Source: Thermoplasmatota archaeon
GTDB lineage: Archaea > Thermoplasmatota > E2 > JACPAO01 > JAHFTW01
Length of the DNA stretch: 64,000 bases
Reading direction: 5' to 3'
Assembly (NCBI GenBank): GCA_049602735.1
Contig: JBMYRW010000006.1
Coordinates: 5,655 to 69,654, forward strand
Shown in pieces: positions 1 through 64,000 of the stretch. The translations under genes and the position numbers were made by a program. Every line of letters starts with the position of its first letter. The stretch's first letter is position 1. Under the pieces are notes generated by a model. It did not search any database. It had not been told where the DNA came from and saw only the letters and a program-made list of their open reading frames with translations.

Positions 1-1353
1 GGCGAGGTCGATGGCGACCAGGCTCGGGCGCCCTTCCGTCACGGTTCCTGTCTTGTCGAGCACCACCACGTCCACGTCCCGTGCCCGCTCGAGCGCTTCG
101 CCGCCCTTCACGAGGATGCCGCGCTTGGCACCCAGGCCGGTGCCGACCATGATGGCGGCCGGCGTGGCGAGGCCGAGGGCACAGGGGCAGGCGATCACGA
201 GCACGGCGACGGCGACCAGGAGACTGAAGGTGCCCGGTGCGAGCCCTGCGGGAGGCGCCCAGAGCCCCGTCCCAAGGCCCCACCAGAACAGTCCCGCGCC
301 GCCGGCCAACAGGAGGACGATCGGGACAAAGACGCCGCTCACCTGGTCGGCGATGCGCTGCAGAGGCGCCTTGCGGGCGTTCGCCTCTTCGACGAAACGG
401 ACGATCTGCGCCAGCGTCGTGTCCTCGCCCACCCGCGTCGCTTCCACCACGAGGGCGCCGCCCGAGACGATCGTCGCGCCCAGGACCTCGTCGCCTGGGC
501 CCTTGGCCACGGGCACCGGTTCGCCCGTCATGCTCGATTCGTCCACGGACGCCTCGCCCTCCACGACGCGGCCATCGACGGGGACCGCCTCACCCGGCTT
601 GACGAGCAGGCGGTCCCCGACGCGAACGGCCTCCACGTCCACCTCTTCCACCTCACCGCCCCCATCCGGCAACACGCGGCGGGCGGTCTTCGCACCCTGT
701 TCCAGCAGCGCGCGGACCTCTTGGCCGGCCACCCGCTTCGCCCGCGCCTCCAGGTACTTCCCCACGCCGACCAAGGTGATGATGACGGCACTCGTCTCGA
801 AGTAGGTCGCATGCGCCGACGCGCCGCCCGCCACCAGCCACAGGCTCAGCCCGAACGCCGCCGACGTGCCCAACGCCACCAGGGTGTCCATGTTGGCGCT
901 CCGGGCCCGCAACGCGCGCCAGGCGCCGGTGTAGAAGCCCAGCCCGGCCCAGAACTGCACGGGCGTCGCCAGGGCCAGCGCGAGCCAGCCGTCGTAGGGC
1001 AGGTGGAGGAGCCCCAGGGGCAGCAGGACCATGGTGTACAGGAACAACGGCACGGTGAACGCCGCCGCCACGCGGACCTGCCGCAGCCGCCGGGCCGCCT
1101 CGTCCGCCACTTCCTGCACCGCCGCATCCGGCCGCACGACGCCGTAGCCCGCCGCCTCGACGGCCGCGGCGACCGTGCCCCAGTCCAGGTCAGGGTCATG
1201 CTCCACGGCGGCCCGCTCGGAGGCCAGGTTGACCTGCACCGCCGCAACGCCGGGCACGGCGGCGACGGCGCGCTCCACGTGCACCACGCAGTTGGCACAC
1301 GTCATTCCGGTCACGGGCAGGCGGGTACGGCGAAGAGACGGGGGCTGTTCCAC
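1..1353 (-). CDS. copA: Heavy-metal (Cu+/Ag+ type) P1B-ATPase, N-terminal ~451 codons; the 3' end lies beyond the window edge
   Basis: Absent from the ORF track because it has no stop inside the window. Hand translation of the minus strand gives [22 protein letters not shown] (HMA GMTCxxC), SMTGEPVPV (TGE), [13 protein letters not shown] (CPC) and [13 protein letters not shown] (DKTGT phosphorylation site) at nt 60-1. The GTG start at 1353 is inferred. Confidence 0.9.
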
Positions 1354-1481
1354 GGAGACAGATAGGCCCGGGAGGTCTACGTCCCTTGTGCTTTGCAAAT
1401 GGAAAGTGGCCGCTCGGAGCGGGGCATCGAACACCTTTCCCGCCCCGGCGCAGTCCCCCTGGCGTGCAACCCCGGCTGCCC

Positions 1482-2099
1482 ATGGATCCCACCCGCCTCG
1501 TGGAGCACCTGGTGGCCCCGGCGCGCAAGCGGCTCTACATCGACCTGGCCGGCGAGGTGCCCATCGGCGCGCGGCGCGTGCTGCACCTCGACTGCGGCCC
1601 GGCGGACCTGGCCCACGCGGTCGCCCATTACAACAAGGACGTGCGAGTGACGGGGTGCGATGGCGACCCGGTGCAGACGACGCTCGCCAAGCAGCGCCAC
1701 CGTGGCCAGGAGCGCCTCAAGTTCACGCGGGCGCGGCCGGAGGCGACGGGCTTCGACGACGATCGCTTCGATCTCGTGGTGACCGCCGAGCGTTGGCCCT
1801 CCTGGGAGGACCCCCTGGCGGTGCTCGATGAGGCCTGGCGTATCCTACGGCCGGGTGGCGCGCTGTGGCTGCTCACAGGCCGAGGGGACCTGACGGAGGA
1901 GGAGATGCGGGAGAGCCTGGACGTGCCGGACCTGCCCGGCGTCTACGCCGCCACGCGGGCGGGCTTCTACCTGTTCGGTCACAGTGACCGCCGCATCGAG
2001 GAGGAGATCGTCCCGGTCTTCGAGAAGAGCCGCTTCCGTGGCGCCTCATTGGAGAAGCGCGGGGCCTTCGCCCTCCTGGTGGCCCGCAAATCGTCCTAA
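1482..2099 (+). CDS. Class I SAM-dependent methyltransferase
   Basis: ORF 1386-2099 trimmed to the internal ATG (MDPTRL). VLHLDCGPADL resembles the SAM-binding motif I, and RILRPGGALWLL is typical of the post-II region. Confidence 0.7.
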   Translation: MDPTRLVEHLVAPARKRLYIDLAGEVPIGARRVLHLDCGPADLAHAVAHYNKDVRVTGCDGDPVQTTLAKQRHRGQERLKFTRARPEATGFDDDRFDLVVTAERWPSWEDPLAVLDEAWRILRPGGALWLLTGRGDLTEEEMRESLDVPDLPGVYAATRAGFYLFGHSDRRIEEEIVPVFEKSRFRGASLEKRGAFALLVARKSS

Positions 2100-2686
2100 G
2101 CGCCCAGCAGGCGGCTCACCTGGTTGGTCAGCACCGTCGCCGTCGTGCTCCCCGCCGCCTGCTCCAACACCCGACGGACGCTCCCGAGCGCCTCCCGCAG
2201 CACCCCCGGCCGCGGGTCCTCCGCGCCCAGCTGCCGTTCGATCGTGGCGAGCTGCTCCCGCAGGTCCCGCCACAGCTCCAGGCCGATCTCCAACTGGTCC
2301 ATGCGTTCGCGCAGCGCGAAGACCAGGTCCACGACACCGTCCAGGGGCGGCCCGCCCGCCTGGATGCTCGCTGGACCAAGCGGCACAAGACACGCCTGAC
2401 TCGTCGCCGGCAGGCGCTGGCGGGCCAAGGCGGCCTCCGCTTGCAGGATGCCATCATGTGTCAGCCTAACGCGACCGTCCAGGGATGCCACGAGCAGCCA
2501 GCGCTCCGCCTGCAGGTACTGGATCACCCGGTACAGGGCATCATCCGCCATGCCGAGCCCCGCCGCCACCTGGTACAGGTCCGCCATGGCCGCCTCGTCA
2601 CCCCGCGTCGCTTCATACACGCCGCACAGGAACCGCAGCCGCAGCGCCCGTTCCGCCTCCACCTCCGATGCTCCCACGACCGTCAT
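2096..2686 (-). CDS. Hypothetical protein, N-terminal winged-helix-like region plus C-terminal coiled coil
   Basis: ORF 2096-3040 trimmed to the ATG at 2686 (MTVVGASEVE), because the upstream part would overlap the divergent FG-GAP gene. LYRVIQYLQAERWLLVASLDGRVRLTHDG looks like a wHTH wing. High GC3. Confidence 0.5.
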   Translation of the reverse strand: MTVVGASEVEAERALRLRFLCGVYEATRGDEAAMADLYQVAAGLGMADDALYRVIQYLQAERWLLVASLDGRVRLTHDGILQAEAALARQRLPATSQACLVPLGPASIQAGGPPLDGVVDLVFALRERMDQLEIGLELWRDLREQLATIERQLGAEDPRPGVLREALGSVRRVLEQAAGSTTATVLTNQVSRLLGA

Positions 2687-2834
2687 GCAGCTCCCTCGAC
2701 CCAACACGGCCGGACCAAGGTAAGCCTCTTTGCAGGGGAGAGAGGGACGAGCGAAAGCGCGGCTCGTCGAAGGGGGCACGAAGGGTGCCCCGGCAAAGAT
2801 GAAAAGGGCTCCAGGAGTGGCTTGCCTGGTTGCC

Positions 2835-5468
2835 ATGCGTACGACCGTCGTAGCATCCTTGCTCCTGAGCGCCAGTCTTGTGGCGATGAGCCTCCCTGGC
2901 GTCGCCCAGAGCGGCCTCCACGTCATCCAGTACGAGGACGTCACCGAAGCCGCCGGCCTGGGCGACTTCAACCTGGCCGGCGAGATCCACCCGGAAAGCG
3001 GCCACAACGGCATCACATACCCCGCGTTCCCTGAGATCATGGGCAGCGGCGGCTGCTTCTTCGACTACGACGGCGACGGCTACGAGGACATCTACCTCGT
3101 CAACCAGTACTACAACCCGGAGAACCCGTACTCCGACCCGTGGCGCCACCTGATGGACCCGCACAACAAGCTGTACCGCAACAACGGCGACGGCACGTTC
3201 GAGGACGTCAGCGCCCAGAGCGGCACGGACAGCCGCGCGTTCGGCTACGGGTGCACCGCCGCCGACTACGACGCCGACGGCGACCTCGACCTCTACCTGG
3301 CCAACTTCGGTGACAACGAACTCCTGCGCAACAACGGCGACGGCACCTTCACGGACGTCACGGCCGCTGCTGGCGTCGCCAAGGGCGACCAGGCCGGCTG
3401 CGGCGTCGACCCCTGCATGAGCATCCTGTCCGCCTGGGCCGACTACGACCTCGACGGCGACCTGGACTTCTTCGTGGGCAACTACGTGCAGACCAACTTC
3501 GAGGAGCTCACGCGCGGCCCCGAACACCACGGCAGCCAACTCAACTGGCTCTTCCGCAACAACGGCGACGGCACGTTCACCGAGGTCGGCGAACAGGCCG
3601 GCGTGGAGGGCATCATGGCCGAGCCCACGCAGCACCTGCGCAGCGACACGCTGGGTGCCCTGTGGAGCGACATGGACCTGGACGGCGACCTCGACCTCTA
3701 CGTCGCCAACGACCTGACGCCCAACGAGTTCTACGTCAACAACGGCGACGGCACCTTCAGCGACCACTCCATCAGTAGCGGCCTCGACGACGACCGGGCC
3801 GGCATGGGTGTCGCCAGCGGCGACTTCGACCGCGACGGCTACCCTGACCTCTACTTCACCCACTACCAGAACCAGTTCAACGGCTTCTACCGCAACAACG
3901 GCGACCTGACGTTCGAGGACTGGAGCGGCTACGGCGACCTGCAGGTGGAGACGCCGTTCGTCGGCTGGGGCACGGCTTTCGTGGACCTGGACCGCGACGG
4001 CGACCTGGACATCGTGGCCGCCAACGGCCACACGGAGTCCGCCACGCCGGACTACGAGCAGGAGACCTTGGTGTTCTACAACGTCCCCGATGCGCTGGGC
4101 CCCGGTGGCCGCGGCTTCGTCGACGTGACCGCCGAGTCGGGCCCTGGCATCACCGCCGAGAAGGTGACCCGTGGCGCCGCGTTCGCCGACTACGACCTGG
4201 ACGGCGACACGGACATCCTGCTGGTCAACAACAACAATGACACGGTGCAGCTCCTGCGCGGCTCCGGCGTCACGAACCAATGGCTCAGCGTCCTGCTGGA
4301 CGGCGACGCCCCGAACACGTTCGGCATCGGCGCCCGCGTCCTGGCCACCACCGGCACGATCACGCAGGTGCTGGAACTGCAAGCCGGTAGCAGCTACGAA
4401 TCCCAGAACTCCATGCGGCTCGACTTCGGCCTCGGTGACGCGACCGTCGTCGACAAGCTGACGATCCATTGGCCCGACGGCCTCATGACCGAGACCCTGG
4501 ACATCGCGGCCGGCCAGGCCATCCGCGTGGACCGGACCGGCTCCTACGTCACCGACACCCTCTCGCCGGCCACGACGCTCGTGACCGACATCACGGCCGG
4601 CGTCGAGTCCTGGTACCCTGGCCCCGTCGATGTGACCCTTGACACGGTCGACCGCAACGTCGGCGCCCCCAGCGGCGTCGCCTGGGTGGAAGCGTCCGTC
4701 GATGGCGGTGCGTGGGCCCCGTACAACGGGGAGACGCTCTCCTTCGCCTCGGAGGGGACCTACACGATCCAGTGCAAGAGCGCCGACATGGTGGGCAACC
4801 TGGAACCGGTGCGTTCGCAGACGTTCGGTGTCGACCTGACGCCGCCCACCGCCAGCCACCACCTGGACCAGGTGCCCACGTTCGGCTCCTGGTACGCTGG
4901 CGACGTGACCGTGACCCTGGAGGGCAGCGATGCCCTGAGCGGCCTGCACGAACTGCGCTACCGCTCCAACGGTGGCCCCTGGATGGTCTACGAAGGGCCG
5001 TTCCAGGTGTCGGAGGCCGGCAGCACCGTGATCGACTACTACGCCTTGGACAAGGCCGGCCACCAGAGCGCCTTGGGCACCGTCGAGGTCCTCGTGGACC
5101 TGGAGCGCCCGCAGGCGGACCTGGAGCGCCCCAACGAAGGCGAGCTGCACCTGGCGGGCCGTGTGCTGGACTGGCCCCAAGGCGGCCGCATGGTCGTCGT
5201 GGCCTCGCCCACCGGCATGCCGGGCTCCAAGCTCCTGGTGAAGGTGGACGTGGAGGATGACCACAGCGGCATCGACCGCGTGGCGTTCTACATCGACAAC
5301 GACCTGCAGCACACGGCGTACGGCGCCGGCACGCACACGTGGCATTGGCAGGTCTCGGAGGCCGAGGCGGGCAACCAGAAGCTCCGCGTGGTCGCGTATG
5401 ACAACGTGGGCAACCAGGCGACCCGGGCGGTCAGCACGACGGTCCTTCCAGGCGCGCTGCCCTTGTAG
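2835..5468 (+). CDS. Secreted CRTAC1/ASPIC-UnbV family protein with FG-GAP/VCBS repeats and C-terminal Ig-like domains
   Basis: Signal peptide MRTTVVASLLLSASLVAMSLPGVAQ (alternative ATG at 2799). Five or more repeats of RNNGDGTF(E/T)DV plus DxDxDGDLD(L/I)Y calcium-type loops. UnbV_ASPIC-like block NQWLSVLLDG...GIGARV...LQAGSSYESQNS...LTIHWPDG. Confidence 0.85.
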   Translation: MRTTVVASLLLSASLVAMSLPGVAQSGLHVIQYEDVTEAAGLGDFNLAGEIHPESGHNGITYPAFPEIMGSGGCFFDYDGDGYEDIYLVNQYYNPENPYSDPWRHLMDPHNKLYRNNGDGTFEDVSAQSGTDSRAFGYGCTAADYDADGDLDLYLANFGDNELLRNNGDGTFTDVTAAAGVAKGDQAGCGVDPCMSILSAWADYDLDGDLDFFVGNYVQTNFEELTRGPEHHGSQLNWLFRNNGDGTFTEVGEQAGVEGIMAEPTQHLRSDTLGALWSDMDLDGDLDLYVANDLTPNEFYVNNGDGTFSDHSISSGLDDDRAGMGVASGDFDRDGYPDLYFTHYQNQFNGFYRNNGDLTFEDWSGYGDLQVETPFVGWGTAFVDLDRDGDLDIVAANGHTESATPDYEQETLVFYNVPDALGPGGRGFVDVTAESGPGITAEKVTRGAAFADYDLDGDTDILLVNNNNDTVQLLRGSGVTNQWLSVLLDGDAPNTFGIGARVLATTGTITQVLELQAGSSYESQNSMRLDFGLGDATVVDKLTIHWPDGLMTETLDIAAGQAIRVDRTGSYVTDTLSPATTLVTDITAGVESWYPGPVDVTLDTVDRNVGAPSGVAWVEASVDGGAWAPYNGETLSFASEGTYTIQCKSADMVGNLEPVRSQTFGVDLTPPTASHHLDQVPTFGSWYAGDVTVTLEGSDALSGLHELRYRSNGGPWMVYEGPFQVSEAGSTVIDYYALDKAGHQSALGTVEVLVDLERPQADLERPNEGELHLAGRVLDWPQGGRMVVVASPTGMPGSKLLVKVDVEDDHSGIDRVAFYIDNDLQHTAYGAGTHTWHWQVSEAEAGNQKLRVVAYDNVGNQATRAVSTTVLPGALPL
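3176..3920 (+). repeat. Intragenic coding repeats (FG-GAP modules)
   Basis: The near-identical nucleotide module cgcaacaacggcgacggcac(g/c)ttc (RNNGDGTF) recurs about five times, near 3180, 3330, 3550, 3740 and 3890. Confidence 0.8.
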
Positions 5469-5539
5469 CAAGGCCGGGGCTCCAGCGGACAGACAGGGGG
5501 CGCCGCAGGCGTCTTGAAGCGCGGCCGCCATGAGCACCC

Positions 5540-6391
5540 ATGCTGCGGTCCCTGGCCATCCTGCCCTTGCTCCTTGCGGCCTTGGCGCCTTCGGTGGCGT
5601 TGGAGGCCCCCTTCCACGGGGATGCCGATCCGACCCTGGCGGCCTGGCTACCCGCTGGCCTCGATTGCCTGCTTCCCGTCCAGCTGCCGCTGCCGCCGGA
5701 CAGCCCCACGGAGGCGCTACCGGAGCCGACGGCGCAGACGTGCAGCGGTATCCGTCCAGGTGCCAAGTTCAGCAACCGGGGTTGCACCATGGCGTTCGTC
5801 CTCACGGACCTGACGGACACATACGTCGCCACGGCCGGCCACTGCGTCCGTGAAGGTCAGCGGATGTCCGCCCATGGTGTGGGCGCCTTCGGGACCGTCG
5901 TCTTCGATTCGGATGGCCTGGACCGGGATTTCGCCCTCATCAAGGTGGATGCGGACAAGCGTGGCCTCGTCAACCCGGCCATGTGCCGGTGGGGCGGACC
6001 GACGACGATGGGTGCTCCTGGCGTTCCGGGCGCCCTGTACCGGGTGTACGGGTGGGGCGGCGAGACGCGGCACCACGATGACACGCGGGCCCGCAGCGGC
6101 GTCGAACTGATGCCCCCGAACGCGTTGTTGGCCTGGGAGGGTCGCGTGAGCCCCGGTGATTCGGGCGGCCCTGTCATGTCGGCCGATGGTCGCGCCATGG
6201 GTGTCATGATCGTGACGGCGCGGCTGGGCCTCGGCAGCGTGGGCGGCGAGCCCTTGACCGTGGGTGCCGGCGTGGGTACGTCCTTGGCCAGCGGTCTTGC
6301 ACTGGCGCAAGCGGCCGGTATCGGGCCGTTGGTGGTGGTGCCGGGTGGACCCTTGCGGGTGCCGGATCCGACGGACCTGCCGGAACTGTAG
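5540..6391 (+). CDS. Secreted trypsin-like (S1 family) serine protease
   Basis: Signal peptide MLRSLAILPLLLAALAPSVALEA. Catalytic triad context: TAGHC (His), DFALIKV (Asp), GDSGGPV (Ser). Confidence 0.8.
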   Translation: MLRSLAILPLLLAALAPSVALEAPFHGDADPTLAAWLPAGLDCLLPVQLPLPPDSPTEALPEPTAQTCSGIRPGAKFSNRGCTMAFVLTDLTDTYVATAGHCVREGQRMSAHGVGAFGTVVFDSDGLDRDFALIKVDADKRGLVNPAMCRWGGPTTMGAPGVPGALYRVYGWGGETRHHDDTRARSGVELMPPNALLAWEGRVSPGDSGGPVMSADGRAMGVMIVTARLGLGSVGGEPLTVGAGVGTSLASGLALAQAAGIGPLVVVPGGPLRVPDPTDLPEL

Positions 6392-6728
6392 TGCCCTGGC
6401 TGCCTAGAGGTAGGCGGCCTGGAGCTGGGTGACCGTGAGCTCCTCTTCGGGGTCAGGCGTGTGGACCATCAACGCAGGATCACCGAGCGCGATACTTGAA
6501 CATGTTCATCTTCGAACTGAACATGGTAAGGCAATGGGAACCGGTTCGGTTGCTGGAACGGAAGAGCGGGCAAAGGATCCGGGTGGATCAGCAGCATCCG
6601 GGGGCGCAACAGTCGTCCATGGGACACCTCCATGATGGCCACCCGCGCAGGGCGTGTCAACGCGAGCGTGTGGGCCGAGGACGGCCCGGACCGCAACAGG
6701 CCCAAATCACTGCCGGCCATGGGCACCT

Positions 6729-7034
6729 GTGCATCCGTTGGAGGCGTACGTGCGGGCCCACCAGGGCGGCGATCCGGCCGCGTTCCTGGCCCCGGGGTTG
6801 GCGGCGAAGCTGGATGGCGTGCGGCTCGACCGAGAGGGTGTCGTCGCGGCGATCGGGCGGCGACCCACGGGGGCTCTGGTAGAGATCGTCGGTCAACTCG
6901 ACCGTGACGGCGAAGTGGCGATCATTTGGCGTCTCGTAAAGGATGGTCGCGCGGTGTTGGAGATGGCGAGCCGAGGCCGGGCTGGCTCCGACGGGCTGCT
7001 CGTGAGCCTGGCGGAGCGGACGACGGGGCCCTGA
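6729..7034 (+). CDS. Hypothetical protein, possibly NTF2/SnoaL-like
   Basis: ORF 6654-7034. GTG at 6729 gives VHPLEAYVRAHQGGDPAAFLA..., which resembles the N-terminus of SnoaL-like proteins. The start and the function are both uncertain. Confidence 0.35.
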   Translation: MHPLEAYVRAHQGGDPAAFLAPGLAAKLDGVRLDREGVVAAIGRRPTGALVEIVGQLDRDGEVAIIWRLVKDGRAVLEMASRGRAGSDGLLVSLAERTTGP

Positions 7035-7093
7035 CCGGAGTCCCCGGCGGCCCCCACCCGCAAGGCTACGGGCGGCGTTCCCCTGCGAAGCCC

Positions 7094-7960
7094 ATGCAAC
7101 GGACCGTCAGCCGCGTCGTGGACGCCGTCCGGACCCTCGAAGGCGAAGGCATGGAGGTGCGCCGGGCGTTCCCGACGCAGGCCGTGGGGCGGCTCGACCC
7201 GTTCCTGCTGCTCGACCACATGGGCCCCTGGGACTTCGCGCCCGGCGCGGCCAAGGGCGCCCCCGACCACCCGCACCGTGGCTTCGAGACGGTGAGCTAC
7301 ATCATGGAGGGCTCCTGGGAGCACAAGGATTCCCAGGGCAACCATGGCCGCCTGGAGGCCGGGGGCGTGCAATGGATGACGGCCGGTGACGGCGTCGTCC
7401 ATTCGGAGATGCCGAGCCAGGAGGTCCTCGAGCAGGGTGGTCGTCTGCACGGCATCCAGCTCTGGGTCAACCTGCCCGTGGCGGACAAACGCATGGCGCC
7501 CCGCTACCAGGACCTGCCGCCAGCAGCGATCCCTCAAGTGGCCTTGCCGGAGGGGGCGGGCACGGTCCGCGTCATCGCAGGCGCGTTCGCGGGCCGCTCG
7601 GCCGCCATCGACACCCGGACGCCGATCACGTTCCTGCATGCCAAGCTGGCTCCGGGAGGCAGCGTGGAGCTTCCGGCCCCAGCGGACCATGCGGCGTTCC
7701 TGTACGTCCTGACGGGCGACGGCGCCCTCGCGGAGACCCCCTTGAAGGAGGGGCAACTCGCGGTGCTTTCGGAAGGTGACCACGCCACGGTGCAGGCCGG
7801 CAGCGATGGCTTCGACTTGCTGCTCCTGACGGGCCGGCCGTTGGGCGAGCCGGTCTTTCAGTGGGGGCCGTTCGTCATGACGGACCGGCGTGAGATCCTC
7901 GAGGCGATCGAGGACTACCAGGCGGGGCGCATGGGCAGCATCCCGGCGACGTTCGCCTAG
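7094..7960 (+). CDS. Pirin family protein (bicupin)
   Basis: ORF 6926-7960 trimmed to the ATG at 7094 (MQRTVSRVV). Diagnostic pirin blocks: RRAFP, PFLLLDHMGP, HPHRGFETVSYIMEG, VQWMTAGDGVVHSEMP, HGIQLWVNLP. Confidence 0.9.
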   Translation: MQRTVSRVVDAVRTLEGEGMEVRRAFPTQAVGRLDPFLLLDHMGPWDFAPGAAKGAPDHPHRGFETVSYIMEGSWEHKDSQGNHGRLEAGGVQWMTAGDGVVHSEMPSQEVLEQGGRLHGIQLWVNLPVADKRMAPRYQDLPPAAIPQVALPEGAGTVRVIAGAFAGRSAAIDTRTPITFLHAKLAPGGSVELPAPADHAAFLYVLTGDGALAETPLKEGQLAVLSEGDHATVQAGSDGFDLLLLTGRPLGEPVFQWGPFVMTDRREILEAIEDYQAGRMGSIPATFA

Positions 7961-7998
7961 AGGCGGGGCGTAAAGAGAAGCGGTGCCGAGACGGCGTT

Positions 7999-8256
7999 TC
8001 AGGTGGCGCGAGGGACTTCGTCGTCTGCTTCGTCGTCATCCTGGTCGTCGGCAGGGGGCACCATCATCAGGCTGCCCCAGGCGCCGAGGCGACCGGCGGG
8101 CGACGCAGGGACCGCGGTGACCCGAAGGCGGTCGTTGGCGAACGGTCGGTCGGCCGTGGGGCGGGCGCGGGGGGCCTGAGGGCGCAGCAGGTAGGCGCCG
8201 AACACCAGGGCCATCACAAGCAGGGCAGCAACGGGAAGCATCGCCATCGGGATCAT
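7999..8256 (-). CDS. Small membrane protein with acidic C-terminal tail
   Basis: ORF 7999-8286 trimmed to MIPMAMLPVAALLVMALVFGAYLL (one TM helix). C-terminus is PPADDQDDDEADDE. High GC3 from that ATG onward. Confidence 0.45.
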   Translation of the reverse strand: MIPMAMLPVAALLVMALVFGAYLLRPQAPRARPTADRPFANDRLRVTAVPASPAGRLGAWGSLMMVPPADDQDDDEADDEVPRAT

Positions 8257-8497
8257 CGAAACACTCCAAGCCACACTGGCCCACAATCCTACTTAGTGGT
8301 TGAGTCTGCACGTGAGGACGCAGACCCGAACGGTGCGCGTTGGCTCGGCTTCCGGGCCTTAGCGGGTGGCGACAGGGCCTCGAGGCCTCCGGTCGCGTGG
8401 TTCCGTTGCCTTTGCGCCTGTGACTTTCCCGTGCGACAGTCACTGCCTCCTGGCCGCGTGGCCTCCTTAACTGTCCTACGAACATTTGCTTTCCTAA

Positions 8498-8516
8498 GTG
8501 CAGCAGCTTGCTGCAC
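8498..8516. other. Perfect 8-bp stem / 3-nt loop hairpin (gtgcagca-gct-tgctgcac)
   Basis: Read directly from the sequence. It lies 18 nt upstream of the 30-codon ORF at 8534. Confidence 0.5.
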
Positions 8517-8533
8517 GACATCGGAGACCGACC

Positions 8534-8626
8534 ATGACCGACCTGCTTGCCGCCACCGCCGCCACGACCATCCTTGCCCTCGCCGCCCTCCTGTTCCTGC
8601 CCCGCACCGGCCGCCGCACCCTTTAG
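8534..8626 (+). CDS. Possible 30-aa single-TM micro-protein
   Basis: ATG...TAG encoding MTDLLAATAATTILALAALLFLPRTGRRTL. GC3-rich. Ends 21 nt before the DUF2461 gene. Below the ORF-track size cut-off. Confidence 0.3.
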   Translation: MTDLLAATAATTILALAALLFLPRTGRRTL

Positions 8627-8647
8627 CCCGGCCGCCGCTGCCCCCGC

Positions 8648-9304
8648 ATGACGTACTTCACCGACAGCGGCTTCCGCTTCCTGGAGGACCTGGCGCGCAA
8701 CAACGACCGCGACTGGTTCAAGGCCAACCAGGACGACTTCGAGGCGCACCTGCGCAGCCCCTCCTTGGCGTTCATCGAGGACGTGGCCGCCTGGTTCGAG
8801 ATGGAAGGCCTCCCGTACGTCGCCGAGGCCAAGAAAGTGGGCGGCAGCCTCAGCCGCATCCAGCGCGACGTGCGTTTCTCGAAGGACAAGACCCCATACC
8901 ACGGCCACCTCACCATCCATTTCCGCCACCGCGACGGCAGCAAGGACCAGCCCGCCCCCGCCATCGGCATCCGGTTCGGGCCCGACGACATCGGCATGGG
9001 TGGCGGCCTCTACGGCGCCCAGACCCCGACGCTCAACACCGTCCGCGACGCCATCGTCGCCGACCCCAAGGGATGGCAGGCGGCCACGAAGGGCCTGGAA
9101 CTGTGGGGCGAGAGCCTCAAGACGGCGCCCAAAGGCTACGACAAGGAGCACCCGCTCATCGAGGACCTACGGCGCAAGCAGTTCATGGCCAGCGCCCCCA
9201 TGGACCGCGCCACCTTCACCGGGGACCTGATGCCCGCGTTCCAGGCCGGGGTCGCCCGCCTCACGCCGTTCAACGACTTCCTGCACCGCGCCTTGGTGCG
9301 CTGA
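8648..9304 (+). CDS. DUF2461 (TIGR02453) family protein
   Basis: FRFLEDLARNNDRDWFKANQDDFE, SLSRIQRDVRFSKDKTPY and KGYDKEHPLIEDLRRKQF are the characteristic blocks of this family. Confidence 0.85.
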   Translation: MTYFTDSGFRFLEDLARNNDRDWFKANQDDFEAHLRSPSLAFIEDVAAWFEMEGLPYVAEAKKVGGSLSRIQRDVRFSKDKTPYHGHLTIHFRHRDGSKDQPAPAIGIRFGPDDIGMGGGLYGAQTPTLNTVRDAIVADPKGWQAATKGLELWGESLKTAPKGYDKEHPLIEDLRRKQFMASAPMDRATFTGDLMPAFQAGVARLTPFNDFLHRALVR

Positions 9305-9324
9305 CCCGCGTCGAAGCCGGCCGG

Positions 9325-9600
9325 CTACAGTTTGTTGACGATGTGCTGGGCGCAGGCAATCGTCACTTCCTGCAACGTGCCCCCGCGGAACGTGGTGTCC
9401 ACGCACCACATGCTCCAACTACCCGGGCCGGCGCCCTTGGCCGTCTCATACGCGTACCATGCGCAGGCCACGACCATCGGTGTGGGCGGCTTGGGGATCG
9501 GGCCCTCCCAACATTCCAGTTCGGGCTCCGCCTGGGCCCCCGGAAGGGCCGCTAGGCCGACGCTCAGCAACATCACGTTCACCAACAGCACGGTCTTCAA
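9325..9600 (-). CDS. Small secreted cysteine-containing protein
   Basis: TTG start preceded by AGGTGATG (Shine-Dalgarno-like) 5 nt upstream. Signal peptide KTVLLVNVMLLSVGLAALPGAQA. Four Cys in the mature part. Confidence 0.5.
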   Translation of the reverse strand: MKTVLLVNVMLLSVGLAALPGAQAEPELECWEGPIPKPPTPMVVACAWYAYETAKGAGPGSWSMWCVDTTFRGGTLQEVTIACAQHIVNKL

Positions 9601-9682
9601 GGAACATCACCTGCGGCGCGAGGCCGCAAAGAGCAGGAGAAAGAAGGGAGGAGAAAGCCGTTTGCGCGGCCGGGCTGCCAGA

Positions 9683-10924
9683 CTACTGGGGCACTTCGTT
9701 CTCGATCCAGCCACGGATGACCGACTTCGAGAGCGTGCTGAAGGCGGGCAGGATGCCCGGCGTGTAGCCCTGGATCATGATCGACGCCATGTGCTGCTCC
9801 ACGTGGTTGCCGTAATGGTGGTGGGCACCGAAGATGTGGCCCAGCTCGTGGGCAAGCGCGGTCATGTGGAACACGGTGTAGTCCTCAGCCCAGTTGAGCG
9901 GCGTGAACGTGTAACCCACGTCGGGGTGACCGGCGCCACCGATGCAGTTGGCCATGGCGAAGCTGGACTCGCGGCCCGTCACCAGGTTGACCACGTCGCG
10001 CTCGTCGTCGCGCTGGTTCCAGTAGTCCGCCAGGACGCCGAGGGGCGGCTCGGCGGCCGGGTCAGGGAAGTGCTCCATCTCGGTGTGGGCGTGCAGGCCG
10101 GCCAGGCGCAGGCGGACGTCCACCTGCTGCTGGTAGATGCCATCCACCTCGTGCAGCATCGCCGCCAGGATCGGCAGGGTGTCGTCACCCAAGCGGTGGT
10201 ACGCTTCGGCATCGGCGTCCATGATGATGTCGACGACCTGCGTGCCGCCGCTGGCCAGGGGGCCCCAGGCAGCGTACGGCGGCACGAGCTCCAGGCAGTC
10301 GCGGTCGTAGACCATACCGGGGCCATCGAAGGCGACCGGCTGGCTCATGGCGCGCTCCTCGGCCGGCAGCCAGGCACCGTCGCTGGCGCCGCCGCGGCCA
10401 CTGGACTCCGGCCATTCGCCAGGAGGCAGGTTGCCTTCCAGGCCCATGCGGATCAGCTGGTAGCCGGCGCCATCGGAGACGAGGTGACCGGGGCCGACCA
10501 CCTGGTCGAGGGGCAGCACGAGGCCACGAGCCCAGTCGTCGGTGACCGCGAGGCGCACCAGGCGGGTCTCGTCGCCTTCGACGTGGCCTTCGTAGAGGTC
10601 GATGTCAGGCATGGCGACGGGCACATCGTCGATGCGGGCCCAGGTCCCGTTGTCGACCGTCGTGGCCGGCACGAGCACGAAGCTCAGGTCCTCTTCGGCG
10701 CCGGGGTCAGGGTCGCTGCCCGTGAGGCTCGCCACGCTGATCGTCGAGAGGCTCACGGTGCTGCCGGAGCCCACCAGGTCGGCCACTTCAAGGCGGAGAT
10801 CGGTCAGCGCGCCGGGGACGTCAAGGTCCGTACCAGGCGCGGCGGCCTCTTGGACCTCAGGGTCATCGGCAAGGCAACCCGCCAAGGGTGCTAGCACCAG
10901 GAGGGCGAAGACGAGGGGCTTCAT
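9683..10924 (-). CDS. Metzincin-type zinc metalloprotease lipoprotein (reprolysin/M12B-like)
   Basis: Lipobox MKPLVFALLVLAPLAGC. Zinc site HELGHIFGAHHHYG (HExxHxxGxxH). Confidence 0.8.
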   Translation of the reverse strand: MKPLVFALLVLAPLAGCLADDPEVQEAAAPGTDLDVPGALTDLRLEVADLVGSGSTVSLSTISVASLTGSDPDPGAEEDLSFVLVPATTVDNGTWARIDDVPVAMPDIDLYEGHVEGDETRLVRLAVTDDWARGLVLPLDQVVGPGHLVSDGAGYQLIRMGLEGNLPPGEWPESSGRGGASDGAWLPAEERAMSQPVAFDGPGMVYDRDCLELVPPYAAWGPLASGGTQVVDIIMDADAEAYHRLGDDTLPILAAMLHEVDGIYQQQVDVRLRLAGLHAHTEMEHFPDPAAEPPLGVLADYWNQRDDERDVVNLVTGRESSFAMANCIGGAGHPDVGYTFTPLNWAEDYTVFHMTALAHELGHIFGAHHHYGNHVEQHMASIMIQGYTPGILPAFSTLSKSVIRGWIENEVPQ

Positions 10925-10970
10925 GCTGCGCCAGCCACCCTGCTCCCTCTTGAAGCTTCAGGGAGCCGTG

Positions 10971-11369
10971 TCAACGCTCCGCAAGCCTGCGCACGAACTT
11001 GAGCCCGGACCAGACATCGTCCACGGCGCAGACCTTGACATCCACGAGCCCCATGGCCAGACCCAGCTCGCGCACCACGTCACCCGTGAGGTCCGTGGGC
11101 ACCTTGCTCGCCTTCTTGGGCCAGCTCACCCACAGCATGCCCGCGGGCCGCAGCGCGTCGCGTAGGACCGGGAAGCGTTCCTCCAGGACCGCCCGGGTGT
11201 CCGTGAACAGGTGCGCCAGGTCGAGGTCATCGGGGACCTCCAGGTGCGCCGCCTCCTGGGCGATGGTCGCCCTGTGGCTGGCCGGAGCGTCTTCCACGTA
11301 GCACCGGAAGTGAGGCTTGTAGCCCAGCTTGCGGGCCAGCGGCGTACCCGAGTAACCGGCTTCGGCCAT
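10971..11369 (-). CDS. DUF3052 domain-containing protein
   Basis: GYSGTPLARKLGYKP...MLWVSWPKKASKVPTDLT...GLVDVKVCAVDDVWSGLKF matches the DUF3052 pattern. Confidence 0.75.
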   Translation of the reverse strand: MAEAGYSGTPLARKLGYKPHFRCYVEDAPASHRATIAQEAAHLEVPDDLDLAHLFTDTRAVLEERFPVLRDALRPAGMLWVSWPKKASKVPTDLTGDVVRELGLAMGLVDVKVCAVDDVWSGLKFVRRLAER

Positions 11370-11458
11370 GAATCGGAAGCGCCGGCTGAGGTCAAGAGGT
11401 CTTGTGGTCCAGTCATCCTGGGGCTACATCCGGTTTTGAAGGCATCGTATCCCCGAGG

Positions 11459-12385
11459 TCAGACGGCCGTGATCGGCAATGGTACAAACGCGCGGCATTC
11501 GCCTGCTCCCTGGCAATAATCGGCGCCCTCGAGCAGGGGGATGGCGGGCGGCGACGGCATGTGGATGACCGTGACCGTCGGCGCTTGCGGGATCGAGGCT
11601 GTACTCACCCATTGGCCGGCCAACGTGCCCGGGACGTTGGCGAGGGTGCCTACGTAGCCGGCCATGGCGCCGGAGACGCCGCCTCCTTGATGGCGGGATT
11701 GATCAGCCCACCGGAAGCCGTTGGGGAACGCGATGTCGTATCGGGTCAGTGCATCCACCGCCTGCGATAGATCGGGAAGGATCACGTGTGTCCATCCGGC
11801 ACTGGGGACCTCGTACTCGAAGCCCACTACGCGTGGACCGACCTCGACGGGCACGTCCGAGAAAGAAGCATTCTGGATCGTCCACGGATTGATGGTCCAA
11901 TCACATTCGGGCGCCTGGATGCCCATGGACCCCTCAAGCGTCCACGCCACGTCGGAACCGATGGCCAGCACAACGGCCAAGCGGTCCCCTTCGCCGGCTT
12001 CCATGTACGCTAGGTTCTCGTTGAAGGGCCCATCGCGGAAGTCCGCTACAACGGCCCTGACGAAGGGCAATGGGTTGTCCCCATGAACGACTGACCCTGG
12101 TCCAAAGACCCAATAGCGTCCATCAGGCCCGTCCGCGCTCAGATCCAACCTCCATGCCGCCGAGAAACCATCCGTCGGGCAGCCTGATTGCCAGACTAAG
12201 CCCTTCACTTCGCCCGCTTGACCGCTCCAGGTCCAATCATGCGTCTCGCCGGCGGCGACGGTAGCAGGGCCGCTGGCCGGCGCGGCATCGGGCCGTGCAG
12301 CGTCGATGCTGGAGCCGTCCAGGCACCCCGCGAGGGCGAGCGTGAGCAGGATCCCGGCACTGTACAGGTGGGCACGCGTCGTCAA
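11459..12385 (-). CDS. Hypothetical lipoprotein
   Basis: TTG start. Lipobox ILLTLALAGC followed by LDGSSID. 308 aa with no recognisable domain. Confidence 0.6.
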   Translation of the reverse strand: MTTRAHLYSAGILLTLALAGCLDGSSIDAARPDAAPASGPATVAAGETHDWTWSGQAGEVKGLVWQSGCPTDGFSAAWRLDLSADGPDGRYWVFGPGSVVHGDNPLPFVRAVVADFRDGPFNENLAYMEAGEGDRLAVVLAIGSDVAWTLEGSMGIQAPECDWTINPWTIQNASFSDVPVEVGPRVVGFEYEVPSAGWTHVILPDLSQAVDALTRYDIAFPNGFRWADQSRHQGGGVSGAMAGYVGTLANVPGTLAGQWVSTASIPQAPTVTVIHMPSPPAIPLLEGADYCQGAGECRAFVPLPITAV

Positions 12386-12474
12386 AGTAGGCGGCGGAAC
12401 GCCCGGTCGCAGAAAACAGGCGCGCCCCCGGCGGCTCGGACGAGCCTCAAGAACCCGGGGAACGTGCCCGATGC

Positions 12475-12957
12475 GTGGCCCATCACGAGCGCCAATGGCT
12501 CATCCAGAACGTCTGGGGTTGGATCGGCCTGGCGGCTTTGTTGGCCGCGCCGGCCGTCACGCTTGCCAAGGGCGAGCCGCTCGGTCCCTGGCTGCTGCTG
12601 AACGCCGCGGCGCTGGTCCTGTTGGTTTCCATCCACCTACACACGCGGTTGGAGGCCCGCAGCCTCCGCGTCGGGGTCTTTCCGTTGTGGCGACGCACCG
12701 TGGACCTCGGCGCCGTCGAGGCGGCTTGGCCCATCACCTACCGTTTCCGCGACTTCGGTGGCTGGGGCATCCGCTTCGGCGCGGGGGCCGTGGCCTACAG
12801 CATAGCGGGTGACCAGGCGGTGCGGCTGCGCTTGACGGGCGAGAAGCGGGACCTGGTGATCGGCACCCGGGACGCGGGACGCTTGCTGGCAGAGCTGAGC
12901 CTGGCCGGCGTGACGGTTCAGGAGACGGAGCCTGGCGACGACGCGGCGGCGGCCTGA
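12475..12957 (+). CDS. Membrane protein (two N-terminal TM helices plus a soluble C-terminal domain)
   Basis: GTG start. WGWIGLAALLAAPAVTL and WLLLNAAALVLLVSIHL are hydrophobic helices. GC3-rich. Confidence 0.5.
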   Translation: MAHHERQWLIQNVWGWIGLAALLAAPAVTLAKGEPLGPWLLLNAAALVLLVSIHLHTRLEARSLRVGVFPLWRRTVDLGAVEAAWPITYRFRDFGGWGIRFGAGAVAYSIAGDQAVRLRLTGEKRDLVIGTRDAGRLLAELSLAGVTVQETEPGDDAAAA

Positions 12958-13352
12958 CGACGGCGGGCCAAGCGGCCGACGAGGGCGGTGATCGCTGCAA
13001 AGAGGAGCCCCCAGACGACGCCCAGGGCCAGCGCGAAGGCGAAGAACTGTGCGCGGACGGCTGCGTCGACGGCGGCCGGTCCGACGGTGGCATAGTCGGT
13101 GTTGTTGGTGACCAGCGTCACGGCGAAGGCGGCCTGGATGAGCCCCGTGGTGACCCCGGAGACGGCGCCTGCCCAAGCGACGGTACGGGCCGGCATGGCG
13201 GGCGCCCAGCGACGGGCGGCCAGGAGCCATCCGATGCCGAGGGCGGTCCACAGGGAGAGTTCGACGGGGGCGCCATACCAGCCGGTGAGGCTGCCGGCCC
13301 CCATGACGAGACCGACGCTGCCCAGGAGGGCACCCAGGAGCCAGGTGTTCAA
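12918..13352 (-). CDS. Polytopic membrane protein
   Basis: ORF 12918-13568 trimmed to the TTG at 13352, which overlaps the TGA of the upstream gene (GCTTGAAC). Alternative ATG at 13304. About four hydrophobic helices. Confidence 0.5.
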   Translation of the reverse strand: MNTWLLGALLGSVGLVMGAGSLTGWYGAPVELSLWTALGIGWLLAARRWAPAMPARTVAWAGAVSGVTTGLIQAAFAVTLVTNNTDYATVGPAAVDAAVRAQFFAFALALGVVWGLLFAAITALVGRLARRRQAAAASSPGSVS

Positions 13353-14107
13353 GCGACCACCTCGGCGGCGAGGAGCCAGTCGAGTGCGGTGACGGCGTGG
13401 ACGTTGCCCGCCGTGGCGGGGGGCGCGCCGCCGGGGCCTTGGTGGGTGTACAGGATGGGGCCGAAGCCAGCGCTCTGGGACGACGCACCTTCCGCGACGA
13501 CCTTCACGAGGCCGCCGCCGCTCTCGCCGCCCCGATCGCCCGGCGCGGCCTCGTACCAACGGGCCCACAGCTCGGCACCAAAGTCACCGCTGGCCGCCTC
13601 CGTTGGGGCCAGGGGCCGGCTGGTCCAGGTCTCACCGCCGCCCTCGACGGTCACCGTGGCGCCCAAGGGACCCTCCTCGAAGGCGAAGATGGCCGGGACG
13701 ACGCGCGGCCCGGCCGGGTAGGCGGCCTCGAAGCCTGGCGTGGCGAACACCTGGAGCAGGGCCACGTCGGCGCGGTCCGGGTCTGCCAGCTCCGCCGGCG
13801 GCTCCACGTGGACGCCCAGGAACGCCTCGGCTTCGTCGCCGCAACGGGTGACGTGAATCAGGAACGTGGTGAGCCCCGCGTCGTCGGCCACCACCTGGAA
13901 GCCTGGAGGCACGTCGCCTTGGAAGTCCTCGGCGCGGGCGTCGTAGTGCTGGTGCTGCTGGGTGCAGCCCGTCCAGGCGTGGCCGGCTGGGCGATCGGCG
14001 GGGGAGGCAAGATCTTGCGGCGCAGCTTGATCATCGGGCGCGTCGGTGGTGCAGCCGGCCAGCAGCAGGGCGGCCGTGAGGGCAAGGAGCATCGGGGCAT
14101 GGTGCAT
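13349..14107 (-). CDS. Hypothetical lipoprotein
   Basis: Lipobox MLLALTAALLLAGC followed by TTDAPDD. No recognisable domain. Confidence 0.6.
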   Translation of the reverse strand: MHHAPMLLALTAALLLAGCTTDAPDDQAAPQDLASPADRPAGHAWTGCTQQHQHYDARAEDFQGDVPPGFQVVADDAGLTTFLIHVTRCGDEAEAFLGVHVEPPAELADPDRADVALLQVFATPGFEAAYPAGPRVVPAIFAFEEGPLGATVTVEGGGETWTSRPLAPTEAASGDFGAELWARWYEAAPGDRGGESGGGLVKVVAEGASSQSAGFGPILYTHQGPGGAPPATAGNVHAVTALDWLLAAEVVA

Positions 14108-14195
14108 GGGTCCTCCAATGTCTTCGGGGGGTCGACCGCTTCGCCTGCCTCGTTGCGAAAACGACCCCTTTCAAATACCACGTTGATGGGAAGGC

Positions 14196-15065
14196 ATGGA
14201 CGACGCCGACGTGCGCCTGCTGGCCGCCATGCGCCGCGACCCCTTGGGCGCCGTCTCAGGGTGGGCGCGTGAAGCCGGGCTCGGCGATGGCACCGCCCGC
14301 GCTCGGTTGGCCCGTCTGAAGGAAGATGGCGTCGACCGAGGGCTCGCCGCGGTCCCCAATGGCCGGCTCTTCGACAAGGAGGCGCTCGTCTGCATCTACC
14401 CGGAGGCGACCATGCCCTGGGAGGAGACGCTCGGCTGGGACGGGGTCATCGGCGCCAGCGTCAACCACGAGGACGTCCTCGCCCTCACCTGTTGGGTGGA
14501 GCCCGGCGGCCCGCCCCCCGCCGGCGTCGTGGACCGCCTCGGTGAACCGGCCAGGGCCTTCCGACAGGAGGACCCGCCCCTGCAGCCGGCCGGCGCCGCC
14601 CTCTCCCCGCTGCAATGGCGCATCCTGGGCGCCTTCATCGCGGAGCCTCGCCGGGCCCCCGCGGACCTGGCCCGCGACCTCGGTGTTGCCGCCAAGACCG
14701 TGCGCCGCCACCGGGACGCCTTCGTGGCCGGCGGCCACGTCCGTCTCGAACAAGGGCTCTACGCGGCCCGCGGCGACCATGTCCTGTTCCACCTGTACGC
14801 CCAAGGAGCCGGCACCCATCCCCCCGAACCCGTGCGGGCCGCCGTGGCCGGTGACGCCGACGCGTGGGTGGAGCACCTCATCGCCGAACCTCAGGGCGTG
14901 CTGCTCTTCTGCCATGCCCGCAGCCTCGCCGATGCGGCCGCCGCGCCCAAACGGGCCCTCGCCGTGGCCGGCGTGCAGCACGCCGAGCTGGTGATCAGCA
15001 AAGCTGGGGCCTACGATGTGGCCGGATTCGTCGCTGCGGCCGCCGCCCGCGCCTCGACCACCTGA
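14196..15065 (+). CDS. Tandem (two-module) Lrp/AsnC-like winged-helix regulator, paralogue A
   Basis: Two HTH_AsnC-like segments: MDDADVRLLAAMRRDPL...ARLARLKEDGV and LSPLQWRILGAFIAEPRRAPADLARDLGVAAKTVRRHRDAFVAGGHV. Each is followed by a RAM/ACT-like region. Confidence 0.65.
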   Translation: MDDADVRLLAAMRRDPLGAVSGWAREAGLGDGTARARLARLKEDGVDRGLAAVPNGRLFDKEALVCIYPEATMPWEETLGWDGVIGASVNHEDVLALTCWVEPGGPPPAGVVDRLGEPARAFRQEDPPLQPAGAALSPLQWRILGAFIAEPRRAPADLARDLGVAAKTVRRHRDAFVAGGHVRLEQGLYAARGDHVLFHLYAQGAGTHPPEPVRAAVAGDADAWVEHLIAEPQGVLLFCHARSLADAAAAPKRALAVAGVQHAELVISKAGAYDVAGFVAAAAARASTT

Positions 15066-15430
15066 GCCAACAGGGCACGGATGGCCGCTTCAGGCAGGCC
15101 GTCGGCGGGGCGCAGCTTGACGTGCCGCGCGTTCTTGCCGGTCCCCTCGACCTTCAGCGCGCCCGTGGCGTCCTTCTTGACGTGGTGGACGTAGAGCTTG
15201 ACGTGCTCGTCCTCGGGGCTGATCATCGCCAGGACGTCGTTGCGTTCCGCCTGCCAGTACTGGGCGTACCCCATCATCCGAGCGCCTTGCACCGTCTCCT
15301 GGCACTCAGGTAGGGCGTCCACGACGACCGCGCGCACCTCCTTCGTCAGGCGCACGATCTCGTCGGGGTAACCAGCGTGGACGCCGGCCCAATCGGTCGG
15401 GGGCGTCTCGAAGCGGGGCGGCTTGGCCAT
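15011..15430 (-). CDS. DUF1801 (YdhG-like) domain protein
   Basis: EVRAVVVDALPECQETVQG...GYAQYW...HVKLYVHH...KNARHVKL is the typical DUF1801 layout. The 3' end overlaps the convergent gene by 55 nt. Confidence 0.75.
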   Translation of the reverse strand: MAKPPRFETPPTDWAGVHAGYPDEIVRLTKEVRAVVVDALPECQETVQGARMMGYAQYWQAERNDVLAMISPEDEHVKLYVHHVKKDATGALKVEGTGKNARHVKLRPADGLPEAAIRALLAQVVEARAAAAATNPATS

Positions 15431-15480
15431 GCCCCGGCAGCGCAGGCGGCGTTGAAGAGGGCTGGGCCCCGTGCCGACCC

Positions 15481-15888
15481 ATGGCGTTCCCTGACCCCTC
15501 CGTGATCCTCTCGCACATCCTGGTCGTGGCGGACATGCCGCGCACGGTCGCCTGGTACCGGGACGTCCTGGGCGCCAAGCTGTTCCGGGAGTACGGGGGC
15601 ACCACGGCGGTCTTCGAGGTCAACGGTGCCTGGCTCGTCCTCGTGACGGGGGGCGGACCCACGGCGGACAAGCCGGGTATCTCCATGGCCGCACCAGCCC
15701 CCACCGGCCTGGACCGCGTCAGCCACAGCATGACGTTCCGCGTCGCCGACTGCCAGGCCGCCTACGACGAGCTTTCCAGCCGTGGCGCCGAGTTCCTGAC
15801 ACCCCCCGTGGACCACGGCGGCGAGGTGCGGGCGTTCTTCCGCGACCCGGACGGCCACCTGTTCGAGATCAGTGAAGCACGCGGCTAG
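15481..15888 (+). CDS. VOC (glyoxalase/bleomycin-resistance/dioxygenase) family protein
   Basis: ILSHILVVADMPRTVAWYRDVLGAKL...FFRDPDGHLFEI. Confidence 0.85.
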   Translation: MAFPDPSVILSHILVVADMPRTVAWYRDVLGAKLFREYGGTTAVFEVNGAWLVLVTGGGPTADKPGISMAAPAPTGLDRVSHSMTFRVADCQAAYDELSSRGAEFLTPPVDHGGEVRAFFRDPDGHLFEISEARG

Positions 15889-15943
15889 CGCCCGGCGGCC
15901 TTGCTGGCCCGGGATGTTCCAGAACCTTCAACACAGCCTCACC

Positions 15944-16345
15944 ATGGCCCGGCCCGTGCACCTCTCCCGCGTGGCGGCCGTCGCCATGGCCACCCTGACG
16001 CTCTTTGCCGTGATGCCGACCGCCGATGCCGCCCCGTCCGGCCCCGGCGAAGGCCTGCTCCTCTTCCCCGTCGAGGACGGCATCGCCACGGCTTCCTTCG
16101 AGTACAGCCACCGCTTGGGCTTCCGCGAGTTCTGGAGCTTCACCTGGTCCGAGAACGGCGTCGAGCAGTTCACGTGCCTCGCCCGTGGCTCCATCATGAC
16201 GTTCTTCTACGCCATGCCGGACTGTGCCAACCACTTCTACGTGCAGGGCATGGGCGCCGACGGCATGGAGGTCGTGCCCCATGAGGTCGACGTGTACTAC
16301 GCCGGCCAGGGCGGCAAGGGCCTGATGGTCTTCCAGGCCGATTAG
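15944..16345 (+). CDS. Secreted hypothetical protein
   Basis: ORF 15872-16345 trimmed to MARPVHLSRVAAVAMATLTLFAVMPTADA (signal peptide). Confidence 0.5.
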   Translation: MARPVHLSRVAAVAMATLTLFAVMPTADAAPSGPGEGLLLFPVEDGIATASFEYSHRLGFREFWSFTWSENGVEQFTCLARGSIMTFFYAMPDCANHFYVQGMGADGMEVVPHEVDVYYAGQGGKGLMVFQAD

Positions 16346-16737
16346 ACGCCGGACGTCCAGGCGACCCAGCCGGCGAGCGCCGCGACCGGCACGTCGTAGA
16401 CGATGCAGAACGGCACCGTGGCGGGATGAATCTTCGTCGCCAGGGGCCCAGGCTCGTGCAGTAGGTCCCAGAGGGGATGCAGCAGCCACCCGAGGGCGAG
16501 CAGCCACGGTGACCAGACGGACGCCAGCGCCAGCCCGAGCACAGGCACGCCCCCGAGTACCTCGGTGCGCAGATGGCGACGGTCGGGGTCCATGAGCGCC
16601 ATGCCGATGTAGAGGCCGACGGTGAGCCAGAGCAGGCCGGCCAGGAGCGGCAACCGTGCGACCGGGGGCAACGCGAAGGTCACAGCGGCCGTGGCGGCGA
16701 CACCCAGCAGAGCGGCGTAGGTGGGACGAAGGGCCAT
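16342..16737 (-). CDS. Small polytopic membrane protein
   Basis: ATG start. Four hydrophobic helices, for example LLGVAATAAVTFALPPV and LLAGLLWLTVGLYIGMAL. Confidence 0.55.
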   Translation of the reverse strand: MALRPTYAALLGVAATAAVTFALPPVARLPLLAGLLWLTVGLYIGMALMDPDRRHLRTEVLGGVPVLGLALASVWSPWLLALGWLLHPLWDLLHEPGPLATKIHPATVPFCIVYDVPVAALAGWVAWTSGV

Positions 16738-16760
16738 GGGGGAAGGAGCGGAGGAGGGGT

Positions 16761-16790
16761 CAACCGGTTGTCGCTTTGCAGATGCAAAGC
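16761..16790. promoter_or_regulatory. Two adjacent perfect palindromes: CAACCGGTTG and GCTTTGCA-GA-TGCAAAGC
   Basis: Read directly from the sequence. They lie between the SRPBCC stop (16807) and the membrane-protein ATG (16737), both on the minus strand. Confidence 0.45.
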
Positions 16791-16806
16791 ACGGCGCGGT
16801 CGGGGC

Positions 16807-17232
16807 TCAGTCGAGCTTGGCGGCGACGCCGTCGAGCATGCCCTTGATCGCCTTCTTGTTGGCGCCCTTGGCGATCGGGTTGAGCAGGAAGCCCATCTTC
16901 ATGTCGTAGTCCATGACGCAGCTGACGAGGGTCTTGCCGTCCTGTTCCTTGAAGTCGAAGGTGGCGACCATCTTCTTCATCGGGGCCTTGCGGAACGCGA
17001 TGCCGGTGAACTGCATGCGTTCGCCGTCCGTCCACGCGGTCACTTCTTCGGTGATGCCGGCGCCTTTGCCGAACTCGCAGGAGCGCTGGGCGCCGACGCC
17101 GTCCTTCTTGTTCTCGCGCTTGGACGATTCGATGCCGGGGCTGATCTCCTGGACGTTGCCGATGTCGGCGAAGACGTTCCAGACCTTCTCTTTCGGAGCA
17201 TCATACTGGCGGGCGACCGCGACGAGTGCCAT
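16807..17232 (-). CDS. SRPBCC (START/polyketide-cyclase-like) family protein, paralogue 1
   Basis: ORF trimmed to MALVAVARQYDAPKEKVWNVFADIGNVQEISPGI..., a typical SRPBCC N-terminus. Similar to the genes at 21134 and 33076. Confidence 0.8.
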   Translation of the reverse strand: MALVAVARQYDAPKEKVWNVFADIGNVQEISPGIESSKRENKKDGVGAQRSCEFGKGAGITEEVTAWTDGERMQFTGIAFRKAPMKKMVATFDFKEQDGKTLVSCVMDYDMKMGFLLNPIAKGANKKAIKGMLDGVAAKLD

Positions 17233-17352
17233 CGACGCGGCGACACGAGGCCGGGGGCTTGAAGGTTGTCGCAGGAGCATTGGCTAACGGACCAGCGCAC
17301 GCGCGACGCGCGACGCGCAACACGGAAGCCGTCCACCGTCGTGCGGCAGCCC

Positions 17353-18099
17353 ATGGCACCAGGGGCCGGCCAGGAACGTCTGTGGCTGACGCAGCCACGG
17401 CGGGCGACCTGCCTGACCGAGGTGCAGGAGGTGCAAGGGGACCGGTTCCGTGTGGACCGGGCGCTGTTCGCTCCTCGGAGCCGCGCCTGCCGGCACCCTC
17501 AACCGGCCGACAAGGGGACGGTCTGGGTGGAGGGGGAGAAGCGCCGCCTGGCCGGCGTCATGGACGACCCGGCGGACGGCCAGGTGTGGTACCGTCTCCG
17601 TGGCACGGTGCCCGATGTGGGGGCGCGGTTGCAGTGCGAGATTGACGCCAAGACGAGGAATCTGGCCAGCCGCGCCCATACGGCGTTGCACCTGTGGTTG
17701 CTGGCGAGCCCGACCGACCTGCCGCCCCTCGTGGCCGACCCGGAGGTGCGTGGCGGGGGCCATTTCCGCCTGACGTATGCCTGGACGGTGGCGCCCGCGG
17801 TGCTGGCGGACCAGGTGAAGCGTTGCCAGGCGGCGATCGCCCGGGATGTGCCCTTGGAGCATCGCTACGTGACCCGGGACGAGGCGAAGCACCTGGCGTA
17901 CCGGCAGCCGTTCCAGCCGCCGGACCCGCTGCCGGGGCCCGATCCCTTGCCCTTGGTGGGTATCGGCGACGTCTGGCTGCCTTGCGACGGGACCCACGTG
18001 GACCGGACGGGGCGCATCGGGGGGATCGTGGTCTCCCATGCCCGTGGTGGCCGCGAGGGGTTCGTGGTGGGTGGGCGCGTGATGGAACCCCGGGCCTGA
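17353..18099 (+). CDS. AlaX-like alanyl-tRNA editing / metal-dependent hydrolase (tRNA_SAD fold)
   Basis: ORF 17266-18099 trimmed to the ATG at 17353. Zinc motifs HTALHLW (HxxxH) and LPCDGTHV (CxxxH). Confidence 0.6.
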   Translation: MAPGAGQERLWLTQPRRATCLTEVQEVQGDRFRVDRALFAPRSRACRHPQPADKGTVWVEGEKRRLAGVMDDPADGQVWYRLRGTVPDVGARLQCEIDAKTRNLASRAHTALHLWLLASPTDLPPLVADPEVRGGGHFRLTYAWTVAPAVLADQVKRCQAAIARDVPLEHRYVTRDEAKHLAYRQPFQPPDPLPGPDPLPLVGIGDVWLPCDGTHVDRTGRIGGIVVSHARGGREGFVVGGRVMEPRA

Positions 18100-18171
18100 T
18101 TTGCTCGAAGCCCAAACGTTCCAGTTTCGGTAAAGACTAAGAAGAGTTCCAACTTTGGCAAAATCGAGCCC

Positions 18172-18534
18172 ATGCCGATCCGCAACACGCTCCTAGCATC
18201 CCTGGCCGCCATCGCCTTGCTGGCCGCCACCACGCCTGTTGACGCCCACGACCAGGTCCAGGAGTTCACCTGCCTACTGGGCTACGAACACAACCACGGC
18301 CTCACCAGCCACGACCACCACGACCTGGGCACCTGCTACCTGGCCTTCAACATCGAAGCACTCCAGGTCGAATACTGGGAAGAGACCAACGGGCTCGAAG
18401 GGCTGCAGAAGCACGCCACCATGGTCGACGGTGTCCACTACGACGCTGACAACTTCGTCGGCGACAACGTGGGCGGCACCGGAGGCCCCCTCGAGAACCC
18501 CTCCGGCAGCGGCCACGGCGGCCACGAGCACTGA
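18172..18534 (+). CDS. Secreted histidine-rich protein
   Basis: Signal peptide MPIRNTLLASLAAIALLAATTPVDA. His clusters YEHNHGLTSHDHHD and GSGHGGHEH. Confidence 0.55.
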   Translation: MPIRNTLLASLAAIALLAATTPVDAHDQVQEFTCLLGYEHNHGLTSHDHHDLGTCYLAFNIEALQVEYWEETNGLEGLQKHATMVDGVHYDADNFVGDNVGGTGGPLENPSGSGHGGHEH

Positions 18535-18601
18535 ACCTGACGTTCATCCAACCAACCACCACCCAACCTTGACCCACCTTTTCCCCCTTCGACCCTGATT
18601 C

Positions 18602-19471
18602 TCACGACCGTTTCCACCCGGCCAGCGCAGCGTCCACGGCCGCCAGCAGCGCCTCCCGTTGGATCTCCCATTCATCCTCGTGGATCACCTCGACCTTCTC
18701 GACGCCGAGCGCCTCGATGCCGGCGATGGTCCTGGCCTGCGCGGCGAGGCTCGGCGGGCGCACGAACGCGCAGAGAATGGGATCGTCGTCCTGCGACGCG
18801 CTGAACTCCTCGCCCAGCAGGGCCAGAACGGCCGCCCGCTGCTCCGGTTCGCAGGTGACGTGCAGGTGGTAGAGCAGGTCGTCCGTCGCCCCCGTGCGCA
18901 CCAGCGGGATCACCTTCACGGCCCCGGCTTCCAGGAGGGCGGCGCGGCGCTTGCGGACGGTCTTGGCGGAGAGGCCGCAGCGTTCGGCCAGCTCTTCCGC
19001 GCTGCCGCGGGGCGCTTCCACCATGGCACGGGTGACCCGCAGGTCCAGGGGACCCGGCACGGGGCCTTCGTACTGGTCCAGGTCGCTGCGGGTGGTCGGA
19101 GGGGCGCCCACGATGGCACTGGCCGCTTCCACCCAAGCGTCAGCGCTGGGCGTGTAGGCGCCCGCGAGCGTGCCGCCGCGGATGCTGTTGCCGGCCATGA
19201 TGGTCCCGGGCAGTGCCAGCAGCCCGGCGGTGGGCGCCGACGTGGCCCAGGTGGCAGCCACCCCCTCCACGCCAAGCAACGACGGCGCCGGCAGGGCGAC
19301 GAAACCGGTCAGCACGCCGGCGTCCTGGAGGGCCGCGAGGCGACGGCGCACGGACGAAGGGCTGCGCTCGATCACCTGGGCCAAGCGGGCGTGCGTCGCC
19401 AGGGGCTCCCGTCGCAGGGCATCCAGGAGCCGGAAGTCCACCGTGTCGATGCCAAGCCATCCCGTTCGCAT
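18602..19471 (-). CDS. Tandem Lrp/AsnC-like winged-helix regulator, paralogue B
   Basis: VDFRLLDALRREPLATHARLAQVIERSPSSVRRRLAALQDAGVL and LDLRVTRAMVEAPRGSAEELAERCGLSAKTVRKRRAALLEAGAV. An alternative GTG start at 19441 would align its N-terminus with paralogues A and C. Confidence 0.65.
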   Translation of the reverse strand: MRTGWLGIDTVDFRLLDALRREPLATHARLAQVIERSPSSVRRRLAALQDAGVLTGFVALPAPSLLGVEGVAATWATSAPTAGLLALPGTIMAGNSIRGGTLAGAYTPSADAWVEAASAIVGAPPTTRSDLDQYEGPVPGPLDLRVTRAMVEAPRGSAEELAERCGLSAKTVRKRRAALLEAGAVKVIPLVRTGATDDLLYHLHVTCEPEQRAAVLALLGEEFSASQDDDPILCAFVRPPSLAAQARTIAGIEALGVEKVEVIHEDEWEIQREALLAAVDAALAGWKRS

Positions 19472-19542
19472 TTAAAGAGGGCAGAAGGCGCCGCGGCCAT
19501 GCGCACCTGCTTCAAGGCCCCGGCGGGCTGCATGGGTACTCG

Positions 19543-20523
19543 ATGAAAGCGATGCGATACCACCGCTACGGTGGCGCCGAGGTGCTGCAGCTTGAGGACG
19601 TGCCCATGCCTGAGCCGGGCCCCGGCCAGGTGCGCCTGGCGGTCCGCGCGGCGAGCGTCAACCCGTACGAGTTCCATTTCCTGCGGGGCGATCCCCTCTT
19701 CATGCGGCTCATCACCGGCCTCCGGCGGCCCAAGGAGCCAGGCATCGGCAAGGACGTCGCCGGCGTCGTCGATGCCGTGGGCTCCGGGGTCACGGACTTC
19801 GCGCCCGGGGACGAGGTGTTCGGCAGCGGCGACGGCAGCTACGCGGAGTTCTGCCTCGCCCCGGTCGCCAAGCTGGCCCACAAGCCGGCCAGCCTGAGCT
19901 TCGAAGAGGCCGCAGCACTCCCGATGGCCGGCTACACGGGCCTCCAGGCGCTCGACCAGGCCGGCGTCGGAGCCGGCGCACCGCCTGGCAAGCGGGTGCT
20001 GGTCAACGGCGCTTCCGGCGGCATCGGCCACCTGGTCGTCCAGATGGCCAAGGCGATGGGTGCCCACGTGACGGCGACCTGCAAGACGGCCAACGTCGCA
20101 TGGGTGAAGGAGCTGGGCGCCGACCGCGTCATCGACTACGCCAAGGCCTCCCTTCTCGACGGCCCTGACGACCACGACGCGATCATCGACATGGTGGTCA
20201 ACCACCCGCTCCGGGCACTCGTGGGCAAGCTGGCACCCGGCGGCACCTACGCCTGGGTGGGCGCCGCCAAGATGGGCAAGGTGCTGGGCCCCCTACCGAA
20301 ACTCGCCAGGCTTCAGCTCATGCGGACCAAGGACCGGCGGGCGATCGTCGTCAACGCCAAGGCGCTGCGCAGCGACCTGGAACGCATGGCCGCGTGGGCC
20401 GACGCCGGCCAGCTTCGACCGACCATCGAACAGGTGCTGGGCCTGGAGCAGGCGGGTGAAGGCATCGTCCACGTGGAGCGCGGCCACAGTAAGGGCAAGA
20501 CCGTCATCCAGGTGGCAACGTGA
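19543..20523 (+). CDS. Zinc-type alcohol dehydrogenase / NAD(P)H quinone oxidoreductase (MDR superfamily)
   Basis: ORF 19213-20523 trimmed to the ATG at 19543 (MKAMRYHRYGGAEVLQLEDVPMP). Rossmann motif VLVNGASGGIGHLVVQMAK. Confidence 0.9.
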   Translation: MKAMRYHRYGGAEVLQLEDVPMPEPGPGQVRLAVRAASVNPYEFHFLRGDPLFMRLITGLRRPKEPGIGKDVAGVVDAVGSGVTDFAPGDEVFGSGDGSYAEFCLAPVAKLAHKPASLSFEEAAALPMAGYTGLQALDQAGVGAGAPPGKRVLVNGASGGIGHLVVQMAKAMGAHVTATCKTANVAWVKELGADRVIDYAKASLLDGPDDHDAIIDMVVNHPLRALVGKLAPGGTYAWVGAAKMGKVLGPLPKLARLQLMRTKDRRAIVVNAKALRSDLERMAAWADAGQLRPTIEQVLGLEQAGEGIVHVERGHSKGKTVIQVAT

Positions 20524-21137
20524 CCCCCCAGCCGGCGCGGCCCCGGACACGGCGTAGCTTCTGGGACCGGCGCGCGGCGGGCTTCGACCTCGACGTGAAA
20601 CCGGACGACGAAGCGGTCGCTGCTGCCCGGCGACTGCTCGGCCCCGATGCCCAGGTCCTGGAAATCGGGTGCGCCGTTGGCGCCACGGCGCGGGCGCTGC
20701 GGCCCCGCGTCGCCTCCTGGCACGCCATCGACCTCTCCGCCGAGATGGTGGAGCTGGCCCGCGCGGAAGGGGGCGACATCACGTACCAACAGACGACCAT
20801 CGACGGGGCACCGGAAGGGCCGTTCGATGCCGTGGTGGCGTTCAACGTGCTCCATTTCATGGACCTGGACACGGACCTCCAAGAGATCCGCCGTCGGCTG
20901 CGGCCGGGCGGCCTGCTCCTGGCGCAGACGCCGTGCCTGGGCGACATGAACCCGTTCTTCCGCGGGGTAATGCCGGTCATCGCCGTGGTCATCCGGCTCA
21001 AAGGCCTACGCCGGCTGCGGTTCGGCCGGCTCCGCGCGGCTGTGGTGGCGGCCGGGTTCGAGGTGATGGAGGAGCGGGCTGGCCCGCCGACGCAGACGTG
21101 GCTTGTGGCTCGTCGCCCCGCGGATGGGGCGGCTTAG
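20520..21137 (+). CDS. Class I SAM-dependent methyltransferase
   Basis: GTG start overlaps the upstream stop (GTGA). VLEIGCAVGATA is motif I. Also FDAVVAFNVLHF and LRPGGLLL. Confidence 0.8.
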   Translation: MTPQPARPRTRRSFWDRRAAGFDLDVKPDDEAVAAARRLLGPDAQVLEIGCAVGATARALRPRVASWHAIDLSAEMVELARAEGGDITYQQTTIDGAPEGPFDAVVAFNVLHFMDLDTDLQEIRRRLRPGGLLLAQTPCLGDMNPFFRGVMPVIAVVIRLKGLRRLRFGRLRAAVVAAGFEVMEERAGPPTQTWLVARRPADGAA

Positions 21138-21586
21138 GCGACGACGACCTTCTGGGCCGCCGTGCCGATGTCGTCGAGGAGGGCCTTGATCGCCTTCTTG
21201 AAGTTCGGACGCACGAGCGCCACTTCCATGAGATCGCCGAGGGGGCCGCCCTTGACCTTCATGTCCATGGTCATGCTGATCTGGCTGCCGCTGCCGGCGG
21301 GCGTCACGCGGATCGTGCCTTCCAGGTGCTTCATGGGGGCGTTGGTCTCGTAGATGCTGATGACGATGTGGTCGTCGCCGCGCTCCGTGATGCGTTCGCG
21401 GGCCCATTGTTTCCCCTTGGCATCGAAGGCGCAGAAGCGTTCCTGGCCGACGCCGACGACGTCGTTGAGCAGCTCCGCATGCGCGACGCCGCGGCTCACG
21501 TTGGCGATGCCGCCGAAGTCGTCGATCACGGCCCAGACGGCGTCCGGGGAGGCAGGCGTGGTGTGGGTTTGGGTGAAAGAGCCCAT
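21134..21586 (-). CDS. SRPBCC family protein, paralogue 2
   Basis: SPDAVWAVIDDFGGIANVSRGV... and the C-terminal helix NFKKAIKALLDDI parallel the gene at 16807. Confidence 0.8.
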   Translation of the reverse strand: MGSFTQTHTTPASPDAVWAVIDDFGGIANVSRGVAHAELLNDVVGVGQERFCAFDAKGKQWARERITERGDDHIVISIYETNAPMKHLEGTIRVTPAGSGSQISMTMDMKVKGGPLGDLMEVALVRPNFKKAIKALLDDIGTAAQKVVVA

Positions 21587-21678
21587 GATTCCCCATAGAC
21601 GCCCAGAGGGGATACCCGGCGCGGACCGTGACCGACCGATTCGGGGCTCTTTATCTACGCCCCTCCTTTGCCAAGCCC

Positions 21679-22548
21679 ATGACCGACCCGGATTTCGCCC
21701 TCCTGTGCGCCATCCGGGAACGCCCCCTGGATGGCCCGGCCGTGTGGGCTCGCCTCTCCGGCATGGACGCCAGCGCCGCCCGCCGCCGCATCGCCAAGCT
21801 GGAAGCCACAGGGGCCCTGCGGGGCTTCTCCGCCATCCCGGATGCCGCCGTCTTCGACCGGACCTACACGCCCCACCAGTTCGATGCCCCGGACGGCTGC
21901 GACGAGGACGCCATCCTGGCGGTCCCCGACGTCGCCTGGTTCGCCCGCACGCTGCAAGGCAACCTGTACGTCATCACCTACGAGGACGGCACCCCCCGCC
22001 GCGCAGAGCTGGAGGCCCTGCTGGGGCCCAACATCGGCACCTTCGCCCACGCTGACCAGGCCCAACGGGACCCGTCCGCCATCCTGGGACGCATCAGCCT
22101 CAAGGTGCTCCGAGAGCTGATCCTCGACCCCCGCGCCACGATCCAACAACTCACCGAACGGACCGGCCTCGGCGCCAAGACGGTCCGCAACCACCGCGCC
22201 GAGCTGCTCGCCAAACGCCACGTCACCATCGACCCGCTGCTGCGCACGCCCAACGTGCCGGGCCGCCTGTTCTACAACCTGGCCGTCGAGGTGGACGACA
22301 ACCAGCACCGACAGGCCGTGGCCGACGCGGTCCCCGACGCCGTCCTGGTCAACCATTTCGACGAGCCGCCGGTCGCCTACATGTTCGCCACCGCGGCCGG
22401 CCTCATCGAACAAGGGCAGCACCTGCAGGCGATCGGTCGCATCCCCCACGTGGCCGACGTGCGCCTCATCGTGAACCAGGAGTACGGCGTCGCCACGGAG
22501 CGCCTGGTGGGCTGGTGTGACGAGGCGATCGCCGCCTGGTCGCGCTGA
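21679..22548 (+). CDS. Tandem Lrp/AsnC-like winged-helix regulator, paralogue C
   Basis: ORF 21628 (GTG) trimmed to the ATG at 21679 (MTDPDFALLCAIRERPL). Second module LKVLRELILDPRATIQQLTERTGLGAKTVRNHRAELLAKRHV. A TTTATCT box is centred about 26 nt upstream. Confidence 0.65.
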   Translation: MTDPDFALLCAIRERPLDGPAVWARLSGMDASAARRRIAKLEATGALRGFSAIPDAAVFDRTYTPHQFDAPDGCDEDAILAVPDVAWFARTLQGNLYVITYEDGTPRRAELEALLGPNIGTFAHADQAQRDPSAILGRISLKVLRELILDPRATIQQLTERTGLGAKTVRNHRAELLAKRHVTIDPLLRTPNVPGRLFYNLAVEVDDNQHRQAVADAVPDAVLVNHFDEPPVAYMFATAAGLIEQGQHLQAIGRIPHVADVRLIVNQEYGVATERLVGWCDEAIAAWSR

Positions 22549-22549
22549 A

Positions 22550-23095
22550 TCAGGGCACGCGTTCCGGCACAAGCCGCAGCTCCACGAAGCCTTCACCCAG
22601 CATGCGGGCCGACGTGAACCGCAGCCGTACCGCGGTCGGCAGCAAGGGCTTGCCCGAGCCCAGCGTCGAGGCCGCCACCGTCAGGATCAGCTCGTCAAGC
22701 AGGCCCGCTTCGAGGAACGCCGCCGCCAGGCCGCCACCGCCGCAGACCCAGACATCCGGCTTTCCGGCCGTCTCTGCCGCGGCCACCATCTCCGCGTGGA
22801 CCGGCGGCACGTCGCCGCTCGCGAACCGCACATCCGCCCCCTCAGGTGCCTGCCGGGGCTTGCTGGTGAAGACGCAGACCGGGTGGTCCTGGTACGGCCA
22901 AGGGTTCCCTTGGGCCATGTGACGCTCCAGGAACTCGAACGTCGCCGAGCCCATGCAGATGGCGCCCACCGTCTCGATGAACGGCGCATAGGTGTCCTCC
23001 GAAGGCTGCGGCAGGGCATCAAGCCAGTCGACGCTGTCGTCGTCCGTCGCGAGGAACCCATCCAGCGAGGTCGCCGTGTAGAAACGCGTGGCCAC
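22550..23095 (-). CDS. Dihydrofolate reductase-like (RibD C-terminal domain) family protein
   Basis: GTG start at 23095 gives VATRFYTATSLDGFLATDDDSVDWL.... Also VWVCGGGGLAAAFLEAGLLDELILTV. Confidence 0.8.
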   Translation of the reverse strand: MATRFYTATSLDGFLATDDDSVDWLDALPQPSEDTYAPFIETVGAICMGSATFEFLERHMAQGNPWPYQDHPVCVFTSKPRQAPEGADVRFASGDVPPVHAEMVAAAETAGKPDVWVCGGGGLAAAFLEAGLLDELILTVAASTLGSGKPLLPTAVRLRFTSARMLGEGFVELRLVPERVP

Positions 23096-23174
23096 GGCCT
23101 TGCATCGCGCGCGGCTTGACGAAACCGCCGGTCGCTGGCGCAACGCCCAACCGTGCCCGCCAAGATGGCCCAGC

Positions 23175-23321
23175 ATGGCCCGCTGCCCTCACTGCCAGCA
23201 AGGATTCCAGCACCCCACGGTCCAGAAGATCCCACGCGGGACCTCTGCCTGGGGCTTCCTCACCGCCTACACCGCCACGTGCCCCCGCTGCGACGTGGTC
23301 CTTGGCGTCTTTGGCGGCTGA
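23175..23321 (+). CDS. Small zinc-ribbon protein
   Basis: MARCPHCQQGF...TATCPRCDVVLG (CxxC...CxxC). 48 aa, ending 12 nt before the PH-domain gene. Confidence 0.4.
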   Translation: MARCPHCQQGFQHPTVQKIPRGTSAWGFLTAYTATCPRCDVVLGVFGG

Positions 23322-23333
23322 TCCTCCCCGCCG

Positions 23334-23879
23334 ATGGCCCCGCGCCCATACGGCTTTGCCGACCTCGGGCGTGGACGGCGCGTGTTCCAAGAGAAGGCCG
23401 CCGAAGCGACGGCGCGCTACTTCCGTTTGAGCTTCCACCTCGTGCGCATCCTCGCAGTCGACCTCTGGACGACGTTTGGTGCCCTCCTCGTCGGCACGAT
23501 CTTCCTGTTCTTCGACGAGCCCCGCGTCGCCGGCATCATCATGGTCAGCATCGCCGGCCCCTTGTTCCTGGCCGAGATCCTGTTCACCAACTGGTTCGCC
23601 AAGCAGGCCGCCGCCAACCTGGGCTACACCCTCGGCAAGGACGAGCTGGTCGTGGAGTCCGGGGTGTTCATCCGCAAGAAGGCCAAGATCCCGTTCAGCC
23701 GCATCCAGGACGTGACGCGCACGCAGGGGCCCATCGAGCGCGCCTTCGGCATCAGCACACTCCTGGTCCAGACCGCCGGCATCAGCGGCCCGCAAGGCCC
23801 TGAGGGCAAGCTCCGCGGCATCATCGACGCCGACGCCATGGCAGAGACCATCATGGCGGAAGTGAAACGCGTCAAGTAG
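23334..23879 (+). CDS. Membrane-anchored bacterial PH domain protein (bPH_2 / YdbS-like)
   Basis: Two TM helices followed by GYTLGKDELVVESGVFIRKKAKIPFSRIQDVTRTQGPIERAFGISTLLVQTAG, the bPH_2 signature. Confidence 0.8.
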   Translation: MAPRPYGFADLGRGRRVFQEKAAEATARYFRLSFHLVRILAVDLWTTFGALLVGTIFLFFDEPRVAGIIMVSIAGPLFLAEILFTNWFAKQAAANLGYTLGKDELVVESGVFIRKKAKIPFSRIQDVTRTQGPIERAFGISTLLVQTAGISGPQGPEGKLRGIIDADAMAETIMAEVKRVK

Positions 23880-24978
23880 TGCCGGCGCGCCGACGCCCCA
23901 CGAAGGCCGCCAGGGCCAACGCCAGGAGGATGAACGCCGCACCGGCGCCGGGCGCTTCCTCATCTCCGTCGTCGCCCGCTCCGGCATCATCCGCGAGGTC
24001 GCCCTCCTCTCCGCCTTGCGACGGGGCGGCCATGAGCCCGATGTCTGCCGCCTGGATGACGCCCGCAAGATCCACGGCGAACACCATGCCGTCCCAGGAG
24101 CCGAAGCCTTCGGCGACGCGCACAGAGGTCGGCGAATCCGCATGCTCGAAGAGGACGCAGGCCTCCCCCGTCGCCGGGTCGCCCATGAGGGTCTTGAAGC
24201 GCTCGTGGGACGTGAGCAGCACCCGGCCATCGGCGGTCACCGCCACATCGTCCATGAGGTGCGGCACCACGGGCGCGCCAGGATCGGAGGCTACCGGCGC
24301 GCCGGTGTTGACGGCGTTGAACGCGAAGAGCTGCTCGCGCTGCGACGGGTCGGCGAGGCTCCAGGCCTCCACGCCGCTGCCCAGTTCACCCACTTGGCCG
24401 ACAACGAGCCGGTCGCCGTCCGGGTGCAGGGACAGGCCGTTGGGCACCAGCCCTTCGGCCCAGGTCGTCCATGAGCCGTCGGGGGCAATGCGGTAGAGCT
24501 CCGTCCGGAAGCCGTGCGCGAGGTAGAGGTGGCCGTCCGGTGCGGCGACCATGCCGTTGGCACCGCCGAAGCCCGTGGCGAACACCTCGAATGCCGGCAG
24601 GCCGGGTTCCGGGAAGCGCAGCACGCGGCCGTCCACGTCGGTGGTGACCCCGAGCCCTTGCGAGACGTAGAGGGCGCCGTCCATACTGGCCAACCCCATG
24701 ACCTCAGGACCGTTGCGGCCAGGGTCGGGCGTGGTGATGTGCTCCACGCGGCCGTTAGCAAACGCCTGGTAGAGGCCGTCCTCGAACGCCGTCAGGTAGA
24801 GCACGCCTTCCAGGAAGTGGAGGTTCTCGAAGCCGACCTCGGCATCCGCGAAGACCACGGGCTCGATGCCGCACGACGGCCATGGCTGGGGTTCGGGGAG
24901 CTCGTTGTAGAAGGGGATGACCTGGCTCGATGCGACGGGCAACAGGAGAAGCAGCGGCAGGGCCGCCATGATGCGCAT
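23872..24978 (-). CDS. Secreted SMP-30/gluconolactonase-like beta-propeller with PGF-CTERM-like anchor
   Basis: ORF trimmed to MRIMAALPLLLLLPVASSQ. Propeller-type repeats (PNGLSLHPDGDRLVV, ANGMVAAPDGHLYLA). C-terminus is an acidic linker followed by PGAGAAFILLALALAAFVGRRRA. Confidence 0.65.
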   Translation of the reverse strand: MRIMAALPLLLLLPVASSQVIPFYNELPEPQPWPSCGIEPVVFADAEVGFENLHFLEGVLYLTAFEDGLYQAFANGRVEHITTPDPGRNGPEVMGLASMDGALYVSQGLGVTTDVDGRVLRFPEPGLPAFEVFATGFGGANGMVAAPDGHLYLAHGFRTELYRIAPDGSWTTWAEGLVPNGLSLHPDGDRLVVGQVGELGSGVEAWSLADPSQREQLFAFNAVNTGAPVASDPGAPVVPHLMDDVAVTADGRVLLTSHERFKTLMGDPATGEACVLFEHADSPTSVRVAEGFGSWDGMVFAVDLAGVIQAADIGLMAAPSQGGEEGDLADDAGAGDDGDEEAPGAGAAFILLALALAAFVGRRRAGTT

Positions 24979-25114
24979 GGGCTTCCAGCCTGGCCGCCCG
25001 CCTTGAACGTTATGGGACAGCGTGCTCTGTGCCGAAACCCGCGCCGGGAGGGATTCTTGATGCAGAGCCGCCCACCGCATGGCATAGCGCGGTCGCAGAA
25101 CCAGTTTGATGGAT

Positions 25115-25135
25115 GTCGCAACGGCGTCGCAACGG
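25115..25135. repeat. Tandem direct repeat GTCGCAACGG-c-GTCGCAACGG
   Basis: Read directly from the sequence. It lies in the low-GC intergenic region between the divergent genes at 24978 and 25288. Confidence 0.6.
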
Positions 25136-25287
25136 TCCATATGCGGCAATGGGCCGCGGTGGCATAACCGGGAGCGACAGGAAGGAGAAGCCACCCAATG
25201 GGTGGAAAACGGGACAATAGCGAGTTAACCTTCCCCCCCGCAAACCACGGCAAGATTCTTTGACACTGTGATGTCTTCTCAGTCTTG

Positions 25288-26328
25288 ATGGCAGACGGGT
25301 TTTCGGTGCGTATGCTCCTCTTGGATGGCGACGTCGACGGCGTGCGGTTCCTTGAGGTTGCAAACTGGACGGGGCTCGGGGTCCTGGCCCCCCGAGACCG
25401 TTATTCCGAGATCCGTCGAGAGGCTGAATACGACCGAACCGGCGTCTACTTGCTTTTGGGGCCCGACCCAGACAACGATGCACGGACCCGCGCGTATATT
25501 GGACGCGCTGAGAAATTGCAAACGCGGCTAGATGCCCACGCCAAAGAGAAAGGCTGGTGGGACACTTGCATGTGCTTCACCACGTCGGACAATTCACTGA
25601 CACTGACACATATTCAATACCTTGAAGCAGCGCTTCTCGACCAGGCCCGAGAGGCCGGCCAAGTGGTTTTGGACAATACACAGTATCCCGATGTTCCTGA
25701 TTTGGGGAGAGCCGACCGCGAAGATTTGCAGCGATTCCTGGAAAAAGTCCTCCTCCTCGCGGGGATGGCCGGGTTGCCCATCTTTGATGTCGTAGATTCA
25801 ACGCCAGCCGAGCAGGGGTACGGAACGACTGCGACCCCGGACGAAGCGCAATTCCCCGGCGTAGAGTTCTCGTATTCTGGTTCGGGGAATTATGACGCCT
25901 CCGGACGATTTGTAGGGCATCGCCGATTCCTAGTCACCCGCGGTTCAGAAGCGCGTTCGGACGAAACCGGCAGCTGCCCGGCAAAGGTTCGAGCCGTCCG
26001 TGCCAAGCTCCGAGACGAAGGTATTCTCGTCCAACGAGGAGACAAGCTGGCGTTTACGGCCGACCACGTCTTCAATTCCCCAAGTCTGGCCGCCGGGGTT
26101 GTTTATGGCGGCTCGTCGAACGGTCGAACTGCGTGGTCCAACGACGAAGGTCGAACCATCAATGAACTGGATCGCTTGGACATCGAAGCGCAAGAAACCG
26201 ACGAAGCAGAAGGCCCACTCATTGATGAAGACGAAAACAATGGTCGCCCCAACGCCGAACCGGCTGCCACGGTTACTGCGCTTGCCGACGGCACGCCGCT
26301 AGATCCCATTCAAGCTGGGGAAGGATAA
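25288..26328 (+). CDS. GIY-YIG nuclease family protein with C-terminal DUF4357 domain and acidic tail
   Basis: GVYLLLGP...RAYIGRAEKLQTRLDAH (GIY...YIG plus Arg), then YLEAALL (Glu). C-terminal FLVTRGSEAR...NSPSLAAGVVYGGSSNGRTAW is the DUF4357 signature. Locally reduced G+C. Confidence 0.8.
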   Translation: MADGFSVRMLLLDGDVDGVRFLEVANWTGLGVLAPRDRYSEIRREAEYDRTGVYLLLGPDPDNDARTRAYIGRAEKLQTRLDAHAKEKGWWDTCMCFTTSDNSLTLTHIQYLEAALLDQAREAGQVVLDNTQYPDVPDLGRADREDLQRFLEKVLLLAGMAGLPIFDVVDSTPAEQGYGTTATPDEAQFPGVEFSYSGSGNYDASGRFVGHRRFLVTRGSEARSDETGSCPAKVRAVRAKLRDEGILVQRGDKLAFTADHVFNSPSLAAGVVYGGSSNGRTAWSNDEGRTINELDRLDIEAQETDEAEGPLIDEDENNGRPNAEPAATVTALADGTPLDPIQAGEG

Positions 26329-26548
26329 CAAGTCACTCGACCCAACGCTCGCTGCGCTTGCCCACTCACTTCGCTCGCGGAGGCTTAGCTCAACCATTAG
26401 GCCCGCCTTTCCGTATTCGTGTAACCGTACAGCCAGCGAGGCTTAGTGCCTAAACACACCTCGGAAGGAGGGTTTAGACGTAGAGCCTGCAGACCGGGCC
26501 ACACGCGGCTGCGACCGAACCCGTATGAGTCCGGCGGCTGGACGCCGC

Positions 26549-26929
26549 TCAACTCGGAGGCTGCACGACGCCCAAGATGTTCCCGTCCGGATCCTTGAAC
26601 CACGCCGCCTTGGGGCCGCCTTCCTGGTACTGGGAGATGCCGCGGGCGTCCTGGTCGAAGCCGTCGAAGCGCTCCATCTTGACGCCCTGGCCGACGAGCC
26701 AGTCGACGGTCGCCTCGATGTCGTCCACGTCCCAGTTGGCCACCGTGTGGTCGGCCTTGGGGGCGCCTTCCCGCTGGTAGATGAAGAGGGGTGCGCCGCC
26801 GGCGTGGAAGAACGCGGCGGAGCCGTAGTCGGCCTTCTGTTCGAGGCCGAGGGTGTCGCGGTAGAAGGCGACGGCGCGCTGGATGTCCGTGGTGCAGATG
26901 TTGGTGGTGATGGGCGTGTTGGCGAGCAT
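26549..26929 (-). CDS. VOC (glyoxalase-like) family protein
   Basis: ICTTDIQRAVAFYRDTLGLE...AWFKDPDGNILGVVQ. Confidence 0.85.
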   Translation of the reverse strand: MLANTPITTNICTTDIQRAVAFYRDTLGLEQKADYGSAAFFHAGGAPLFIYQREGAPKADHTVANWDVDDIEATVDWLVGQGVKMERFDGFDQDARGISQYQEGGPKAAWFKDPDGNILGVVQPPS

Positions 26930-27018
26930 CGAGGCGGAGAGAGGCCGGGCTTACTTAGGCCTCGTAGGGACACGGTGGATACTATCCCATTGATATCGTC
27001 CGGTCGCCTGCTGCGCCC

Positions 27019-27372
27019 ATGGAGATTATCGGCTGCCCCATCGCCAGCAGCATGGGCGTCCTGGGCCACAAGTGGGCGATGGTGATCATGCGCGACGCGG
27101 TCATGATGCAGCGCACCCGGTTCCGTGACTTCCTGCAGGACAACCCTGGCCTGACGCCCCGGGTGCTCAGCCGCCGCCTCCAGGACCTGGTCGAAGCCGG
27201 CTACCTGGCCAAGCAGGGCACCGAGGAGCGACCCACCTACGCACCGACGGCCAAAGGCGCGGACCTTGCGCCCGTGCTCACCGCCCTGGCGGCATTCGGG
27301 CTGCAGCACCACGCCGACCAGGTGTTCGCCGACGGCCAGCCGCGCCCCTTAGAGGCGTTCGTCACCGTGTGA
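27019..27372 (+). CDS. HxlR family transcriptional regulator
   Basis: CPIASSMGVLGHKWAMVIMRDAV...RFRDFLQDNPGLTPRVLSRRLQDLVEAGYL is the HxlR signature. Divergent from the VOC gene. Confidence 0.85.
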   Translation: MEIIGCPIASSMGVLGHKWAMVIMRDAVMMQRTRFRDFLQDNPGLTPRVLSRRLQDLVEAGYLAKQGTEERPTYAPTAKGADLAPVLTALAAFGLQHHADQVFADGQPRPLEAFVTV

Positions 27373-27657
27373 GCCGGACCGACCCCCGCCGCCGAAGCGC
27401 TCCGGCAGCCGGCGGTAGAGCGGCCACCACAGGAAACCCCCGACGAGACCCACGGCGGCGCCGAGCAGCGGCATGGCCCAGACGGCGTTGAGCGCCAAGG
27501 CCGTCCCCACGTTCAAGCCCGTCGTGGCCAGGTCCGCGAACACGCCGCCGACGCCGTACAGCAGGCCACAACAGAGTCCGATGAAGCCGCCGAAGGCACC
27601 GAAGTGGCGCGCTGCGTCCAGCGGCCCGGACAGTGACCCATGGGGTGCTTCCGCCAT
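27349..27657 (-). CDS. Small membrane protein
   Basis: Gly-rich TM helices FGAFGGFIGLCCGLLYGVGGVF and MPLLGAAVGLVGGFLWWPLY. Confidence 0.45.
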   Translation of the reverse strand: MAEAPHGSLSGPLDAARHFGAFGGFIGLCCGLLYGVGGVFADLATTGLNVGTALALNAVWAMPLLGAAVGLVGGFLWWPLYRRLPERFGGGGRSGSHGDERL

Positions 27658-27734
27658 GGACCAGGATGGGGGTGCGTTCCTCTTAGGGGTACCCGGGGCG
27701 GCAAGTAGATGCCCGCCCGAATGGTTCCCCTGTC

Positions 27735-28298
27735 GTGGACGTGACGCTGGGCCGCCTCCGCCTGTTCGTCTGGATCGCCGGACCGCTCGTTCCCCTCTCC
27801 TACGTCATCGGCATCGCCCGGGCACCGGAGCCCGAAGCGCTGTGGGGTGGCATCGTGGGGGCCGAACGCCTCGCCGTCGTGCCGTTCATGTTCCTGGCCG
27901 CCGCCGGCTTCTTGACGTTCGCCTACCACGTGCTGTACCGCCTCGACCAGGATCAGTTGGCGAGCCTCCGGTGGCCGTGGGGCCAGCAGGACGGCCGAGG
28001 GCTCCAGCGCCTGCTCGCCGCGTACGCGTTGTACCTCATCCCGTCGGCACTTTGGCTGGAGGCGACCCTGCTGCACCTGGAACGCGGCCAGGTCTGGACG
28101 CAGGTGCTCACGATCGCGGTCCTGACCCTCGTCTCCATCGGCATCCTGATGCTCGGACTCCTCTCCTGGAGCGCCCGCCGCGATGGCGTGCCGGGCGCCC
28201 CCTGGATGTTGGCGGCGGTCGTCGCCATGGGCATCCAGTCCATCCTCAATGACAACATCATCTGGGTGTGGAAGTTCCCTTGGGGCGGGGCCGGCTGA
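27735..28298 (+). CDS. Polytopic membrane protein
   Basis: GTG start. About five hydrophobic helices. No recognisable family. Confidence 0.5.
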   Translation: MDVTLGRLRLFVWIAGPLVPLSYVIGIARAPEPEALWGGIVGAERLAVVPFMFLAAAGFLTFAYHVLYRLDQDQLASLRWPWGQQDGRGLQRLLAAYALYLIPSALWLEATLLHLERGQVWTQVLTIAVLTLVSIGILMLGLLSWSARRDGVPGAPWMLAAVVAMGIQSILNDNIIWVWKFPWGGAG

Positions 28299-28399
28299 CC
28301 GACGGCCTGGACGCGAAACCAGGGGGCAAGGCCAAGGCCTGTTCGAGCCGCCTGCGAAGTGAGCAAACCCTGATGCCAGCCCCCGCCTTTTGGCCCTGC

Positions 28400-28750
28400 A
28401 TGCCCCGCGACGCCTCCGTCGACGACTGGTTCGCCGCCAAGGACCACCCCCAGGAGCCGGCGATGCAGGCGGTCCGCGACGTGATCCTGGAGGACGAGCG
28501 GATGGGGGAGTGCATCAAGTGGTCCACGCCGACCTTCACGTTCAACGGCAACCTCTGCTCCTTCAACCCGGCCAAGAAGTTCGTCTCCCTGCTGTTCCAC
28601 CGCGGCGCCGAGATCCCCGGCGACCACCCGCTACTCGTTGGAGACGGCAAGCTGGCGCGCACGGCACGGTTCGCCGACGTGGACGACGTAGCGGCCAAAG
28701 CCGACCAATTGCGGGCGGTCGTGGCGGCTTGGTGCGAGGTCAAGGCCTAG
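28400..28750 (+). CDS. DUF1801 domain protein
   Basis: ORF 28268 trimmed to MPRDASVDDWFAAKDHP (alternative ATG at 28373). Also AMQAVRDVILED...ECIKWSTPTFTFNGNLCSFNPAKKFVSLLFHRG. Confidence 0.75.
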   Translation: MPRDASVDDWFAAKDHPQEPAMQAVRDVILEDERMGECIKWSTPTFTFNGNLCSFNPAKKFVSLLFHRGAEIPGDHPLLVGDGKLARTARFADVDDVAAKADQLRAVVAAWCEVKA

Positions 28751-29139
28751 GCCGTCGCCGCGAGCACCTGTTCCAACGTGCGGGGCCGCCCGTCGCAGAA
28801 CACGTCGCGCGCGTGGTGCTTGGCGCCGAAGCGCAGGAGCTCCATGAGGATCGGCATGGTGTCCATGCCCATCGCGGTCGGCGCATAGCGGGGCCCGGTG
28901 GGGGTCTCGCGCTTGGAGAGGAGCCCCGCATCGACGAGCTCGCCCAGGCGCATGGAGAGCACGCGGCCACTGAGGCCCGGGTTGGCCTCCAAGTACTCGC
29001 TGAAGCGCGTCTTGCCCATCATCGCCGCATCCCGGAGGACCATGAACGCCCACTTGCGCCCCAGGACGCCCAGGGAGGCCGTGATGGGGCAGGACATGGG
29101 GATGTCATCGGCGGACACGCGGTCGCCACCGCTGGTCAC
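28747..29139 (-). CDS. HxlR family transcriptional regulator
   Basis: CPITASLGVLGRKWAFMVLRDAA...RFSEYLEANPGLSGRVLSMRLGELVDAGLL. Paralogue of the gene at 27019. Alternative ATG at 29097. Confidence 0.85.
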   Translation of the reverse strand: MTSGGDRVSADDIPMSCPITASLGVLGRKWAFMVLRDAAMMGKTRFSEYLEANPGLSGRVLSMRLGELVDAGLLSKRETPTGPRYAPTAMGMDTMPILMELLRFGAKHHARDVFCDGRPRTLEQVLAATA

Positions 29140-29263
29140 TATTTGTTCTTGGCTGCAGCCGCTGGCCCTTGGTTTCCCCGGCCCTCCGATCGCGGCATGG
29201 TTACATCTTGTTCCCTAGGCCTTTGAAGTACGCCCGCGCTTTGGCCGGTCTGGAGCGATCTCC

Positions 29264-29563
29264 ATGGCGAAGTACATGTACCTCTACAGCGGCGGACCGG
29301 GAATGGAAATGGACGAAGCGAAGCGCAACCAGGTGATGGCCGAGTGGGAAGCCTACTACGGCAAGATCGGCGGCAACCTCGCTGACCCTGGAGCCCCGTT
29401 CGGCGAGCGCGAGGCGGTCGGCGGCCAGCCCAGCGGCGTCAACGGCTACACGATCGTCGAGGCGGCGGACCTTGCGGCGGCCAAGGCGATGACCGACGGC
29501 CACCCGCACGTGGCCCACGGCGGCTCGATCGAGATCGTCGAGTGCATCGACATGTCCGGCTGA
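29264..29563 (+). CDS. YCII-related / dimeric alpha-beta-barrel-like small protein
   Basis: MAKYMYLYSGG... and GYTIVEAADLAAAKAMTDGHPHV resemble the YCII family. Divergent from the HxlR gene. Confidence 0.5.
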   Translation: MAKYMYLYSGGPGMEMDEAKRNQVMAEWEAYYGKIGGNLADPGAPFGEREAVGGQPSGVNGYTIVEAADLAAAKAMTDGHPHVAHGGSIEIVECIDMSG

Positions 29564-29670
29564 GCGCTCGCGACAGCCCCTTCCCCACCCTCCCCCCTCG
29601 ACCCTCGTCCCTCTCGATCCTTCCCTCGCCCCGGCCAGGCGCTTCTAAGGGGGCCGCTCCTTGCGCCCGC

Positions 29671-30294
29671 GTGCGCGAACAGCTCCCCTTCGGGGGCCAC
29701 CACTTCTTCGACCGCGTCGTCGCGCGTCGGCTCATGGCGTTCTACCAGCGCATCGCCGAGCGAAGGCCGGAGGCCCGCGCCATCGTGGACATGGGATGCG
29801 GGCCCGGGCACCTGGCAGCCGCGCTTGCCGAGGCCCACCCGGAGGCCACGGTGACCGGCATGGACGTCGACCCGGCTCAGGTGCGCATCGCGCGGCGCAA
29901 CCATCCTGGCACGCGGTTCCAGGTGGGCTCCAGTGACGCCACCGGCCTCCCGGCGGAATCGGCGGACTGGGTGCTGGCCACGGAGACCTATCACCACTGG
30001 TCGCGCCCCGCCGAGGCGCTCGCCGAGATCCACCGCATCCTGCGCCCGGGCGGCCGGTTCTGGATCGTCGAAGGCTGCGGCGACATGACCAAGGCGGAGC
30101 TAGCCGCGTGGACCGGCCGGCGTCCGTTTCCGGGGCTCATCTTCTGGGTCCGCCTCATCTTCACCCGCCATGGCTACCGCGCCGCCGCGTTGCAACGGGA
30201 CGTCGTCGAACGGCTGGAGGCCTCACCGTTCGGCGGCTGCGACGTGCAGCGCGAAGACGGATGGTGGATCGTCACGGCGACGAAGGCCCACTGA
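29671..30294 (+). CDS. Class I SAM-dependent methyltransferase
   Basis: ORF 29542 trimmed to the GTG at 29671. IVDMGCGPGHLA is motif I. Also VTGMDVDP and ILRPGGRFWIVE. Confidence 0.75.
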   Translation: MREQLPFGGHHFFDRVVARRLMAFYQRIAERRPEARAIVDMGCGPGHLAAALAEAHPEATVTGMDVDPAQVRIARRNHPGTRFQVGSSDATGLPAESADWVLATETYHHWSRPAEALAEIHRILRPGGRFWIVEGCGDMTKAELAAWTGRRPFPGLIFWVRLIFTRHGYRAAALQRDVVERLEASPFGGCDVQREDGWWIVTATKAH

Positions 30295-30347
30295 ACGGCC
30301 GCACGTGGGGCGCACAAACGTAAACGGCCGGCGGCGCTGCCCGCTGC

Positions 30348-31646
30348 ATGCCTCGCCGCCCATGGCCAGCGTCACTCATTGTGGCCGCTCTTCTTGCCGG
30401 TCTCCTTGCAGGCTGCACGTCGACGGAGCCCGAGGGAAGCGATGCACAGCCGATCACGACCGGACGCCCGGCGCTGATCGACGGCTTCCCACCCGAAGGC
30501 GAGCTGCTCGGGTTCGAACGGCTGGCGAGCCTCGCGACACCCCGCGCCGGCACGCCGGCCAACCCGTACAACCTGGCCCTGGGCGAGGACCTGCTCCTGG
30601 CAAGCGTGGGCAACCCGGCTGGCGGCCTCGTGCCCCCCATGGACCTGGCGGTCTTCGATGCTTCAGACCCGGCCCAAGCCCGGCTGGTGTCGCAGGTGAG
30701 CCTGCCCGGCGGCGGCGTGGAGTCGGTCGCCGTGACGCCCGACGACGCGTTCGGCTTCCTGGGCACAGAATTCAGCGGCGGTGTGGGCATCTGGGTGGTC
30801 GATCTCACGGACCCGGCGCAGCCGGTCCCCGTCGGTTACACGCCGATCGCCACGGAGGGGCCGCACAACATCCGCTACGCCAGCTTCGGCGGCCAGGAGT
30901 ACCTCTTGGCGAGCATCAGCCACGTGGCCACCCCCCTGGCGCTCGTCGGCTTCCCCCAAGACCCCCTCCCGGTGGTGGACCTGCGCGTGGACCTCTTCCG
31001 CTTCGACCGCGCCTCCCCGGAGACGCCCATGGAGCTGGTCTCGTCCTATCAGGCGGTCGACCCGGCTGGCGACGAACGGGGCGTGCGCCTCGTGCATGAC
31101 GCCGTCCACCAGACCCACCCCGTGACCGGCCAGGAGCTGATGTACGTGGCCCACTGGGACGCCGGCGTGCGCATCGTGGACATCACCGACCCTGCCGCGC
31201 CCCAAGAGATCGGCGTCCACGCCGACCCGGCGCCCACGGACTTCCTCATCATCCACACCGTCAAGCCCCACCCGGGCCTCCTGGGCGGTCGCCACATCAC
31301 GGTCGCCACCAGCCAATGCGCCTACGCGCCGGATTCGCCGTGCCACCTGCGCATCCTGGACACCACGGACCCTGCCAACATCACCCAGATCGCCACGTGG
31401 GAACTCCCCGACGGCACGCACGGCAGCGGCCTCACCAGTGAGATCTTCGACCTGCGGGACGGCCTGGCGGTCGTGCCCTGGGGCGGCGCCGGTACGTGGG
31501 CCCTGGACATCACCGACCCGACGGCCCCGGTGGCGTTCGGCTACGACCGTGTGCCGGGCTTCGCCAACGCAGCGGCGCTCAAGGGGGACGTCGCCTTCGT
31601 GGCGGACGCACAGGGCGGCCTCGACGTGCTACGCCTGCCCAACTAG
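30348..31646 (+). CDS. LVIVD-repeat beta-propeller lipoprotein
   Basis: Lipobox LLAGLLAGC. Repeats of the type GVGIWVVDLTDPAQP, AGVRIVDITDPAAP, LRILDTTDPANI and TWALDITDPTAP. Confidence 0.7.
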   Translation: MPRRPWPASLIVAALLAGLLAGCTSTEPEGSDAQPITTGRPALIDGFPPEGELLGFERLASLATPRAGTPANPYNLALGEDLLLASVGNPAGGLVPPMDLAVFDASDPAQARLVSQVSLPGGGVESVAVTPDDAFGFLGTEFSGGVGIWVVDLTDPAQPVPVGYTPIATEGPHNIRYASFGGQEYLLASISHVATPLALVGFPQDPLPVVDLRVDLFRFDRASPETPMELVSSYQAVDPAGDERGVRLVHDAVHQTHPVTGQELMYVAHWDAGVRIVDITDPAAPQEIGVHADPAPTDFLIIHTVKPHPGLLGGRHITVATSQCAYAPDSPCHLRILDTTDPANITQIATWELPDGTHGSGLTSEIFDLRDGLAVVPWGGAGTWALDITDPTAPVAFGYDRVPGFANAAALKGDVAFVADAQGGLDVLRLPN

Positions 31647-32329
31647 GCTGCAGGAACCGTCAGCAGCTGTTCGACGAACGCCCCGATGCGTCGCTCCCGG
31701 TCGACGAAATGGACCTCCAGGATCCATTCCAACCGGTGGCCGTTGCCGTCCAGGCCCCGCATGGGGCGGTCATTGCCGGGCATGACGAAGTTGTGGACCT
31801 TCTCGGGCGGCCGATCATGGGGGAACTCCCCGACCAGGTGGCCGCTGTGCCATTGCCCCAGCTCCCAGCCCCGCGCCCAGGCCAGCTCGCCCATGAAATC
31901 GAACAGCCCAGATGCGGTGAGGTCCGGCGTGGCGTCGTAATGGGCCTTCCCGAGGGTCCAGCACGCCTCGGCATCGGCGACGAGCCGGCGCTTCACCGGC
32001 TCATCCCCCAGGACGTAGGTGCGGCCGTAGTCGGCCTCCCAGTCGTCGAAGACCGGCCCCAGGTCGATGAAGACGATGTCGTCGTCCTCGATGCGGAGGT
32101 CCGGTGGGTTGTCATCGTAGGGGCAGAGGGTGTTGGCTCCGGCACGCACGATGCGCTTGTGCCAATGGGTGGACGTGCCGAACTCTGCGGCAGCAAGCGC
32201 ATGGATGTCGGCGTTGACCTCCGATTCCAAGCGGCCCGGGGCGATGAAGCCCAACTCCTCCACGCGGTCGAACAGGGCGACGGCCTTCGCCTCGGCGGTC
32301 CGGAGGGCGGCCTTCCGTTCGGCGGTCAT
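31643..32329 (-). CDS. M24 family metallopeptidase (creatinase/prolidase fold)
   Basis: DDDIVFIDLGPVFDDWEADYGRT (metal-binding Asp pair), HSGHLVG and EWILEVH match M24 metal-ligand blocks. Confidence 0.75.
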   Translation of the reverse strand: MTAERKAALRTAEAKAVALFDRVEELGFIAPGRLESEVNADIHALAAAEFGTSTHWHKRIVRAGANTLCPYDDNPPDLRIEDDDIVFIDLGPVFDDWEADYGRTYVLGDEPVKRRLVADAEACWTLGKAHYDATPDLTASGLFDFMGELAWARGWELGQWHSGHLVGEFPHDRPPEKVHNFVMPGNDRPMRGLDGNGHRLEWILEVHFVDRERRIGAFVEQLLTVPAA

Positions 32330-32586
32330 GGCAGATTGATCGCCTTGGCGAGCTTGGTGGCCTTCGCGCCGGCGTTGAACTCCATGAGCATCTCGCCGTA
32401 GAGGATCAGGAGCAGGTTGCCCCGCACTTCCGCCGACAGCCTGCTCGCCGGCACGGTCTCCTTGACGGCGCCCCGGAAGACCACCTGGCCCTTCTGGACA
32501 TCCGCGATCGCCTTGGCGCCCGTGCCCTTGACGATCCCTACGAGTTCAGGCACGCAGGATCTTCTCCATCGCCTTGCCTCGGGCAA
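32326..32586 (-). CDS. Hypothetical small protein
   Basis: GC3-rich ORF. Its stop overlaps the M24 ATG (ATGA). The only in-frame start is the TTG at 32586, which overlaps the DUF2200 3' end by 41 nt. Confidence 0.45.
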
Positions 32587-32893
32587 GCTCGTCCACCAGT
32601 TTGTCCAGCCACCGGATCTTCTGCATGAGTGGGTCCTCCACGTCCTCGACGCGCACGCCGCAGACCACGCCCTTGATGAGGCCCACGTTGGGGTTGAGCG
32701 CCGGCGCCTGGGCGAAGAACGCCTCGAAGGAGCGCTCGTCGGCCACCGCAGCCGCCAGGCCCTCGACGTCGTAGCCCGTGAGCCACAGGATCACCTCGTC
32801 CACCTCGGCCTTCGTGCGGCCCTTCTTCTCGGCCTTCTCAACGTACATCGGGTAGACCTTGGCGAAGGCCATCTGGAAGATGTTGTGCGCCAT
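32546..32893 (-). CDS. DUF2200 domain protein
   Basis: [37 protein letters not shown] is the DUF2200 signature. Confidence 0.8.
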
Positions 32894-33079
32894 TCAATCG
32901 ACCCGTTCGGCGTTGCGGGCCAGCGTCTTGAAGCGGACGCCGTCGGCCTGGGCGACCGTGATGGTGACATGGCCGGTCTTGCTGGTCTTCATGTCCTGCA
33001 CGACACCGGATTTTCCGGCGTGGGTCCCCTTGACGACGCGGCAGGCATCGCCGTCGGCCAACTCCACCTCTTCGCTCAC
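32894..33079 (-). CDS. Small KOW-motif protein
   Basis: GDACRVVKGTHAGKSGVVQDM is a KOW-like motif. 61 aa. The start overlaps the upstream stop. Confidence 0.6.
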   Translation of the reverse strand: MSEEVELADGDACRVVKGTHAGKSGVVQDMKTSKTGHVTITVAQADGVRFKTLARNAERVD

Positions 33080-33531
33080 GCTTCCGCCGCCTTCTTGATG
33101 TCCTCAAGGTCCTCGGTGAGCGCCTTCTTCATGGGCTTGGTGGCCATCCAGCCGGTGAGCGCCCACAGCAGCTTGGCGCCGAACGTCTGAGGCGTCCCCT
33201 CGAAGGTCATGGTGAGGCGGCTGCCGGCCCCGTCACTGGTGGGGTCGACGGACATGCGGGTCTGGTAGATGGAGCCGTGGCTCTCGGCGCGGGTGTCGTA
33301 GTAGGACGGCTCCTCGGCGGCGGTGATCCACATGGTCTCTGTGGCGTCGCGGCCGGCGAACGTGCGCGTCTCCTTCCACTTCAGCCCGACGATGGACGGG
33401 CCGGTCGCCGGCTCCAGGACCTCCAGGCTGTTGATGCCGCGGATGCGGTCGGCGGCGTTCTCGATGTCGGCGATGACATCCCAGACCGCCTGCGTGCTGG
33501 CCTCGATGTCGATGGAGAGGCTCATCTTCAT
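33076..33531 (-). CDS. SRPBCC family protein, paralogue 3
   Basis: ORF trimmed to MKMSLSIDIEASTQAVWDVIADIENAADRI.... Confidence 0.8.
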   Translation of the reverse strand: MKMSLSIDIEASTQAVWDVIADIENAADRIRGINSLEVLEPATGPSIVGLKWKETRTFAGRDATETMWITAAEEPSYYDTRAESHGSIYQTRMSVDPTSDGAGSRLTMTFEGTPQTFGAKLLWALTGWMATKPMKKALTEDLEDIKKAAEA

Positions 33532-33570
33532 GCTGCCAGCAGCGGCGGCGCGCCTCAAAAGGGGGCGCCT

Positions 33571-34083
33571 TCAGGAGGCAGGGAGGCCCACCAGGGCGGC
33601 GTCACCGGCGACCAGCTCCCAGGCCACCGGGCCCGTGGCGATCGACAACCGATGGCGGGTCTCGCTGCCGTCCTCTGTATAGCCTGCATCGAGCTTGAAG
33701 GACGCCGCAGGGTGGCCCGCCGCCTGGGCGCCGGCATAGATGGCGCCGAAGGAGTCCGCGATGGCCTCCAAGGGCCCGTGATGGTCTGCCTGCCAGGCCT
33801 CATGCGAAGGGATGCTGACCGCCACCATGCCTTCCGGGACAGCCACGCCGTCGGGCAAGGCCGCGACGGCGGCGCCCACCAGTTGCACGTAGTGACCGTC
33901 CTGTTCCAGGAGGGAGACGTCCAAGACGGAGCCCGTGGGGTCACGGATCTCTGTGCGGCGTGACCAGAACTTCCGCCAGGCCGCTGGCATCTGGGTCCAG
34001 AGCTCCTTCCAGGTGGCGCAGACCGGTATGCCCACGATGAGCATCGCCGGGGTCTCGACGCGTTCCAGGGACGGGTGCTCCAT
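33571..34083 (-). CDS. GyrI-like (AraC effector-binding / SOUL-like) small-molecule-binding protein
   Basis: ORF 33571-34704 trimmed to the ATG at 34083 (MEHPSLERVETPAMLIVGIPV...). WRKFW...HGPLEAIADSFGAIY is typical of this fold. Confidence 0.6.
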   Translation of the reverse strand: MEHPSLERVETPAMLIVGIPVCATWKELWTQMPAAWRKFWSRRTEIRDPTGSVLDVSLLEQDGHYVQLVGAAVAALPDGVAVPEGMVAVSIPSHEAWQADHHGPLEAIADSFGAIYAGAQAAGHPAASFKLDAGYTEDGSETRHRLSIATGPVAWELVAGDAALVGLPAS

Positions 34084-34127
34084 GGCGGTGGCGATGCCGG
34101 ATGCCTGGTTTGAAGCAGCCGACCCCG

Positions 34128-34757
34128 TCAGTACTCGTTGAACCCCTTGCCGGCCAACACCTTGGGTCGGAAGCGGACGATGCGGGCCACGCGGGTCTCC
34201 GCTTTCTTGGCGCCGGCGAGGTGGATGACGTAGCTGCGTTGGCGGCCGGGGGTCAAGGCGTGGAACGCTTCCGCCATCTCCGGGTCGGCGTCCATGGCGC
34301 CCACCAGCTCCTCCGGCAGCTCCAGTTCGCGTTCGACCTTGGGCGGCTTGATCCCTGCCTCCGCGTATCCCTTCGCCTCCTCCAGATAGGCCCGGATCGT
34401 CGCCTCCACCGCGGCGACGGCGCCGTTCTCGGTGAACTGGAACATGTCCGGGTGCTGGGTGTTGGGCCCCTGGCGCAGGAGGACGCCTTCCGGATCCTTC
34501 ATCAGGGCGGCGTTGAAGAACGACAGGCGGAAGTCCCCCTGGAGGGCGCCGATGATGACGATGTTGCGCCCCGCGTGCATGTACGTCGGATGGCCCCACT
34601 TGACGTGCTCCGAGAGCCCGGCATCGAGGCAGATGCGTCGCAGGGCGGCCACGCCATCCGCCCAGAGCTTCGTTGAGCACTCCGCCGTGTCGAACCGGTC
34701 GCAACGGCCACAGCCCTTGGCGAAGTAGTCCTCGATGTCGGTGATCATCTCCGGCAT
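34128..34757 (-). CDS. YdeI/OmpD-associated family protein with N-terminal DUF1801-like domain
   Basis: ORF trimmed to the ATG at 34757. HVKWGHPTYMHAGRNIV is the DUF1801-like part. EAFHALTPGRQRSYVIHLAGAKKAETRVARI is the YdeI C-terminal signature. Confidence 0.75.
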   Translation of the reverse strand: MPEMITDIEDYFAKGCGRCDRFDTAECSTKLWADGVAALRRICLDAGLSEHVKWGHPTYMHAGRNIVIIGALQGDFRLSFFNAALMKDPEGVLLRQGPNTQHPDMFQFTENGAVAAVEATIRAYLEEAKGYAEAGIKPPKVERELELPEELVGAMDADPEMAEAFHALTPGRQRSYVIHLAGAKKAETRVARIVRFRPKVLAGKGFNEY

Positions 34758-34838
34758 GCGCAAGGCTCGCAGCCGTCGACGGGCATAGAGCCTTGGCCCA
34801 TGCGCCACGGCTTCAAAGCCGGGCGCCGCTTGCGCCGC

Positions 34839-35096
34839 ATGGCCCGGTATACGCTCAAGGACCGCCCTCTTCGCTGCCAGCTTTGCGGTCACGACGACTT
34901 CCATTGGCATGAAGGCCTGCAGGAGTCCCGCCTCAGCACGTTCTTCGGCTTCGACTGGGCCAAGCCCGGCGTCGACAAGTTCACCTGCCGAGGCTGCGGC
35001 CTCACCCTCACGTTCGCCAGGCTGGCCGCGCCCCACGCGCCTGTCCAGGAGGGGCGCGAACCCGGCCCGGACCCCTTGTCGGCCCCAGGCCTCTAA
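34839..35096 (+). CDS. Small zinc-ribbon-like protein
   Basis: MARYTLKDRPLRCQLCGHDDF...FTCRGCGL (CxxC...CxxC). Confidence 0.4.
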   Translation: MARYTLKDRPLRCQLCGHDDFHWHEGLQESRLSTFFGFDWAKPGVDKFTCRGCGLTLTFARLAAPHAPVQEGREPGPDPLSAPGL

Positions 35097-35512
35097 CCGT
35101 CACGCGCGGCGCGGGGCGGCCGCACGTAGCTCCCCTGCGCGATCGCGACCGGCGCCTCCGGGCCATCCGTCCAGACCGCGACGGAGCCCACCACGGAACG
35201 CCCCGTCGCCTTGGCCAGCTCCGCCCGCGCGAACACCTTCTCCCCCTTGGCCGGCCGCAGGAACCGGATGGCAAGGTCCGACGTCAACGCGAGGGGCTCG
35301 ATGCGCCCAGCGGCGCCGAAGCACAGGAACCACAACGCCGCATCCGCCACGCCAAAGAGCGTCGGCCCCGACACGAAGCCACCAGGACGTAGGTCCGACT
35401 CCACGCAGGCCAGCTCGGCCACCGCGTGGCGCTCGCTCACCTCCACGCAGCGGGCACGGGCGTCCGGCCACTGTTCGGCGAGGAGGTCGTTGATGGCGGC
35501 GGGGGTGACCAT
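35093..35512 (-). CDS. PaaI-family hot-dog thioesterase
   Basis: ORF trimmed to the ATG at 35512. GGFVSGPTLFGVADAALWF and GRSVVGSVAVW fit the PaaI pattern. Confidence 0.8.
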   Translation of the reverse strand: MVTPAAINDLLAEQWPDARARCVEVSERHAVAELACVESDLRPGGFVSGPTLFGVADAALWFLCFGAAGRIEPLALTSDLAIRFLRPAKGEKVFARAELAKATGRSVVGSVAVWTDGPEAPVAIAQGSYVRPPRAARDG

Positions 35513-35637
35513 GGCGTGGGGCGGGCAGCGACGGAGTGCGTCAAAGGGGCGTCGGACGGCTACCGGCGTCGGATGGCTCGAACAGGCCACGGCCTGTGTG
35601 GGCAACATCCAAGTATTACCCACGCCCAGTAGAACCC

Positions 35638-35838
35638 ATGGCCACGACGCTTCACTTCGACACCAGGGGGCGCCTCACCATCCCCGCCCGGCTGCGACGC
35701 CATCTCGGCACCCACGTCGTCGCCATCCCGACGCCCAAAGGCATCGAACTCTACACCGCGCCTGAACACGTCGACCTGCCCGCCGACGCCGCCAACGTCA
35801 CCGGCGAAGACGCCGCCACGGCCGAAGTCGATGGTTGA
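35638..35838 (+). CDS. vapB: AbrB/SpoVT-fold antitoxin (VapB-like)
   Basis: MATTLHFDTRGRLTIPARLRRHLG is the swapped-hairpin motif. 66 aa. Overlaps the PIN gene by 8 nt. Confidence 0.75.
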   Translation: MATTLHFDTRGRLTIPARLRRHLGTHVVAIPTPKGIELYTAPEHVDLPADAANVTGEDAATAEVDG

Positions 35839-36196
35839 CTACGCCGACGCCGACCTGGTCACGGCCATCCTCAAACCCACGGACCACCTCAAGGCCCGCG
35901 CCGAGGCCCACCTCGCCCTGCACGACGTGGTCGTACCCTTCAGCGTCGGCATCGAACTGCTCTTCGTCGCCCGCAAACACGGCGTCCCGTGCCGCGACTG
36001 GATCGCCGCTGCCACCCGCCACTTCGACGTGGAGCGTGCCGACATTCTCCTCGCCGCCGCGCGCGCCCTGGACCTGGAACAGGTGGGCACCGTGTTCGAC
36101 GCCGTCCATGCCGCCAGCGCCCTACAGGACGACGGGCGGCTGCACACCACCGACCGGAAGATCAGGGCGTCGGGGTTTCCGATCAAGGGTTGGTGA
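35831..36196 (+). CDS. vapC: PIN-domain ribonuclease toxin (VapC-like)
   Basis: Conserved acidic positions: N-terminal D (MVDYADAD), E (VGIELLF), D (FDAVHAASAL), D (HTTDRK). 121 aa. Confidence 0.8.
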   Translation: MVDYADADLVTAILKPTDHLKARAEAHLALHDVVVPFSVGIELLFVARKHGVPCRDWIAAATRHFDVERADILLAAARALDLEQVGTVFDAVHAASALQDDGRLHTTDRKIRASGFPIKGW

Positions 36197-36238
36197 GCGG
36201 GCCGTTTCCGAGCAACACCACTTGGCGGCCCCTTGGAG

Positions 36239-36267
36239 CGATAATGCGATTCACTCTTGCATTATCG
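36239..36267. other. Perfect 9-bp inverted repeat CGATAATGC-n11-GCATTATCG
   Basis: Read directly from the sequence. It lies 43 nt after the vapC stop, at the point where G+C drops. Confidence 0.5.
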
Positions 36268-36289
36268 GCCGTTAATGGGATTTCCGAGC

Positions 36290-36578
36290 GAATTCATCGA
36301 GCAGGTTGCCACCGTAGACCGGCTTCAGGTAGGCCGTGGCCAACCGATATTCGCGGCCGCGCTTCTCTCCGCGATGCACCAAGTAACCTTGGTCCGGAGG
36401 AGATTAGCAGGCGTTTGTCAGGGGCGGTCCACCGAATTCCATTGATTTTGGCACGTCGGCGCCTGCCACTTGATGCATTCCTCGATGCGACCGCCGGCGG
36501 AGAGGATTGCTTCACGGACCCCCTGGATCACCGGTTTCATCGGGTTGTAGTAGGCAGCGAGCCATGTTTTTTCCAGAG
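36290..36578 (-). pseudogene. Degraded DUF1801-like gene remnant
   Basis: One minus-strand frame reads TWLAAYYNPMKPVIQGVREAILSAGGRIEECIKWQAPTCQ. This parallels DDWFAAKDHPQEPAMQAVRDVILEDERMGECIKWSTPTF of the gene at 28400. It has a TGA five codons upstream and a premature TGA at 36420-36418. Similarity continues only in other frames. Confidence 0.35.
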
Positions 36579-36675
36579 GTCATGCGGGGCCCATTGCGTT
36601 GCGGGAAACGTTCGGATTGAGGGCAGAGAGGCCAGCCCTGCTGCGCGTTGCATTTTCCGTGGCGCGCCCCATTTC

Positions 36676-37809
36676 TTAGGAGTCGTCTGCCTGAGTCAAG
36701 ACTCGTCCCAAGGGGACGTATTGGCTTAATCGGGCTTCCGTCGACTTGCCCGTAGCGAAGCCGGTTTGCATGTCCTCACTGGACCAGAATGCAACGGCGG
36801 CGTCACGAAGGTCGGTGCGGGGCCTACGGCCATTGGCAAGTTGGTGCCCGACTCCCAGCGCAAAGATTTCGAACGCCGTAATCAGGAAAGGACGCCGGAA
36901 ACTCTGTTTGGCATCATCCCACTTTCGCAACGAATCTCCGGCCCCATGTTCTAGAATGTGGTCGAACGTTTCGGTAAAAATTTGACGCAATCTGGCATCC
37001 CCCTTGGGGTTCTTATAAGCAAGCTCCGCCGAAATGTGGTCTAGCACCTGAGGGAAGTCTCGTAGGTTGGAGGTTGTGATTTGCTGTTCTGGCATGTTGT
37101 GGAGGGCCAGGAAACGTAGCACAAGCTCCAGGTCAAAGCGTTCCTGAAGTTGTTTCTCTGAAAGGTCAGTGCATTCGACGAATGACGGATGCGCAGCGAG
37201 CTGTTCAAGCCACTTGTGAAAGTCTGGCGACACGGCCACGATCATCGCTGAACGCATCTCCTGTGCGGTTGCAACCGACCCGTAGCTATTGAGTCGCTGG
37301 AACAAATCATACTTTGCTTGAGGCGAGGATTCGCGCTTGATAATCTTGAGATCCAACTTAGTTCTCTTGATGTCCAGCCGGTGCGCATCTGAAAGCGAAA
37401 GTTCGGCGTTCTCGTTGCTCCAGTAGCGCCCATCGAGAGCGGGAATTAGCGCAGTGCCTTGCAACTGCAATGGCGGCCGGAGTTTGCCTTGTTCATCGCG
37501 CAGTTCTCCTTGCAGTTCGAGGATTGTTGACACGCGTTGCAGCCCATCGACAAGCTCCCACGTCCCGTCCTGAGATTGTGCCACGAAAATGCTTGGAATG
37601 GGGATGCCTAGTAAGAGACTCTCAATAAGACGGGATTTCTGCGTTTCTGTCCAGCGGTAAAAACGTTGAAACTCCGGCCGAATAATCAACTCGCCATCCC
37701 GGTATAAATTCGTGAGCTCCCCAATGCTCATGGGGTATCCGTCTGAGGCAATTGTCCGACGCGTGTCCGAAAGTTGCTGCTCCAGCGGATCCTGCTGTAA
37801 GTCACTCAT
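36676..37809 (-). CDS. DUF262 (ParB-like / GmrSD N-terminal type) domain protein, no DUF1524/HNH domain
   Basis: IIRPEFQRFYRW and VDGLQRVSTI are the two DUF262 signature motifs (xQRxxxW, DGxQR). 377 aa with a helical C-terminal half. Sampled lines give about 50% G+C. Confidence 0.85.
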   Translation of the reverse strand: MSDLQQDPLEQQLSDTRRTIASDGYPMSIGELTNLYRDGELIIRPEFQRFYRWTETQKSRLIESLLLGIPIPSIFVAQSQDGTWELVDGLQRVSTILELQGELRDEQGKLRPPLQLQGTALIPALDGRYWSNENAELSLSDAHRLDIKRTKLDLKIIKRESSPQAKYDLFQRLNSYGSVATAQEMRSAMIVAVSPDFHKWLEQLAAHPSFVECTDLSEKQLQERFDLELVLRFLALHNMPEQQITTSNLRDFPQVLDHISAELAYKNPKGDARLRQIFTETFDHILEHGAGDSLRKWDDAKQSFRRPFLITAFEIFALGVGHQLANGRRPRTDLRDAAVAFWSSEDMQTGFATGKSTEARLSQYVPLGRVLTQADDS

Positions 37810-38587
37810 CAGTCCATCCCTCCGTTCGCGTTAATTCCTTGGCAAGGGAGTCGAGATCGGGGAAGACCATAGTTTCCGTGAAGCCCGTGAGCCTTAGCTG
37901 ATCAAGCATTTGTTCCTTGTCGCCAGTGAGATCTACCTGCCAAAGGTTCTGGGGGTTATCGCCGGCAAGCTCCTTCAGGTCACGAGTTTCTTCACCCCAG
38001 ACTGTGAACGTACCTCGCTGAGCAACAATGCGCTCCGTATTGTGGGTGCCGTAGATGGCCACCGGGAACTTCAAGCGCTTCTTTTCGCAGAAAGGCGCAT
38101 ATGCATCGACGGAATCTTCATTCGTCGTCAGAACGGTTACACTCTCCCCGTATTCGGAAAATACGGGTGCCGATCTGTTCCACGCAACAGGGTCAATACA
38201 CCAAACGGTTGGGATACACGGTCCCTCATGCTCTCCAGCCTCGTGGCCGTGGCCAGACAAGGCAAAGTGGGCCGACGCAAGGAGGCTTTCACTCCAATCA
38301 AGCAGCCTTGTCGGCGCGCCGTAGTGTTGCATCGCGAACAGCTGTTCCCAGTTGGTTTGAGGATAGCCTGAGGGCCAATATGCTACGCTGCGCTGGCGGA
38401 ATCGCGTAAGAAGGCGTTCTTCCCGAGCAAAGATTGCGGCAACGTCTTTGTCGTCTCGTAGAAGCCCTGGGTGGAGTGAATATTCGCGGCATGATACGCC
38501 CCGATACCACAGTCCTGCGATGCGCGCCGTTGTATCTCCGATGCTGACCGCCTGGTGCACTAGCTCCTCTATGGAGCCAGCAGTCAT
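37802..38587 (-). CDS. FRG domain protein
   Basis: ORF (TTG 38602) trimmed to the ATG at 38587. LWYRGVS is the (F/Y)RG motif and AMQHYGAPTRLLDWSES is the core FRG block. The stop overlaps the DUF262 ATG (ATGAGTGA). Confidence 0.8.
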   Translation of the reverse strand: MTAGSIEELVHQAVSIGDTTARIAGLWYRGVSCREYSLHPGLLRDDKDVAAIFAREERLLTRFRQRSVAYWPSGYPQTNWEQLFAMQHYGAPTRLLDWSESLLASAHFALSGHGHEAGEHEGPCIPTVWCIDPVAWNRSAPVFSEYGESVTVLTTNEDSVDAYAPFCEKKRLKFPVAIYGTHNTERIVAQRGTFTVWGEETRDLKELAGDNPQNLWQVDLTGDKEQMLDQLRLTGFTETMVFPDLDSLAKELTRTEGWTDE

Positions 38588-38668
38588 TTGTTCAACAGGC
38601 AAGGTGTTGGCGACGGGGCTTCGGCATTATGGGCGTTTCCTTGGCCCGGCGGCCTACTTGTGAAACCC

Positions 38669-39817
38669 CTACGTCACAATCTCCCGGAGCAACCCTTCCG
38701 ACGCGGCCATCTTGACCTCCCTCGCGACCCGCCGCCCGGTCGACATCTGGGTGCGCCACAGCGCGTTGCCGTAGGGGTGGCCCATGCCGACGTGGACGTT
38801 GGTGCCGCCGCCGATGCGGGGGGCGACGTCGTAGATGAAGAAGTTCATGTCCTTGTCCACGCAGGTCTGGAGGCAGAAGGGTCCGATGATGCCGGGGTTA
38901 TAGTGTTCCTCCGCGGCCTTGACCCATTGTTCGCCCAGGTCGAACACCTTGCCCAGGAGGGACTCGCGGACGGTGGCGGTGTTGTGGCCGACGACGGTCA
39001 TCTCGGGGATCATCTGGTGGTCCGGGAGGGTCATCTGCTGCGGCGCCGGGATGCGCACGTGGCCGTCGAGGCTGCTCTCGAAGCGCCAGTCGATGCCCAG
39101 CAGCTCCAAGGGTTCCTCGCCGTTGGCCTTGTTGACCGGGCTGTAGAAGAAGTTGAAGTTGAACACGGGGCCGATCACGTACTCCTCGATGCGCGCCGTC
39201 TCCAGGGAGGGCTCGTCGATGACACCCTGCGCGATGAGCTTCTGGGCCTTCTCGTGGAACTCTTCGGTCGACGCGCAGGTGAAGAAGCCGCGCTCCAGGG
39301 GCTTCTGGGAGTGATGCAGCTTGACGATCGAGAGCTGCTCGATGTCGTTGTAGTGGTCGATCTTCTTGGGGAACGGCATGCCGGCCTTCTCCAATAGCCA
39401 GTAGTAGTCCTGCTGCTCCTCGCGTTCCTCCGAGCGCAGGAGGTTGCGGCTTCCGATCATGGGCACCGCGAAGTCGTCCTCGCAGGCATCGATGGAGCAG
39501 TAGGAGGTCCAGGCGCGGTTGGGCACCCAGACGACGTTGCGGTCGCGCAGGCGCTGCTGCTGGTCCGGCGCCATGATGCCGTTGTACTTCGGGTACGTCC
39601 AGCACTCGTCCACGGCGCCGCGGCCGCTGGCGGTCTTCTTGAAGAACCGGTCGTACACCGCCGAGCGTCCCTCCTGGGCGATGGCGATGTTGGGCATGCC
39701 CTCGTCGGTGGCGCCGTCGTAGACGTCCAGGCCGCTGTGGCTGGCGACACAGGCGAGCTCCAGCTTCTTCGGGTCGTACGCTTCGACTGCGTCCTGCATC
39801 GCGCCGCGGTCCATCAT
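38669..39817 (-). CDS. purP: 5-formaminoimidazole-4-carboxamide ribonucleotide (FAICAR) synthetase PurP
   Basis: Archaeal ATP-grasp PurP blocks: ACVASHSGLDVYDGA, NRAWTSY, IEEYVIGPVFNFNFFYSP, GIDWRFESSLDG, IGPFCLQ, FIYDVAPRIGGGTN. Confidence 0.9.
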   Translation of the reverse strand: MMDRGAMQDAVEAYDPKKLELACVASHSGLDVYDGATDEGMPNIAIAQEGRSAVYDRFFKKTASGRGAVDECWTYPKYNGIMAPDQQQRLRDRNVVWVPNRAWTSYCSIDACEDDFAVPMIGSRNLLRSEEREEQQDYYWLLEKAGMPFPKKIDHYNDIEQLSIVKLHHSQKPLERGFFTCASTEEFHEKAQKLIAQGVIDEPSLETARIEEYVIGPVFNFNFFYSPVNKANGEEPLELLGIDWRFESSLDGHVRIPAPQQMTLPDHQMIPEMTVVGHNTATVRESLLGKVFDLGEQWVKAAEEHYNPGIIGPFCLQTCVDKDMNFFIYDVAPRIGGGTNVHVGMGHPYGNALWRTQMSTGRRVAREVKMAASEGLLREIVT

Positions 39818-39862
39818 TGCGGCGGCGAGTTGGGGGCCGCTGATAGGGGTGACGGGGGCACT

Positions 39863-40840
39863 TCAGACGGAGGTGACCGCGATGTTGCTGCCAGAGAGCT
39901 GCACCGTCGCCTGGTGGTCCGCGTCCGCGAAGCCCGCGCTCCGGCCCCGCGCGGAGGTCCGCTGCTGCTCCATCTCGACGCCTTGCAGGTCGAAGCTCAT
40001 GACCCCCCGGCTGCGGGCGGCGATGTCGTAGCCCAGGCTGGCCCGTTCCACGAGCTCCACGGTCAGGTTGGCCCCGCGCGCCGTCGCTGCCACCTTGGAC
40101 GTGCCCGTCCGCGCCGGGTCGAACGCGAGTTCCAGGTCGCCTCCTTCCGTGGTCGCCTGCAGGTCGCTCCAGGAACCGGACAGGTCGGCCGACCCTTCGA
40201 CGCTGGCCACCAGTTCACCGCCAAGCCCGTTGACGATGAGGTGTCCCGTCGTGGCGATGCGGACCTCGGGCGTGCTCTGTGGCACCCGCAGGCTCAGGTC
40301 GGCGCCGGAGCGCTCGTCGCCACTCAACGCCACGGGGCCGCTGCCGGCCGTACTGAAGAGCGCCTGGAAGATGAGGGCCACGCGGTTGCCGGCAGCCACG
40401 TCCTCCGCTTGGAACAGCACGCGGCCCAGCGCCGCTTCCGCCTCGGAGGCCGTGGCACCTTCGCCGAACAGGAGGGCGCTCAGGCGGTAGTCGTCCCGCG
40501 GCTCCCCTACGACGGAGAGGAGCCCTTCGAAGGTCCCCGCCTCGACGTTCACGGCGCGGGGCAAGGCGTGGTCGTTGCTGATGTTGACCCATTGGGTCGC
40601 CCGCCATCGGTCGATGGCCACCTGTTCCACGAGGGGTTGTGTCTCGGTCCGGTTGGCGGGGGGCCGTGGCGGCCGCCCCTCGTCGGCCGGCTCGTCATCG
40701 GGCCCCGGATCGCTGTCCTGGTCATCCGCCGGGCTCTCGGCGGGGACGTCGTCCGCATCGGAGTCGTCTGCGGGGACCTCGCTGTCACCCAGGCAGCCCG
40801 CCAAGGGCACCAGGAGGGCAAGGACCAGCCACAGGCGCAC
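39863..40840 (-). CDS. Lipoprotein with DUF4097-like beta-strand repeat region
   Basis: ORF trimmed to the GTG at 40840 (VRLWLVLALLVPLAGC), so that it does not overlap the divergent gene starting at 40941. Acidic linker. The RWRATQWVNISND block parallels GWRATQTVTIRND of the gene at 41526. Confidence 0.6.
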   Translation of the reverse strand: MRLWLVLALLVPLAGCLGDSEVPADDSDADDVPAESPADDQDSDPGPDDEPADEGRPPRPPANRTETQPLVEQVAIDRWRATQWVNISNDHALPRAVNVEAGTFEGLLSVVGEPRDDYRLSALLFGEGATASEAEAALGRVLFQAEDVAAGNRVALIFQALFSTAGSGPVALSGDERSGADLSLRVPQSTPEVRIATTGHLIVNGLGGELVASVEGSADLSGSWSDLQATTEGGDLELAFDPARTGTSKVAATARGANLTVELVERASLGYDIAARSRGVMSFDLQGVEMEQQRTSARGRSAGFADADHQATVQLSGSNIAVTSV

Positions 40841-40940
40841 AGGGTGGCCAGGTGCGTCCGCGTGGAAAGGCTTGCGCGCGGCGCAGGGGTCTCCTCCCCG
40901 AGCAGAAGCCAGAAGAACCGGCAAGCGTCCAAGGGGGCCC

Positions 40941-41510
40941 ATGCGCAGCTTGTCCCTGGTGCTGCTCTTTGCGGCCACGACGCTGGCCGGATGCACCGCC
41001 ACCGATGACAGCGACCTGCAACCGGACTACGTGGGCACCTGCCCGGCGTGGACGCAAGGACTCGACCGGTTCACCGTCAACGGCCTGTTCCACGTCAACA
41101 GCACGAAGTTCAACGACACGGACGAGATCCGCAGCCTCCCCTTGGAGCGAAACGACCGCGAACTGGACCATTACGTCCTGGAGTTCAGCGGTGTCTTCGT
41201 CCAGGACGGCCGCCTGACCGCCCGTGCGTACCGCGAGGACACAGGCGCTGCGCTCCTGATCCGTGACTTCCGGTACGCCGCCCAACGGGAGATGGTGCCC
41301 CAGCTCACCTTCGAGTCTGGCCTGGCGCAGAACCTGACGTTCTTCGTCCACCTAGGCCCCCCGGACGAGCCGCCGCAGCCCACGGCGATCCGCATCGAGT
41401 GGCTCTTCGAGCGCAACCTGGACAACGACCCTGAGACCGCCAGCGACGCGGCGTACGCGTACACGGCGCGGGGCATGTACCGGGTCTGCGGCGCCGACGC
41501 CCTCTCCTAG
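40941..41510 (+). CDS. Hypothetical lipoprotein
   Basis: ORF 40575 trimmed to MRSLSLVLLFAATTLAGC followed by TATDDSD. Confidence 0.55.
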   Translation: MRSLSLVLLFAATTLAGCTATDDSDLQPDYVGTCPAWTQGLDRFTVNGLFHVNSTKFNDTDEIRSLPLERNDRELDHYVLEFSGVFVQDGRLTARAYREDTGAALLIRDFRYAAQREMVPQLTFESGLAQNLTFFVHLGPPDEPPQPTAIRIEWLFERNLDNDPETASDAAYAYTARGMYRVCGADALS

Positions 41511-41525
41511 GCCCTAGGAGACGGA

Positions 41526-42620
41526 TCAGCTGAAGCGCTTCACCACGTCCTGGACCACGCGCTCGTGGTCCTCGTGGTCGTGCTCTTCGTCGTCGCCCAT
41601 GTCATGCTGGGCCGCCTGGTGGCCAGCCACGACGTTGCCGTTGCTGGTGGCCAGGTCGACCTGGACCTGCACGGGGCGGGCGTCGTAGTCGATGGTGCGC
41701 ACGTGGCGCGTGGACTCCGTCGGCTGACCGACCTCTTCCACGTCCTCGAGGTCAAGGGTGACGGCGCCGTTGCTCGTGGCGGCGCGCAACTCGTAGGCCA
41801 GCTCGTCGCCGCCGGGGACGGAGACGACCACGTCGCCGTTGCTGGAGGCGATCGTGAGGTTGCCGCTGGCAACAGGGGTGTGGTCGACGTGCACGTCGCC
41901 GCTGCTGGTGGCCGCAGCGACGTTTGCCGCCTTCGCCTGGACGATGATGTCGCCGTTGCTGGAGACGGCAGCGATGAGGCCTGCCTCGGTCTCGTGGATG
42001 TGCACGTCGCCGTTGCTGGACTCCAGCAGCACGGAGGGGCCACGGATGCCGCTGGCGGAGAGGTCGCCGTTGCTGGTGGCCGATTGGAGGTTGTGGCCGG
42101 GGGCGCGGGGCAGGTACACCGTGATGTGGGCGTTGCCGGCGCTGTTGAAGCTGAGGAGCGGAAGGTCACCGGGGCGCTCTTCCACGTCGATCACGGTGGC
42201 CAGGCGCAGGCGGTCGCCCTCGACGTTGTCCGTGTGATCGATCCGGATCGTCTCCAGGTTGTCCTCGGCCTCCTGGGGCGTCATGCCCCGGGCGCTCTTC
42301 TCGATGACGACCTGGTAGTCGCCTTCGTCCCAGCCCATGACGTGGATGTCGCCGTTGCTGTTGGCGAACTGGGCGTCACTCCAGATCGCGCCGCCGAAGT
42401 CGTTGCGGATGGTCACGGTCTGCGTGGCGCGCCAGCCGAGGCCATCGAACTGGGTGTCCACGTCGCCGTCGTCGCGGGTGGGTTCACCGTGGTCGGCGGC
42501 CGTGCCGCTGCCGGCGCTGTAGGGCAGTCCGGTGTCCTGTACGGGCGCGTCGCCGCCGCTGTCGAGGCAGCCGGCGGTGGCGGCCAGGACGGCGAGCAAG
42601 GCGATGGTGAGGGCCTTCAT
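41526..42620 (-). CDS. DUF4097 family beta-strand repeat lipoprotein
   Basis: ORF trimmed to MKALTIALLAVLAATAGC. About eight repeats of (S/T)SNG(D/N/A)(I/V/L). His/Asp-rich C-terminus. Confidence 0.7.
   Translation of the reverse strand: MKALTIALLAVLAATAGCLDSGGDAPVQDTGLPYSAGSGTAADHGEPTRDDGDVDTQFDGLGWRATQTVTIRNDFGGAIWSDAQFANSNGDIHVMGWDEGDYQVVIEKSARGMTPQEAEDNLETIRIDHTDNVEGDRLRLATVIDVEERPGDLPLLSFNSAGNAHITVYLPRAPGHNLQSATSNGDLSASGIRGPSVLLESSNGDVHIHETEAGLIAAVSSNGDIIVQAKAANVAAATSSGDVHVDHTPVASGNLTIASSNGDVVVSVPGGDELAYELRAATSNGAVTLDLEDVEEVGQPTESTRHVRTIDYDARPVQVQVDLATSNGNVVAGHQAAQHDMGDDEEHDHEDHERVVQDVVKRFS
41631..42366 (-). repeat. Intragenic coding repeats (SNGD modules)
   Basis: The plus-strand motif gtcgccgttgctgg and close variants recur about eight times inside the DUF4097 gene. 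Confidence 0.75.
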
Positions 42621-42646
42621 ACCGCTTCGAGCCCGCGGCGGCCTAT

Positions 42647-42997
42647 TCAAACGTTGCCGAGGGGGTCTCGAAGCGCGACCAACCGTTGACTGACCAGGAT
42701 GCCCAGAAAGGAGCCGAGGCGTTGCTCGATCTGCTCTTCTTCTGGCCGGTCGGCGCGAAGGCAGTCGGCCACCTGGGCGACGGTGCGCTTGCCGTCCATG
42801 AGCTGCCATGCCGCAGCGCCGAGGTCGTCGAGCTTGACCACCAGGTCGGGACTGATGCGAAGGACACGCAGGACGAGGGTGCCGAAGCGGCCGAACTTGC
42901 GCCGCCGCAGCCGCAGGTGGCCGTCGTCGCCCACCTCCGCTTCCACGAGGGGCTCGGCCACGTGGTCGGCCACGTCGCGCGCTTCACCCCGACTCAC
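42647..42997 (-). CDS. PqqD-family (RRE-type peptide-binding) small protein
   Basis: ORF trimmed to the GTG at 42997, which overlaps the OPT stop (GTGA). VVKLDDLGAAAWQLMDGKRTVAQVADCL is the typical PqqD helix-wing pattern. Confidence 0.65.
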   Translation of the reverse strand: MSRGEARDVADHVAEPLVEAEVGDDGHLRLRRRKFGRFGTLVLRVLRISPDLVVKLDDLGAAAWQLMDGKRTVAQVADCLRADRPEEEQIEQRLGSFLGILVSQRLVALRDPLGNV

Positions 42998-44958
42998 GAC
43001 TTCACCAGGTGCTTGCGGACGCCCATGTAGCCCAGGACCACCAGAAGGTACAGGAGCAACAGGAGGCCGGGCCATTGCAGGCCACCATCGGAGAGGTACA
43101 GGCTGCTGGCGAAGGCGCGCCCCTGCTCCACTTCGAGGGCGACGAGGCTGGCGATGACGATGCCGATGAGCGCTTCACCGGTGATGAGGCCGCTGGCGAA
43201 GAGGACACCATCGTGGGCTCCCTCGCTTTCGTCCTCGCCGCTGCCTTCCTTCCCATCCTTCGCTTCCTTGCGGCGGCGCAGGTAGCGGGCGACGAAGGAG
43301 GCACACAGGCCACCGAGGAAGATGGGCGCCGAGAGACCGACGGGAAGATAGATGCCCACCGCCACCGGCATGACCGGCGTGCGGATGTTGCTGCCGCGCT
43401 TCTCCAGGAACTCATCGAGGGTGATGAGGGCCACGGCGAGAGCGGCGCCGATGCCGATCATCCCGTACGGGAGCTCCTCCGTGCCGAAGATGCCCCCCGC
43501 CACACTCGCCATGAGGGTCGCCTGGGGTGCTGCGAGGTCGCCGCTGCCCAGTTCGTACGCCTTGGTGAGCGCCCAGACGGCCCAGGCGACCGTGGCGCCC
43601 GCCGCCAGCACGCCGACGATCTGCATCGCCTGCTGCCTGCGTGGCGTGCTGCCCAGGAGGTAGCCCGCCTTGAGGTCCTGCATGTTGTCGCCACCGATGG
43701 CGGCGGCGCTGGCGATGACCGCGGCGACCATGATGGCCGCAGCGGGGCCGACCTCGACGTCGACGCCCAGCAGGTACAGGAGGCCCGCGGCGGCGAGGAC
43801 CGTGATGATCGTGACACCGCTGATGGGGTTCTGGCTGCTGCCGACCAGGCCGGCCATGTAGGCGGCGACGGCCGAGAACAGGAAGCCCAGGATCACCATC
43901 AGGACCGCGAGCAGGCCGGCGACGATGGGGTCCTTGGTGGCGAACCAGTAGATGCCGAAGACCGGGATGGAGAGGGCGGCGACGCTGAGGTAGGTCGCCT
44001 TCATGCCGATCTCGCGGTCCGTGCGCAGCACTTCGCCGGCGTCCGCCTGCTTGGTGCGCTTGGAGCCAAGGGCCGCGGCCAGGGGCTTGCGCAGCTTGAC
44101 GAGGCTCCAGAGGCCACCGACGAGCATGGCGCCGACGCCCAGGTAACGGATCTGCTTGCTCCAGATGGTGTAGGCCGCATCGACGGGGGACAGGCCTGCC
44201 GTGAGCGCAGCCGCATCCGAGGCGAATGCGGTGTAGAGGGGGATGCCCACGAGCCAGCCCAAGACACCGCCGGCGAAGACGAGGGTGGCGATGGGGAGGC
44301 CGACGATGAAGCCGACCGCCAGGAGTGCAGGGCTGAGCGTGGCACCGAACGCCACGACGGATTCACCGGCCTTGCGGGCCGCAATCGCTTCCGCGCCGAA
44401 GAGCTTCAGGCCGCCCTCCATGAACTTGTAGACGGCGCCCGCGGCAGCACCCAGGGCGAGGGCGACGATGCCGGCCGCCTTGCCCCCTTCGCCCGCCTTC
44501 AGGACCTCCGCCGTCGCGATGCCTTCCGGGAACTTCAGTTGCGCTTCGACGATGAGCGCCCGGCGCAGCGGGACGGTGAAGAACACACCCAGCACGCCGC
44601 CCACCAGGGCGATGATGGTGGTCTCCCAGTAGTGGATCTCGGTCCAGTAGCCCATCACTAGCAGCGCGGGCACGGTGAAGATGACGCCCGCCGCCAGGGA
44701 CTCGCCGGCGCTCGCCGCCGTCTGCACGGCGTTGTTCTCCAGGATGCTGCGGTTCTTGAAGAAGCGAAGCAGCGCCATCGACACCACGGCCGCCGGGATG
44801 CTGGCGCTGACCGTCTGACCGACGCGCAGGCCCAGGTAGGCGTTGGCAGCACCCAGGATGATGGCCAGCAGGACGCCGAGCACCACCGCTTTGATCGTGA
44901 TCTCCGGCAGGTTGCGCGACGGTGCGATGTAAGGCACGTGCGGCTTGGGCTCGGACAC
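42994..44958 (-). CDS. OPT family oligopeptide transporter
   Basis: 654 aa and polytopic. N-terminal EITIKAVVLGVLLAIILGAANAYLGLRVGQTVSASIPAAV is the conserved bacterial/archaeal OPT block. Confidence 0.9.
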   Translation of the reverse strand: MSEPKPHVPYIAPSRNLPEITIKAVVLGVLLAIILGAANAYLGLRVGQTVSASIPAAVVSMALLRFFKNRSILENNAVQTAASAGESLAAGVIFTVPALLVMGYWTEIHYWETTIIALVGGVLGVFFTVPLRRALIVEAQLKFPEGIATAEVLKAGEGGKAAGIVALALGAAAGAVYKFMEGGLKLFGAEAIAARKAGESVVAFGATLSPALLAVGFIVGLPIATLVFAGGVLGWLVGIPLYTAFASDAAALTAGLSPVDAAYTIWSKQIRYLGVGAMLVGGLWSLVKLRKPLAAALGSKRTKQADAGEVLRTDREIGMKATYLSVAALSIPVFGIYWFATKDPIVAGLLAVLMVILGFLFSAVAAYMAGLVGSSQNPISGVTIITVLAAAGLLYLLGVDVEVGPAAAIMVAAVIASAAAIGGDNMQDLKAGYLLGSTPRRQQAMQIVGVLAAGATVAWAVWALTKAYELGSGDLAAPQATLMASVAGGIFGTEELPYGMIGIGAALAVALITLDEFLEKRGSNIRTPVMPVAVGIYLPVGLSAPIFLGGLCASFVARYLRRRKEAKDGKEGSGEDESEGAHDGVLFASGLITGEALIGIVIASLVALEVEQGRAFASSLYLSDGGLQWPGLLLLLYLLVVLGYMGVRKHLVKS

Positions 44959-45039
44959 GCCGCCGCACCCGCCTGTCCCTTATCAGATGTGTCCGTTCTA
45001 TCGCCAAACGTCAAGACTCGGCCACCGGTGCCCCAAGAC

Positions 45040-45489
45040 ATGCGTACCCTGTTGCTCTGTGGTCTTCTGGCCACGGCGGTCCTGGCGGGCTGCCTTGATG
45101 ACGAACCCGACGAGGAGCCCGCTCCCGCCGAAGAAGCACCCGTCACCCAAGCACCGGAGCGTCCCGAGAACATCACCGAATCGGGGTCCTGGATCGTCGA
45201 GACGGCGGAGATCCCGCTTTGCGTCGGCGAGTGCCTGTATGCCTACGACTTCGACCTCGGCGTCAACGCCAGCCTGGACCTGCACCTCGTCTGGGACAAC
45301 GGTCTCAGCGACCTCGACCTGTACCTGTACGAAGGCTCCGACCTGGTCGGGTTCAGCAACGAGCTCACGGGAAGCTCCGAGACCGTGAGCGTCCGGTTGG
45401 ATCCTGGTAGCTACCGCATCGAGGTGATCCCCTACCGCGCCGTGTCGGCCACCTTCCAACTGGAAGGGACATTCGAGGTCGATACGTGA
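45040..45489 (+). CDS. Lipoprotein with pre-peptidase C-terminal (PPC)-like beta-sandwich
   Basis: ORF trimmed to MRTLLLCGLLATAVLAGC. DLDLYLYEGSDLV...GSYRIEVIPY resembles a PPC domain. Confidence 0.55.
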   Translation: MRTLLLCGLLATAVLAGCLDDEPDEEPAPAEEAPVTQAPERPENITESGSWIVETAEIPLCVGECLYAYDFDLGVNASLDLHLVWDNGLSDLDLYLYEGSDLVGFSNELTGSSETVSVRLDPGSYRIEVIPYRAVSATFQLEGTFEVDT

Positions 45490-46808
45490 TGCGCCCGAAG
45501 GCCGGTGCGGCCACGGCGGTCGCTCTCCTGATGGCCTTCACCGTGGCCGGCTGCCTGGACGATGAGCCGGCCGACCAGCAGCCCTTGCCTCCCGTGCAGG
45601 AGGCGGTCTCGTTCCTGCCACCTGTCGACCTGATCTGCCCCGATTACGTGGTCTACGTGCGCGGCTGCGGCGACTTCGGCGAGCCCCAACTGGAGGTGGC
45701 CGGCGACGGCACCATCTGGTACAGTGCTGTGTGCTGCATCGGCCAATCGCCGCCGATCTGGCGCTCCTTCGACGGCGGCCTCACCTTCGAGGCCCTGCCG
45801 TTTGCCGACGGCACCGGCGCGGCGCGGGACGCCTTCGGCATCGAAGGGGACTTCGCCATCGATGATGCCGGCAACGTCTACTTCTTTGACATCGCGGCGG
45901 CCACGGCCTACTTCACCAAGTACGAAGCCGACGCCACGCACGTCCATACGAAGCCCGACGTGTTCCCTCCGTTGGTGGACCGACCCTGGGTGCGCGCCGG
46001 TGTGGAGGACGAGGTGTTCATCGCGTACAACACCGGCTCGTCGACCTGGTTCTACGCCAGCACTGACGGCGGGTTCACCTGGGATCGCCTGGGAGCGACC
46101 GAGTTCCCGTGCGCGCTCATGTCGCTGGGCCAGGGGCCTGTGCGTGACCACCTGATCATGGCGGGATGCTCCGGTGACCCGGCGGCGTGGATCAGCCTCG
46201 ACGGCGGTGCCACGTGGGGCGGCCGCATCGACCTGGCGCTCGAAGGGGACCAGGAAGGGACAGAGGCTTACATGCAGCCGGCGGCCGACGGGGCGGGCAT
46301 CACGTATGTCCCTGTGACCCACAGCACGTTCGGCGACGCCTCGACGCGCGCCAACGACCAGATCAGCGTCTTCGCCATCCACCCGGACGGCGCCGTCAAG
46401 GGCCCCTTCGTGGTCAGCCCCGACGACGGCATCGTGGACAAGCCGTGGCTCGTGGCCGGCAAGGAGGGCGTGGTGGCGCTCGCGTACTACGCGGCGGACG
46501 GTGTCAAGCGCGCGGCGGAGGCCGACGACGCCGAGTGGTACCTGAAGATCACGTACAGCACGGACGCCAACACCGAGAGCCCGACCTGGACAACGGTCGT
46601 CGCCGACCCGGAGCCGGTCCTGGAGGGGACGTTCGGTCGCGGCCTCGGCGATTTCCTGCAACTGCGTCAGACCCCCGACGGGGACCTCGTGGTCGCCTAT
46701 GCGGCCCGGCCTGACGGCGGGGACCTGGTCAACCGGTTCGTACGCACGGCGCCAGGCGGCGTCGATTTCGCCCCGGACGTGTTCCGGAACGGGCCGCAGC
46801 CAGCTTAG
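45489..46808 (+). CDS. BNR/Asp-box (sialidase-like) beta-propeller lipoprotein
   Basis: ATG overlaps the upstream stop (TGATG). Lipobox LLMAFTVAGC. Asp-boxes SFDGGLTF, STDGGFTW and SLDGGATW. Confidence 0.65.
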   Translation: MRPKAGAATAVALLMAFTVAGCLDDEPADQQPLPPVQEAVSFLPPVDLICPDYVVYVRGCGDFGEPQLEVAGDGTIWYSAVCCIGQSPPIWRSFDGGLTFEALPFADGTGAARDAFGIEGDFAIDDAGNVYFFDIAAATAYFTKYEADATHVHTKPDVFPPLVDRPWVRAGVEDEVFIAYNTGSSTWFYASTDGGFTWDRLGATEFPCALMSLGQGPVRDHLIMAGCSGDPAAWISLDGGATWGGRIDLALEGDQEGTEAYMQPAADGAGITYVPVTHSTFGDASTRANDQISVFAIHPDGAVKGPFVVSPDDGIVDKPWLVAGKEGVVALAYYAADGVKRAAEADDAEWYLKITYSTDANTESPTWTTVVADPEPVLEGTFGRGLGDFLQLRQTPDGDLVVAYAARPDGGDLVNRFVRTAPGGVDFAPDVFRNGPQPA

Positions 46809-47185
46809 GCAGCCAGCATCTCGGCCAATTCGCCGCTTTCCAGCAGCTCCAGGGCGATGTCGCTGCCGCCCACGAGCTCGCCCTTCACCCACACCTGGGG
46901 CAGGGTCGGGAACTGGGCCCATTCGGCCAGGGCCTGGATCGTCGTCCACGGGTCGGGACCGGCCTCGAAGACGTTGACCGACTGGAACGGGTGGCCGCTC
47001 TGTTGCATGACCGCGGCGGCGCGGGCGCTGAAGCCGCACTGGGGCTGCTCGGGGGTCCCCTTCATGAAGAGCACCAGGTCGTTGGACTGCACGAGGCTGT
47101 CCCACGCCTGCTTCTGGTCAGCGGTGAGGGCACCAGCGGGAGCGGAGCCGGCAGGGGCCGGGGCGCCGGCCATCGGGATGTCCAT
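46805..47185 (-). CDS. Monothiol (CGFS-type, Grx4 family) glutaredoxin
   Basis: VLFMKGTPEQPQCGFS...WAQFPTLPQVWVKGELVGGSD. Confidence 0.85.
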   Translation of the reverse strand: MDIPMAGAPAPAGSAPAGALTADQKQAWDSLVQSNDLVLFMKGTPEQPQCGFSARAAAVMQQSGHPFQSVNVFEAGPDPWTTIQALAEWAQFPTLPQVWVKGELVGGSDIALELLESGELAEMLAA

Positions 47186-47242
47186 GCTGCTGCCTGTGCG
47201 GCGCGGGACTTCAAGGTTGGGGACGCGGCGGGTCGGGCCAGG

Positions 47243-47554
47243 TCAGTGCTTGTGCATGCCCGGGGTGCCTCCGGCGTGGGGGTGGAACGGCTTGGGCAGC
47301 TCGCCGCCGTGCTTCTCCTCAAGCTCCTGGGGCGTGATGCACTTCAGGTCGAGGGCGTGGATGGCGCCGCTCTGGAAGTGCGGGGTCGCGGCGGCCAGGA
47401 GGGGGCGTTGGCGTTGGAAGCTGCGGCTGCCTTCGAAGCTCTCGGCCACGACGACGCAGAACCAGTGGTCACCGGTGCCGTTGAGGTCGGTGGCGTGCAC
47501 GTCGGCGTCCGGGACGACGCCTTGGATGAGGTCGGCGAGCGCTCGGGGATCCAT
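47243..47554 (-). CDS. BolA family protein
   Basis: GDHWFCVVVAESFEG...RQRPL...GAIHALDLKCITPQE fits the BolA pattern. Confidence 0.8.
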   Translation of the reverse strand: MDPRALADLIQGVVPDADVHATDLNGTGDHWFCVVVAESFEGSRSFQRQRPLLAAATPHFQSGAIHALDLKCITPQELEEKHGGELPKPFHPHAGGTPGMHKH

Positions 47555-47611
47555 GGGCTGCCCACGGCGGGCCGGCGCTTGGGGCTTGCGGGCCGGGCCA
47601 TGCCAGGCCGT

Positions 47612-48496
47612 TCAGATGCGCACGCGGATGGCGGCCCGGTTGTTGGCGTAGTCGGACTCGTCGTAGACGCGGCCCGGGTTGATCTCCACTTCGAGCACGT
47701 AGCGGCCAGGGCCCACGTCGGTGATGTCGACCCATTGGCCATCCAGGTAGGCGCCGTAGACGTCGGCCCAGCCGGCGGTGATGCCCTGATCGGTGGAGCA
47801 GGAGTGGTACTTGGACGGGACGGCCCAGTAGCTGCGGATGTCGATGACGCAGAAGCCTTGCTTGCGTCCCTCCAGGAGGTGGTCGGCGTAGCGCGGGTCG
47901 GTCGCCATGACGTCCTCCGGCATCGCGTCGGGATCTGCGGCCCGCGCCCGGTCCCAGGCCTTCCAGCCGCGCATGGTCCAGAGGCGGTAGTCGACGTAGT
48001 CGGTGAAGTGGTAGTGGCTGTGGCAGGGGCTGAAGATGAACCAGTCCGGGTGGTCTGCGGGGGCGCCCACGATCAGGTCGCCGTCTCCGAGGTTGGCGCT
48101 GGCGGTCGGGAAGCGCAGGAGGTGGCGTGTACCAGGAACGGTGGCGCCTTCGATGACGGCGCAGTGGCCCGCGCCGAACGTCCGGGTCTCCTTGAACGCC
48201 TGGCGTAGGTCACGGGGATCGATGCGGAGGTCCGGGCAGCCGGCAGGGTCGCTGCAAGGGACGGTACTGGGCGGCATCTCGGCGGTCGCATCGAAGCTGG
48301 TGCCTCGAAGGATGCGCGTGCGCACCCGCTGGTCGTCGCCCACATCGCACGCCTGGGTGCGCTCGTCGCACTGGAGCTTCTCCTGGGTCGCCACGTCGCC
48401 CCCGTACGAGGGCTGCAGTGCGTCGTCGGCCGACACCATGCCCAGGGGGAGCGCCAACAGCAGCGTGCAGGCGAGAAGGCGCGGGAAGTGGTCCAT
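47612..48496 (-). CDS. Secreted lysyl oxidase-like copper amine oxidase
   Basis: ORF trimmed to MDHFPRLLACTLLLALPLGMVSA. FSPCHSHYHF matches the copper-binding WxWHxCHxHYH block. GFCVID and GWADVY match the LTQ-region blocks. Confidence 0.75.
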   Translation of the reverse strand: MDHFPRLLACTLLLALPLGMVSADDALQPSYGGDVATQEKLQCDERTQACDVGDDQRVRTRILRGTSFDATAEMPPSTVPCSDPAGCPDLRIDPRDLRQAFKETRTFGAGHCAVIEGATVPGTRHLLRFPTASANLGDGDLIVGAPADHPDWFIFSPCHSHYHFTDYVDYRLWTMRGWKAWDRARAADPDAMPEDVMATDPRYADHLLEGRKQGFCVIDIRSYWAVPSKYHSCSTDQGITAGWADVYGAYLDGQWVDITDVGPGRYVLEVEINPGRVYDESDYANNRAAIRVRI

Positions 48497-48528
48497 GGGG
48501 GCTGGACCGGCGACCTGGCGGAAGTACG

Positions 48529-48882
48529 TTATCGCGTGGCGGCGGCCAGTTGGTCGATCTTGGCGGCCAGAATGAAATCGTTCTCCGTGAGGCCCCCGGC
48601 GGCGTGGGTCCAGAGGGCGACGCGGAGGTTGCGGTAGCCGGTCAAGTGGAGGTCGGGGTGGTGCCCCTCCGCTTCTGCCAGGGCCCCGATGCGGTTCGTG
48701 AGGTCCAGGGCGGCGGTGAAGTCGGCCAGGCGCCAGCAGCGTTGCAGCCGCGGGATGCGGTCCTCTCCTTCGCAGAGGCTCCAGCCGGGCACCTGGGCCA
48801 CCAGGTCGCGGGCTTCGTCGCTGGCGAGGGACGGGGTACCACCTTCGCAAGGGACGCAGTGTCTGGAGACGAGTTCGGCCAT
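48529..48882 (-). CDS. 4a-hydroxytetrahydrobiopterin (pterin-4-alpha-carbinolamine) dehydratase
   Basis: EAEGHHPDLHLTGYRNLRVALWTHAAGGLTENDFILAAKID is the PCD signature. Confidence 0.85.
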   Translation of the reverse strand: MAELVSRHCVPCEGGTPSLASDEARDLVAQVPGWSLCEGEDRIPRLQRCWRLADFTAALDLTNRIGALAEAEGHHPDLHLTGYRNLRVALWTHAAGGLTENDFILAAKIDQLAAATR

Positions 48883-48917
48883 GCCCTTGATGGGCGCTCG
48901 GGGGCCTTGGACCTTGC

Positions 48918-50117
48918 TCAGGCAGCCTCGGCCGATGACGGGGCCGCTAGAGCCGCCGCGGCGAGACCACGTTCCAGGTCCTCTTGCAGGTCGTCCAGGT
49001 CCTCGATGCCGACAGAGAGGCGCACGAGGCCGTCCGTGACCCCCGCCGCACGGCGTTCATCGGGGCTGGCGTAGGCATGGCTGGTCTCCAACGGGAGGCT
49101 GACGAGGCTCTCGACGCCGCCGAGGCTGGCGGCCGGGGCGAACCACTGCACGGCGCGGCGGAACGCCTGCGCAGCGGCGAGACTGCCCAGGTCCAGGCTC
49201 AACATGGCGCCGTAGCCATCCAGCACCCGCGCGGCGATGGCGTGGTCCGGGTGGTCCGGGAGTCCTGGGTGGTGCGCGGCCATGACGCGGGGGTCGTCGG
49301 CCATCGCCTGGGCCAGCGCCAGGGCGTTCTCGCTCTGGCGCCGCAGCCGCAGGTCCAAGGTCTTCATGCCGCGGCCCACCTGGTAGGCGGCGTGGGGATC
49401 CAGGGTGGCGCCCAGGTTGCGGCGGCGCTGCCAGAGGGCCGGCAGCAGCTCCTCGTCGGCCGCCACGACGCCCGCCGTGACGTCGCCGTGGCCGTTGAGG
49501 TACTTGGTGGCGGAGTGGACGACCACGTCAGCGCCCAGGGCGAGGGGACGTTGCAGGAGCGGCGTGGCGAAGGTGGCATCCACCACGAGCCGGGCGCCCG
49601 CGTCGTGGGCGGCGTCGGCCCAGTCGGACACGTCGGGCACGCGCAAGAGCGGATTGGTGATCGACTCGATCCACACGATGTCGGTGCCGTCCGGGATCTC
49701 GGGCTCGTCGTCGGGCGACGCAGCGGCGACGGTGACGCCGCGCGGGGCCAACTCCTCGTGGAAGAGGGCGGTCGTGCCGCCGTAGATGCCGGCCAGGTGG
49801 ACGATGGAGCCGCGCCGCCCTGCGTCGGGCCCTGGAAGGAGGGCGTTGCAGGTCGCCTGGATGGCACCCATGCCGCTCGCGAACAGATACGCGCCGTCGG
49901 CGTCCTCCAGGGCCGCCAGCTTCGCCTCCACCGCCTGCAACGTCGGGTTGTCGTAGCGGCTGTAGATGTGCGTCGCCGGCTCGCCGCCCGCCCCTTCAGG
50001 GAACAGGTACGTCGTCGAGGGATGGATCGGCGTGTTGAGGGCCCCGCTGGCCGCATCGGGACGTTCGCCGGCGTGGACGCATCGCGTAGAGGGGCCTGGG
50101 CGGCCGGAAGGAGCCAC
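48918..50117 (-). CDS. PLP-dependent Cys/Met-metabolism enzyme (cystathionine gamma-synthase/lyase family)
   Basis: ORF trimmed to the GTG at 50117, just after the upstream stop at 50138. TRCVHAGE, YSRYDNPT and VVHSATKYLNGHGD (PLP-lysine). Confidence 0.85.
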   Translation of the reverse strand: MAPSGRPGPSTRCVHAGERPDAASGALNTPIHPSTTYLFPEGAGGEPATHIYSRYDNPTLQAVEAKLAALEDADGAYLFASGMGAIQATCNALLPGPDAGRRGSIVHLAGIYGGTTALFHEELAPRGVTVAAASPDDEPEIPDGTDIVWIESITNPLLRVPDVSDWADAAHDAGARLVVDATFATPLLQRPLALGADVVVHSATKYLNGHGDVTAGVVAADEELLPALWQRRRNLGATLDPHAAYQVGRGMKTLDLRLRRQSENALALAQAMADDPRVMAAHHPGLPDHPDHAIAARVLDGYGAMLSLDLGSLAAAQAFRRAVQWFAPAASLGGVESLVSLPLETSHAYASPDERRAAGVTDGLVRLSVGIEDLDDLQEDLERGLAAAALAAPSSAEAA

Positions 50118-50137
50118 GCGGCGGCCAGGGGCGACGG

Positions 50138-50884
50138 CTATTTGCTCATGGCGGCCAGGGTCGCTTCGCGGACCTCGACGGCACGGGGGTGGAACCAGGT
50201 ATCGAGCCACAGGTCGAGGCTGGCGTCGGCGCTCGCTTCCCAGTCGGCCAGGGCGCGGCGCCGCAGGCCCTCCTTGATGTGGGCGAAGCCGAGGCCGGGC
50301 AGGTCGGCGAGCTCCTGGGCCCGCTTGACCGCCATGCCGACGAGCCGGTCCTGGGCGACCACCTGTTGGATGAGCCCACAGGCGACCCCTTCACTCGGGT
50401 CGTAGCTGCGTCCTTCAAGCGCCAGCGGCACGAGGTGGGGCGGCGCCACGGCGAGGCGGAGCGGCTCGATGACGGCGGAAGGGAGCCCGACGCCCAGGAC
50501 GACCTCTTTGAGGCAGAGGCTGAGCTTGGTGTTGGCGCAGTACCGTTCGTCCGCCTGGAGGGCAAGGACGAGGCCGCCCGCGATGGCGTGGCCGTTCACG
50601 GCGGCGACCACGGGGCCCGGCCAGGTGAAGAGCCGGCGCATGACGGCGTCGAAGCGCTCCATCATCTGGGCCATGCCGTGGCGGTCCAACTCGTGGAGGG
50701 AGGCCAGGTCGAGGCCGGCGGAGAAGAAGCGCTCGTACCCTGTCAAGACCATCGCACGGGCGTTGGCCTGTTCCACTTGGTCAAGGCAGCCGTCGAGGGC
50801 CTCCAGCATGGCCGGGTTCATGGCGTTCGCCTTGCCGCCTTCGATGTGGACGACCGCCACGTCGCCCTGTTGTTCCACGCGCAT
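50138..50884 (-). CDS. Enoyl-CoA hydratase/isomerase (crotonase) family protein
   Basis: ORF trimmed to the ATG at 50884. NAMNPAM, FFSAGLDL and VVAAVNGHAIAGGLVLAL. Confidence 0.85.
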   Translation of the reverse strand: MRVEQQGDVAVVHIEGGKANAMNPAMLEALDGCLDQVEQANARAMVLTGYERFFSAGLDLASLHELDRHGMAQMMERFDAVMRRLFTWPGPVVAAVNGHAIAGGLVLALQADERYCANTKLSLCLKEVVLGVGLPSAVIEPLRLAVAPPHLVPLALEGRSYDPSEGVACGLIQQVVAQDRLVGMAVKRAQELADLPGLGFAHIKEGLRRRALADWEASADASLDLWLDTWFHPRAVEVREATLAAMSK

Positions 50885-51106
50885 GCAGTTGCGCAAGATG
50901 GGCGGGGTTTACAGAACTGGTGACGTGTCCCAGGATGCGCCACGACGTGTTTCTGGGAGGCGGCTGATAGGAAGGCCATGCGAAGGCGGGGCAGCGCCCC
51001 GTCGAGCATGGCCTGACGCCTCAGACGGCCGCAGAAACAGGTCCCAGGCCGCTTTGCGGTCTGGGCGCCGAAGGCGCGTGGCGTTTGCAAGGGGCACGGA
51101 ACCAGT

Positions 51107-52075
51107 TCACGTCTCTTGCCAGCGTGCAGCGTCCGCCTTGAGGTGCCCTTCGAGGTCCGGCTGCCAGCCCAGGGTCCGCGCCTTGGTGGTGTCGTAGTGC
51201 ATGGGGGCCTTGAGGCCGCGCAGGAGTTCCAGGCCGAGATCGGCGCGTTTGCCGGTGAAGCGGCCGGCGAGGTCCAGGCCCGCGGCGACGGGCCAGAGGG
51301 CGTCCATGGGGAAGCGGCGGCGGGGCGCGGCGACGCCGGTGGTCGCTTCGAAGAGCGACATGAGCCCCTCTTGCGTCAGGCTGCGGTCGCTCAGGATGTA
51401 CGCCCCCTCTCCCTGTTCCAGGACCTGGAGGCTGCCGGCGGCCACGTCCTCGACGTGGACATATCCAGTGGGGCGGTCGCCGGTGAGGACCACGGGGAGC
51501 TTGCCCTGGAGGTAGCGCTTGAGCAGCAGGCCGCTGCTGGTGTCGCCGATGCCGAGGACGACGGAGGGCTGCACCGCCACCACGTCGACGCCGTGGTCAC
51601 CGTGGAGTGCCACCTGGTGCGCCTCGTACTTGCTGCGTTCATACGTGGACTGGAAGCGGGTGCGGGGTTCGTCGGCCAGGGCCTCGGTGGCCGGCTCCTT
51701 GAACTTGCGGCCGAGCGCCGCGACGCTGGAGACATGCAAGACGCGCTCCACGTCCGCCTTGGCCGCGGCCGCCAGGACGTTGACGGTGCCGCCGACGTTG
51801 GTGTCGAGCATGAGCTGCCGCTTGGCAGGGGGCAGGCCGAAGCCGACCCAGGCGGCCGCATGGATCACCACGTCCGCCTCCGAGAAATCGAGGCTCGCGG
51901 GGTCCGTCACGTCCCCTTTGCGGGCCGCCACACCATCCGGCATCCCCGCACCGCGCACCCCGCGACGGCTCACCGTCTCCACCTGGCAGCCCCGCTCCAA
52001 GAGATGCCGCGCCAGCGCTTCGCCGATGAGCCCCGTGCCGCCGGTGATCGCCACCCGTTTGCCGTCCAACTTCAC
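51107..52075 (-). CDS. NAD-dependent epimerase/dehydratase (extended SDR)
   Basis: ORF trimmed to the GTG at 52075 (VKLDGKRVAITGGTGLIGEAL). YERSKYEAH is the YxxxK motif. Confidence 0.8.
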   Translation of the reverse strand: MKLDGKRVAITGGTGLIGEALARHLLERGCQVETVSRRGVRGAGMPDGVAARKGDVTDPASLDFSEADVVIHAAAWVGFGLPPAKRQLMLDTNVGGTVNVLAAAAKADVERVLHVSSVAALGRKFKEPATEALADEPRTRFQSTYERSKYEAHQVALHGDHGVDVVAVQPSVVLGIGDTSSGLLLKRYLQGKLPVVLTGDRPTGYVHVEDVAAGSLQVLEQGEGAYILSDRSLTQEGLMSLFEATTGVAAPRRRFPMDALWPVAAGLDLAGRFTGKRADLGLELLRGLKAPMHYDTTKARTLGWQPDLEGHLKADAARWQET

Positions 52076-52194
52076 GGCCCAGGCAGCCCGGCCGGGCCGT
52101 TTCAGCGTGCCGTCGCACCCCCTGCGCACCCTCCGGGCACTTTCACTCACCCCAGCGCCTGTTCCATACCCCTCATCTACCTCGCTCACAGTCC

Positions 52195-53415
52195 ATGCGA
52201 GCAATGAGCCTGGTCGAGGAAGAGCTGGGCGGCCCGACCGTCTTCAAGGACCTGGCGAAGCTCGACTTCGACTACGTCCCGGAGGAGCTGCCGCACCGCG
52301 ACGACGCCATCCGCTTCCTCGTGCGCACCTACAAGGGGCTCGGCCAGGGCAGCACCCACGAGAACGTCCTCATCTGGGGCCCCGTCGGCTGCGGCAAGAC
52401 CGCCCTCGCCAAGCGCTTCAGCCACGACCTGGCCACGGCGCTCGGCCGCCAAGGTCGCCGCATGGAGGTGGCGCACGTCAACTGCCGCCGCCGCAAGACC
52501 GCCGGCCTCGCCATGCTGGGCATCCTCAACCGCTTCGATGCCAACTATCCGGAGCGCGGCTTCAGCGTCGGCGAGATGGCCCGCGACCTGCGCACCCATC
52601 TGCAACGCCGCGACAGCCACCTCATCGTCATCCTGGACGAAGTGGATGCCCTGCTACGCGCCGACGGCGGCAACCTGGTCTACGACCTCACCCGCTTCAA
52701 CGACGAAGTCGGCACCTCCTGGACCGGCATCAGCCTCATCATGGTGAGCCAGCAGAACGTCCTCGAGCACCTGGACGACGCGGCGCTCTCCACCTTCAAG
52801 CGCGGCAACGTCCTGCAGCTCTCCCCGTACCCCCGCGACGAGATGGAAGGCATCCTGGAACACCGCAGCGACCTCGCCTTCCACCCTGGCGCCATGGATC
52901 CGGAATCCGTCAGCCTCATCGCCGACATCGCCGGCGAGGCCCCCGGCGGCTCTAGCGGCGGCCCCGGTGACGCCCGCCTCGGCATCGAGCTCCTCTGGAA
53001 GGCCGGCCTCATGGCGGACGACCAGCGCACCGACCTGGTGGAACCCGAACACGTGCGCGCCGCCAAGGCAGAGACGTTCAGCGTCGTCACCGAGAGCAAG
53101 CTGCGCAACCTCCCCAAGCACCCGCTTCTGGCCTTGATGGCGATCGGCCGGAGGCTTGGGCGGGACGGCGGCGCCTACACCACCACCGGCGCGGCGGAGG
53201 AGGCGTACCAATTGGTCTGCGAGGAGTTCGGCGAAGAGCCTCGCGGCCACACCCAGTACTGGAAGTACCTCAAACAGCTCCAGGACGCCGGGTTCCTGTT
53301 CAGCAAGCTCTCCGGCCGCGGCCACGCCGGGACGACGCAGCTGCTCTCCGTGCCCGACGTGCCCACCAAGGTGCTTGAGGAGAAGGTGCAGGAGATCCTC
53401 GGCCGTCCCGCCTGA
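52195..53415 (+). CDS. cdc6: Orc1/Cdc6 replication initiator
   Basis: LDFDYVPEELPHRDDAI, Walker A IWGPVGCGKT, Walker B IVILDEVD, sensor GDARLGIELL, and a C-terminal winged helix. Confidence 0.9.
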   Translation: MRAMSLVEEELGGPTVFKDLAKLDFDYVPEELPHRDDAIRFLVRTYKGLGQGSTHENVLIWGPVGCGKTALAKRFSHDLATALGRQGRRMEVAHVNCRRRKTAGLAMLGILNRFDANYPERGFSVGEMARDLRTHLQRRDSHLIVILDEVDALLRADGGNLVYDLTRFNDEVGTSWTGISLIMVSQQNVLEHLDDAALSTFKRGNVLQLSPYPRDEMEGILEHRSDLAFHPGAMDPESVSLIADIAGEAPGGSSGGPGDARLGIELLWKAGLMADDQRTDLVEPEHVRAAKAETFSVVTESKLRNLPKHPLLALMAIGRRLGRDGGAYTTTGAAEEAYQLVCEEFGEEPRGHTQYWKYLKQLQDAGFLFSKLSGRGHAGTTQLLSVPDVPTKVLEEKVQEILGRPA

Positions 53416-53475
53416 GGGGCTTTGGTCCCTTTTCACAAGCTACTTCCCCCGGGAGAGAACATATCGTATCACTCC

Positions 53476-54165
53476 ATGCAGGACATCCGATCCCAGCGCC
53501 GATCCGAACGGGAGGCCCTGCTGGCGGAGATCGAACTCGCAGGTTACCTGACCGACCCGCTCGTCGAAGACGCCATGATGCGCGTGCCGCGCCATCTGTT
53601 CGTCCCCGAGGAGCTGGAGGACCTGGCCTATGAGGACCGGCCGCTGCCCATCGCCTTCGAGCAGACCATCAGCGCACCGCACATGGTGGCCATGATGACC
53701 AGCGCCTTGCAGCTCCAGCCGGGCGACAAGGTGCTCGAAGTGGGCACCGGCGCCGGCTACCACGCGGCCATCCTAGAGCACGTGGTGGGCCCGGAAGGGA
53801 GCGTCACGTCCGTCGAGTACCTGCCGGAGCTGGCGCAGCTCGCCCGTGACAACCTGGCCAAGATCGACTCGAAGGTGAAGGTCGTGGTGGGCGACGGCGC
53901 GGACGGTCACCGGGACGGCGCCCCCTACGACGCCGTGCTGGTCACCTGCGCCATCCCCCGCATCCCCGAGACACTCATGGCCCAGGTGCGCGAGGGCGGC
54001 CACCTGGTCGCCCCCGTCGGCATCACCCGGTGCAGCCTGCTTGCGGGCAAGCTCACGACGGGGCACTTCCACGCGGACGATCTGGGCCCGTGCCTGTTCG
54101 TCAACGTCCAGGGCTCCCTGGCGCCGCCGAAGGAACTGCCGAGCCCCTCTGACGAAGAAGAGTAG
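53476..54165 (+). CDS. pcm: Protein-L-isoaspartate O-methyltransferase
   Basis: ORF trimmed to the ATG at 53476. MRVPRHLFVP, QTISAPHMVAMM, VLEVGTGAGYHAA and YDAVLVTCA. Confidence 0.9.
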   Translation: MQDIRSQRRSEREALLAEIELAGYLTDPLVEDAMMRVPRHLFVPEELEDLAYEDRPLPIAFEQTISAPHMVAMMTSALQLQPGDKVLEVGTGAGYHAAILEHVVGPEGSVTSVEYLPELAQLARDNLAKIDSKVKVVVGDGADGHRDGAPYDAVLVTCAIPRIPETLMAQVREGGHLVAPVGITRCSLLAGKLTTGHFHADDLGPCLFVNVQGSLAPPKELPSPSDEEE

Positions 54166-54182
54166 GGGTGCTGCGGGCCCGT

Positions 54183-54677
54183 TCAGTCCGCCGTCTCGAT
54201 GTCCTCCAGGCCGGGCGCCGGGGCGGGCAGCCCTCCCGGTACGCCGCCGTAGAAGCTCCGCTTGGCATCGACGAGGAAGCGACCCCGCACGGCGCGTCGG
54301 CCCAGCAGCATCCGGAAGCCCATGGCGTCCCGGTCGGCCAGCGTCACCTCGGTGCGCCACTGGTGGCCTGCGAAATCGAGGGTCGTGCGGATCGCCGGCC
54401 GCAGCGTCTCGTGGCCGCCGCTGTCGCGCACCAGGCGCTCGCCGGCCAGCTTGGCCTCGGCGGTCACTTGGTGGTCCGCGTCCTTCTGGAACGGCCGCAC
54501 GGTGAAGCGCACCCAAGGCACCCCTTTGTGCTCGAACCGCTCCACGTCGAAGGCGTGCAGGGCGCTCGTGCGGGCGCCGGTGTCGACCTTGACCTTGACG
54601 GCGTCGATCCCGAGTCGTGGCAGGCCGATCCATTCCCGCCAGCCGATCACCGGGGTCGAGGCCGCATCCAGGTCCAC
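54183..54677 (-). CDS. DUF785 retropepsin-like 'ATP-dependent zinc protease' family protein
   Basis: GTG start. IGWREWIGLPRLGIDAVKVKVDTGARTSALHA is the family signature (D-T/S-G). Confidence 0.75.
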   Translation of the reverse strand: MDLDAASTPVIGWREWIGLPRLGIDAVKVKVDTGARTSALHAFDVERFEHKGVPWVRFTVRPFQKDADHQVTAEAKLAGERLVRDSGGHETLRPAIRTTLDFAGHQWRTEVTLADRDAMGFRMLLGRRAVRGRFLVDAKRSFYGGVPGGLPAPAPGLEDIETAD

Positions 54678-54716
54678 GACGCGGCGACCCAGAGGCGGGC
54701 AAAAACGGCTCGGCTG

Positions 54717-56198
54717 CTAGCGTAGCCCTTCGTCGCCAGGTTCGTCCGTCTCCGGCCTGGCTGCAGCCGGCGGCGGCGAAGGCACCGACAAGGAGCCGCT
54801 TGGGTCCCCCGACTGCTCCTTGGGCGCCAGGCGCTCCTTCCATTCCTGTAGGAACGCCTCGTCGGCCACCCGGTCGGTGTCCAGGAACAGCACCGGCACC
54901 GGGCAGTCGTGCAACGACTGCTGGACCTCGACCCGCATCCAGGCACCCAGGCGCACCCGTTGGCTCTCGCCGAGGACCACGAGCCGGGCGCCCACCTCCG
55001 CCACCACCTTGTTGACGGCAGCGGCGAAGTCTCCCACTTCAAGGCGTCCCTGCGCCGGCACGCCCTTGGCCTGCGCCTTGGCCATGTACAGGTTGATGGC
55101 CGCCTGCGGGTCGTGGACCTTCAGTTCATCCTGGGGCGGCCGCACGTTGAGGACCATGAGGCGCCCACCGACGCCGGCCACGAACTCCAGCACGCGGTCC
55201 GCCATCGCCTGCGCGCCCCGGCTGCCCCGCGTGCACACCAGGACCACGGGCTTGCGGGCGGCGTCGCCCTTGTGGAACTCCGGCGTCGGCGCGGGCTCGG
55301 GCAGGTCCTTGTGGTACGTGATGGTGCGCTGAGGGAACGGCACCGCGACGCCGACCTCGTTGAAGCGCCGCAGCATCTGCCGCAGCAGGGCGTCCTGCAC
55401 GGCCGCCTTGTCCTGCGCCCGCCCCAGCCAGCACCGTAGCTCCAGGTCGAGGCTGCTTTGGCCCAGGTTGCGCAGCCGCACCACCGGTTCCGGGAACGCC
55501 AGCACGCCGACGTGGCTCCGCGCAGCCGCCAGGGCCACGGATTCCGCCAGTTCGACGCTGGATTCGTAGCTGATGCCGAACGGTACCTCCAGCCGCAACG
55601 TCCCCGTCTCGTGACGGGTGTAGTTCCAGACCTCCTGGGTGTCCAGGATGGCGTTGGGCACCACGACGTATTCACCTGACGTGGTCGTGATGCGGGTACT
55701 GCGCAGGCCGATCGACTCCACGTCGCCCCATGTCTGGCCGACCCGGATGCGGTCGCCCACGTCGAACGGCTTGTCCATGGTGAGCCCGATGCCGGCGGCG
55801 ATGTTGGCCACCGTGTTCTGGAGACCGAAGCCGAGCGCCAAGGACACGATGCCCAGCGTCGCCACCATGCCGAGCGGGTCGACGCCGTAGACCGCGCTCA
55901 AGCCGACGCTCAGGCCCACGGCGAGGCTGGCGAGCATGAGTGCCCGACCGACGAAGAGCTGGCCGCTGGTGGGGCGGCTTCGGCGGGCCCGTTCGTAGAG
56001 TGCCCGCAGCCCGCGGCCGATCAGGTACGCCACGGCCAGGACCAGGAGGAAGGCCCCCAGATCGCCACCGATGCGGCTCGCCTCCGAGAGCGCCGTGTCG
56101 AGGACAGAGTCAAGGGGCCCGTCGGAGCCCCCCGATGGCGGCGTCGCGGTGGCGTTGTCCGCCGTCGCATTGCCGTCACCGTGCCCGGTCATGCCCAA
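54717..56198 (-). CDS. MscS-family mechanosensitive channel fused to a C-terminal universal-stress-protein-like domain
   Basis: MscS core FGLQNTVANIAAGIGLTMDKPFDVGDRIRV...GDVESIGLRSTRI. C-terminal PVVLVCTRGS...ARLVVLGES...CPVPVLFL is USP-like. Confidence 0.8.
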   Translation of the reverse strand: MGMTGHGDGNATADNATATPPSGGSDGPLDSVLDTALSEASRIGGDLGAFLLVLAVAYLIGRGLRALYERARRSRPTSGQLFVGRALMLASLAVGLSVGLSAVYGVDPLGMVATLGIVSLALGFGLQNTVANIAAGIGLTMDKPFDVGDRIRVGQTWGDVESIGLRSTRITTTSGEYVVVPNAILDTQEVWNYTRHETGTLRLEVPFGISYESSVELAESVALAAARSHVGVLAFPEPVVRLRNLGQSSLDLELRCWLGRAQDKAAVQDALLRQMLRRFNEVGVAVPFPQRTITYHKDLPEPAPTPEFHKGDAARKPVVLVCTRGSRGAQAMADRVLEFVAGVGGRLMVLNVRPPQDELKVHDPQAAINLYMAKAQAKGVPAQGRLEVGDFAAAVNKVVAEVGARLVVLGESQRVRLGAWMRVEVQQSLHDCPVPVLFLDTDRVADEAFLQEWKERLAPKEQSGDPSGSLSVPSPPPAAARPETDEPGDEGLR

Positions 56199-56246
56199 GC
56201 ATCGGCGTCGCGGGCTTGAAGGCTTGCGATGCCAAGCGCCGCCCGG

Positions 56247-56651
56247 CTAGTCGCAGTTGCTGAACAAGTGGACCGCCGAATCGACCACGTGGACCTGCAG
56301 ATTAGGATCACCGCATCGAGACGGGTCGATCGTCTTGAAGCCGGTCGGGTTGGCTCCATCGAAGGTCTCGATCTTGAGCGCCCCGGCCTTCGCCGTCGCG
56401 GTGAACAGCACCTCGTAGTCATCCACGGCCTTGCCAGCGGTCGTGTAGGTGCCGCGCTTGAGCTCCTGGCCATCCTGACTGACCTTCACGGTGATGGTCC
56501 GATCATCGCCCGCCAGAGCGTGCGCCGCTTCGATGGGCACCTGATAGGTGGTCGCCGATCCACCTGGGCCTCCCGCCGCATCGTCGTCCGTCGAGCTTGT
56601 GCAACCGGCCAGGACAAGAGCCAAGGCCGTCAACAACGCCATCACGCGCAT
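56247..56651 (-). CDS. Small hypothetical lipoprotein
   Basis: ORF 56247-57533 trimmed to MRVMALLTALALVLAGC followed by TSSTDDD. The rest of that ORF is antisense to the multicopper oxidase gene. Confidence 0.55.
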   Translation of the reverse strand: MRVMALLTALALVLAGCTSSTDDDAAGGPGGSATTYQVPIEAAHALAGDDRTITVKVSQDGQELKRGTYTTAGKAVDDYEVLFTATAKAGALKIETFDGANPTGFKTIDPSRCGDPNLQVHVVDSAVHLFSNCD

Positions 56652-56795
56652 GGACCGGCCCAGTCGCGGCCCTGGCAAGGCGATTGGCTTCGGGGTGCCT
56701 CCGACGAACTTCGCCCGTGCCGATCCTGGTCGGACGGTCTTGGTGGCCGGCGCCCCCACCGGCTCGTTTTCGGTGGACCCCCCTGTGGTGCGCCC

Positions 56796-58397
56796 ATGAA
56801 GGCGCTTCTTCCCATCGTCCTCCTGCTCGTGACCGGCCTGGCCGGTTGTCTGGGAGGCGACGAAGGTGAATTCACGTACCGTCCCGGCGAGGACTTCACA
56901 CCCACTGGTCGGACCATCGACCTGCGAGCGACCGTCCTCGACCTGGTGGCCAAGGAGATCTATCCCGGCTTTTCCGCAAACATGTGGGCGTTCTGCTTCA
57001 AACCCGCCGACCCCGACGACGAGGTCAGCGCAGCCGCCATCGAGTACCCGCCGCTTGGCGGCGTGGACACGGACCAAGAGGCCTGGAAAGGGACCTGCAG
57101 TACGCCGGGCCCGACGCTGCGCGTCCAGCAGGGCGACCGCGTGATCGTCCGGTTCGAGAACAACCACGTCCACCCACATACGATCCATTGGCACGGCCAG
57201 TACGTACCGTGGGACAGTGACGGCGTACCGGGCAGCACGCAGGATAGCGTCAAGCCCGGGCAGTCGTTCAAGTATGACTTCATCGCCAGCCGTGCTGGCA
57301 CGCTCTGGTACCACTGTCACGTGGATACCCAGTTCCATGTGATGCAGGGCCTGTACGGCGTGATGATCGTGGAGCCGCAGGACGAACGCTGGGAGCCCGA
57401 GACCGACCGCGACATGGTGTGGACCCTTGGCACCTTGCAGCGCGACCTGGTGGAGGCGACCCCCCGTCGCGTCGCGGACCCCCATGCGGACCACCAGGGA
57501 CTCGGGTCCTGTGGTGTCACGGGCGAGCAGCAATGCCAGAACCCTCCCGTGGACGTCACGCCAGACGTGTTCATGATCAACGGCGTCAGTTTCCCCAATA
57601 CGCTCGATCGGGAGGACACGTTCATCCTGCTGGAGCCGGACGAAAAGGTGCGGCTACGGATACTGAACGCCGGCACCACCATCGAGACCATCCACACCCA
57701 TGGCCACGACATGCTGGTGACGCACGTGGACGGCAACCCCCTCCCCCCTGCGGCCCGCTACTACGTCGACACGATCCCGGTCATGCCGGCCCAGCGCATT
57801 GATGTCGTCATCGAAGGGCGAGAGGGCAACGAAGGCGTCTGGGTGGTCCACACCCATGTGGTCGACCACGTCGTCAACGACGGTCAATACCCCGGCGGCA
57901 TGCTCACGAAGATCGTCTACCCTGAGTTCCTGGATGACAAGACGCCGTTCGCCGGCGTCGAGCTGCCCGGCGGCCTGCCGTATGAGCCGCCGCTGGAGCT
58001 GCCGGAGGACCTGGAGCTGCGCTCGGCATGGGAATTCGGCACCGCGATGAACACGACGGTCACCATGGACATCCCGATCGAGTTGCCTTGCGCGGTGCGG
58101 GCATTCACGCTGAGCGTCGAATCCGATTCGGCGACCGGGCCGACCCAGTTGCTCAACGAGATCCACTTGAAGCTCATCGCGCCGGACGGCGACGAGCTCT
58201 TCGAGGAGGACCTGGCTGCGGGTCGCCTCTTCACGTGGAGCTTCGATGGCGAAGGCCACTTGGAGGCCGGCAACTACACCTTGGAGATTCAAGGCCGTAC
58301 CGTCGATTCGGTGATCCGTGCCGTCGCGGCGGTGGACTACGCCGACACCGAGGAGGAGCTCGCCCGCTTCGGCCTCGACTGCGACGAGGACCATTAG
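56796..58397 (+). CDS. Multicopper oxidase (laccase-like) lipoprotein
   Basis: ORF 56229 trimmed to MKALLPIVLLLVTGLAGC. Copper motifs HTIHWHG, WYHCH, HTHGHD and VHTH. Confidence 0.85.
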   Translation: MKALLPIVLLLVTGLAGCLGGDEGEFTYRPGEDFTPTGRTIDLRATVLDLVAKEIYPGFSANMWAFCFKPADPDDEVSAAAIEYPPLGGVDTDQEAWKGTCSTPGPTLRVQQGDRVIVRFENNHVHPHTIHWHGQYVPWDSDGVPGSTQDSVKPGQSFKYDFIASRAGTLWYHCHVDTQFHVMQGLYGVMIVEPQDERWEPETDRDMVWTLGTLQRDLVEATPRRVADPHADHQGLGSCGVTGEQQCQNPPVDVTPDVFMINGVSFPNTLDREDTFILLEPDEKVRLRILNAGTTIETIHTHGHDMLVTHVDGNPLPPAARYYVDTIPVMPAQRIDVVIEGREGNEGVWVVHTHVVDHVVNDGQYPGGMLTKIVYPEFLDDKTPFAGVELPGGLPYEPPLELPEDLELRSAWEFGTAMNTTVTMDIPIELPCAVRAFTLSVESDSATGPTQLLNEIHLKLIAPDGDELFEEDLAAGRLFTWSFDGEGHLEAGNYTLEIQGRTVDSVIRAVAAVDYADTEEELARFGLDCDEDH

Positions 58398-58682
58398 GTC
58401 CTCTCGTCCAGAGGCTACCTTCTCCTTCCATCCGATTCTATCTGATGACGCGCCAAGCCCGGGCGTCCATCCCCCCCTTACGCGAACGCCCGGCTGTTGA
58501 AAGCACGGTGTTCCCGTCCGGTTGCAGGGGACGGCATCGCCTTGCCGGCCCGTGCCGCGGTGGCCTGGCACCGCTACAAATCATGCCGCGCGACTTGCAA
58601 TGACAAAGAGGCCATGGTCAGAAAGCGAGCAGCAGAAAACAAGAGCGAAGGGGAGAGGGGGAAGGTGGACGAATGGGGCCGG

Positions 58683-59240
58683 TCAGGGAGAGCCCTTGCG
58701 GACGATCGCCGCGATAATCAAGCCGAAGGCCAACGCGACGATGATCCAGAAGAGGGCGTTCCCTTGCGATCCATCATCATGGACGTGATCATGGCCGTCA
58801 CCGGCCTGGCTGCCTGCACTCCCACCCCCCATGCTCGCGATGTGGTCGGCGTGCTCGCCCCCCGTCTCTGCGACCTTGTGCATGATGGCACCTGTGTTGC
58901 GCCAGGTCACCGTGTCGCCGACGCGCACCGTCAGCTGTTCCGGTGTGAACGACCATTGTTGGTAGTCCTCCGGCTCCTCGATCTCGATCACCACCTCTTG
59001 GGGCTCGTAGCCTTCGGGAGCCTCTTCGATGATGATGGTGGCCTGCATCCACGGATGCGGGTGGCAGTGGTATTCGAAGGTGCCAGGCTCGGTGAAGATG
59101 TGCGACCAGTCCTCTCCGGGCTGTTGCTGAGGCCCCGCAAGGGCGTCTTCTCCGTGGGCGTGGTCATCGTGGCCATCCTGTGCCATCGTCATCGGGGCCG
59201 CCAGCACCAGCAGGCAGGCCAACAACGCGGTGCGTACCAT
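58683..59240 (-). CDS. Membrane-anchored cupredoxin-like blue-copper protein with His-rich linkers
   Basis: ATG at 59240 (MVRTALLACLLVLAAPMTMA). YHCHPHPWM is a C-x2-H-x4-M copper loop. VGDTVTWRNTGAIMHKV is a first-His strand. C-terminal TM helix LFWIIVALAFGLIIAAIV. Confidence 0.7.
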   Translation of the reverse strand: MVRTALLACLLVLAAPMTMAQDGHDDHAHGEDALAGPQQQPGEDWSHIFTEPGTFEYHCHPHPWMQATIIIEEAPEGYEPQEVVIEIEEPEDYQQWSFTPEQLTVRVGDTVTWRNTGAIMHKVAETGGEHADHIASMGGGSAGSQAGDGHDHVHDDGSQGNALFWIIVALAFGLIIAAIVRKGSP

Positions 59241-59339
59241 GCTCTTCGACACCAGCGAGGCTATTTAGGGCTCATTTGACGAAATTGGCTGAGGCGACCA
59301 CCAAAGTGCCTCTTTTGCCAAGCACGTCTTCCCGCGGCT

Positions 59340-59624
59340 ATGTCCGACTACACGACCGCCTCGTCCCTGCTGTTGGCCATCGTGGCTGGCGGTGCCTTGG
59401 CCTTGGCCCTGGTGACCTGGAGTGCAGCGGACCGACTAGGGGATGTTCGGCTCCGCTGGATCGCCGCAGCCTTCGGGATTTTCTTCGTCAAGTCGTGCTA
59501 CTCGATTTATACCATCCAGGTCCCTGTTTGGCATCATGAGCTAACGGAGCTGGCCGGCGCCGTTTTCGACGTGGCGATGGTGGCATGCCTCGCAGCCCCT
59601 TTGATGCGACGTGGTGCGCAGTAG
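59340..59624 (+). CDS. Small three-TM membrane protein
   Basis: Hydrophobic helices LLLAIVAGGALALALV, WIAAAFGIFFV and AVFDVAMVACLAAPL. The stop TAG abuts the next ATG. Confidence 0.5.
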   Translation: MSDYTTASSLLLAIVAGGALALALVTWSAADRLGDVRLRWIAAAFGIFFVKSCYSIYTIQVPVWHHELTELAGAVFDVAMVACLAAPLMRRGAQ

Positions 59625-60464
59625 ATGCCGCCCGAAGCGGAGCTGCGTGGCCGCATCCTCCAACTCGTCGACCGGTACCCCGGCCTCCATCTGCGCGAGA
59701 TCCAGCGCCGCATGGAATGTAGTGCCATGTTGGCCGAATACCATCTCAACGCTCTGGAGAACCTGGACCTTGTCCAGAGCACGCAAGAAGGGCGGTACAG
59801 GGTCTTCTTCGCGACGCGCGGCACCGCCGTGGCCCTCAGCCGTGCGGACCGTCGGTGGCTGACCCTCATGCGACGGCCGCCGATCCTTGGCCTCGTCCTG
59901 CTGCTGCTCGACCGGGGCCCCCTGCGACCCCTGGAGATCGCCCAGGCCTTGGAGCAACCGACCAGTACGGCGGCCTACCAGCTGGGCGTGTGCGAGAAGG
60001 GAGGCCTCGTCGTGCGGGTGGTCCAAGGGGGTGGCAAGGTGATCGCGCTGGCACACCCGGAGCGGATCACGGAGCTCCTGAGGGCGCATCACCCGACCCC
60101 CGATCTGCTGGCCGACTATGGTTCCCTCTGGCAGGGGATCTTCCGAAGACCGAAGGGCAGCGGAGGGCACCACCACGAGGCGACCCATCCTTTGCCTGAG
60201 GCGATCCAGGGCGAACGCAGCAGCGTCGCCACCATCTACATGGCGTTGTTGGCAGGCCCCCAGACCCAGAAGGAGATCTGCCTGGAGACCGGATTGGCGC
60301 GGCGGACCGTGTACGGGGCTCTGCGTCGTCTGCGGGCGCTCGGCCTGACCGAGGAACGCGCCCACCTCTTGGACACGCGGCAGACACGCTTCTGGCTCAA
60401 GGACCCGCCCGAACGGTCTTCGGACGAAGGGGCCGGCAGCCCAAGCGACAAGCCTGGGTCGTGA
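59625..60464 (+). CDS. Multi-winged-helix (ArsR/TrmB-like) transcriptional regulator
   Basis: Three wHTH-like segments: RILQLVDRYPGLHLREIQRRMECSAMLAEYHLNALENLDLV, LLLLLDRGPLRPLEIAQALEQPTSTAAYQLGVCEKGGLV, and IYMALLAGPQTQKEICLETGLARRTVYGALRRLRALGL. Confidence 0.65.
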   Translation: MPPEAELRGRILQLVDRYPGLHLREIQRRMECSAMLAEYHLNALENLDLVQSTQEGRYRVFFATRGTAVALSRADRRWLTLMRRPPILGLVLLLLDRGPLRPLEIAQALEQPTSTAAYQLGVCEKGGLVVRVVQGGGKVIALAHPERITELLRAHHPTPDLLADYGSLWQGIFRRPKGSGGHHHEATHPLPEAIQGERSSVATIYMALLAGPQTQKEICLETGLARRTVYGALRRLRALGLTEERAHLLDTRQTRFWLKDPPERSSDEGAGSPSDKPGS

Positions 60465-61399
60465 TGCGAAGCAGCATGGATGGTCGAACGACCCTGGCCT
60501 CTGCGTGCGCGCTCATGGCGCTGGTGGCTTTGCTTACCGCCTCGACGCCGGCGACTGCGCAGTTGCCGGCTGAGGGCGCCACGCTACAGGTCGCGATGCC
60601 TGCGCACCTGGAACCAGGGACGGCGACGCAAGTCCCGGTCGTCTTCGAGGTAGGCTGCGCCGAGATCGCCCTCTCCGGCTCCACGGTCTTGGTGGATCTT
60701 GAAGCAGCGCCTTCCTGGCTGGCCGTCGATGGCCCATCGTGGACCGTGGGTCTTCTCGATTGCCTTGGTCTGGAGAAGGTGACCCTGACAGGCCAACTCA
60801 ACCTGACCCCCACGGCGGAGGCCCCCGGCCTCGAGCCGTTCACGGTGGACGCCCTCGGCCGCATCGACGACCACGAGTACCTCGTGGAGGGACTCACCAG
60901 CGAGCTCCTCTACCGCCCGGGCCACACCATGGACCCCAGCGGCGACCAGACGTTCACCGTCGATGGCCCCACCTACACCTTCGATCTCCAGGTGGAGATC
61001 ACGGCCAACGCCAAGACGATGGTGATGTTCGAGGACAAGGTCGTCAGCGGCCAAGCGTTCCTCACGGGACTGCGCGCCAAGGTGTTCGATGTGCCCAACG
61101 GCGAACGGACGGCCACGTTGCCGATCACGTTCGAGGCCCCGGAAGGCCCCTGGACGGAAGAGACGGCCACCTTCTACAACTACAGTCATTGTCTGGGCGG
61201 CGAAGACTGTGGGGAAGAGCTGGCCCGCACCATCACCTGGACCTTCGTGAACGCTGACCCGGATGCCGGGTCTGCCACGACGGACCAGCCGCACGATGGT
61301 GGCAAGGAAGGCAAGGGCACGCCTGGCCTCGCTCTCCCGGGGTTGGTGGCATCAGTGGCTGTCGGAGCCCGCTTGGCGCGACGGGGCGCCAAGCGGTAG
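60464..61399 (+). CDS. Secreted surface protein with PGF-CTERM-like anchor
   Basis: ATG overlaps the upstream stop (TGATG). Signal peptide ...ALMALVALLTASTPATAQ. C-terminus GKGTPGLALPGLVASVAVGARLARRGAKR. Confidence 0.55.
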   Translation: MRSSMDGRTTLASACALMALVALLTASTPATAQLPAEGATLQVAMPAHLEPGTATQVPVVFEVGCAEIALSGSTVLVDLEAAPSWLAVDGPSWTVGLLDCLGLEKVTLTGQLNLTPTAEAPGLEPFTVDALGRIDDHEYLVEGLTSELLYRPGHTMDPSGDQTFTVDGPTYTFDLQVEITANAKTMVMFEDKVVSGQAFLTGLRAKVFDVPNGERTATLPITFEAPEGPWTEETATFYNYSHCLGGEDCGEELARTITWTFVNADPDAGSATTDQPHDGGKEGKGTPGLALPGLVASVAVGARLARRGAKR

Positions 61400-61440
61400 G
61401 GGCCGCACAGGCCAAGTGACCCACCCGCCTGCCCGGCCCC

Positions 61441-64000
61441 GTGTCGGACCTGCTGCTCAACCTCTCCAACAGCCACCTATTCTGGCAGGGCAAGGAGCCG
61501 CAGGAGATCGAACCCCTTCACCGCCCCAATTTCTTGGCGTTCCCCAAGGACCCCACGGAGTCCATCGATGCGGCCATGGAGCGGCTGGGGCTGCTGGCCG
61601 CCGAGGCGGGCGACCCGGAATCGGATCCGTTGGGCAAGATCCACGCCGTCGGGCAGCCGCTGGAGTACCGGTCGTTCTGGAACCACGGCGAACGGCGCCA
61701 GGTCGTGCCCGTGGCCGCCAAGCGGAGCTACTGGGTGCCGGACATCAGCGACGAGCTGTTCTTCGAGCACGGCTTCTACACCTGCGAACACGACATCCCG
61801 TACATGGAACGGGCGCTCGCCGACCTGGGCGCCGAGCATGACTGGTGGCTCCTGGACAGCCGCGGCCGCGAAGCGACCCTCAACGTCCTCACCTACGACA
61901 TCGAGACGACCCAGTACGGGACGGGGGCGAAAGAGATCCCCATCGACGTCATCGGCTACAGCGACTTCCCGGTCTCCTTCGAGAGCGACAAGGACCTGGA
62001 GACGGAGGCGCTCGACTTCCGCTTCACCGACCTGCCCACCGATTGGGCCGACCGCGAGGTCCTGCAGCTCGTCGCCCACAACGAGGACGAAGAGATCGAC
62101 AACCTGGACACGTTCACCCGCATGGCGGTCGGCCATGACCTCATCGCCGGCCACAACGTCCTGGGCTTCGACAACCTACAGATCCACGAACGCATCAAAA
62201 CGTTCCTCGGCCGCGACCAGCGCCAAGAGTTCCTGAGCCCCACACAGCGCGACTGGTTCCTCCGCTTCACGGACCTCTACAGCCGCCGCGACCGCAGCTT
62301 CCACTTCGGGACCCAGAGCGAGATCGCCGTCTGGCACCCCGCGACGCTCGACACGTTCCACGCGGCGCGGAAGTTCTTCTTCTTCCACGACGACTTCACC
62401 TTGAAGGGCCTGGCCCCGTGGCTCGGCATCGAGGTAGAAGGCCGGCAATACCTGGAGCCGGAGTCCATGAAGCTGGACGCCACGACGCTCCTCTACAACA
62501 AACACGACGTGCAGGAACAGGTCGGCATCACGCAGCAGCTGATCGCCCAGGCGCTGCCCCTCTGCTTCACCGTCAACCTCCCGTTGGAGAGCCTGCTCAC
62601 CGGTGGCAACACCAAGATGTGGGACCACATGGCGCTCCTGCGCGCCCGCCGCCAGCGCAAGATCATGCCCGCGACGTGCCGCGCCCAGGCGGTGGCGCAG
62701 GCGGTCCACGCCATGGTCCCCGGCGAACGGTTCCCCAGCCGCGAACAGGTGGCCGACGCCGCCGCCAAGATCACGATTGACGACCGCACCCGCCGCAAGG
62801 AGGTCATCCGCGTCGCCAAACAGGGGCCCGAGATGCCGTTCTGGGTGGAGCACCCCAGCGTCATCGTGCAACCCGGCGGCGGCCCCGCCATCCACGGCTA
62901 CGCCATCCCCGGCGGCATGACGCTCAAGCCGGACAGTGACCTCAAGAGCCACTTCACGCCCTGGTTCCACGTGGTCGCCGCCGACGTGGGCGCCATGTAC
63001 CCCACGATCCTCAAGGCCCGCAACCTGACTGCCGACACCGTCCGCCCGGCCCGCGTCGACGAGGAGCCGGACGACTTCCTGTGGCTCTTCGAGTTGGACG
63101 CTGACTTCGTCGCCAGCGGCAAGTACCACGTCCGCAAGGCCGAAGCGGACCGCCCCGGCGAAGGCTACACGAAGGGACGAGGCTGGATCGTCGGCCTCAA
63201 GCATGCCCCTGACGACGGGCTGGTCAACCTGGCGATGACCGGCATCCTGGACACGATCCAGAAGGTGAAGGACGCCCGCGCCGAGGCCAAGGAATCGGGC
63301 GCGCCGAAGGACGAGGTGCGCATCCACGACATGACCTACGCCAGCCTCAAGGCGGCCCGCAACGCCGGCACCCACGGCATCCTTGTGGCCGTCAACGTGA
63401 GCTGCCGGCAGTTCAACGTCTGGGGCGGCGCCAACATCACCACCATCGGCCAACGCATCCTGCACGAGAGCCTGGAGGACTTCGAGAAGAAGGGCATCCG
63501 CGTCGTGTACGGTGACACGGACGGCATCTACCTCGGTTGCAGCAAGTCCGCCGGGAACCTGCTCCATTTCGCTGCCGGGCTCGATGCCAAGGAGGAACCG
63601 GAGCAGGACAAGTGGATCACGCTCCCCGAGGACGCCCTGGCCGCCGTGGCGGAGGCCAACAAGAAATGGCGCGACCTGCTCGATTACCCCGGCTTCGAGC
63701 TGGAGCCGGAGCTCCACGACGCCATGGTCTTCGTGGTCCACAAGAACTACCTCATCTTCGACGCCGTGGACGGCGGCGCCGGCGGCATCAAGATGGAGAC
63801 CAAGGGGAACAACTTCAAGGGCAGCGACAAGGCGCCCTTGGCCCAGAACCTCCTGCGGGACATCATGACCCGCGCCCTGCGCGACGTCGCGTCGTGGGAC
63901 GACGAAGAGGACGGCCGTGAGCGCATGAAGACCGCCATCAAGCGCGCCACCAAGGACGTGGTCGCGGGCGTCAACGTGGACGACTGGGACCGCAACCAGT
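61441..64000 (+). CDS. polB: Family B DNA polymerase, N-terminal ~853 codons; the 3' end lies beyond the window
   Basis: Absent from the ORF track because it has no stop in the window. Hand translation starts from the GTG at 61441, after an in-frame TGA at 61417. Exo I LTYDIETT, Exo II HNVLGFDNLQI, Exo III YNKHD, motif A DVGAMYPTIL, motif C VVYGDTDGIYL. Confidence 0.85.
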   Translation, partial: MSDLLLNLSNSHLFWQGKEPQEIEPLHRPNFLAFPKDPTESIDAAMERLGLLAAEAGDPESDPLGKIHAVGQPLEYRSFWNHGERRQVVPVAAKRSYWVPDISDELFFEHGFYTCEHDIPYMERALADLGAEHDWWLLDSRGREATLNVLTYDIETTQYGTGAKEIPIDVIGYSDFPVSFESDKDLETEALDFRFTDLPTDWADREVLQLVAHNEDEEIDNLDTFTRMAVGHDLIAGHNVLGFDNLQIHERIKTFLGRDQRQEFLSPTQRDWFLRFTDLYSRRDRSFHFGTQSEIAVWHPATLDTFHAARKFFFFHDDFTLKGLAPWLGIEVEGRQYLEPESMKLDATTLLYNKHDVQEQVGITQQLIAQALPLCFTVNLPLESLLTGGNTKMWDHMALLRARRQRKIMPATCRAQAVAQAVHAMVPGERFPSREQVADAAAKITIDDRTRRKEVIRVAKQGPEMPFWVEHPSVIVQPGGGPAIHGYAIPGGMTLKPDSDLKSHFTPWFHVVAADVGAMYPTILKARNLTADTVRPARVDEEPDDFLWLFELDADFVASGKYHVRKAEADRPGEGYTKGRGWIVGLKHAPDDGLVNLAMTGILDTIQKVKDARAEAKESGAPKDEVRIHDMTYASLKAARNAGTHGILVAVNVSCRQFNVWGGANITTIGQRILHESLEDFEKKGIRVVYGDTDGIYLGCSKSAGNLLHFAAGLDAKEEPEQDKWITLPEDALAAVAEANKKWRDLLDYPGFELEPELHDAMVFVVHKNYLIFDAVDGGAGGIKMETKGNNFKGSDKAPLAQNLLRDIMTRALRDVASWDDEEDGRERMKTAIKRATKDVVAGVNVDDWDRNQ

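Follow-up and report, generated by a model that had tools for sequence, protein, structure and literature searches.

Systems that combine a DUF262 sensor with one of several interchangeable effectors are well established and include Menshen, PD-T4-2 and Dazbog (PMC12065111, PMC10952713). PD-T4-2 consists of a DUF262 and a HEPN protein (PF18735; PMC10952713) and protects against T4, including in its native strain (PMC9519451). In Menshen and Dazbog, defence is lost upon mutation or deletion of the DUF262 gene (PMC10952713), and the Menshen protein NsnA has been proposed to be a DNA sensor (PMC12065111). The motif DGxQR of DUF262 constitutes the NTP pocket (PMC12065111, PMC10952713), and the roles that we assign to the DUF262 motifs follow PMC12065111. 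The FRG domain has been placed in the ADP-ribosyltransferase (ART) superfamily and predicted to be an NADase antiviral effector by the Aravind group (PMC9503650, citing Burroughs & Aravind 2020), and the same superfamily membership is asserted in PMC12522546 with reference to the same work. An experimentally assigned function of the FRG family was not found.

Here we analyze an FRG-DUF262 gene pair in 64,000 nucleotides of a Thermoplasmatota archaeon, the whole stretch being referred to as the window. An earlier sequence-only reading had regarded the pair as a candidate undescribed module and FRG as a domain of no assigned biochemical function. The former still holds for the composition: a named or tested system of FRG and DUF262 was not found in the open literature, the searchable literature contained no paper with 'FRG domain' together with 'DUF262', neither name is mentioned in the main text of PMC13069673 and of the DefensePredictor preprint, and PADLOC holds no model for the pair but lists FRG alone (as PDC-S15) and scores the DUF262 protein as NsnA-like. 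The module is less novel in its principle, given the established exchange of effectors beside DUF262. The statement on FRG has to be revised in view of the literature prediction cited above and the PADLOC listing.

Results

Gene organization and domain identity

Two overlapping genes were confirmed on the minus strand (Table 1), both with intact reading frames that retain all invariant residues. The DUF262 start codon falls inside the 3' end of the FRG gene, and the resulting 8-nt overlap ATGAGTGA is a predicted translational coupling of the two. One detail differs from the sequence-only reading: since the N-terminal consensus of the homologues, MP[IV]E..., agrees with the TTG-start form MPVEQ..., the FRG gene probably begins 15 nt beyond the ATG that had been assumed. 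The 266-aa version is also recorded in the database.

Table 1. Positions of the cassette genes, their motifs and the surrounding island in the window
Feature	Position	Strand	Remarks
FRG-domain gene	37802..38602	(-)	266 aa from TTG 38602, preferred start
FRG gene, alternative start	37802..38587	(-)	261 aa from ATG 38587
DUF262 / ParB-like NTPase gene	36676..37809	(-)	377 aa; NsnA-C (ParBDB)-like C-terminal half
FRG/DUF262 8-nt overlap ATGAGTGA	37802..37809	(-)	read in sequence
FRG motif LWYRG	38498..38512	(-)	residues 26-30
FRG motif QHYGAPTRLLDWS	38291..38329	(-)	residues 87-99
FRG motif AQRGTF	38006..38023	(-)	residues 189-194
DUF262 motif I, IRPEFQRFYRW	37651..37683	(-)	residues 43-53; invariant in DUF262 alignment
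DUF262 motif II, DGLQR	37534..37548	(-)	residues 88-92; predicted NTP-binding centre; invariant in DUF262 alignment
Low-G+C island (0.53-0.59)	36200..38650	.	cassette and gene remnant, between purP and VapBC-like pair

Pfam assigned the upstream protein to FRG (PF08867, E=3.7e-20, residues 26-115) and the downstream protein to GmrSD_N/DUF262 (PF03235, E=3.7e-23, residues 30-189), in agreement with the original assignments, and all four motifs on which these were based (LWYRG, QHYGAPTRLLDWS, IRPEFQRFYRW and DGLQR) are present. DUF1524/GmrSD_C (PF07510) is absent from both proteins in Pfam searches at E<=0.1, as had been noticed. Family-wide, W27, R29 and G30 of LWYRG and H88, R94 and D97 of the second FRG motif are invariant in two FRG alignments; Q190 is invariant as well and R186 nearly so. 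In the AF2 model LWYRG lies on a beta-strand (residues 27-31) and Q190 at the start of another.

Among the PADLOC models, the DUF262 protein matches NsnA (E=1.3e-52, residues 18-319, corresponding to profile positions 42-321 of 385) better than PD-T4-2_A (E=4.3e-24, residues 29-241). Its C-terminal half, described before as only helical, is thus covered up to residue 319 by a model that includes the ParBDB DNA-binding domain region (PMC12065111). PADLOC matches of the cassette to SspE are marginal and limited to the N-terminus. The FRG protein matches 14 PDC-S15 models, best PDLC04938 (E=1.5e-38); PDC-S15 is, by its PADLOC naming, a single-gene candidate. NCBIfam contains no model matching either protein, and no nuclease family of Pfam, PADLOC or NCBIfam matches FRG. 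Homology searches yielded 2151 FRG homologues (best 51-62% identical, about 263 aa) and 4122 DUF262 homologues (best 58-64% identical); a search seeded with a mixed FRG alignment gave back mostly the same clade. With a mean column identity of 71%, the DUF262 partner shows more conservation than is usual among sensors of defence systems.

FRG and DUF262 are inherited together

In species-representative bacterial genomes with an FRG of at least 40% identity and readable downstream DNA, the DUF262 gene follows FRG immediately in 18/18 loci, its start codon overlapping or abutting the FRG stop (ATGA, GTGA, TGATG or TAATG). Reciprocally, all metagenomic DUF262 genes of at least 57% identity with enough upstream DNA have FRG upstream. 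FRG and DUF262 are the only families conserved across 22 loci, with no third one, and their pairwise identities correlate (r=0.91, Mantel p=0.001). FRG and DUF262 form a widespread, strictly two-gene, co-inherited module, and the assumption of one unit is borne out by the coupled junctions, the invariable pairing and this correlation. Annotated plasmids of Ralstonia and Hymenobacter carry the pair, and FRGs of at most 32% identity are solo. Four over-long proteins (P0085, P0161, P0221 and P0055) were considered as FRG-DUF262 fusions and rejected, being mis-called N- or C-terminal extensions only.

FRG and HEPN exclude each other beside DUF262

The 122 loci of this DUF262 clade comprise 56 with FRG upstream, 54 with HEPN downstream (PF18735/PF18737, E down to 4e-37) and none with both; eight are cut by contig ends and four have neither partner, although one of these four (L020) does contain a frameshifted FRG. 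HEPN models were without a match in all 56 loci with FRG, among them that of the window. In a neighbor-joining tree the FRG-linked DUF262 proteins form one derived clade within the HEPN-linked grade, and because of this nesting FRG can be placed in the effector slot. The pair is an effector-swapped sister of the DUF262-HEPN pairs. The idea that FRG fills the place of a nuclease is therefore retained with a modification: the slot is effector-like, but as the closest DUF262 relatives are NsnA/PD-T4-2_A-like proteins with a HEPN RNase, it is HEPN that FRG replaces, and DUF1524 was already missing there. Among 20 related loci on IMG/VR viral contigs none was of the FRG type.

The closest known systems are PD-T4-2 (Vassallo et al. 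2022) and, more widely, the ParB/DUF262-HEPN pairs (Anantharaman et al. 2013): they too consist of two genes, coupled as tightly at start and stop, with a stand-alone DUF262 that lacks DUF1524. The sister clade of the cassette (33-55% identical) pairs with RiboL-PSP/MAE_28990-type HEPN, which is the PD-T4-2 HEPN family (PMC10952713). However, its HEPN partners do not match the PADLOC PD-T4-2_B model, and we therefore call this clade only PD-T4-2-like. The cassette differs by its upstream FRG instead of a downstream HEPN and by a predicted NAD+-dependent chemistry instead of that of an RNase.

Membership in other described systems was rejected. The cassette resembles Menshen (NsnABC) in a DUF262 protein that is NsnA-like across DUF262 and the NsnA-C/ParBDB region, but it lacks NsnB (ABC-ATPase/DUF3696) and NsnC (inPIN-effector): neither is among the window neighbours (gene remnant, VapBC, 4HBT, purP), and only two families recur across the 22 loci. 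Dazbog (DzbAB) is represented by a DzbA match of E=0.031 over 29 residues and no match of the FRG protein to DzbB. With GmrSD, BrxU and SspE, which are type IV restriction and PT-sensing nucleases, the cassette has in common a ParB-like NTPase domain (DUF262) at the N-terminus and its DGxQR, whereas the DUF1524/GmrSD_C HNH domain occurs in neither of its two polypeptides and the partner contains no recognizable nuclease, so that GmrSD membership was rejected as well. The candidate PDC-S15 shares with the cassette the FRG residues W27, R29, G30, H88, R94, D97 and Q190; it is a single gene, whereas the FRG subfamily of the cassette is always coupled to DUF262. It seems to be emerging as a rule that one kind of sensor, DUF262/ParB, serves with swappable effectors: HNH, HEPN and an ABC-ATPase with a nuclease, to which the cassette adds FRG.

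A possible resemblance of the FRG model to ADP-ribosyltransferases

Sequence and profile searches of FRG against the PDB revealed no meaningful link to a solved structure, and DUF262 gave nothing meaningful there either, as single sequence or alignment. Built on 35 sequences, an AF2 model of FRG reached only pLDDT 63 and yielded mere noise in Foldseek, whereas a 137-sequence alignment resulted in a confident model (pLDDT 88.5, pTM 0.86). Its top Foldseek match was an ADP-ribosyltransferase in both libraries, with EcPltA followed by a RES toxin, tankyrase and CARDS toxin in the PDB and a PolyVal ART in BFVD. The structural check proposed earlier thus pointed to ART folds, but at values that are not significant (E 0.2-0.5, TM 0.24-0.39, probability 0.14-0.20 over >200 columns). 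We consider an ADP-ribosyltransferase-type fold and consumption of NAD+ most likely for FRG. ARTs bind NAD+ in a fold with a split beta-sheet, and their catalytic triad, either R-S-E or H-Y-E, is spread over strands 1, 2 and 5. In the FRG model R29 is located on a strand, T93/S99 on a strand that precedes a helix, and Q190, not a Glu, opens a later strand; we infer that these residues may match the ART strands. NADase or ART activity is not assured, because the invariant Gln is found where many ARTs have the catalytic Glu. The RES-Xre pairs and other NAD+-targeting toxins of ART fold possibly share fold and NAD+ chemistry with the cassette FRG, as judged from weak, non-significant structural matches to RES, a pertussis-like toxin, a PARP and a PolyVal ART; their conserved residues are others, and an Xre antitoxin takes the place of the ParB-like NTPase.

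FRG could alternatively be a novel nuclease that cuts DNA recognized by DUF262 and stands in for the DUF1524 HNH, the pair being a split type IV (modification-dependent) restriction enzyme. The DUF262 domain common to GmrSD, BrxU and SspE would agree with this, the invariant residues H88, D97, R94 and R29 might conceivably serve as ligands of metal or phosphate, one related locus has a full-length GmrSD together with further restriction genes beside it, and HUH Rep nuclease domains are among the weak Foldseek matches. These Rep matches are, however, shorter (45-100 columns) and of lower probability (0.02-0.04) than those to ARTs. FRG also lacks the nuclease family match described above, the partner in the sister systems is an RNase and not a DNase, and FRG is assigned to the ART superfamily in PMC9503650. 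We therefore regard a split restriction enzyme as quite unlikely.

Genomic contexts and transfer into the archaeon

One related locus lies in an island with type I R-M, Abi_2, Fic and NERD genes and another in an island with full-length GmrSD, MTaX1-HNH, Vsr and Dcm-EcoRV. Other loci have integrases, HigBA (in Microcystis) or IS elements beside them, and some copies are IS-flanked or integrase-linked. In a survey of the flanks, Phage_integrase was the most recurrent family; type I R-M, mad3/mad8, PDC-S73 and PDC-S48 were also matched. The G+C content is below that of the host in nearly all loci. The distribution is patchy across phyla at 50-64% identity, and several loci are found among housekeeping genes: in >100 assemblies of Bradyrhizobium the pair directly follows uvrA, and in Aeromonas it is close to uvrD.

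In the archaeon the low G+C content noticed at first was verified: the cassette has 54.6% G+C compared to 68.1% in the whole window, is its lowest-G+C 1.9-kb stretch (mean 0.680, sd 0.031) and has a GC3 of 0.59-0.60 as opposed to 0.95 in purP. Of the neighbours named before, purP (DUF1246+DUF1297) and the 4HBT thioesterase were confirmed; the VapBC-like pair comprises an AbrB/MraZ-type antitoxin and a PIN protein whose match of 19.7 bits stays under the 23.6 bits required by Pfam, and the decayed gene (36200-36675) shows only a sub-threshold DUF1801 match (E=0.086). The window contains no tRNA gene, and no convincing direct or inverted repeats (att sites, target-site duplications) flank the island. 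In genomes whose PurP belongs to the 90%-identity cluster of the archaeal one, this place is occupied by purP, an M24 peptidase and 4HBT, and the cassette is missing; the flanks in these genomes are ~70-77% identical and rearranged, so that this comparison with an empty site is a partial one. The relatives of the archaeal cassette are of bacterial type only. Overall, the cassette carries a signature of horizontal transfer in an archaeal chromosome, and it documents the move of a DUF262-effector module into such a chromosome.

The genes next to uvrA and uvrD and the high conservation of the DUF262 partner could also indicate an accessory of housekeeping or DNA metabolism, e.g. in repair or chromosome-associated regulation. 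In the archaeon, the genes could be an inert passenger of transfer: FRG and DUF262 are each off-consensus at ~10 highly conserved positions (median 2), relatives are bacterial-type only, and the genes may not be expressed in this host. We consider these explanations very unlikely. They are at odds with the patchy distribution, the composition that mismatches the hosts, the absence from close relatives of the archaeon, the IS-flanked or integrase-linked copies, the mutually exclusive swap with a HEPN toxin domain and the two intact reading frames in which every invariant residue is present.

Discussion

Because the sister DUF262-HEPN pairs match the composition of the validated PD-T4-2, the cassette is probably a candidate defence system. 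On balance we favour the view that FRG-DUF262 is a self-contained two-gene module against mobile elements (anti-virus/anti-plasmid) that the archaeon acquired from bacteria. The DUF262 protein, in which a ParB-like NTPase domain whose QR..W and DGxQR motifs are intact precedes a DNA-binding half of the NsnA-C/ParBDB type, would be the sensor or switch and might recognize invading, possibly modified, DNA. Binding or hydrolysis of NTP would then license the partner FRG, which as NADase or ADP-ribosylating enzyme would consume NAD+, and the infected cell or the invader would be stopped. Protection, the sensing of DNA, the direction of signalling and the NAD+ chemistry are predictions, as would be any activity in the archaeal host. 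A more specific version, which we put forward as a tentative possibility, is that FRG-DUF262 represents a distinct and widespread candidate immune system in which foreign (possibly modified) DNA is sensed by a ParB-like NTPase. This NTPase would directly license an enzyme of ART fold, which would deplete NAD+ or ADP-ribosylate nucleic acid or protein.

The tight translational coupling and the strict two-gene architecture would also suit a toxin-antitoxin or addiction module, in which an FRG toxin is curbed by the co-translated DUF262 protein and the pair stabilizes the mobile islands that carry it without sensing any invader. Other toxin-antitoxin genes adjoin the loci, VapBC in the window and HigBA in Microcystis, and so do IS elements and integrases; the related ART-fold RES proteins are toxins of such systems, Xre-RES being one of the weak Foldseek matches. 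Still, an antitoxin of 377 aa that looks like an enzyme, has invariant motifs for NTP binding and includes a DNA-binding half would be atypical, and homologous DUF262 proteins work in bona fide defence (PMC10952713, PMC9519451), which makes this explanation unlikely in our opinion. It overlaps with the defence function, as the boundary between toxin-antitoxin systems and abortive infection is soft.

The cassette puts FRG in a defined genetic slot that in the sister systems is held by a HEPN RNase toxin, and the predicted NAD+-dependent role can therefore be tested with a two-gene construct and a few point mutants. If the proposed defence mechanism is correct, it would be a coupling of sensor and effector that is new to ParB/DUF262 systems and a module able to cross the boundary between bacteria and archaea. 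It would also provide a first biochemical function for the FRG family, which comprises 8237 representative clusters (50% identity) at E<=1e-3 and is common in viral contigs.

Gene content and composition of the locus

Both minus-strand genes are intact ORFs, and their products match FRG (Pfam PF08867, E=3.7e-20) and GmrSD_N/DUF262 (PF03235, E=3.7e-23). The DUF262 start codon lies within the last FRG codons (ATGAGTGA, 37802-37809), confirming the overlapping pair proposed by the sequence-only reading. The span given there for the cassette, 36676-38587, holds at the DUF262 end but probably stops short at the other: homologues begin with MP[IV]E..., which fits the TTG-start translation of the window FRG (MPVEQ...), so that 38602 is the likelier start. 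The 266-aa form also occurs in a database record. Neither protein matched DUF1524/GmrSD_C in the Pfam search, in keeping with the earlier claim that this nuclease partner is missing; NCBIfam has no model for either protein. The pair could also be read as a split type IV restriction enzyme in which FRG would be a nuclease of a new kind, but we regard this as improbable.

Features of the window and of two related loci
Feature	Coordinates	Strand	Remarks
FRG gene	37802-38602 (TTG start, 266 aa) or to 38587 (ATG start, 261 aa)	minus	intact ORF
DUF262 gene, 377 aa	36676-37809	minus	intact ORF, downstream of FRG gene
purP	38702-39817		adjacent to cassette
VapBC-like pair	35638-36196	plus	directly adjoining low-G+C island
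Frameshifted gene remnant	36200-36675		59% G+C, inside low-G+C zone
Orc1/Cdc6-type replication initiator	52195-53415	plus	TIGR02928, E=1e-72
Second low-G+C island	24900-26500		G+C 0.56-0.61 vs 0.68-0.71 in flanks
347-aa ORF	25285-26328	plus	in second low-G+C island
L137, FRG gene and DUF262-HEPN locus	480-1490 and 2688-4453
L233, Ralstonia solanacearum megaplasmid (CP052129.1)	88180-93932		FRG-DUF262 pair between transposase genes

The cassette has 54.6% G+C against 68.1% for the window, the lowest of its 1.9-kb stretches; GC3 is about 0.59 in the cassette and 0.95 in purP next to it. Its low G+C content had been noticed correctly, as had its neighbours: purP, a 4HBT thioesterase, a VapBC-like pair and a decayed gene. 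The VapBC-like genes overlap by 8 nt. One product is an antitoxin of AbrB/MraZ type (PF02381, E=1e-6); the other, 121 aa long, is PIN-like but scores 19.7 bits where Pfam requires 23.6. The remnant showed nothing beyond a faint match to DUF1801 (E=0.086) and may have come with the cassette or be a decayed resident gene. The ORF in the second low-G+C island, possibly another horizontally acquired gene, has a C-terminal DUF4357 domain (E=1.4e-19).

Since the window encodes an Orc1/Cdc6 initiator and PurP, the host is archaeal; a replication origin may lie near the initiator gene. In genomes with a PurP in the same 90%-identity cluster, purP is accompanied by an M24 peptidase and 4HBT; FRG, DUF262 and the VapBC pair are absent from these genomes. 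They do not provide a clean empty site because their flanks have diverged (about 70-77% identical). The purP gene shares 90.7% nucleotide identity with the metagenomic locus L227, where adjacent genes are 67-77% identical and rearranged; purP is either unusually conserved or was itself exchanged. The window copies of FRG and DUF262 are outliers at highly conserved positions (11 of 106 and 10 of 163 changed, mostly conservatively; median 2), while all invariant residues are kept in both. Of the alternatives that we considered, the least probable is that the pair has a function outside conflict or is carried as an inert passenger by this archaeal host.

A co-inherited two-gene module

Each cassette protein has thousands of relatives, the best of which are bacterial, equal in length and 51-64% identical (Microcystis, Aeromonas, Ramlibacter, Azospirillum, Mesorhizobium, Rhizobium and others), and dozens of entries in the two match lists share a contig. 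Scanning one genome per species with the FRG alignment yielded 33 loci, all bacterial. The check on co-occurrence proposed with the sequence-only reading came out positive: DUF262 lies directly downstream on the same strand in all 18 loci with at least 40% FRG identity and readable downstream DNA, with junctions such as ATGA, GTGA, TGATG or TAATG; one of these DUF262s is divergent (L019; 27% identity, Pfam E=1.8e-17). Solo FRGs are those at or below 32% identity. ORF clustering of 22 pair loci left FRG and DUF262 as the sole common families, and over 47 loci the pairwise identities among FRGs track those among DUF262s (r=0.91, Mantel p=0.001). Pair G+C is below that of the surroundings in nearly all hosts, and plasmid annotations list an 'FRG domain-containing protein' followed by a 'DUF262 domain-containing protein' (R. 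solanacearum megaplasmid; a Hymenobacter plasmid). FRG-DUF262 is thus a conserved, co-inherited, strictly two-gene module.

FRG and HEPN as alternative partners

The key new result is that a single DUF262 clade pairs with either FRG or HEPN. Reciprocal, HMM-scored DUF262-alignment scans of IMG/VR and metagenome contigs gave, with earlier loci, 122 loci of this clade. FRG is immediately upstream of DUF262 in 56, a 215-240-aa gene immediately downstream in 54, eight are cut by contig ends, four have neither partner and none has both. One of the four (L020) has FRG with both genes frameshifted. The downstream gene encodes a HEPN RNase (PF18735 HEPN_RiboL-PSP, E=4e-37; PF18737 HEPN_MAE_28990) with the R-x4-H motif RNxIAHG. 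Given enough upstream DNA, every DUF262 at least 57% identical to that of the window is FRG-linked; both types mix at 45-55%, and under about 45% every informative locus is HEPN-linked. Only L137 departs from this, and in part: its HEPN-type locus has a separate FRG gene (Pfam E=1.9e-20) lying some 1.1 kb upstream, and nowhere else was FRG seen near a DUF262-HEPN pair. Neighbour-joining groups the FRG-linked DUF262s as a single derived clade inside a grade whose members are HEPN-linked. Each of the 20 viral or proviral IMG/VR contigs with this clade (L047-L066) is of DUF262-HEPN type and none is FRG-linked; their HEPN partners do not match PADLOC PD-T4-2_B, although their DUF262s match PD-T4-2_A.

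The mutual exclusion of the two partners implies that FRG fills the toxin/effector slot of the sister systems. These share their DUF262 and HEPN (PF18735) domains with PD-T4-2 (PMC10952713), which guards E. coli, native strain ECOR65 included, against T4 (PMC9519451), and ParB-HEPN operons were flagged as conflict systems in 2013 (PMC3710099). DUF262s of both types, that of the window included, score best against PADLOC NsnA and second against PD-T4-2_A; the NsnA alignment of the window protein runs through the region named ParBDB DNA-binding domain (PMC12065111), a likeness to Menshen. We somewhat favor a two-gene defence module, in which an NsnA/PD-T4-2_A-like DUF262 protein would sense foreign DNA and its NTPase switch would license FRG as effector. 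A toxin-antitoxin or addiction module appears unlikely, if less so than the other alternatives.

No paper combining 'FRG domain' and 'DUF262' was found in our literature search (Burroughs & Aravind 2020, outside that search, may note the association), FRG goes unmentioned in the Menshen survey of DUF262 neighbourhoods, and PADLOC-DB 2.0 has no model for the pair. Within this scope, no named system with this composition was found, as had been claimed, but PADLOC lists FRG singly as candidate PDC-S15 (E=1.5e-38 for the window protein) and matches the DUF262 to NsnA. We place FRG-DUF262 within a known theme, that of putative DUF262 sensors combined with swappable effectors, rather than among categorically new systems.

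Predicted fold and chemistry of FRG

FRG had been described as lacking an assigned function, which holds for experiments as far as we found; predictions do exist. The Aravind group assigns Frg to the ADP-ribosyltransferase (ART) superfamily as a predicted NADase antiviral effector (PMC9503650; also PMC12522546). Our AF2 model from a 137-sequence alignment is confident (pLDDT 88.5, pTM 0.86). No Foldseek match reached significance in either PDB or BFVD, but the top match in both is an ART: EcPltA in PDB (E=0.5, prob 0.20; lower, RES toxin, tankyrase-2 and CARDS toxin) and a PolyVal ART in BFVD (E=0.21). These matches are weak, directionally consistent support for an ART fold; profile searches linked FRG to no solved structure. 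Across 99 diverse FRGs, the residues W27, R29, G30, L38, H88, R94, D97, F108 and Q190 never vary. In the model, R29 sits at a strand end, T93 to S99 form a strand and then a helix, and Q190 opens a later strand, a layout that resembles ART R/S/[QE], as we map it, but lacks the customary catalytic Glu. For the predicted effector activity, the leading hypothesis is NAD+-dependent chemistry.

Solo FRG genes are common in IMG/VR viral contigs (L147-L226; 167 stretches were confirmed, most of them sharing 22-31% identity with the window FRG), and phages or prophages may likewise make use of FRG. Two of the contigs, L147 (46%) and L148 (37%), reach their edge right after FRG, so that only the FRG side of the locus is visible.

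Genomic context and mobility

In Pseudomonas sp. URMO17WK12:I4, hsdR, Abi_2, hsdM, hsdS, Fic and NERD genes precede the pair; in Nocardioides panacisoli, it is followed by full GmrSD, MTaX1-HNH, Vsr, Dcm+EcoRV and HNH genes. Integrase, HigBA and IS66 genes neighbour it in Microcystis and two integrases in a deltaproteobacterial MAG, and on the Ralstonia megaplasmid two flanking IS5-family transposase genes resemble a composite transposon. The pair also lies among housekeeping genes in Aeromonas (uvrD) and Bradyrhizobium (uvrA), the latter locus being kept in >100 assemblies. Among 147 flanking ORFs from 15 genomes, no Pfam family recurs as often as Phage_integrase (4 members). The flanks further include PIN and HTH genes, a type I R-M system, mad3/mad8, PDC-S73, PDC-S48 and a Schlafen-type helicase, intermixed with genes of ordinary metabolism. 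As raw counts, these flanks are no more than suggestive of defence-island enrichment.
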